Source: Candidatus Saccharimonadota bacterium (GTDB lineage Bacteria > Patescibacteriota > Gracilibacteria > BD1-5 > UBA6164). Taken from it: a DNA stretch of 32,000 nucleotides. Shown here in pieces: positions 1 to 32,000 of this stretch. Made by a program: the position numbers and the translations under genes. The notes below the pieces were generated by a model. The model was not told the DNA's origin, did no database searches, and saw only the letters and a list, made by a program, of their open reading frames with translations. The DNA lies in contig CP042461.1 of assembly GCA_004563595.2 (NCBI GenBank), positions 1,080,001-1,112,000 of the forward strand. The letters are read 5' to 3'. Within the stretch, counting starts at the first letter, position 1. Each line of letters opens with the position of its first letter.

Positions 1-10242: not shown

Positions 10243-10878
10243 CTACCTCCTAGATGCGTTATCTAACATACTGGTTTTTCTAATCCTTTTTTTCTTTGCA
10301 TCTGTTGTATTATCTAATATCGCTTTAGATTTTTTTTCTGCTAGATTGGTCAGCTCTATAAACTCTTCTCGATAATTCCTATACAATGCACCACGCAATG
10401 AAGGGTCGATAATTTGAATATCACCTCTCGAAAGGTAATCTTTCTCTTCATTGCAAGATTTGAGGTATGTGCCAAAATGGAGCTTAAAATAAGTTAGTGG
10501 ATCGCCGTGAAGGCCCCTGTTATAGCATTCATAGCCACTAATATAGGGAGATGGATCGAACTTCTTACCTTGATTCCTGACTACTTTGGCTGCCTCCATT
10601 AATTCTTGGGCGAGCTTTTCCTTTTCCGACAATAAGTCGCCAACCGGGTTAGTAAAGCCTGAAGTATCAAAAACTTCTTCAATAGCCTGATAAGTAACAT
10701 GCAATACCTTACGTATTTCCTTATTGTTTTCAACAGCTTTTTGAATAGCTTCTTTATCTAAACAGCTAATAAATCTAGCACTAAAAAGTAATACTGTTTC
10801 TATTGCTACATTGCCCTGCTTCCCTATATATGCCTTTAGCTCATGCTCACTATAAGAAAGTAATTGATTTATCCCCAT
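10243..10878 (-). CDS. Hypothetical protein, paralogue 1 of a tandem pair (211 aa); no TGA codons, GC-richer
   Basis: Intact ORF in the standard code. It is roughly half identical by eye to the 10946-11581 product. Shared blocks include MGIxxLLSYSExELK, VLLFSAR, KFDPSPY..YECY.R..HGDP, HFG..L.SCN and GALYR. It has a basic C-terminal tail. No family was recognised. Confidence 0.75.
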   Translation of the reverse strand: MGINQLLSYSEHELKAYIGKQGNVAIETVLLFSARFISCLDKEAIQKAVENNKEIRKVLHVTYQAIEEVFDTSGFTNPVGDLLSEKEKLAQELMEAAKVVRNQGKKFDPSPYISGYECYNRGLHGDPLTYFKLHFGTYLKSCNEEKDYLSRGDIQIIDPSLRGALYRNYREEFIELTNLAEKKSKAILDNTTDAKKKRIRKTSMLDNASRR

Positions 10879-10945
10879 ACTTGAAAAAATTAAATATAAA
10901 GTATAATTTATTATAGAATTGATTTGCGGTGATATATTATTGTAT

Positions 10946-11581
10946 TTACTTGCGAGAAGAACTTTCTAAAGCACTAATCTTTTTTAATTTTTTAGCCCCT
11001 CTACTAGTCATTTGTTGTTTTATTACTTTTGATTTTTTTCCAGCAAGATAAGTCAACTTTTCAAATTCTTTGCGATGGCTCCTATATAGCGCTCCCCAGA
11101 GTGCTGGGTCAACAACTGGAACGTCACCACGCCATAGATAATTAATACCCTCTTTATTGCAAGACCCCAAAAACTCCCCGAAATGCTTTCTTAAATATTC
11201 CACTGGGTCGCCGTGCTTTTCTCTTTTATAACATTCATAGTTTGGTAAGTAGGGAGAGGGATCAAACTTTTGACCTTTCTTTTTAGCTGCTTTAGCTGCA
11301 TTCATAAGAACGCTGGCTTGAATCTTTTTGCTCTCCTGCAAGTCGCCCACACGATTTATACAGTTTGGTTCCAGCGCATCTTCAATACCTTGGTAGGATG
11401 CGTGCAATGTCTCGCGTATTTCTGCATTGGTTTCCGCAACCCTTTGAATGGTTTTTACATCTATCAAATTGATTAGCCTAGCACTAAAAAGCAATACCGC
11501 TTTTTTTGTGGTATCACTTTGTTTGCTGATATATTCCTTTAACTCGCGCTCACTATAAGAAAGTAATTCACTTATCCCCAT
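10946..11581 (-). CDS. Hypothetical protein, paralogue 2 of a tandem pair (211 aa); no TGA codons, GC-richer
   Basis: Intact ORF in the standard code and a paralogue of 10243-10878. The sequence just upstream of the start (tatatttatttttttt aagtATGGGGAT) is also duplicated. Confidence 0.75.
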   Translation of the reverse strand: MGISELLSYSERELKEYISKQSDTTKKAVLLFSARLINLIDVKTIQRVAETNAEIRETLHASYQGIEDALEPNCINRVGDLQESKKIQASVLMNAAKAAKKKGQKFDPSPYLPNYECYKREKHGDPVEYLRKHFGEFLGSCNKEGINYLWRGDVPVVDPALWGALYRSHRKEFEKLTYLAGKKSKVIKQQMTSRGAKKLKKISALESSSRK

Positions 11582-11604
11582 ACTTAAAAAAAATAAATAT
11601 AATA

Positions 11605-11640
11605 CTATTATATATAACTATTTTTTAATTCTTGTCAATA
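11605..11640 (-). promoter_or_regulatory. Putative sigma70-type promoter for the paralogue pair
   Basis: The minus strand reads TTGACA (comp 11633-11638), an 18-nt spacer, then TATATA (comp 11611-11616), about 30 nt upstream of the ATG. Confidence 0.4.
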
Positions 11641-11682
11641 CACTCCTCATTTTGCATCTCCATATATTCTGTTAAACAATAA

Positions 11683-11787
11683 TTATTTCAAAGACTGTAG
11701 TTCCTTATTAAATTTATTCAATTTATCAAAATCTATCTCCTCCAATAATCTATAAAAGTTCGAGTATTCAGCCCCTCAGGAGTACCA
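11683..11787 (-). pseudogene. Cassette boundary repeat R1: 48-nt arm plus 9-nt tRNA-Glu 3' core. The minus strand reads as a 34-codon C-terminal gene fragment.
   Basis: The minus strand from the core reads WYSG(TGA)GAEYSNFYRLLEEIDFDKLNKFNKELQSLK*. There is no start codon. Upstream of the core, homology to the other copies is lost and a terminator hairpin follows. Confidence 0.6.
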
Positions 11788-11922
11788 TAACAGATTACAA
11801 AAAAAAGCCCTCGATAGAGGGCTTTTTAGTTCAATCCCTTTTAGGTATATTTCTGTATTTTTACTATAAAATCCCCTTTGTTAGGGATATTTATAACAGT
11901 TCAATTCCCCTTAGGTCTTTAC
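11779..11922 (+). repeat. Duplicated 144-nt block, copy 2 (core, terminator, three decayed tRNA-end motifs)
   Basis: See 9263-9406. The hairpin is gccctc-gata-gagggc at 11807-11822, followed by a T-run. Confidence 0.85.
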
Positions 11923-12272
11923 ATTATAAATTCACTAAATATTATGAATAAAATATTGCTTTCAGTAGCTGAAAAGAGAGCTATAGAAGAAGGTATTGAT
12001 GGAGCTTTTGATGATGTTAAAAATATCTAAATATAATTCTGATAACCTGAATTATCGGAACTAGAATAAACTAAAAAACTTTATGTTTTCATTCCTTATT
12101 TTTAATAAGTTTATATATAGAGAACCTTATATTTCAACTTTTAATCAGTTTGGTAAATTCCAAGTGTTAAATGTTTGGTTCAAGATATTGTTTTGAAAGA
12201 AGGGTTATAATTGTTTTTGTATAGATCTATTTTTATATATAATCTTAGTATTTATTTAATGATCTCCTATAA

Positions 12273-13328
12273 ATGAAAAAAATATTAATTTTAGTTTGAG
12301 CCGGAGCAAGTAAATTTTGCAATTATACTGATAAGGGGAGCGTTAAATTTATAAATGATAATGTTAGCGACGAGTATAAAATGCCTCCTTTGGGAGATGA
12401 ATTATTTAATGAGTTAGTTAATAATGGATATAGCGAAGAATTAAGTAAATTACCCGATGATTTAAAAGAGGTGTTTAAAACAGAGGGGTTTGAAAAAGGT
12501 ATGGAAAAGTGTTTGAGTACAGATGTTAAAAATAAGGATCTAGCTATTCTTTGAACAAAGTCTCAGAAAGAAATCCAAGAATATGTGGAGCATTTGAGAA
12601 CATCGACTATTGATGAGGCTAAATTACTTAGAGAAATGTGAAAATATTTTTTGAGATTTTATATATCTACAGACGATAAAGAAAATAATCTATATTATCT
12701 TTTACTGAAAAATTTAATAGCTAATAACATAGAGCTTTCAATTTCTTCCTTAAATTATGAATGTTTGATTGAAGAAGCATTTAAGCATATCAATAATACA
12801 AATTCAAAATTTCAATTTATAAAGCCACATGGTTCTGCAAATTTCTTACCAATTATGGCTGTGAATGGAAAAATTAGGTCCTCTCAGCTTTCTATCTTGG
12901 CTGCTACAAAAATAGGTAAAATTGGGCCTACAAAGGTATTTTTAAGAGAAGATGCCTTAAATCACATCAATGGTGAAAATTGATTAATTATACCAGTAAT
13001 GTCAAGGTATATGCAGAACAAAGAAGGTTCTTTAAATGATGACTATATAAAGGAACATAAACAATATCTTAAAGAAAAAATTGAATCATCAGATAAAATA
13101 ATTGTAATTGGTGTGAAAATTACAGAAGAAGATACTCATATATGGAGTAACTTAGCAAAGTCTAAAGCTGATATCTGCTATGTTTCATGAAGTGATCTAC
13201 TATTTAATGACTGGAAAGATAAGAATAATCGTAATACTAAAAATGATATACACAGAAAAGGTTTTAGAGATATGTTTAATACAATGGACTCTTTCCCAGA
13301 TATCGTTAATAATTTTCTGACTGTTTAA
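12273..13328 (+). CDS. SIR2_2-like (DHS-like NAD-binding fold) protein, stand-alone (351 aa under table 25)
   Basis: The motif order matches the SIR2-like defence family: ILVG(TGA)AGASKF (GAGxS), PPLGDELFNEL, SSLNYECLIEEAF (TxNYDxLxE), IKPHGSANF (KxHGS), IIVIGVKITEEDTHIW. Five in-frame TGA codons are present. Track ORFs 12651 and 12999 are in frame. Confidence 0.7.
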
Positions 13329-13406
13329 AATAAATAGCCCCCTCTATTAAGGTCTTTCTTTTAAAATTTATTTACGTACTCAACTAAATTAATTTTATTT
13401 ATTTAA

Positions 13407-13508
13407 TTATACTCTCTTTATAATTTTTACAAATTCTCTCAACTTATCTAACTCTACCTCCTCCAATAACCTATAAAAGTTCAAGTATTCAACCCCTCAG
13501 GAGTACCA
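13407..13508 (-). pseudogene. Cassette boundary repeat R2: arm plus exact tRNA core. The minus strand reads as a C-terminal gene fragment.
   Basis: WYSGGVEYLNFYRLLEEVELDKLREFVKIIKRV*. An in-frame TAG lies 6 codons upstream of the core, so there is no N-terminal part. Confidence 0.6.
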
Positions 13509-13531
13509 TTTTGAAAATCAACTTTTCTAAT

Positions 13532-13575
13532 GAGTTCTAGTAAGTGACTTCTTGCTAACTAGAGCTCTTTTTTTT
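13532..13575 (+). terminator. Hairpin terminator at the start of cassette 3
   Basis: gagttctagt (13532-13541) pairs with actagagctc (13558-13567) with 1 mismatch, followed by a run of 8 T. Confidence 0.55.
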
Positions 13576-13735
13576 GTCTATTAAAAGTTCGCTACCAGAT
13601 AATTTCAAAATATTTATTTTTTTATTTATACCTATCTTAATATAGCCTCAATAAAGTTTTACAAAGGCTTAACTTGTTTATAATCTCTATCAGTTGATTT
13701 ACGATAATATATTATTATTTTTATCAAACAATAAG

Positions 13736-15019
13736 TTAATAATCTATTTGACTCTCATAATCTAGAATATGTGAGTATTTTTCTTTATATTCTTCTAAAT
13801 TAAAATATTCTAATATCATTTCATTAGCATTGTAAAATGAAATTAAAAGATCTCTATATCCATCAAAATTAAGTTTTCCATCTATTCTGAAAAGCTTATT
13901 TTTTTTACATGATAATTTAGGGTAATTAGATAATAATTTTTCTTTTCTTTTATTTAAATTGTCTATATCATAAAATAATATAGACCCATCAAAATGTTCA
14001 ATAACATTATCTTCTATATTAAACTTAGAATGAATTAATCTATTATAATAATAATCTTTATATTTATTTTCTCATATTTCTTCAATTAAAAAAGAATTAT
14101 CTCTTTGATCTATATTAAAGTCCGTATAGTAAATCTTATTTCAAAAATAATTATCAAATTTTTTATTTAACCTCTTTTTCCTTGTAAATAATACTTTATC
14201 AGACTTTGTAAAAAATTTATCAATACTAAACTCTGGTCAGAAAAATAATCCTCAAAGGAAAATAAATTCTTTATAGTTTTCTTTACCAATAATTTTATTA
14301 AAATTTAATTTTATTTTGAACTTACATTCATCTGAGTTATTTTTATATAATCAAAAGAAGTCAAAAACAAAAGGAGTTATAATACCTAAATCAAAAAATA
14401 AATCATCATAATAAATGAAGTAATCTTTCAAAAAAATTCATTCCCTATTATAGTTTATTTCTAAATCTGTAATATCTAATAATAAGTCTTTATCTATTAG
14501 TTCTAAAATATTAGGAAATTTCTCAAAAAAATCTTTTTTGCTTATGTTTGGAATTGTATTTTTTATTTCCTGATCTTTTGTAATACTATCAATTATTTCA
14601 TTCGCATCTTTTACATTATTTTCATTAATATATCTTATTATATAATCTCGATCTATTCATTCTATCTGGTCTGATAATATTGAACATATATCCTCTACTT
14701 TTTCCTTATATAAAAATTTAATTAAATCTTTATATAAGGAAATTAGTATTTCTTTTATATCTTGTATATTATTTTCACCTTTTAACCTAGATAATTCTTT
14801 AATATACCTTAATTTTTTAAGGTCTAATGGTATTGGATAAAAATCTAAACAAATTTCACTTTTTATTAAGTCATCATAATTTGCAATCGATTTAAGAGAA
14901 TTAATCGTATACAATAATTCTAATTTACCACTAGTAAAAACATGCTCTTTTTTATAAAATTTTTTCTTCTCTAAAGTTAGTTTTTCAATATATCACAATA
15001 TTAATTCTTTTTTATTCAT
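13736..15019 (-). CDS. Hypothetical protein (427 aa under table 25), no recognisable domain
   Basis: I checked every codon from 13736 to 14657: the frame contains no TAA or TAG and 8 TGA codons. Track ORF 14657-14914 is in frame. Start is ATG at comp(15017-15019). The sequence is very K/N/I/Y/F-rich. Confidence 0.7.
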
Positions 15020-15099
15020 AATTATATAAATAATAGATTACTAAATACATATATTCTAATTATTACCTGGAATACTTAAGCATATCAACTCTACTCAAT

Positions 15100-15159
15100 T
15101 CTTCTGAATATAGTTAATAAACTGTTAAAAATTCTAAATCCCCTCTATCAGGAGCACCA
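15100..15159 (+). repeat. Cassette boundary repeat R3 (degenerate arm plus core GGAGCACCA)
   Basis: aaatcccctctatcaggagcacca compares with cagcccctcaggagtacca. The minus-strand remnant YSEELSRVDMLKYSR* echoes LLEEIDFDKLNKF but is frameshifted. Confidence 0.45.
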
Positions 15160-15188
15160 ATTTTTAAATAAGGATAAGTTATTTATAG

Positions 15189-16118
15189 TTAAATATTCAT
15201 GGAATCAATAAGATATCTTCAAGATTCAAGATACCTTCATAAATCTGGGATTTCAATCATCTCACTTTTTCTACTATGCACAATATCATTTCTTAACTTT
15301 ATTCATGTAGCAATATCTTTAACTTTATCCTTTAGCGTTTCTCAAAAAAAATCCTCATCTATGCATCTAATGATTTCTTTTAATCAATCTTTTTTACTTC
15401 TCATATAATCAGAAACCTTTTCATCACTTCAAAGCTGTTGTAATAAATATCTTTTTGTTATTATTTCTATTGTGATTATTAATATTATTAATGATTCTTG
15501 CTTATGATTGTCTTTGAATAATCTCACTGCATTCATATAAAAAATTTCCTCAAGACCTATTTGCTCTTCTCACATAAGAATTTTATGAATGTTACTTATT
15601 TCTTCTTCTGTTCTATTTGCTCTTAGCAATGACCATCAAGTTGATGACATAAATAAATTTGATGCGCAACTACTACTTTCTCATACTTTATGGTGGCAAA
15701 TAGTAAATTCTCTCATATCTTCTTTTGATTCAATACCTCATATCTGAAATCTTCCAGTAATTAATCTGTATGAATCTATAAAATCATTTATAATATTTTT
15801 ATAGTATTTCCAGTAAAATCACTCTAAATTATCAAATGGTATTCCTAACTGCAATAAAGGAATAAATACTCTTAATCTACTGAACCTGAAAGCCGCATTT
15901 CTATCTGTTGCTATTTCCATATTTGTCGATTGTCAAAATCGTTCATCAAAACTTTGACGTACGTCTTCGATAACAATAACATATGGTTTTTTATTTCCAT
16001 TAAATTCAAACCTTCATTCTATTAAACGTCATCTATCGATGTGAAAACATATATCGCTTTCATAAGAAATTTCTATATATTCATCCATTCACAAATATTC
16101 ATTCATTGTTTTATTCAT
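15189..16118 (-). CDS. HEPN-domain protein (Rx4H motif), putative abortive-infection-type RNase (309 aa under table 25)
   Basis: I checked every codon: there is no TAA or TAG, and about 20 TGA=Gly. The C-terminal helical domain carries IKLRNDIVHSRK (R-x4-H at comp 15276-15293). The N-terminal roughly 190 aa are unassigned. Confidence 0.65.
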
Positions 16119-16258
16119 ACTATTGTTATTATAGAAGATAATAAACAAGATTTTTATTATCACATCAACATCACTTTTATTAAATAATACTGACTACATA
16201 TTAACAGGACATTAATATTTGAAAGTTTCTTTTACTTTTCAGTTGACTAGATATAAGT

Positions 16259-16399
16259 TTATTGTGATCAAGAAGATAAATCATATAGAAGCTTAATTTG
16301 ATACAGTTTGTATTTCTTTAAAAAATAATTTTAATTCCTCTAAATCAATCTCCTCCAACAATCTATAAAAGTTCGAGTATTCAGCCCCTCAGGTGTACC
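16259..16399 (-). pseudogene. Cassette boundary repeat R4: arm plus core (GGTGTACCA). The minus strand reads as a C-terminal gene fragment.
   Basis: WYTGGAEYSNFYRLLEEIDLEELKLFLKKYKLYQIKLLYDLSSGSQ*. The arm at 16343-16399 differs from R1 at 3 of 57 positions. Confidence 0.6.
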
Positions 16400-16411
16400 A
16401 TAACAAACTAC

Positions 16412-16440
16412 AAATAAAAAGCCCTCATAAGAGGGCTTTT
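16412..16440. terminator. Bidirectional hairpin terminator, probably the original tRNA-Glu/cysK terminator
   Basis: aaataaaaa, then gccctc-ataa-gagggc, then ttttt. It is similar to the hairpins at 9283-9311 and 11799-11827. Confidence 0.7.
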
Positions 16441-16512
16441 TATCTGTGAAAAATTGTATATCTTCCCATTCTTATATTATACACCTCGCTTCTATCATTT
16501 AACTCTATTCTT

Positions 16513-17445
16513 TTAAGCTGTGATATTTTCAAAAAGAACGGAAGATAAATAACGTTCTCAACAAGAAGGTAATATGAAAACGATGAGCTTTCCTGCGTTT
16601 TCTGGTCTCTTCGCTACTTCTAAAGCTACGTAAAATGCTGCTCCCGAGGAAATACCCGATAGAATACCTTCTTTTAATGCTAATTCTCTCGCCGTTTGGA
16701 TTGCATTTTCATTAGAAACGGTAATAACTTCATCAATCAAGGTAGTATCTAATATCTTTGGAATAAATCACGCTCAGATCCCTTGAATCTTATGAGGTCC
16801 TGGCTCTCACCCTGAAAGAACAGAACTTGACTCAGGTTCAACAGCAATTACTTTAAAATCAGGATTACGACTTTTAAGAACTGACGCAATACCTGTCAAA
16901 GTTCCTCCTGTTCCAACACCTGAAATTAATATGTCTACCTTTCCATCAGTATCATTCCATATTTCTTCAGCAGTAGTTTTTTGATGAATTTCAACATTAG
17001 CATTATTAGCAAATTGATCGAGTATATGAGAATTTGGAGTAGATTTCTGTAATTCTTCTGCTTTTGCAATAGCTCATTTAATACCCTTACTTGCTTCTGT
17101 TAACACTAATTCAGCACCATAAGCTTTTAATAATTTCCTACGCTCAATAGACATACTTTCTGGCATAGTTAATATGAGTTTATAACCTTTTATTGCAGAT
17201 ACAAAAGCTAAAGCAATACCTGTATTTCCCGATGTTGGCTCAATCAAAGTTGTTTTACCTGGAGTAATGAAACCTTGTTTTTCTGCATCTTCAATCATAT
17301 TAAATCCAATACGATCTTTCACCGAGCTAGCTGGATTAAAATATTCTAGTTTAGCAACTATTCTTGCACTTGTATTATTAAGACGATTAATTTGAACTAA
17401 CGGAGTATTACCGATCAATTCAGTAAGATCTTTTGCTATTTTCAT
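16513..17445 (-). CDS. cysK: Cysteine synthase A / O-acetylserine sulfhydrylase (310 aa under table 25)
   Basis: [25 protein letters not shown] (PLP lysine), [27 protein letters not shown](TGA)AG(TGA)FIP and LPSCG(TGA)ERYLSSVLF. Track ORFs 16558 and 17074 are in frame. Confidence 0.95.
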
Positions 17446-17545
17446 AGTAAATATAAATTAGAAATGATAAAATATGGGTCTAGAAATCTACCAAGCTATA
17501 TGATATAGATTATATTGAAAATAGAATACAAACAAAATTTATATA

Positions 17546-18238
17546 TTAATCTAATTTTCAACAATTTTTATTAGCAAGAAGGTTTATCTCTATCTTTTTT
17601 GGATATGCGAGATGTAAATTATTCATAATATTTTCAAACTGCTCATACGAGTGAGACATATTTAACCTTGGGTTATATTCTTTTTCTTCACCTACAGAAG
17701 AAGAAAAGCATCAATTATAGTCATGACCAGGATATATATGTATATTATCTGATAAACGAAATATCTTCTCTCTTACAGAACGAAACATTTCTTTATTACT
17801 CCCTTCTTGAAAATCTGTTCTTCCACTTCATCTCACAAATAATAAATCTCATGTGAATAGTTTATCTCACACTAACAGAGTAATACATCAAGAAGTATGT
17901 CATGGAGTTTCAAATACTCTCATCTCTAGTTCTCATATTTTTAATATATCTGAGTCTGATAAAAATAAATTATTATTTTCTACAAAATCATTTTTTACTC
18001 ACACTCAAATTTTTCATCAAACTTTTTGCTGTAAATGATAAGAGCCCGTTATATGATCGGCATGAATATGGGTATCAACTATATATGTAACTGATAATCC
18101 AAATTGAGTAATGAACTTAGAATCTCTCTCTATTTGTTCAAAAACTGGATCTATAACAATTGCCTCTTTTGTTTTTTCTGAAGCAATAATATATGTAAAT
18201 GTAGAACTTGCTCTATCAAATAATTGTCTAAAGATCAT
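17546..18238 (-). CDS. MBL-fold hydrolase, ETHE1/persulfide dioxygenase- or glyoxalase II-like (230 aa)
   Basis: THIHADHITG, ETPGHTSG, FTGDLLFVRGSGRTDF, YPGHDYNG and the NPRL tail pattern. Confidence 0.85.
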
Positions 18239-18290
18239 AATATTATTTAATAAATTATAACTTCCTTATGTAATTATATTAATAATAACT

Positions 18291-18316
18291 AAAAACCCCT
18301 GGATCCAGGGGTTTTT
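18291..18316. terminator. Bidirectional terminator
   Basis: aaaaa, then the cccctggatccagggg palindrome, then ttttt. Confidence 0.75.
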
Positions 18317-18434
18317 ATAATTCTATTATTTCATTTGTTCTTCTTCTAACTTCCTCAGTAAGCTCTTTATTCACTTCTTTAGCTTTTTTAGAAGCTATTC
18401 TATTAGCCTCTAATTGTTGTTCAAAGTCTGACAT
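18315..18434 (-). CDS. Small hypothetical protein (39 aa, helical and charged)
   Basis: The ATG..TAA ORF reads MSDFEQQLEANRIASKKAKEVNKELTEEVRRRTNEIIEL and runs into the terminator. There is no other support. Confidence 0.3.
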   Translation of the reverse strand: MSDFEQQLEANRIASKKAKEVNKELTEEVRRRTNEIIEL

Positions 18435-18472
18435 AATTAAAGATAATTAAACAAATAAGATACCCAGGTTAT

Positions 18473-20005
18473 TTAAAATCTACTGACACAACGAACCCCC
18501 AGTGTATTTGTTTTATTTGAAGATCAAATAGTTCCATTCGTGAAAACTACACGTATTGATTGAGTTGAACTCGATTCAGTACTTGCCCAATAAGAGCTTT
18601 CATTCAATCAACCAATATCAGTTCTTTTCAAATACACATTCTCTAGTTCATTTTTTGATGGCAAATACCAGTCTGATCATATCTCTGTACATGAACGAGC
18701 AGCTGATGCAGTTGCACATCAAGCGAGAATATCAATTGTATTTTGTAGACCACCCCCATTACTCCCTGCTCATGAAATTGCCACTCCATCACATCACCAT
18801 ACTGTTCAAGGTAAATCACTATCTTTTGCAACAATAACTGTAGATGATTCAGTCGTTCATGCTATTTTGGATACTGCATCTGGATAATCCGGTATCTCAC
18901 ATCATACATAGTCTGATATATTCGAGTATATAAACGCTTGATTTCCTTGTGCCTCAGAATAAGTAATTGATTCTGTATTTGAACATGTAGTAGGAAATGG
19001 ACGACTTTCACAGTTCGATCCTGTATATGAATCTAGACATGTAAATCAACACTCTCATCCTCACTTGGTATACACCTGATTGATACTTGAAGCATTTATA
19101 GTGTACAATATATGTCAATTATCTATTGGTTTTGTTGAGGCGTCACATACAATTGATGCAATATTTAATATCTGACTATCCACAAATGCAATTTTATCTT
19201 CATCTGAAGTTTTCAATAACAGATCTTTATACAATAACTTACTTGCTAAACTTGACCCTGTATATGCTGATTGAATAGCTTCCACAAGTGCCAATTTTTC
19301 TCCTGTTGTTGATGTACTGTTTATACTTCCCGTATACACTGATAACACTAGATTCGGCAAGTTTCATGTAAATGCTTGAATCTTAGATGTTCACATATTC
19401 GGGAGATTTATTCATCAATTGATAACTTGTGACTTTATTACTTCTGAATCAAAAACCAGTCATCATACTACCTCTTGAGAGCTAATAATACTCGGAGTTG
19501 GGATAATATAATTAGTTGTTTTTACAAATATTCAATTATATGTCCCATCAATCCTTACACTCAGTTGATCTGCTGCATAAGTATTATTTATTATATCTGT
19601 ATGAGATATAATACTTCATTCATATAAGCTCATTAATTCGTATTCTTTTCTACTTTCAAGTGTTGAATATACATATTCCGTACCATATAATGGATCTAAT
19701 GGTATCTTTGATAAATTTTTTGATAAATTTGTAATAACATTCCCTCCGACAGTTCATTGATGCCAAACTACTGATCAACTATAAGTTACATTCTCTGAGT
19801 TATCTGGAAGGGGGTATTTTCATGTTTGAATTGAAAATAATTCTAGTGAGGTTTTTAAATTATTTATGCTTGAAAGCCTAGTAGAGTCTCTTGCATCTTT
19901 ATTATATCATTGTAAGCTTATGAACGCTATAGTTCATAATATTGCTAATATTGTAATAACTACTATCAGCTCTACTAATGTAAAGGCTGTGTTCTTCCTT
20001 TTCAT
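18473..20005 (-). CDS. Type IV pilin/pseudopilin-like protein with C-terminal DUF1566 (Lcl-like) domain (510 aa)
   Basis: The N-terminus MKRKNTAFTLVELIVVITILAILG is a prepilin cleavage/methylation motif. The C-terminus WYLPSKNELENVY...SYWASTE...VVFTNG...GVRCVSRF is the DUF1566 pattern. A Cys-rich middle region is present. Track ORF 19115-19360 is in frame. Confidence 0.85.
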
Positions 20006-20241
20006 ATTCGTGATTTAATATATAAGCGTAACTGAGTAATCATACGACTAATACTGGAATACATAAATTTTTCTTGACAAATACATTGACGACAAATTGC
20101 ATTATTTGCTAATATACATTATTTTATACCCTATATCTTCTTTTATTTTCTTGAAAACAGAAGTATTTTGCAAAAATAACGAGATCTCATTTCCTGTTCA
20201 AATAAAAGAAGAAGTTTTATAAAAAAATATCTGTAAATAAT

Positions 20242-20275
20242 AAAAAACAAATAGATAAATATCTATTTGTTTTTT
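20242..20275 (-). terminator. Hairpin terminator after purA (bidirectional)
   Basis: acaaatagat (20247-20256) pairs with atctatttgt (20261-20270), flanked by an A-run and a T-run. Confidence 0.65.
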
Positions 20276-20287
20276 ATTATTTAATTG

Positions 20288-21862
20288 TTATATACTCCTT
20301 AATGGAGATCATTTTCTTAATTCAATGTCATCACGCTTTGGTCATGTTCATATCAAGAATTCCTTTTCTTCATCTTTTCTAAAAATTGCAGCATTATAAT
20401 ATCATAATAATTTTTCAATTTTTGTGTGTATGTCTCATTCTAATTCTATCAGATTGAGATCATTATGAGTTAAATCAAACAATGCAGCTTGTGCAGATTT
20501 TTCAGGATAATTTTTTAACAAATTCTTCGGCATAATTACTTCACCCCCCGCAATTCATACTTGTATATTTTCTAATGGACCATCTATTATTTTTTGAGCA
20601 GTATATGAGAATCCGGTAGCTAATCTTAATAGTCAGTTATCTATGGCAAGTGAACCTTCTATCCCATCTACCCTATTGTAAACTGGTACAATTTTTGATT
20701 CTGTATCAATTCAACGAACATTTAACCATGCTCCTCTTGCTGTCTCGGGTAGAGAATGATGATATAAATCTCTTTGCCTTCATGTTGATACTCAGAACTC
20801 TTGATACTCTTGTCTAAAATCGTTTAATTCTGGAGAAGCCTCATGTTTTAAGTAACCTGGACGTTCTCCAACACTACTTGCTGGCATTTTATGTATTAAA
20901 AATATGTTTCATATTTTTTGAGAAGTTAATCAAGTTGTATCTGAAAAGGTTTGTAAACTTGGGTCAGAGGCTGTTCAAAAAAAACTATTTCATGATCAAA
21001 TCATAGAAGACTGTGCTCACTCTCATACAATTATCTTTCATTTTCCATGCAAAGACTTTATATATTGCCTTTCATTTCAAATAATTTCTATATCTCAATT
21101 TTTAATATATTTGCATATTTTCTCTCTTTCTTTTTTTGCACTTTGAATTAAATCATCAGTACTAATATTTGGAAAGGTATCTTTATATCATTCCCATAAT
21201 GCTTCAATTGAAGAATAAAATAAATCTTGATGGTATAATAAATCATTTAACGAAAAATGTAGTCTCTGGATTTCAGATGAATATGCCCTGCTAATCCCAC
21301 TTCAAGTAGATCATATTTCCCTTAATCAAGAAGTCTTTCTTCTACATATTTCATCAAATGCGTCAAGTAATACATTATGCATTCATATAACAATAGTCTC
21401 TCAGCTTATTTTTAAGCCTGATTTAGAAATATCAATTCATCCCTCTTGTAATTTTTTTAATTCTGGAATAAGTCCAACTTCAACTATATTTCCATCTTTT
21501 CTTTTTAAAAGTTCCTCAAGCGTAGAAATACAATAAACTCACCTTTTTGTAATCGAAATTTTATCAATATCAATTTTATTTAAATCAATCCCAAGAACAC
21601 AACCACTTGTTATTATGTTTACCTTTCATTCTGAAATCATCCCTGAAGGGAGAATATGAAGATCAAATTCTTTATCTCACACTTTTACAGTATGTCATGC
21701 ATTATGCCCCCCATTAAAACGAACAACAACATGACTTTCTTGCATCAGTCTATCTGTAATTTTTCATTTTCATTCATCTCACCATTGATTTCATAATACT
21801 AATGATGCTCCTATATCATGATGCCTTTCTTCTATCTCTGATCCCTGAAACCAATTTTCCAT
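20288..21862 (-). CDS. purA: Adenylosuccinate synthetase, unusually long (524 aa under table 25)
   Basis: LGNQWGDEGKGKITD, RFNGGHNAGHTV, ILPSG, EIGSTGSGISRAY, VGEGAQSSM and EFGVSTGRQRD. All GDEGKGK Gly residues are TGA. The frame is consistent from comp(21860-21862) to TAA at comp(20288-20290). Confidence 0.85.
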
Positions 21863-21994
21863 AATATATTTATTTTAATAAAATAGACTCAAAACATTTT
21901 ATAATATACAATATAAACGATGAAATGCAAATATATTATTGACTTTCATTTTTAAAGCACTATTATCAAACGATAATATTATTTATACAGACAA

Positions 21995-22411
21995 ATGAAC
22001 ACTCTTCCAGAACACAAATTAGCAGAAATAAATGCTGAAATTCTTGAACTTGATGATTTAATAAGCGAAATTATATCAGCAGTAAAGAATAAACAAGATA
22101 CTATTATTAATAATAATATTCAAAAAAAATGCTATCATAGCTTATTTACATGAGGTATATATGTATGATTGGAGAATGCTTTTGTGAGAGATATTGAAAC
22201 ATATACATTAGGAACTTTAGATACTATTTCATTAGCTATATCACCCCAAATACTCGATAATGATTTAAGAAGTTTTTTATCTATCATTATCTATAATAGA
22301 TTGTTTCTAACTCATCAGTTGTGAGATCAAGAAAAAAATCACATCCCAGAACTCAATGAGATCAATTTAAAAAAGCTTCAAAATAAGTCAAGTACCGATC
22401 TAGATAAATAA
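21995..22411 (+). CDS. Hypothetical protein (138 aa)
   Basis: ATG..TAA frame with 3 TGA=Gly, followed by a terminator. No family was recognised. Confidence 0.5.
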
Positions 22412-22426
22412 ATGAAAAGAATTATA

Positions 22427-22450
22427 AAAGCACCTAGAAGTAGGTGCTTT
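22427..22450. terminator. Shared hairpin between convergent genes
   Basis: aaagcacct pairs with aggtgcttt. Confidence 0.6.
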
Positions 22451-23073
22451 TATAATTCTTTTATATTTTTAATAATAGTTTCAACTGCTCAAGATAAATC
22501 ATCTTTTGGTATCCGTATTTTTCCCCCTTCTAGTTCTCAAATATCATTTTTAAAATTATCTGTCCATGGAGTATGAAAAAATACATTCCTTATTTTTTTA
22601 TTATATTGATTTATATAAAAGGTTGTTAAATACATCAATGAATTACATACAAAAGAATCTGCATCTGCAGATATTTCTACTCAAATTCATTCTCACCTTA
22701 ATATATTAGCTATTTTATGAGCATCCGAATTCATTTTTAAAAAATAATCTCCATCATCAACTATAGTTTCAGCTTTTGGAGACTCCCCATTTGCATCTAA
22801 ATATTTACCATTCATGACATTGTGAGCTGTTGATTCAATTCTTATTCCTCCTACTCAAGAAGATAGTCACATGCTAATTATTGCAGTAGGTTTTACTTCC
22901 TCAATAAGCTCTTTTAAACTTTCAAATGCTCATTTATAAGTACATGGAAGTACTAAAGAGTTCACCTTTTTATTACCAATCACTCTGTCTTGTAACTCTC
23001 TAGCTGCATCTTGAACAGGATTATATTTGTATGGACCGAATGGTTCAAAACCAGTAACAATAACGTTTTCCAT
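22450..23073 (-). CDS. pcp: Pyroglutamyl-peptidase I (peptidase C15), 207 aa
   Basis: VIVTGFEPFG, GIRIESTAHN, ADSFVCNSLMY (catalytic Cys) and FFHTP (catalytic His). Confidence 0.88.
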
Positions 23074-23088
23074 TGAGTCTTGAATTAT

Positions 23089-23158
23089 AATATAGTTATA
23101 CATTAATATATAACTATATTATATATAACTATATTATATATAACTATATTATATATAG
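23089..23158. repeat. 12-bp inverted repeat plus 3.5 tandem copies of a 15-bp unit (atatataactatatt) upstream of pcp
   Basis: aatatagttata (23089-23100) is the reverse complement of tataactatatt (23109-23120). Exact 15-mers lie at 23106, 23121 and 23136, with a partial copy at 23151. Confidence 0.8.
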
Positions 23159-23194
23159 TCAATAGGACTGTATTTATTCTTCTTAATATTAAAA

Positions 23195-23572
23195 CTACAT
23201 AGAGTTCACATGAAAAAAATTTAATTTATTTCCATCTAAATCTCTGAAGTATCATGCATAGAAAGCTCCTTCCCCTCTTATTCCTGCTTCTCACTCATCA
23301 GTTGCTCCAAGCTCTATTGCTTTTTTATAGAGTCTATCTACTTCATCATTAGAATCTACTTTAATAGCTGTCATACTCCCATTTCATGCAGTTGCAACTT
23401 TCCCATCAAATGGTTTTATAACTGAAACCCCGGGTTCACCTGCTTTGTTTGTCCATGCAACAAAATTTTCCATGTCTAGAAAACGTGATCCTCAAATCTC
23501 TCATAGTAAAGCATCATAAAACTTTACTGCCATATCAAAATTATTTGTTCAAAGTGTTACATATCAAATCAT
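23195..23572 (-). CDS. VOC/glyoxalase-family protein (125 aa)
   Basis: MIGYVTLGTNNFDMAVKFYDALL...AGYFRDLDGNKLNFF is the typical VOC fold sequence. Confidence 0.8.
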
Positions 23573-23874
23573 AATATTATGTTAAAAATTAATGAAATCA
23601 TTCTATATAATGGTAGCTAATATTAAAGTTATTCTCTTCAACTAAAGGATTCATATTATGAATTTTAGTAACTATTTGATAGTCATTTAATACTTTATTT
23701 TTATATACTCATTATATATACATATAATATATACTAAATAATTATTATTACAAATATTTTTTTATTTTTCTTGATTTATATTTTGATTCTCGACCTCAAC
23801 AAATCAATAGTCATCTCTGTTTGTAAAATTTACAAAATTACATAAAATACATACATATTTTTTAAGAATAATAC

Positions 23875-25050
23875 ATGACAAAAAAACAGAACAAAAAAAC
23901 AACAAAATCACTTCCCTCGACAAAAATTGAGAATAAAGACATTGAATATAAAGCTTCTTGGTTAGAGTTATTCTTTGACTTAGTGTTTGTTGCCCTTGTG
24001 GCACAACTAACATACTATTTTAGTCATCATCACAGCTCACCAAAAGACTTTATTCATGTATTTCTTATGTGATATATGATATTTCTTTCTTGGTGGGGTA
24101 CAACAGCGAACCGTAACTTGAAACAACAAGATGATACCTTTGATATTTTTGTCATACAAATCCAAATGGTACTTGCTATGGTTATGAGCATTAGTTTACC
24201 AATCGCTTTTTCTGACTCTCCGTATAGCTTTATATTTTTTCTCATGTTTGGGCTCATTCGTTGACTATGACTCGGTATGATTCTACACTTATATAAAGAG
24301 CATCCAAACAAAGCACCAAAAACAAGAAATATGTTAACTTGATTCTTTATCGCTGTACTATTATGGGTCATAGCTGGTTTTGTAGGTGAGCCATATGTAT
24401 ATACTTTTGCTTTTATGGCTCTTGCTCTTGATATACTCACTCCTTTCACAACAGGAAAAGGAAATAAGATGGTATATTTAAATATGCATCATCTCGTTGA
24501 AAGGCTCTGACTTCTTATCTTGATGGTTATGTGAGAAAGTGTACTTGTAGTAGCTCTTGCTAACACAGCAGCTTGAAACTTTGACCTAAGAAATATCGTA
24601 TTTGTAAGTGCATGAATGTTTCAAATGATTGCTATTTGGTGGTTATATTTCCCATATATTAAGCTCAAGCTCAAATGAAAAAGGGCAAGATCATTTCAGT
24701 TGATGTTACAATCACATATCGCCCTATTATGAAGCCTTGTTTTGTTGGCTACCTGACTAAAAGTCCTTTTGAAACATTATGAATCAAGTTTTACAGAGGA
24801 TCTTATATTTATTTCAGGACTATTTTTAGTTGTAGCATCATTCAATAGCATAAGAGCATCACTTACTCATAGCTTAAAAATATCTCTTTTACATGTATGT
24901 ATTTTTTGAATTTGAATTGCTTGAATCACTGCATGAGTGCAAATTTTCCAATTATCAAACACAACTCTTGTTCTTGTAAGTACTCTCTGGTTAATTATCT
25001 ATACCTTTTATGATTATCATGAATGCTTCTGAAATAAATGTGATATGTAA
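23875..25050 (+). CDS. LtrA (low temperature requirement A)-family membrane protein (391 aa)
   Basis: SWLELFFDLVFVALVAQL and HHLVERLGLLILMVMGESV are LtrA hallmarks. About 10 TM segments are present. Track ORFs 23875 and 24076 are in frame. Confidence 0.8.
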
Positions 25051-25054
25051 AAAA

Positions 25055-25086
25055 AGAGAGAAGCCTATAAGCTTCTCTCTTTTTTT
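25055..25086. terminator. Bidirectional terminator between LtrA and the MFS gene
   Basis: agagagaagc (25055-25064) pairs with gcttctctct (25071-25080), flanked by an A-run and a T-run. Confidence 0.75.
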
Positions 25087-25100
25087 ACATCATATATCAT

Positions 25101-26348
25101 CTATTCACAAAATTTTTTATTCCTTGCTAACATCTTTCTAAAAAATCATACATATACCAGGATTGATATGAGAGGAACCACGGAAATAATAATAAATATT
25201 GAAATATCAGTTATTGCATATAAAAATGATCATAAAACTGGAGCGACCATTGACATCAAACTATCTAACGATGAAGAAATTCACATTACCTCTCATTGAG
25301 ACCTCTCATCAGCTGACTTCGAAAACAAAGCCTGCAGAGTTGTCATAGAAAGTGATATTCACAAAACAGCCACAAAGTATGCTATGGTGTAAAGTATAAT
25401 ATTTGGAGAAAGTCACATTCCTAAATATCAGAGAAACATTGCTCATTGCCCTACGATGAGTCAATGCAAATCCCCTACTCTTTTCACGATTGGTTGAATT
25501 GAAAAACTTTGATGGAAGATAAGAAAACTCCCTGTTATCATCAGGTAGTATCAAACTGTAAGTGGACTAAATCCAAACTTATCAATTAAATATAATACTG
25601 AAATCGTTGTATACATAGTAAAAGCAAGAAACATTAAAAGTTTCATTACTACAGAAAACTTAATAGTGGTAATATGCCAGTATTTTGATATTTTACGAAT
25701 AATATTCATATCTTTGAATGAAATCTGCAATTCTTTTTGTTTATTCTCCTCCTTTAAACTCTCAGTTACCTTGAAAAACATAATACCCAGCGTAATGGCT
25801 GATACTATTCACCCAACTATAGCCGTTCAGAGGAATCAATACTCTGTCCCCATAGAAAAAGCTCAAAGAGAAGGTCAAATGATCAATGTCACCCCCATAA
25901 CAGCACTATTTTTCCCAAAAATAACTGTCCTCTCTGCCTTCGTTGTCATATCTGAGATCATCGCACTAATTACAGACATGTTTCATCAGGTAATTCCATC
26001 AACTATTCTTGAAAGAAAAATAGCTAAAATTGGAAGAAATATTATTCCAAAGATATGAGTTTCCGGTAAAAAGTATGCAATTCATAAAATAATCCAACTG
26101 AAAAAAGTACCTCACTGAGTTAAGAGCATCACTGGCTTTCTTCAATACTTATCAGATAGAGAGCCTATAATAGGCGCTCAAAAAAACTGGAAGAAACTAT
26201 ATGAAGCTACCAAAAATCATAACATAATCTCTGGTTGACCATATGTCTTTAACAGGAATGGAAATATAGGAATCATCATGGTAAAACTTAAACCGTTTAC
26301 AAAAGTTAAAAGGTAGACCATCAAAAATTTAGATTTCAAAAATTGCAT
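25101..26348 (-). CDS. MFS transporter, DHA1/TetA-like (415 aa)
   Basis: GSLSDKYGRKPVML (motif A) and SRIVDGITGGN. I checked every codon from 25101 to 25553. Track ORF 25551-25781 is in frame. The 25309-25554 track ORF is out of frame and spurious. Confidence 0.85.
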
Positions 26349-26361
26349 ATAATAATTATAT

Positions 26362-26402
26362 AAAAAAATATCTTCCCCCTATTATACGAAATAAGGGGAA
26401 GA
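26362..26402 (-). terminator. Terminator after the GST gene
   Basis: tcttcccc (26371-26378) pairs with ggggaaga (26395-26402). The minus strand has a T-run after the hairpin. Confidence 0.6.
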
Positions 26403-26410
26403 AAAAAATA

Positions 26411-27031
26411 TTATTTTTCAGGATTATGAATTTTCACAATTTTTTGAATTGATTCATCTTCCATCATAAGGTCAAAGAATTTTTTCAAATTTGGATACTC
26501 CATTACCGTTTTTGGAATCATAAATGACCAACGTAGAACAGTAAACACATATGCATCTGCTACACTTCTTTTATCTCCTAGCATATATTTATTATCTGCT
26601 AAGTGTTCATTTAAGTAATTCATTTGTCTTTCAATACGTGCATATGATGCTTCTTTTGCAGCAGCTATTGATGCATCATCAGTTTCAGTTGTATATAGAT
26701 GAGGGACAAAAACAGATCAAAATGCAGGGTGTAAATCACCATTCACCACCGCTAATGCATTATTTAATTTATAATCTCATTCTATTGTTCCATCTGATCA
26801 TAAGTCAGCATCTGGATATTTTTTTACAAGGTATTTTAGTAATGCATCATTTTGTGTCATTACTTCCCCATTTCCATCTCTCATAGCTGGAACAGCTCAT
26901 TTTGGAGCAATCTTTCTATATTCATCTGAACCAATTTGAACTTGTACTGCTTCATATGGTACCCCTAACCATTCTAAAACTATATGTTCAGACATAGCAC
27001 AAGAATTTGGCGAATAGTATAATGTAATCAT
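26411..27031 (-). CDS. Glutathione S-transferase, beta-class-like (206 aa)
   Basis: The N-terminus MITLYYSPNSCAMSEHIVLEW..APKG(TGA)AVPAM and the C-terminal domain ...LGDKRSVADAYVFTVLRW. Track ORFs 26411 and 26897 are in frame. Confidence 0.85.
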
Positions 27032-27068
27032 AATCTTTACTTTAAAAAATAATAAGCTATATTTATGG

Positions 27069-27095
27069 TAGTTACTATAATATATATAGTAACTA
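27069..27095. promoter_or_regulatory. 27-bp perfect palindrome in the GST/HxlR divergent intergenic region (candidate operator)
   Basis: tagttactata-atata-tatagtaacta has 11-bp arms that are exact reverse complements. Confidence 0.45.
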
Positions 27096-27189
27096 TATAC
27101 TATGTAGTTAGTATAATATTGCAAGTTAAAATTGATTTTTTTTTAATAATGGCTAATATATCGGTAAGTTTATACATAAATATCAAAAT

Positions 27190-27504
27190 ATGACTCCTAA
27201 ATCATGTTGAGAATGATGCCCAATTGTCACTCTTGTTTCATTTATTTCAAAAAAATGGATGCTTTTCATTATTAGAGCAATAGCTGATGGAGCGTCTTGT
27301 TATAGTGAAATGGAAAAAGAATTACAAAATATTAACCCTAGTATTTTATCATCTAGACTCAAAGAGCTACAGGATTTTGGTTTTGTAGAGAAAAAAATTG
27401 TTTCTGAGTCCCCTGTTAAAATTGAGTATAAGCTCACAAAAAAATGAAAAAGTTTTTCTCAGCAAATCGAAAATATAGTAAATTGGTCTGTAGAATGGAT
27501 GTAA
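27190..27504 (+). CDS. HxlR-family winged-helix transcriptional regulator (104 aa)
   Basis: CPIVTLVSFISKKWMLFIIRAI...YSEMEKEL..INPSILSSRLKELQDFGFVEKK...PVKIEYKLTKKG matches the HxlR pattern. Confidence 0.85.
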
Positions 27505-27520
27505 TTAAATACACTTAAAA

Positions 27521-27549
27521 AGCCTAAATCGAAAGATTTAGGCTTTTTG
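27521..27549 (+). terminator. Rho-independent terminator
   Basis: agcctaaatc-gaaa-gatttaggct hairpin followed by ttttt. Confidence 0.75.
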
Positions 27550-27628
27550 ACAGCTTGATGCAGACACATATATCCTATAAACTATTTACTTATAAAATAC
27601 AGGTCATTACTATTCTTATTAAGCGCTC

Positions 27629-27961
27629 TTACGCTCTTCCACAAAGACAATAAAATTCGGGATTATTTTGAGCGTCTATTACAGAGGTTACAGCTTGTTT
27701 AAGATTTACAAAGTCCTTTACTACTGGATTTTTTTTCAAAAATAATGAACATAGATTTCGAGCATCAATTTGATCAAAAATTTTTGCCTTATAGATCAAC
27801 CTATGACAAAAATTGCACTCCTTCATAAATCCTATTGCTAATGCAACTTCAACCCCTTTGGTAGGTTGAAATATATCATGTGCAACATGTCCCATAGTAA
27901 CTTTTCCTCGCGATAAGTGAATCAAGCACCGAGAGTATATAAGCATATTTGACTCTGTCAA
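27629..27961 (-). CDS. Hypothetical protein (about 105-110 aa); start unclear (TTG at 27961 or ATG 5 codons in)
   Basis: Uninterrupted ORF with no TGA, directly downstream of the DUF4015-like gene. No family was recognised. Confidence 0.4.
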   Translation of the reverse strand: MTESNMLIYSRCLIHLSRGKVTMGHVAHDIFQPTKGVEVALAIGFMKECNFCHRLIYKAKIFDQIDARNLCSLFLKKNPVVKDFVNLKQAVTSVIDAQNNPEFYCLCGRA

Positions 27962-27969
27962 TTCTTAAT

Positions 27970-29532
27970 TTATTTTTCTGTATTTTCTTCACAAGCTCCC
28001 TCAACAATGCCTATTGCTTTTGCATTTTTCGCTACACATGTATTTGAAAATGTCTGTTTAATAGGGTCACATGGAGCCTTGATACATTGAACTTCAACTT
28101 TTCCACATACTGGAGAATATTCCATAGTACATAGAGAGATTTCTTCCTTTGGAATTATTTTTTGTGGAATTGTTTCTTTGTCATACCAATCAAAATAATA
28201 GTTTGAACGTGAGTTCCATACCCACCATGAATTCAGTCATGAATCTTCAATCGCTTTTATTTGTTGTCTAAATTTTGTTCTTGTATATGGAACATATCCT
28301 TTGCACCGTGTACATGAAAATCATTGTAACCATGCTCTTATTTTTGTTTTTTTGATAGGTTTGAGTGCTTCTAGATCTTTTTCAGCATCAAAAATTCACT
28401 TTATTTTTACTTTTCTATTTTCTGTTTTTGCGAGTTCAATTTCTGTATTTAATAGATCTATTCTATCATTTGTATGTTTTAATGCATCTTTTATAACCTC
28501 ATATGGATGATTATCTGGTGCAGTAAAGCCGAGATATCCTTTTCCATAATGAGAGGCATAAACCATTGGGCCTACATAATCAAAATACAGAAGAAATGAT
28601 TCTAAATTTTGACCTATTTGGAATAAATCAGTATTGGTCACGAGTCAAAAGACATCAGCAGATAACACAATTCCTGGTGATTCTTCTCTCAGCTTGGTAG
28701 TGAAATAATTTGAGAATTTATCAAGTACCATAATTTTTCCCCACTTCCCATTTTGAGCTTGAATCGTACCAGAAAATGGATAATAGGTTTGACTTACTCT
28801 CCCATCTGAAGGAAAACGTACATAATCAAAGTTGATTTCATCAAATCCTAGTTCATATATATGATTCGCTATCTCAGCATTATAATCCCAAACTTCTTTA
28901 CTATATGGATCTAAATACTTTTTCCCTTTGTAATCATACCAAACTGTTTTTTGATCGGTCCATTTTATTGCTAAATCTGATCTTTTTTCTGCCAGTAATT
29001 TATCTTTAAAAAGAACTACTCTCCCAATGATATATACATTATTTTCATGGAGAGTTTCTATCAATTTTTTAATATCTTTTATCTGATTATTTGATGTGGG
29101 TTTAATATTTCCAAACTTATCATTGGGCATTTCAAAACTCACATACCCACTTACCGTTTTCACATCAATAGTAACTGAATTTACTTCCTTTGTTTTTACG
29201 AGATTTAAAAGAGTATTGAGTTTTTTCTCACTATTTGCAGAAGGAGCTGTAACATATACAGACTTTACAGCATCTGGAGTTTTTATATGTATAGGTTTTT
29301 TTATGGGTTCTGGTATTATCTCCGGTTCTACCACAACTTCTGTTACAATTATTTTTTCTTTTTCATTCGTTGTTCATGTTGAGCTTAACTCACTCTTTAT
29401 TACTGATCAAATCTCATGTTTTTCAGTTCATTTTTCTCACCAAAAATCAATATCTGGCATCCCAATATTGATATTTAAAATTGATAGTAAAACTATCGGT
29501 ACCCCTATCGAATATAAAATTGGTTTCCTCAT
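27970..29532 (-). CDS. Secreted or anchored DUF4015-like putative glycoside hydrolase with Cys-rich (Kazal-like) C-terminal module (520 aa)
   Basis: N-terminal anchor MRKPILYSIGVPIVLLSIL. The core GFDEINFDYVRFPSDG is the GHL/DUF4015 hallmark. The C-terminus reads YSPVCGKVEVQCIKAPCDPIKQTFSNTCVAKNAKAIGIVEGAC. I checked every codon in 27970-28398 and 29332-29550. Confidence 0.75.
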
Positions 29533-29670
29533 CTTTTTCTGAGTAAATTAATATTATCATTATTATAAGTAGAAACAAATAATTACAAGTCCTTTAGAGA
29601 AGAACTCGTAGACAAAAATCGTTAAAAGTTTGATATATAATAATACAGCGACATATACCCTACTAAGAGG

Positions 29671-29772
29671 CATGGGTGAATATACCACTAAGCTCCCATG
29701 GTATGCTACAAGATGGTGTCAATTTGGGGTTGGAGTCTGCTTAATTTGCATGTGCTTTTGCCTCTATGTTTA
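29671..29772 (+). CDS. Candidate micro-ORF (33 aa): hydrophobic, Cys-rich peptide
   Basis: MGEYTTKLPWYATRWCQFGVGVCLICMCFCLYV*. It lies in a locally GC-richer stretch, followed about 70 nt later by a strong terminator. The AGAGG box is only 1 nt from the ATG, so translation is uncertain. It could instead be part of an sRNA. Confidence 0.25.
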
Positions 29773-29840
29773 GAAAAGATTTAAAAGCCTGGTTCAGAGA
29801 TTTTTAATCAGAATATTTCTTCACACCAATAAAAAGAAAA

Positions 29841-29861
29841 GGCCAGCTTCGCTGGCCTTTT
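29841..29861 (+). terminator. GC-rich hairpin terminator
   Basis: ggccagc-ttc-gctggcc, preceded by an A-run and followed by tttt. Confidence 0.7.
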
Positions 29862-29955
29862 AACATAATGAAATTCTAAAAAACTTTGTATTTTTTATAA
29901 AAAGATTTATAATCAAATTATCATTATTGTAAATACCCTATAACTTTTCGAAAGG

Positions 29956-30252
29956 ATGAATTATATGGGAAAAGTAGATGCAACTGATGAATATTGGCAA
30001 TCACTCTTTAGATTCGCTCAGCAGCTCTTAACAGATGCTGAAGTGTTAAAAAAATGTGAGAAATGTGAACTGTTAATTAAACAAACTGATAGTCCGAAAC
30101 CAGCTCAAGATCTCTTTGAAAAGGAGTTAAAAGAAAATCCTGATATAGGCGGATGCTTTAACGCTTCTGATGATATGAGCCAGGCAATTACAAAAGTTTT
30201 TGACGGTGCACTAGATCAATGTAAGTGCAATAAAGATAACAAAAGCGAATAA
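29956..30252 (+). CDS. Hypothetical acidic protein (98 aa), no TGA codons
   Basis: Intact ORF followed by a terminator. It contains CxxC and CxC pairs. No family was recognised. Confidence 0.5.
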   Translation: MNYMGKVDATDEYWQSLFRFAQQLLTDAEVLKKCEKCELLIKQTDSPKPAQDLFEKELKENPDIGGCFNASDDMSQAITKVFDGALDQCKCNKDNKSE

Positions 30253-30276
30253 AACATTAGGTTTTATTCGCTTTTT
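30245..30276 (+). terminator. Rho-independent terminator
   Basis: gcgaataaaac-attag-gttttattcgc hairpin followed by ttttt. Confidence 0.75.
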
Positions 30277-30355
30277 ACTTTCATATACAAGAAAAAACTT
30301 TCACTTTTCATTGCTTTTCAATATAATAACTGCAATTAAAATTTTACAAATATAC

Positions 30356-31558
30356 ATGGCCCAAGTTGGAATCAGAGAATTTGATGCAAAAGCAATGTAC
30401 TATGAATCTATATGAGAAAACTACGCTTGATATCAAATAAAAAAAACACTTGATATATCTCTCCTTTCCCCTGAAAAAAAGTATGTTATTAAACCTGATA
30501 TGCTCTTTTGAAAAAGAGGAAAAAGAGGGCTTTTATGACTGAAACTTGATAAAAACTGAGTAAATAATTGGCTTCATAATAAATTACATTCAAAAGTAAA
30601 TATAGACTGAGTTGATTGAGAATTAGATGTATTTTTAGCTGAAGAATTCTCCCCACTCACAAAAGAATATTATATATCTTTTTCTCAGGATCGAGACTGA
30701 GACACTCTCACATTTTCTTCTGAATGAGGAATAGATATAGAAGAAAACTGGAATAAAACAACAAGTATTGTACTCTCTCCCCTTTCAAACCTTCACAAAA
30801 CAGATCTAGAAAAAATTTGAATAGATGAAAGTTCCCTACAAAAAATTATTACGAAACTCTGGAACTTTTATAGAAATTATTGATTTGTATATTTAGAAAT
30901 CAATCCACTATGAGTTGATAAAAATTGAAATTTTATAATCGTTGATATGGTTGCGAAAGTTGATAACTGTGAATTTTTTAGACAAAAAGATCATTGGAAA
31001 ACTCTAGAATTACCTCAAAGTTTTGGATATAAAGAAAATAAAAAAGAAAAATATATACGTGAACTTGATGCTCAAACATGAGCAAGTATGAAATTTAAAA
31101 TACTCAATAAAGATGCCGAAATTTGGACTCTCCTTGCTTGAGGATGAGGCTCCCTCGTCATTACTGATACTCTCTGAAGCTTATGATTTGCTGATGAAAT
31201 ATGAAACTACTGAGAACTCTCAGGAAATCCTGATAGAGAAAATACAAGAGAATATACCAGAGCCCTTATAGAACAAATGCTCGAAAATAATATCAAGTGA
31301 AAATATCTCATCATCGCATGAGCTATAGCAAATTTCACAAAAATTGATACTACCTTTGCTTGAATTATTGATATACTTGAAGAAAAAGCAGTAGAATTAC
31401 AAGAGCAAAAAATACAAATATTGGTAAGAAGAGGCTGACTCAATGATAAAAAATGATTAACTATTATAAAAGAGGCTTGTGATAGACTCTGACTTCCTAT
31501 AAAAATCGCAAATTCAGACATATATATGACAGATATATTAAAAGAAATTACATTATAA
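30356..31558 (+). CDS. aclB: ATP-citrate lyase, ATP-grasp (beta) subunit (400 aa under table 25)
   Basis: MAQVGIREFDAKAM (compare IREYDSK), LFGKRGKRGLLGL, AGGGGSLV, NYGELSGNP, GAIANFTKIDTTFAGII and VRRGGLN. These are ACLY-type rather than SucC-type motifs. Confidence 0.85.
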
Positions 31559-31569
31559 AATAAATATTC

Positions 31570-32000
31570 ATGTTTTCCAGAAACTCATTTGCAATAATAT
31601 ATTGATTACAAACTCAAGCAGCCCAAAAAATGCTTGATTTTGATTATCTGTGTGAAAGAGAAGCTTCAGTACTTGCTTTTATTAACGCAGGAAAACAAAA
31701 GATCAACCACAAACTCTTTTATTGAGACACTGAGATCTTAATACCTAGTTATCCAAATATAATTTCTCTTCCAGAACAAATCAAACAAAAAACTGACACT
31801 CTCGTAAATTTTGCATCTTTTAGAAGCGCAGCTCAGGCAACAAATGAAGCACTTGAAAGTAAAATATTCAAAAATGTTATTATCATCGCAGAATGAATTC
31901 CAGAAAGACAGACAATAGAGATCATAGAAAAAAATAAACAATACTGAGTCAATATTATTGGTCCTGCAACTGTTTGAGCCATGTCAGCATGAGAATTTAG
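31570..32000 (+). CDS. aclA: ATP-citrate lyase, CoA-binding/citryl-CoA lyase (alpha) subunit, N-terminal part (runs off the window end)
   Basis: AIIYGLQTQAAQKMLDFDYLCER..., ILIPSY, VNFASFRSAAQA, IIIAEGIPER and IIGPATVGAMSAGEF are collinear with the ACLY middle region. Confidence 0.85.

Follow-up and report, generated by a model that had tools for sequence, protein, structure and literature searches.

Tandem TGA-free paralogues in a tRNA-Glu island of a code-25 gracilibacterium as probable passengers of an integrase-less mobile module from a standard-code gene pool

Analysis of a stretch of 32,000 nucleotides (the window) from Ca. Gracilibacteria bacterium 28_42_T64, whose genome uses code 25 (TGA encodes glycine), revealed two tandem genes, PAR1 and PAR2, in an apparently serially built tRNA-Glu island. 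The two genes are probably passengers of an integrase-less mobile module that stems from a standard-code gene pool. There is good support, from four independent lines, for their import from this pool via a mobile module. The nearest homologues are found in standard-code bacteria (identity 63 to 69%, compared to 49 to 57% for the copies from two other TGA-recoded genomes); GC3 and codon choice match the donor elements and not the resident genome; standard-code marine bacteria harbour the diversity of the family, distant relatives that possess a conserved partner gene among them; and the pair is enclosed by direct repeats that open in the 3' end of the tRNA-Glu gene. The island and the pair comprise the following features.

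9197..9271, plus strand: tRNA-Glu gene (anticodon CTC), detected by ARAGORN and scored by the Rfam tRNA model at 57.8 bits; its last 14 nt open the direct repeat
9258..9405: repeat copy A, 148 nt (91% identity with 11774-11921); it contains an att-like core (TGGGAGTACCATAAC, 9261-9275), a terminator hairpin (9286-9315), and a second tRNA T-arm-like fragment (9382-9400)
9412..10158, minus strand: HNH-like gene, 248 aa; PHROG 10503 (E 1e-57) and a weak HNH_5 match
10178..10209: partial copy of the P arm, 32 nt, between the HNH-like gene and PAR1
10243..10878, minus strand: PAR1, 211-aa paralogue, the more divergent copy, TAG stop
10879..10945, minus strand: spacer between PAR2 and PAR1, 67 nt; the 21 nt directly ahead of the PAR1 start codon are a duplicate of the PAR2 leader
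10946..11581, minus strand: PAR2, 211-aa paralogue, TAA stop
11696..11921: repeat copy B; P arm at 11696-11773, att-like core CAGGAGTACCATAAC at 11777-11791, terminator hairpin at 11802-11827, T-arm-like fragments at 11828-11846 and 11898-11916
12273..13328, plus strand: 351-aa gene of the next module; weak AbiH and PDC-S21 matches, TGA in 5 of 19 Gly codons
13417..13548: repeat copy C; P arm and att-like core (13498-13512), 63% identical to copy B
13736..16118, minus strand: last module, with a 427-aa gene (GC 0.19, 8 TGA codons) and an HEPN-like 309-aa gene (15 TGA codons)
16309..16441: repeat copy D, with a P arm, the core CAGGTGTACCATAAC (16390-16404), and a terminator hairpin

PAR1 and PAR2 share 51% identity (108/212, E 2e-73) and the conserved blocks KFDPSPY, YECY.R..HGDP, HFG..L.SCN, and GALYR. 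PAR2, whose sequence is identical to that of A9Q91_05080, is the copy nearest to the standard-code homologues. Both proteins carry a basic tail with 11 lysine and arginine residues among the last 35. A leader repeat (D2; 10676-10899 and 11379-11602, 73% identity) takes in the 21 nt before each ATG. An earlier note on this DNA had described two tandem 211-aa paralogues at these positions, with conserved blocks, TAG and TAA stops, lysine/arginine-rich tails, and a duplicated upstream leader; each of these observations was reproduced, the blocks by alignment and the leader through D2. The divergence of the two copies (dN 0.36, dS about 1.85) corresponds to saturated synonymous sites, and both copies are under purifying selection (dN/dS about 0.2). 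Since PAR1 and PAR2 have the truncated start and the AT-rich leader in common, the duplication postdates the truncation. The dS value indicates that the copies diverged before they arrived in this genome. Duplication after truncation, together with saturation of synonymous sites without a compositional shift, requires an intermediate vehicle or host.

The composition of the pair was compared with that of the other genes of the 32-kb window. Each of the two genes contains 12 Gly codons, all GGN and none TGA, whereas TGA accounts for 308 of the 603 Gly codons (51%) in the remaining 25 genes. The probability of finding no TGA among 24 Gly codons was 3.5e-8 under a binomial model and 8e-4 under a beta-binomial model fitted to the gene-to-gene spread. 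The GC content of PAR1 (0.368) and PAR2 (0.390) lies above the background mean of 0.306 and the maximum of 0.344. GC3 is 0.325 and 0.344, respectively, compared with a background mean of 0.193 and a maximum of 0.300 (z = 3.0 and 3.5), and both measures are the highest among the window genes. The fit of synonymous codons to window usage was 2.8 and 3.7 standard deviations below that of native genes, and the codon usage of the Pseudoalteromonas piscicida element fits the pair better than window usage does. GGC represents 7 of the 12 Gly codons in PAR1 but about 2% of the background Gly codons. In P. piscicida and P0002, the homologues show a GC3 of about 0.32, like the pair (0.33 to 0.34) and unlike the window (0.19).

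The lack of TGA by itself is not diagnostic of foreign origin, because the native EF-Tu gene of the related recoded contig L004 has TGA in 0 of 40 Gly codons and the native rplK gene of the window in 1 of 14. The S10 gene in L004 likewise has none in 6. Among native genes, TGA avoidance goes with low GC3 (rplK, 0.14; ftsZ, 0.11; cysK, 0.17). The earlier note had regarded the pair as the only sizeable genes of the window that are intact under the standard code; this did not hold, because 9412..10158 (248 aa, 3 Gly codons) and 27629..27946 (105 aa, 5 Gly codons) are also free of TGA. Its count of 13 TGA codons in ftsZ was correct, but the HEPN-like gene contains 15 and not about 20. Its statements on the 24 GGN codons and on the raised GC content agreed with the values above. 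The window did not reveal many native genes of this size lacking TGA at the same Gly content, and the closest homologues were not confined to table-25 genomes but belonged to standard-code Gammaproteobacteria.

The tRNA-Glu gene is the putative integration target. The island starts at position 9272, directly abutting the tRNA 3' end, and the displaced tRNA 3' end recurs beyond the pair as a direct repeat (9258-9405 and 11774-11921). The core CAGGAGTACCATAAC was found at 9261, 11777, 13498, and 16390 on one strand, with 0.37 occurrences expected by chance. These four att-like cores split the 7-kb island into modules, and copy D forms its distal end, just ahead of cysK. The 32-nt P-arm segment is present in four copies (repeat D4, at 10178, 11724, 13445, and 16337), and the partial P arm at 10178..10209 looks like a remnant of a module junction. 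The HNH-like gene is probably a separate, older module; it has a GC content of 0.225, native-like codon use (log-likelihood, -0.769), TGA in 0 of 3 Gly codons, and 36% identity to a hypothetical protein of Bacteriophage R18C. No integrase or other recombinase emerged when all island proteins were scanned with Pfam and PADLOC. From the arrangement of the repeats, we infer that they represent att sites and that the modules are mobile. Other interpretations of the repeats were rejected: Rfam recognized the genuine tRNA alone and no known RNA family, and the conserved frame of the repeat arm (WYSGGAEYSNFYRLLEE..) has no start codon and does not represent a small gene. The published PTD-repeat gene was also considered as a neighbour and was rejected because it is absent from the window.

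Searching for homologues revealed, as nearest relatives, proteins of 283 to 293 amino acids from standard-code marine Gammaproteobacteria (phmmer, E 4e-88 to 1e-73). Their carriers are cultured P. piscicida (10 isolate contigs), one Colwellia metagenome-assembled genome (MAG), and related metagenome contigs; the Colwellia assignment refers to a single MAG contig with a GC content of 0.30. The family is very rare and unannotated. It comprises 10 clusters at E<1e-30 plus 18 distant clusters identified by profile search, and the close and distant groups are homologous (hhalign, 99.3%). A genome scan and a scan of metagenome contigs each yielded one further locus. In the standard-code loci, a partner gene of about 620 to 690 codons directly precedes the homologue. 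Partner and homologue lie downstream of genes for a MobC-like protein, a relaxase, T4CP, and DnaJ in L001 and L015, and adjoin Avs2 in L017. In all-against-all BLASTP, the homologue was the only gene common to the two phyla, and the partner gene was not found in the window, L004, or L019. The hosts of the family's diversity, of its distant relatives, and of the partner gene are without exception standard-code bacteria, which belong to at least two phyla. No known donor exceeds 69% identity, and tandemly paired short forms were not found at any standard-code locus. The protein profile and the repeat arm were both used to scan IMG/VR, without a match. Likewise, tblastn gave no match, whether the paralogues were compared with 50,697 phage records or both close and distant members of the family with phages and plasmids.

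Alignment showed that the window copies do not possess the N-terminal extension of about 80 residues that is present in the long forms. The four short forms begin at one and the same alignment column. A remnant of the extension ahead of PAR2 was considered and rejected, because the similarity ceases about 3 codons past the start. With respect to signature residues, PAR2 belongs to the Pseudoalteromonas type and the copies in L004 and L019 belong to the Colwellia type, so that short forms may have entered Gracilibacteria more than once. In a neighbour-joining tree, the copies from recoded genomes are placed among the long forms or beside them, the position of the window-copy branch having a support of only 4 to 17%.

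Modules bounded by repeats beside tRNA genes were found in three genomes. In addition to the window, these are the recoded L004, where a 52-nt direct repeat (96% identity) of the tRNA-Met 3' half encloses the homologue and one gene, and the standard-code L023, where 138-nt direct repeats (99%) adjoining tRNA-Leu enclose the homologue together with a tyrosine integrase (PF00589, E 1.7e-12) and no other gene. The L004 homologue has TGA in 2 of 9 Gly codons, both aligned to glycine in its relatives, and a GC3 of 0.23; its neighbour gene in the module has TGA in 8 of 16 Gly codons. The homologue in L019 has TGA in 0 of 8 Gly codons and a GC3 of 0.22. In all three recoded genomes, the copy is richer in GC3 than its surroundings.

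On this basis, the family would have evolved in standard-code marine bacteria on integrated mobilizable elements. In such hosts, an in-frame TGA is impossible. A copy trimmed to the conserved C-terminal part of about 210 residues would have entered Gracilibacteria, and an already diverged tandem pair would then have been inserted as one unit into an island built through repeated site-specific insertion at the tRNA-Glu 3' end. The donor-like GC3 and the GGN-only Gly codons would have been kept because the residence was short relative to the mutation pressure of the host. The copies in L004 and L019 would have adapted further, with lower GC3 and, in L004, the gain of two TGA-Gly codons. We infer from these data the direction of the transfer, the action in trans of the recombinase that integrated the module, and the joint arrival of the pair. 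The earlier note had proposed a recent acquisition from a standard-code donor. The standard-code origin is supported, but "recent" applies only in a relative sense, given a dS of about 1.85 and a best identity of 69%.

Selection rather than short residence would exclude TGA if the module moved between, or had to be readable in, both codes. The short forms of the three recoded genomes together contain TGA in only 2 of 41 Gly codons (P = 4e-10 at p = 0.5), and PAR1 and PAR2, although synonymously saturated, have neither drifted to the resident GC3 nor gained TGA. In addition, TGA-free phages predicted to infect Gracilibacteria are on record (PMC10746230). We nevertheless consider such a shuttle unlikely. 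With TGA in both the homologue and its neighbour gene, the L004 module would be unworkable in a standard-code cell, and the partial GC3 decay of the L004 and L019 copies is what passive adaptation predicts. Moreover, the window module contains no integrase, transfer, or replication genes, and the phage, plasmid, and IMG/VR collections contained no match. An element that has to work in both codes, as suggested in the earlier note, is not required to explain the pair but keeps some probability. A speculative and rather improbable proposal is that att-bounded mini-modules still cross the boundary that separates code 25 from code 11, between the epibiont and its Alteromonadales host. The truncated protein would then be a partner-less decoy against the two-protein system of the host element, and selection would maintain the avoidance of TGA. 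If this were true, the gene would directly mediate the interaction of epibiont and host.

The reverse transfer, in which a TGA-free copy of a family native to Gracilibacteria passed to Gammaproteobacteria and there gained the N-terminal extension and the partner, is very unlikely in view of the confinement of family diversity, partner gene, and distant relatives to standard-code bacteria. A standard-code TARA contig also carries a short form, the copies exceed their surroundings in GC3 in all three recoded genomes, and they branch within or beside the long forms. These points outweigh the facts that only a TGA-free gene could have made this journey and that the short form equals the family's conserved core. 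It is highly improbable that the two genes are native and, being highly expressed, shun TGA-Gly via translational selection like the genes for ribosomal proteins and EF-Tu. The low TGA use of rplK, EF-Tu, and S10 would agree with this explanation, but native TGA avoiders are low in GC3 while the pair has the highest values of the window. The codon choice of the pair is about 3 standard deviations worse than that of native genes, its closest relatives are gammaproteobacterial, and it lies inside a repeat-bounded block adjoining a tRNA gene. A misjoining of Colwellia or Pseudoalteromonas DNA into the gracilibacterial genome, as an assembly chimera or contamination, is hardly credible, even though Colwellia dominated the sample (PMC6851277) and one short-read contig has its end precisely at copy B of the repeat. 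The genome has been closed and curated by hand (PMC6851277), and four contigs from independent assemblies show the same arrangement. Furthermore, the nearest standard-code sequence is only 69% identical, the truncated genes with their AT-rich leaders sit between gracilibacterial repeats, and homologous short forms are present in two other recoded genomes.

The window island resembles known tRNA islands, such as the tycheposons of Prochlorococcus and those of the Islander/TIGER concept (PMC4383910; bioRxiv 10.1101/2020.12.28.424599). It starts at a tRNA 3' end, carries displaced tRNA 3' fragments at the module borders (here with four co-oriented cores) and further degenerate tRNA fragments scattered along its length, and contains unrelated cargo of mixed compositions and ages that includes defence-like genes. 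Serial integrations with partial tRNAs between them are known (bioRxiv 10.1101/2020.12.28.424599). The island differs in that no integrase, even a fragmentary one, was detected in its 7 kb, that its repeats are long (about 130 to 150 nt) and contain a conserved arm outside the tRNA part together with a terminator hairpin, and that a code-25 bacterium belonging to the candidate phyla radiation (CPR) is the host and one module is of standard-code origin. In the field of streptococcal integrative and conjugative elements (ICEs), att-flanked elements without recombination and transfer genes are referred to as cis-mobilizable elements (CIMEs). The window modules share with CIMEs the short cargo, the att-like direct repeats, the lack of integrase and transfer functions, and the tandem position next to related modules; a cognate integrative element that might mobilize them by accretion was not found in the window. 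Foreign TGA-free DNA with TAA and TAG stops in a code-25 host is also a property of the TGA-free phages predicted to infect Gracilibacteria and Absconditabacteria (PMC10746230). However, the pair is part of a 1.5-kb chromosomal module and not of a phage genome, is accompanied by no phage hallmark genes, and has no match in phage collections; the neighbour gene in the related L004 module is TGA rich. The HNH-like gene is the only neighbour of the pair with a PHROG match. The closest resemblance in protein sequence is to the homologues that occur with the partner of about 650 residues on mobilizable relaxase/T4CP islands of marine Gammaproteobacteria and Bacteroidota. The C-terminal part of about 210 residues is homologous (E down to 1e-88), with the motifs KFDPSPY, YECY..HG.P, HFG..L..CN, and AGKKS and a basic C-terminal tail. 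In contrast to these homologues, the window copies have no extension of about 80 residues, no partner, and no downstream operon genes, and are tandemly duplicated.

An AlphaFold2 model of PAR2, generated from an alignment of 36 sequences, predicted an all-helical protein with a pLDDT of 94; an earlier model from 11 sequences reached a pLDDT of 67 and gave meaningless Foldseek matches. Foldseek comparison of the pLDDT-94 model with PDB and BFVD yielded no match (best E above 1), and searching Pfam, NCBIfam, PHROGs, and PADLOC with the paralogues revealed nothing significant. A PDB sequence-profile search and a search with the partner protein also gave no match. The family, which the earlier note could not place, therefore remains without a placement after all of these searches. 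PADLOC detected no defence system among the window proteins or in the partner, and matches of the long form did not rise above sub-threshold noise. Defence-type neighbours at the homologue loci are Avs2 (L017), BrxR, and type I restriction-modification genes, which represent genomic context only. With regard to a possible role as a type IV secretion substrate or conjugation accessory protein, a basic tail is present (9 to 11 lysine and arginine residues in the last 35), and the linkage to relaxase and T4CP genes is present in L001 and L015 and absent in L017, L019, L021, and L023. A functional linkage to a type IV secretion system (T4SS), hinted at by L004 and by a VirB4-like gene in the window, was downgraded because the tRNA-Met att repeat separates the L004 homologue from the T4SS genes. 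The assignment of the partner as an NTPase was rejected because no Walker A motif was detected.

On the basis of gene neighbourhood alone, the PAR protein might, as a tentative proposal, be an all-helical adaptor that has a basic tail, lacks enzymatic activity, and serves the element in the conflict between element and host, a function of the defence-island type. In the donors, the long form would work with the partner of about 650 residues through its variable N-terminal extension, and Gracilibacteria would have retained only the partner-independent core.

The pair represents a clean and well-delimited entry of genes from standard-code bacteria into a code-25 CPR bacterium, with the vehicle still visible. 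The copies of three recoded genomes form a natural series of adaptation, from no TGA to the first TGA-Gly codons. In this gracilibacterial genome, a variable island seems to be assembled through serial insertion of integrase-less modules at a tRNA gene. The family has a confidently predicted fold without a known relative and, in L023, provides the sole gene besides the integrase; it therefore lends itself to studies of maintenance or conflict functions in mobile elements. The donor pool is made up of Alteromonadales mobile elements of the Pseudoalteromonas and Colwellia types, and this order includes the partner proposed on ecological grounds, Colwellia being the suspected partner of this gracilibacterium (PMC6851277). 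This donor pool therefore provides independent, sequence-based evidence that can guide the identification of the host of an uncultured lineage.

When only TAA and TAG were treated as stops in the ORF test for code 25, ftsZ, ftsA, purA, cysK and other genes were open with many in-frame TGAs, and the window reads as TGA = Gly. The earlier note had described two tandem 211-aa paralogues that avoid TGA (PAR1 and PAR2). Their coordinates, stop codons and lack of TGA among 24 glycine codons were all confirmed:

10243-10878, minus strand: PAR1, 211 aa, 12 GGN and 0 TGA glycine codons, TAG stop
10946-11581, minus strand: PAR2, 211 aa, 12 GGN and 0 TGA glycine codons, TAA stop

The two proteins are 51% identical. 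In the remaining 25 genes of the window, TGA accounts for 308 of 603 glycine codons (51%). Its absence from the pair has P = 3.5e-8 in a binomial test and P = 8e-4 in a beta-binomial test allowing for gene-to-gene spread. Absence of TGA by itself is no proof of a foreign gene, because the native EF-Tu of a related recoded (TGA = Gly) contig also has TGA at 0 of 40 glycine codons. Native TGA-free genes of this kind have low GC3, whereas the PAR pair has the highest GC3 of the window (0.325 and 0.344; z = 3.0 and 3.5). The GC contents (0.368 and 0.390) are also the top values, in agreement with the GC richness noted before, and synonymous-codon choice is 2.8 and 3.7 standard deviations poorer than in native genes. 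The reported duplication of the leader was recovered as 21 nt repeated before each start, and the K/R-rich tails as basic tails in both proteins. Two statements had to be corrected. The pair are not the only sizeable genes intact in the standard code, since the 248-aa gene at 9412-10158 is likewise TGA-free, as is a 105-aa ORF, though with only 3 and 5 glycine codons, and the HEPN-like gene contains 15 TGA codons rather than about 20. The 105-aa ORF (27629-27946, minus strand; 0 of 5 glycine codons TGA; GC 0.336) is too short for a judgement.

PAR2 has the same sequence as A9Q91_05080 from Candidatus Gracilibacteria bacterium 28_42_T64, an organism with a closed genome for which Colwellia psychrerythraea was proposed as the likely partner (Sieber et al. 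2019; PMC6851277). The PAR family is very small. Among 5.8 billion proteins, a word-indexed search returned 10 matches; among 1.8 billion cluster representatives, an exhaustive profile search returned 10 clusters with E < 1e-30 and 18 further weak clusters matching the C-terminal core alone. Plasmid and phage collections contained no representatives. The nearest relatives (63 to 69% identity) are proteins of 283 to 293 aa (long forms) from standard-code bacteria, namely, Pseudoalteromonas piscicida isolates, one Colwellia MAG and metagenome contigs. A distant branch is homologous to the close family (hhalign, 99.3%).

The long forms are always encoded by gene 2 of a conserved operon, in the order ~680 aa, homologue, ~190, ~125, ~350 and ~262 aa, and a Trypsin_2 protease. 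In P. piscicida, the operon is preceded by genes for MobC-like, relaxase-like, TraG/TrwB coupling and DnaJ-domain proteins, with AlpA and BrxR also in the neighbourhood; this gene set is the composition of a mobilizable island. The distant branch follows a similar plan. In a Cellulophaga-labelled MAG, the gene order is MobC-like, relaxase, T4CP, DnaJ, two unknown genes, a 619-aa partner and the homologue. In a Neptuniibacter MAG (L017, 3498-10777), a 629-aa partner and the homologue lie directly downstream of a full-length, bona fide Avs2 antiviral STAND gene (PADLOC, 1654 bits). The partners are homologous among themselves (E 4e-17 to 4e-19). On a further standard-code contig (L023), a 2.1-kb unit (9862-12084) directly after tRNA-Met and tRNA-Leu contains nothing but a homologue (314 aa) and a tyrosine integrase (281 aa), with 138-nt direct repeats (99% identical) at its edges. 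A TARA contig with the standard code encodes a 201-aa short form. These contexts indicate that the family belongs to integrated mobile elements of marine standard-code bacteria. A further gene follows the second repeat copy of L023, a possible sign of a cassette array at this locus. The seven-gene operon itself, strictly conserved and wholly unannotated on mobilizable islands of marine Gammaproteobacteria (L001, L002, L008 and L010-L014), is a candidate novel multigene system in its own right.

Analysis of the surroundings of the pair revealed a repeat-bounded island next to a tRNA gene, in which repeats cut 9272-16440 into four modules:

9197-9271: tRNA-Glu(CTC); the repeat begins in its last 14 nt
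Module 1: HNH-like gene
Module 2: PAR1 and PAR2
Module 3: AbiH/PDC-S21-like gene
Module 4: unknown 427-aa gene and HEPN-like gene

A 148-nt direct repeat (91%) at 9258-9405 recurs at 11774-11921. Its core, CAGGAGTACCATAAC, occurs four times on one strand, at 9261, 11777, 13498 and 16390 (copies A to D; chance expectation, 0.37). An arm of ~75 nt left of the core is common to B, C and D, and a terminator hairpin right of the core to A, B and D. A 32-nt piece of the left arm lies between the HNH-like gene and PAR1. Extra tRNA T-arm-like fragments were found at 9382, 11828 and 11898; Rfam recognised the real tRNA alone. No integrase was found when all island proteins were scanned with Pfam and PADLOC. 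In its layout, the island resembles CIMEs, which are att-flanked modules without an integrase. The layout described for tRNA-gene islands (PMC4383910) and the serial integrations separated by partial tRNAs (bioRxiv 10.1101/2020.12.28.424599) both fit the island, and its formation by insertion at a tRNA gene is a mechanism already known in kind.

Of the four modules, the PAR module alone has a foreign composition; the HNH-like gene combines AT richness with native-like codon use, and modules 3 and 4 are TGA-rich. The HNH-like gene (9412-10158, minus strand, 248 aa; GC 0.225; 0 of 3 glycine codons TGA) matches PHROG 10503 strongly (E 1e-57), and its product shares 36% identity with a hypothetical protein of Bacteriophage R18C. 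Because the gene is very AT-rich with native-like codon use, it is probably part of a separate module of greater age. The 427-aa ORF (13736-15019, minus strand; GC 0.19), which shares its module with the HEPN-like gene (15189-16118), had no Pfam or PADLOC match. The left arms of B, C and D (11686-11800, 13410-13526 and 16296-16439, minus strand) contain an open frame for the conserved peptide ..WYSGGAEYSNFYRLLEE[IV][DE].. that lacks a start codon, reaches its stop at a similar point in each copy and differs conservatively between copies. This frame may be what remains of the C-terminal part of a gene once adjoining the att core, e.g., a lost recombinase. An independent short-read contig (L025; Logan SRR3580189) stops 195 nt upstream of PAR2, precisely where copy B begins (window ~11776), which could reflect a repeat-caused assembly break or a junction that varies within the population. 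About 4 kb from the island, a gene for a VirB4/TraG-like P-loop ATPase (4663-6321, plus strand; Pfam P-loop_TraG and AAA_10; 616 aa in public annotations) stands alone between SpoIIE-like phosphatase and symporter genes.

Besides the window, two recoded contigs (L004 and L019) carry short forms. The L004 contig has a GC content of 0.27; its homologue (10001-10636) has TGA at 2 of 9 glycine codons and a GC3 of 0.23. Both TGAs align with glycines of relatives, which supports TGA = Gly rather than TGA = Trp in this organism; the public protein record renders them as Trp. The homologue shares a 1.7-kb module with a 185-aa gene of native-like codon use (8 of 16 glycine codons TGA). The module lies between direct repeats of the tRNA-Met 3' half (52 nt, 96%), and T4SS genes are nearby but outside it. 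In L019 (GC 0.256; TGA 51% of Gly), the homologue has 0 of 8 TGA and a GC3 of 0.22. Between the gammaproteobacterial elements and Gracilibacteria, the PAR-family gene is the sole gene in common.

Both PAR1 and PAR2 evolve under purifying selection (dN 0.36; dS ~1.85). They share a truncated start and leader, and the duplication therefore followed the truncation. Although synonymous sites are saturated between them, neither copy has shifted towards the resident GC3 or gained TGA; the simplest reading is that the pair diverged outside the resident mutational regime and then arrived jointly. For PAR1, no closer relative was found anywhere. In an NJ tree, the L004 and L019 copies grouped together (94%) and with Colwellia-type long forms (79%), while the window copies were unplaced. 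The family may have entered Gracilibacteria once or twice, because signature residues place PAR2 with the Pseudoalteromonas type and both the L004 and the L019 homologue with the Colwellia type, but the short forms of recoded genomes all start at the same alignment column. Transfer from the standard code to code 25 is favoured because the family diversity and the partner gene lie in standard-code bacteria, each copy in a recoded genome exceeds that genome in GC3, and a gene with TGA-encoded glycines could not function after the reverse transfer.

The AlphaFold2 model (36-sequence alignment) was confident and all-helical (pLDDT 94; pTM 0.82), and Foldseek found no neighbour for it in PDB or BFVD. 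None of the curated families, PDB sequences or defence models matched the PAR proteins. No feature of the family identifies a catalytic site, and residues conserved across the superfamily are chiefly hydrophobic or structural. The proteins are basic; a conserved AGKKS motif precedes their K/R-rich helical tail. Their neighbourhoods point in two directions, to mobilisation modules (relaxase and T4CP) and to defence (Avs2, BrxR, type I R-M, HEPN-like and AbiH-like genes). With low confidence, the protein is a putative nonenzymatic adaptor serving a mobile element in element-host conflict. In the donors, the homologue would act with the ~650-aa partner via its variable N terminus, and Gracilibacteria would have kept a partner-independent core.

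The import from a standard-code donor or mobile element proposed in the earlier note holds, given the standard-code relatives, the composition and the repeat-bounded module: the supported reading is that the PAR pair was imported on a mobile module out of a standard-code gene pool. This transfer crosses a genetic-code boundary and points towards Alteromonadales, to which the suspected host belongs, and its cargo is an uncharacterised protein family without a known fold relative.

Follow-up and report, generated by a model that had tools for sequence, protein, structure and literature searches.

What gene, if any, left its end behind in a series of repeated, start-less reading frames that abut the sequence of a tRNA 3' end in a CPR bacterium? 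The locus lies in a 32-kb window (32,000 nucleotides, numbered from the first letter of the stretch) from Ca. Gracilibacteria bacterium 28_42_T64. This host is not archaeal and uses genetic code 25: TGA is read as Gly, with TGA codons occupying positions of invariant Gly in FtsZ and PurA, and code 25 was also used to annotate the published genome (PMC6851277). The initial annotation described the repeats, here called arms, as diverged fragments of one protein family that end at a tRNA-derived core. This description is partly confirmed, in that the arms and the core are real, while the reading frame of one arm and the codon periodicity were not as described.

An intact tRNA-Glu(CTC) gene with an encoded CCA lies on the plus strand at 9197–9271 (ARAGORN; Rfam tRNA, 57.8 bits). 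Its last 9 nt plus the next T form the core GGAGTACCAT (9263–9272, plus strand), which is common to the tRNA and every intact arm. Both edges of the core are bounded, the left by comparing the tRNA with the arms and the right by comparing arm2 with the other copies, and the junction table gives a common length of 10 nt. The sequence GGAGTACCA has exact copies at 9263, 11779 and 13500 and one-mismatch copies at 16392 and 15151; at up to one mismatch, 10 matches were observed versus 2.0 expected. Such a core, bounded on two sides and common to tRNA and arms, is the hallmark of a site-specific crossover. As the core is antisense to the discriminator-CCA end of the tRNA, it supplies the codon TGG (W), the reverse complement of CCA.

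There are three intact and two decayed arms, all on the minus strand. Arm1 (11683–11787) starts at the core at 11779–11788 and reads WYSGGAEYSNFYRLLEEIDFDKLNKFNKELQSLK to a stop codon, without a start codon. Arm2 (13407–13508; core 13500–13509) reads WYSGGVEYLNFYRLLEEVELDKLREFVKIIKRV to a stop, and arm3 (16293–16400), with the variant core GGTGTACCAT at 16392–16401, reads WYTGGAEYSNFYRLLEEIDLEELKLFFKEIQTVSN to a stop. The first translations of arm1 and arm2 hold as written; that of arm3 slipped out of frame after ...LKLF, so that its end was misplaced at 16259. The intact fragments are 33–35 codons long, and all three match a joint nucleotide profile (E=1e-27 to 1e-30). The initial annotation also suspected a decayed copy near 10230–10149, and nhmmer detects it (E=0.004 for 10179–10209); this arm0 (10149–10230) belongs to repeat family D4 and translates as ..YYYRLLKEIDIVADKEIFSGN to a stop. 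Its core and core-proximal half are gone, and it adjoins the start codon of an HNH-like gene. The second decayed arm (15084–15159; nhmmer E about 1, a weak match) retains a decayed core, GGAGCACCA (15151–15159), and sits between genes for 427-aa and 309-aa proteins. With its indels and stops, it illustrates the neutral decay of an arm.

Several features of the intact arms support a coding origin over a spacer, as had been proposed. Only one of the six frames is open across all three copies, and replacements in that frame are conservative (column-shuffle BLOSUM test, p=4e-4; 0.01 among stop-free shuffles). There are zero indels across 99 nt, though the distal half is merely 56–67% identical, and similarity ends at the three stop codons. 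From these patterns, the arms have the appearance of C-terminal coding fragments truncated exactly at the recombination core, in line with the initial annotation. Its claim of codon-periodic differences was overstated: variable sites at the three codon positions number 10/7/15 overall (chi-square p=0.22), and a bias (3/2/9, p=0.046) appears only in a hand-picked stretch.

The absence of a significant overall bias fits a reading of the arms as the non-coding P-arm of an att site, kept for binding of the recombinase or accessory proteins, with the protein-like pattern an AT-rich coincidence. Conservation is concentrated near the core (5 variable sites in the proximal 51 nt versus 27 in the distal 48 nt; Fisher p=1e-6), and within this proximal stretch all three codon positions are conserved, with three of its five changes non-synonymous. 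The arm peptide also has no protein homologue in the collections searched: 5.8 billion proteins, 1.84 billion representatives, GTDB genomes, JGI metagenomes and IMG/VR. The initial annotation had named the lack of any full-length homologue as grounds for its own refutation, and none was found in these collections; the arm motif is absent from the predicted proteins of the source genome, which the searched collection includes. Against a purely non-coding arm stand the single open frame, the conservative distal replacements, the lack of indels at this level of divergence, the end of homology at the stop codons, the frameshifts and stops of the decayed copy, and a real ORF that crosses such a core in a related element (see below). 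We consider this reading rather unlikely, and we infer that a second role as an att half-site accounts for the extra conservation of the proximal 51 nt. The arms are not hairpins (DNA folding z from −0.85 to +0.76, both strands) and have no Rfam or tRNA match.

Whatever their origin, the arms cannot be independent genes. ATG is missing from every copy, as the initial annotation stated. It was also right about the sequence upstream of the W codon, where arm1 and arm3 have a terminator hairpin; in arm2, an in-frame TAG lies at a distance of six codons, and the interval contains none of ATG, GTG and TTG. It could still be argued that the arms are small expressed ORFs, encoding micro-proteins or leader peptides for the cargo, as they stand ahead of co-oriented cargo genes in 4 of 5 cassettes and the ORF is intact in three copies. 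The missing ATG, the TAG of arm2 and the terminator immediately upstream speak against this, and gene callers left the arms uncalled, making such a role very unlikely.

The flanks of the core indicate which kind of junction is present. To the right of the tRNA, flank D1 (9272–9405, plus strand) contains a bidirectional terminator hairpin and decayed tRNA-Glu 3' ends at 9312–9332 and 9382–9402; the junction tRNA-core-D1 has the form of an unoccupied attB. Flank D2 (11788–11921, plus strand) likewise carries a terminator and two tRNA 3' relics. D1 and D2 are direct repeats: including the core, 9258–9405 is 91% identical to 11774–11921. As D2 is the right-hand partner of arm1 and its core, that junction is attR-like. 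Directly right of the arm2 core lies flank X (13509–13580, plus strand), an unrelated terminator hairpin that sets the right-hand edge of the common core. The last core is followed by D0 (16401–16450, plus strand), a terminator hairpin that shares homology with the first part of D1 and D2 and is presumably the original tRNA-Glu trailer. Beyond it is a convergent host cysK-like gene (16513–17445, minus strand). Every core in the window is followed by a terminator-type flank and not by the N-terminal part of a recombinase, and all internal junctions of the array are attR-like (arm, core, terminator).

Between these junctions lies the cargo. The HNH-like gene (9412–10158, minus strand) encodes a TGA-free 248-aa protein that matches PHROG 10503 at 1e-57 and is 36% identical to a Bacteriophage R18C protein. 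Two tandem, TGA-free 211-aa paralogues (10243–11581, minus strand; 51% identical) follow, then a 351-aa protein (12273–13328, plus strand) with a weak PADLOC PDC-S21 match; both the paralogues and the 351-aa protein are of unknown function. The remaining genes encode a 427-aa protein without a family match (13736–15019, minus strand) and, in cassette 5, a 309-aa protein (15189–16118, minus strand). The island cargo as a whole consists of the HNH-like phage-type gene and proteins of unknown function.

Only C-type fragments were found, as first noted, with no N-part at any core. Pfam and tblastn searches of the 32-kb window revealed no recombinase gene or remnant and no N-terminal partner. There is no tyrosine recombinase, IntI or attI in the window either, and the arm peptides have no meaningful Pfam match, including to any recombinase family.

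The several diverged 3' fragments in tandem do resemble the icd duplications left by phage 21 and e14, an analogy drawn initially. By this account, elements targeted the 3' end of a host gene and the arms are displaced copies of that end. The analogy fails because no arm adjoins a host gene body: each arm has a terminator or a stop codon upstream of it, no host gene reads through the core, and beyond the last core come a terminator and then the stop codon of the convergent cysK-like gene. Moreover, the head of the array is a tRNA, and the motif is in no protein of the source genome. We regard a host-gene origin of this type as extremely unlikely.

A related element bears on how such arms could form. 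The 309-aa gene of cassette 5 has a 310-aa homologue (51% identity, E=2e-101; about 52% by tblastn) among the cargo of L005, a single 5.2-kb contig that holds a complete 4.9-kb serine-recombinase element. The order in L005 is host terminator, AATGGTTC, tail fragment, cargo, recombinase, tRNA-Gln and host rplL. The first core (134–141) comes after the host terminator and overlaps a start-less 44-codon ORF (136–270; WFTKSF...EILF and a stop). The second (5031–5038) overlaps the CCA end of tRNA-Gln (5033–5106, minus strand), and the 8-mer is found at these two places only within the contig. As with tRNA-Glu in the window, the target is the 3' end of a tRNA gene. The recombinase is a 517-aa serine recombinase (Pfam Resolvase, 1e-20; its Recombinase domain match is sub-threshold, at 20.1 bits versus a cut-off of 21.1), and its ORF enters the tRNA-Gln CCA end across the second AATGGTTC, reading ...NNTE-W-F-G-V to a stop. 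Joined across the 8-bp core, the two pieces are in frame and give a 557-aa ORF, with the core at codon 515; this reconstituted ORF is not on record. L005 therefore shows directly the full geometry of an attP inside a gene, as the initial annotation had proposed for the window, where it is not present in full, and the split gene is the recombinase itself.

The minus-strand layout of the window matches that of L005: a terminator, about 15 nt, ATGGT.., a W-initial fragment, then cargo. The link between the two consists of one common cargo gene and this geometry. In ungapped, W-anchored comparisons the L005 tail scores best against the window arms at offset 0, but this is not significant (p=0.07). 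Both also have TCTATAAA 38–39 nt from the CCA end in different reading frames, a similarity that favors the non-coding P-arm over a shared coding tail.

Taking the split gene of L005 together with the attR-like junctions, coding signature and start-less frames of the window, we somewhat favor a reading of the arms as orphaned recombinase-gene tails at attR-type junctions. With the same modest preference, they would be "int(C)" 3' ends, most likely of large serine recombinases with attP in the last 35–45 codons of the ORF. The source would be small integrative elements that carry the attP crossover site within their own recombinase ORF. Integration at a tRNA CCA end would place the recombinase body beside the tRNA, its ORF now ending within antisense tRNA sequence, and the original tail-coding segment would stay at the far junction, directly after the former terminator of the tRNA. 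The window would retain only such far junctions, three intact and two decayed, each keeping cargo once downstream of a recombinase tail and together making up a cassette-like island of 7 kb that separates tRNA-Glu from its original terminator. We infer that the window arms were once part of a recombinase; the recombinase-proximal parts of the elements would have been lost later. For the window, this case is an indirect one, since only orphaned tails and no recombinase are present there.

The arms could instead be the 3' ends of another, non-recombinase element gene that spans or abuts attP. Such a gene would account for their coding signature, their lack of detectable similarity to any recombinase family and the non-significant comparison with the L005 tail. 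However, the sole related element available splits its recombinase gene, and the documented ORFs across attP are integrases, those of Mx8 and SSV (PMC4383910); we think a different gene unlikely.

Even with recombinase tails as the preferred reading, simple serial integration predicts neither a terminator-type flank after every core nor the 91% direct repeats D1 and D2. A more specific proposal is that Gracilibacteria-type CPR genomes using code 25 host a family of mini-elements with a large serine recombinase that has attP in its own 3' coding end and targets tRNA CCA ends, the island being a gene-capture array. Cargo-plus-tail modules would be deposited and the recombinase-bearing part would leave, for instance when attL recombines with an internal core-terminator pseudo-site. 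Such an exit would explain both the all-attR-like junctions and the D1/D2 duplication. Under this proposal, orphan tails might also become joined to newly arriving recombinase bodies and so generate chimeric enzymes, as proposed for archaeal suicidal integrases. We offer the proposal only as a speculative one, unlikely as it stands.

The arrangement can be compared with several known systems. The initial annotation framed SSV-type integrases split by integration into a tRNA as an archaeal hallmark, overlooking bacteriophage Mx8 of Myxococcus xanthus, whose attP lies within int and whose integration creates a new int 3' end without inactivating the enzyme (PMC6070905). The Islander paper notes that the Mx8 and SSV integrases extend across attP (PMC4383910). 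Mx8 resembles L005 in being bacterial with attP in the integrase coding sequence, and its crossover in the 3' end of int fits the 33–35-codon arms of the window, where the int body is absent. Its target is reportedly the 3' end of tRNA-Asp, as described by Magrini in 1999. Mx8 Int is a tyrosine recombinase, whereas its analogue in L005 belongs to the large serine recombinases; the core here measures only 8–10 bp, at the extreme CCA end, and in the window just the orphaned C-terminal pieces are present, in an array with cargo. In SSV-type elements (SSV1, pTN3, pT26-2) the site likewise lies inside the recombinase ORF, and int(N) and int(C) come to lie at the two ends of the element when it integrates into a tRNA gene (PMC8371274); L005 has both parts and the window the C-type only. 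An SSV-type integrase model does not carry over, however: those enzymes are archaeal tyrosine recombinases (Pfam PF16795, Phage_integr_3) and the L005 enzyme is of the serine class, in a CPR bacterium. The SSV-type split also parts the catalytic domain and inactivates the enzyme, whereas here a 35–45-residue tail alone is detached.

For large serine recombinases, the Resolvase domain and sub-threshold Recombinase match of L005 fit, as do the short att identity (10 nt in the window, 8 nt in L005) and unrelated flanking arms that are typical of the class; the window differs in having no such gene. In 2014, serine-family integrases were not known to target tRNA genes (PMC4383910), and we came across no description of a serine integrase whose ORF spans its own attP.

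Tandem tRNA-linked islands (Islander-type arrays and CIME-like integrase-less modules) share the tRNA 3'-end anchor, the att repeats that delimit accessory-gene modules and older, longer tRNA 3' relics, here in D1 and D2. In the Islander definition, an integrase gene lies between a tDNA and a displaced, directly oriented fragment of it. The tDNA and direct repeats of its last 9–10 nt are present, but no module has an integrase gene, the repeat is a 10-bp core plus a coding-like arm of roughly 100 nt and not a displaced tRNA fragment, and all internal junctions are attR-like. The cassettes, most of them co-oriented and most with a single gene, each carry a conserved repeat resembling a recombination site, and in this the array also recalls an integron. 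In contrast to attC sites, however, the arms do not fold, stand 5' of the cargo and carry an ORF fragment, and there is no IntI or attI.

For annotation, start-less "ORF tails" beside tRNA-end repeats can mark old integration junctions, and a stack of such junctions is one way to read a small accessory-gene island. Reviews describe a recombinase gene with its own attachment site inside it as an archaeal layout; a bacterial serine-recombinase element with a tRNA target and a self-spanning attP would, if true, extend both this rule and the one on serine integrases and tRNA genes. CPR bacteria, to our knowledge, lack genetic tools, and if our reading is true, such compact elements would be candidates for this purpose.

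The island lies between a tRNA-Glu(CTC) gene (9197-9271, plus strand) and D0, an original-looking tRNA terminator at about 16410-16447, which sits 7.1 kb downstream of the tRNA together with a convergent cysK-like gene. Three intact arms, coding-like minus-strand fragments that begin at the tRNA-end core, occupy 11683-11787 (arm1), 13407-13508 (arm2) and 16293-16400 (arm3). Two further minus-strand arms have decayed, one at about 10149-10230 and another, decayed further and with core GGAGCACCA, at 15084-15159. The core common to the junctions is GGAGTACCAT, with the variant GGTGTACCAT at arm3. At its left edge the tRNA and the arms diverge at once, and at its right edge arm2 and the other copies do the same; a short identity bounded on both sides in this way is what a site-specific crossover would leave.

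We re-examined the proposal that the arms are pieces of a protein-coding gene. The translations of arm1 and arm2 in the initial annotation were confirmed, and that of arm3 had to be replaced, as the true frame gives WYTGGAEYSNFYRLLEEIDLEELKLFFKEIQTVSN and ends in a stop codon at 16293. The codon periodicity on which the proposal had leaned is weak: variable sites fall 10, 7 and 15 times at codon positions 1, 2 and 3 (p = 0.22), and a third-position bias (3/2/9) appears only within a selected stretch of the arms. Only one frame of the six is open in all three arms, and it is the proposed coding frame. When the columns of the distal half were shuffled, a BLOSUM sum at least as high as that observed was reached in 0.04% of trials (1% among stop-free shuffles). 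No indels separate the three copies over 99 nt, despite a distal half that is only 56-67% identical, and the similarity runs as far as their three stop codons, which are no more than two codons apart. The copy at 15084-15159, by comparison, has acquired indels and stops, as expected once constraint is lifted. Given this sole shared open frame, the shuffle test, the lack of indels, the stop-codon limits and the contrast with the decayed copy, a coding origin is the best reading of the arms. Among triplets in the intergenic DNA of the island, 7% are stop codons, and a 33-codon open frame would arise there by chance with a probability of about 0.09; the evidence for coding is therefore moderate, not overwhelming.

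Conservation in the arms is far stronger in the core-proximal 51 nt than in the distal 48 nt (5 and 27 variable sites, respectively; p = 1e-6), and the former show no third-position bias. This points to a probable constraint at the DNA level besides coding, as expected of an att half-site. The CCA+T of the core also reads as a minus-strand ATG, which opens a conserved 12-codon mini-ORF, MV[LH]LRGGILELL followed by a stop, offset 2 nt from the arm frame (11749-11788, 13470-13509 and 16362-16401, all minus strand). Because it covers only the nucleotide-conserved part, the mini-ORF is probably a by-product of DNA conservation. A half-site motif, AGTTCRA, is shifted outwards by 6 nt in the arms relative to the tRNA, and neither its offset nor its symmetry rose above background.

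Several other identities for the arms were considered, and most of them were rejected. The arms are not independent small genes: none of them has an ATG, and a bidirectional terminator lies directly upstream; in arm2, an in-frame TAG six codons before W, the first residue of the arm, leaves no possible start codon. Integron-like attC sites or structured RNAs were dismissed on the basis of the lack of a folding signal and of any Rfam match. Nor are the arms displaced 3' ends of a host gene, despite the analogy initially drawn with the phage icd arrangement, since none of them adjoins a gene body. Derivation from a second tRNA-Glu 3' end (hypothetically ..TTCGAGTCCCCTCAGGAGTACCA) found no tRNA-model match on the arms and none in IMG/VR. 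Finally, the end of Logan contig SRR3580189_18271 at 11776, which could be taken for population heterogeneity at the arm1 core, is an assembly artefact, because a 34-nt stretch (11747-11780 and 16360-16393) is repeated exactly in arm1 and arm3.

Homologues of the arms were sought widely. No full-length homologue of the arm peptides was found in a word-indexed search of 5.8 billion proteins or in a full HMMER search of 1.84 billion representatives, and no intact paralogue is annotated in the genome itself, whose proteins were part of the searched collection. The degenerate DNA pattern for E-Y-[SLF]-N-F-Y-R-L-L-E-E found no homologue in GTDB genomes or JGI metagenomes, the nucleotide pattern of the arms found none in GTDB genomes or IMG/VR, peptide-guided locus scans recovered no relatives from IMG/VR or JGI metagenomes, and the peptides had no meaningful match in Pfam. 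By the criterion set out initially, these uniformly negative searches for a full-length homologue count against the split-gene idea. However, their weight is tempered by the very poor sampling of the lineage, which is too isolated for comparative work on orthologous loci. Even the 224-aa host membrane protein beside the tRNA has no homologue besides itself in the protein collection searched.

The window derives from a 412-kb ENA contig (ERZ510998 NODE_17). Sieber et al. 2019 (PMC6851277) described the closed 1.34-Mb genome, that of Candidatus Gracilibacteria bacterium 28_42_T64; their paper treats another hypervariable locus, a PTD-repeat gene, and the tRNA-Glu island is absent from it. Reading TGA as sense raises the ORF content of the window from 2,641 to 11,795 aa, and TGA codons encode invariant glycines of FtsZ and PurA; therefore, table 25 applies. 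Upstream of the tRNA, the host region encodes at 4663-6321 a protein whose P-loop ATPase domains are of the HerA/DUF87 and TraG types; its gene has a SpoIIE-type phosphatase gene on one side and a transporter gene on the other, and shows no evident link to the island. A TGA-free, Cys/His-rich ORF of 105 aa (27629-27946) has no family match and lies amid TGA-rich host genes; it could be foreign or spurious.

Between tRNA-Glu and D0 there are six protein-coding genes, and matches to known families are almost absent among them. The first is an HNH-like gene (PHROG 10503 at 1e-57; 36% identity to a Bacteriophage R18C protein), and the others encode two 211-aa paralogues and proteins of 351, 427 and 309 aa, the last adjoining arm3. 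The first three genes, which make up the first two cassettes (9412-11581), contain 0 TGA in 670 codons and have a GC content of 32-34%. Host genes in the window mostly have about 2-7% TGA codons and a lower GC content, and the three genes may have been gained recently from a standard-code source such as a phage. In the 351-aa protein (12273-13328) the N-terminus is glycine-rich and of GAGAS type, and PADLOC gives weak matches to PDC-S21 (E = 1e-4); the island may carry defence-type genes. Searches of Pfam, PADLOC, PHROGs and NCBIfam for cargo functions were otherwise mostly empty, and the AlphaFold model of a 211-aa paralogue (pLDDT 53) was unusable for function. Close relatives of the cargo were absent from IMG/VR and phage records.

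Only one protein is a true homologue of the 309-aa cargo protein, with 51% identity across 99% of the latter's length (E = 2e-101; about 52% identity and 9e-108 by tblastn). It is encoded on L005, a 5,248-nt ENA contig (ERZ27262685 k141_673032) from another organism, with 22.5% GC and TGA as a sense codon. The left end of L005 carries, in this order, the last part of a host gene, a terminator hairpin, an 8-mer core, AATGGTTC (134-141), and a start-less 44-codon ORF that runs from the TGG of the 8-mer to a stop codon (136-270; WFTKSFFSKHFIENRKKGDYIKKTIFNLNEKIKFCERIEQEILF). Five small genes come next, including the cargo homologue, and then a 517-aa ORF (3494-5047) ending in NNTE-W-F-G-V and a stop. 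This ORF reads across a second AATGGTTC (5031-5038), the only other occurrence on the contig, and into the CCA end of an intact, convergent tRNA-Gln(CTG) gene (5033-5106, minus strand); beyond the tRNA come a terminator and host rplL, represented by its 3' end. The 517-aa protein matches the Resolvase domain at 1e-20 and the Recombinase domain at 20.1 bits, just under the cut-off of 21.1, and so has the architecture of a large serine recombinase. Its catalytic domain finds a further match in a conjugative-transposon recombinase of known structure. Joining the ends of L005 at the core yields an in-frame 557-codon ORF. By our own estimates, the 8-mer would recur anywhere in 5 kb of such composition with a chance probability of about 0.06, and a 44-codon open frame in a predetermined frame would have one of about 0.03. 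L005 thus holds a complete 4.9-kb integrated element (134-5106), in which attP lies inside the recombinase gene and integration at the CCA end of a tRNA has split that gene. The recombinase forms a singleton cluster and has only distant relatives among serine integrases in IMG/VR and phage records (23-27% identity), and no record of the reconstituted 557-aa ORF was found.

The geometry initially proposed, with attP inside a gene, is thus present in L005, but the recombinase there is of the serine and not the tyrosine class, and the C-terminal tail alone is detached. 'Suicidal' SSV-type tyrosine integrases, whose ORF spans attP, are exclusive to archaea according to a 2021 review (PMC8371274), and they differ from the present case in both enzyme class and host domain. 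An attP within int is also known from bacteria: in the phage Mx8 it lies within the int coding sequence, and integration supplies a new int 3' end while the enzyme is not inactivated (PMC6070905). The authors of Islander cite both Mx8 and SSV as integrases extending across attP, and note that no serine integrase is known to target a tRNA gene (PMC4383910). In outcome the case described here is like Mx8, since the tail alone changes, but the enzyme class differs. It also departs from the phage icd-type arrangement in lacking a host gene body and from integrons in lacking hairpins and IntI, and the window itself does not contain the gene that defines serine-recombinase elements.

The minus-strand arms of the window share the layout of the L005 tail: a terminator, about 15 nt, ATGGT.., a fragment starting from W, whose codon is CCA read in antisense, and cargo. 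In an ungapped comparison anchored at W, the L005 tail matched the three arms best at offset 0, which was not significant (p = 0.07). The string TCTATAAA is common to the tail and the arms, 38-39 nt from the CCA end, but in differing reading frames.

A terminator-type flank lies to the right of every core: D1 at the tRNA, D2 at arm1, X (an unrelated hairpin) at arm2 and D0 at arm3. Positions 9258-9405 and 11774-11921 form direct repeats, 91% identical over 148 nt, that include core, terminator and relics and enclose the first two cassettes, with the HNH-like gene, the two paralogues and arm1. This pair suggests either a Campbell-type or other homologous block insertion or an element-borne core|terminator pseudo-site. 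Each block also contains two decayed copies of a longer tRNA-Glu 3' segment (AGTTCAAT..., without CCA), at 9312-9332 and 9382-9402 in D1 and at 11828-11848 and 11898-11918 in D2, each with a small hairpin beside it. Their appearance suggests scars from earlier integrations of a different type, by elements whose identity to the tRNA extended over about 20-25 nt. At every arm the junction is attR-like, the tRNA junction resembles an unoccupied attB, the 32-kb window has no attL, and neither Pfam nor tblastn detected a recombinase remnant in it. This combination of junctions, missing attL and recombinase, and D1/D2 repeats is not what serial integration and subsequent random decay would predict. 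The array may have arisen by a recombinase-mediated deletion that ran from attL to a core|terminator pseudo-site inside the element, by homologous exchange of the Campbell type through core-plus-D, or by import of whole modules from other strains.

On balance, we lean towards the arms being orphaned recombinase tails at attR-type junctions, a reading whose support is indirect for the window and direct for one related contig, L005. Each arm would have been left by a member of an L005-like element family that targets the CCA end of tRNAs, and would have been kept together with the cargo once located downstream of its tail. On this reading, the arms would differ because intact recombinase genes had diverged in separate element lineages, which would account for coding-type substitutions in fragments that can no longer be translated.
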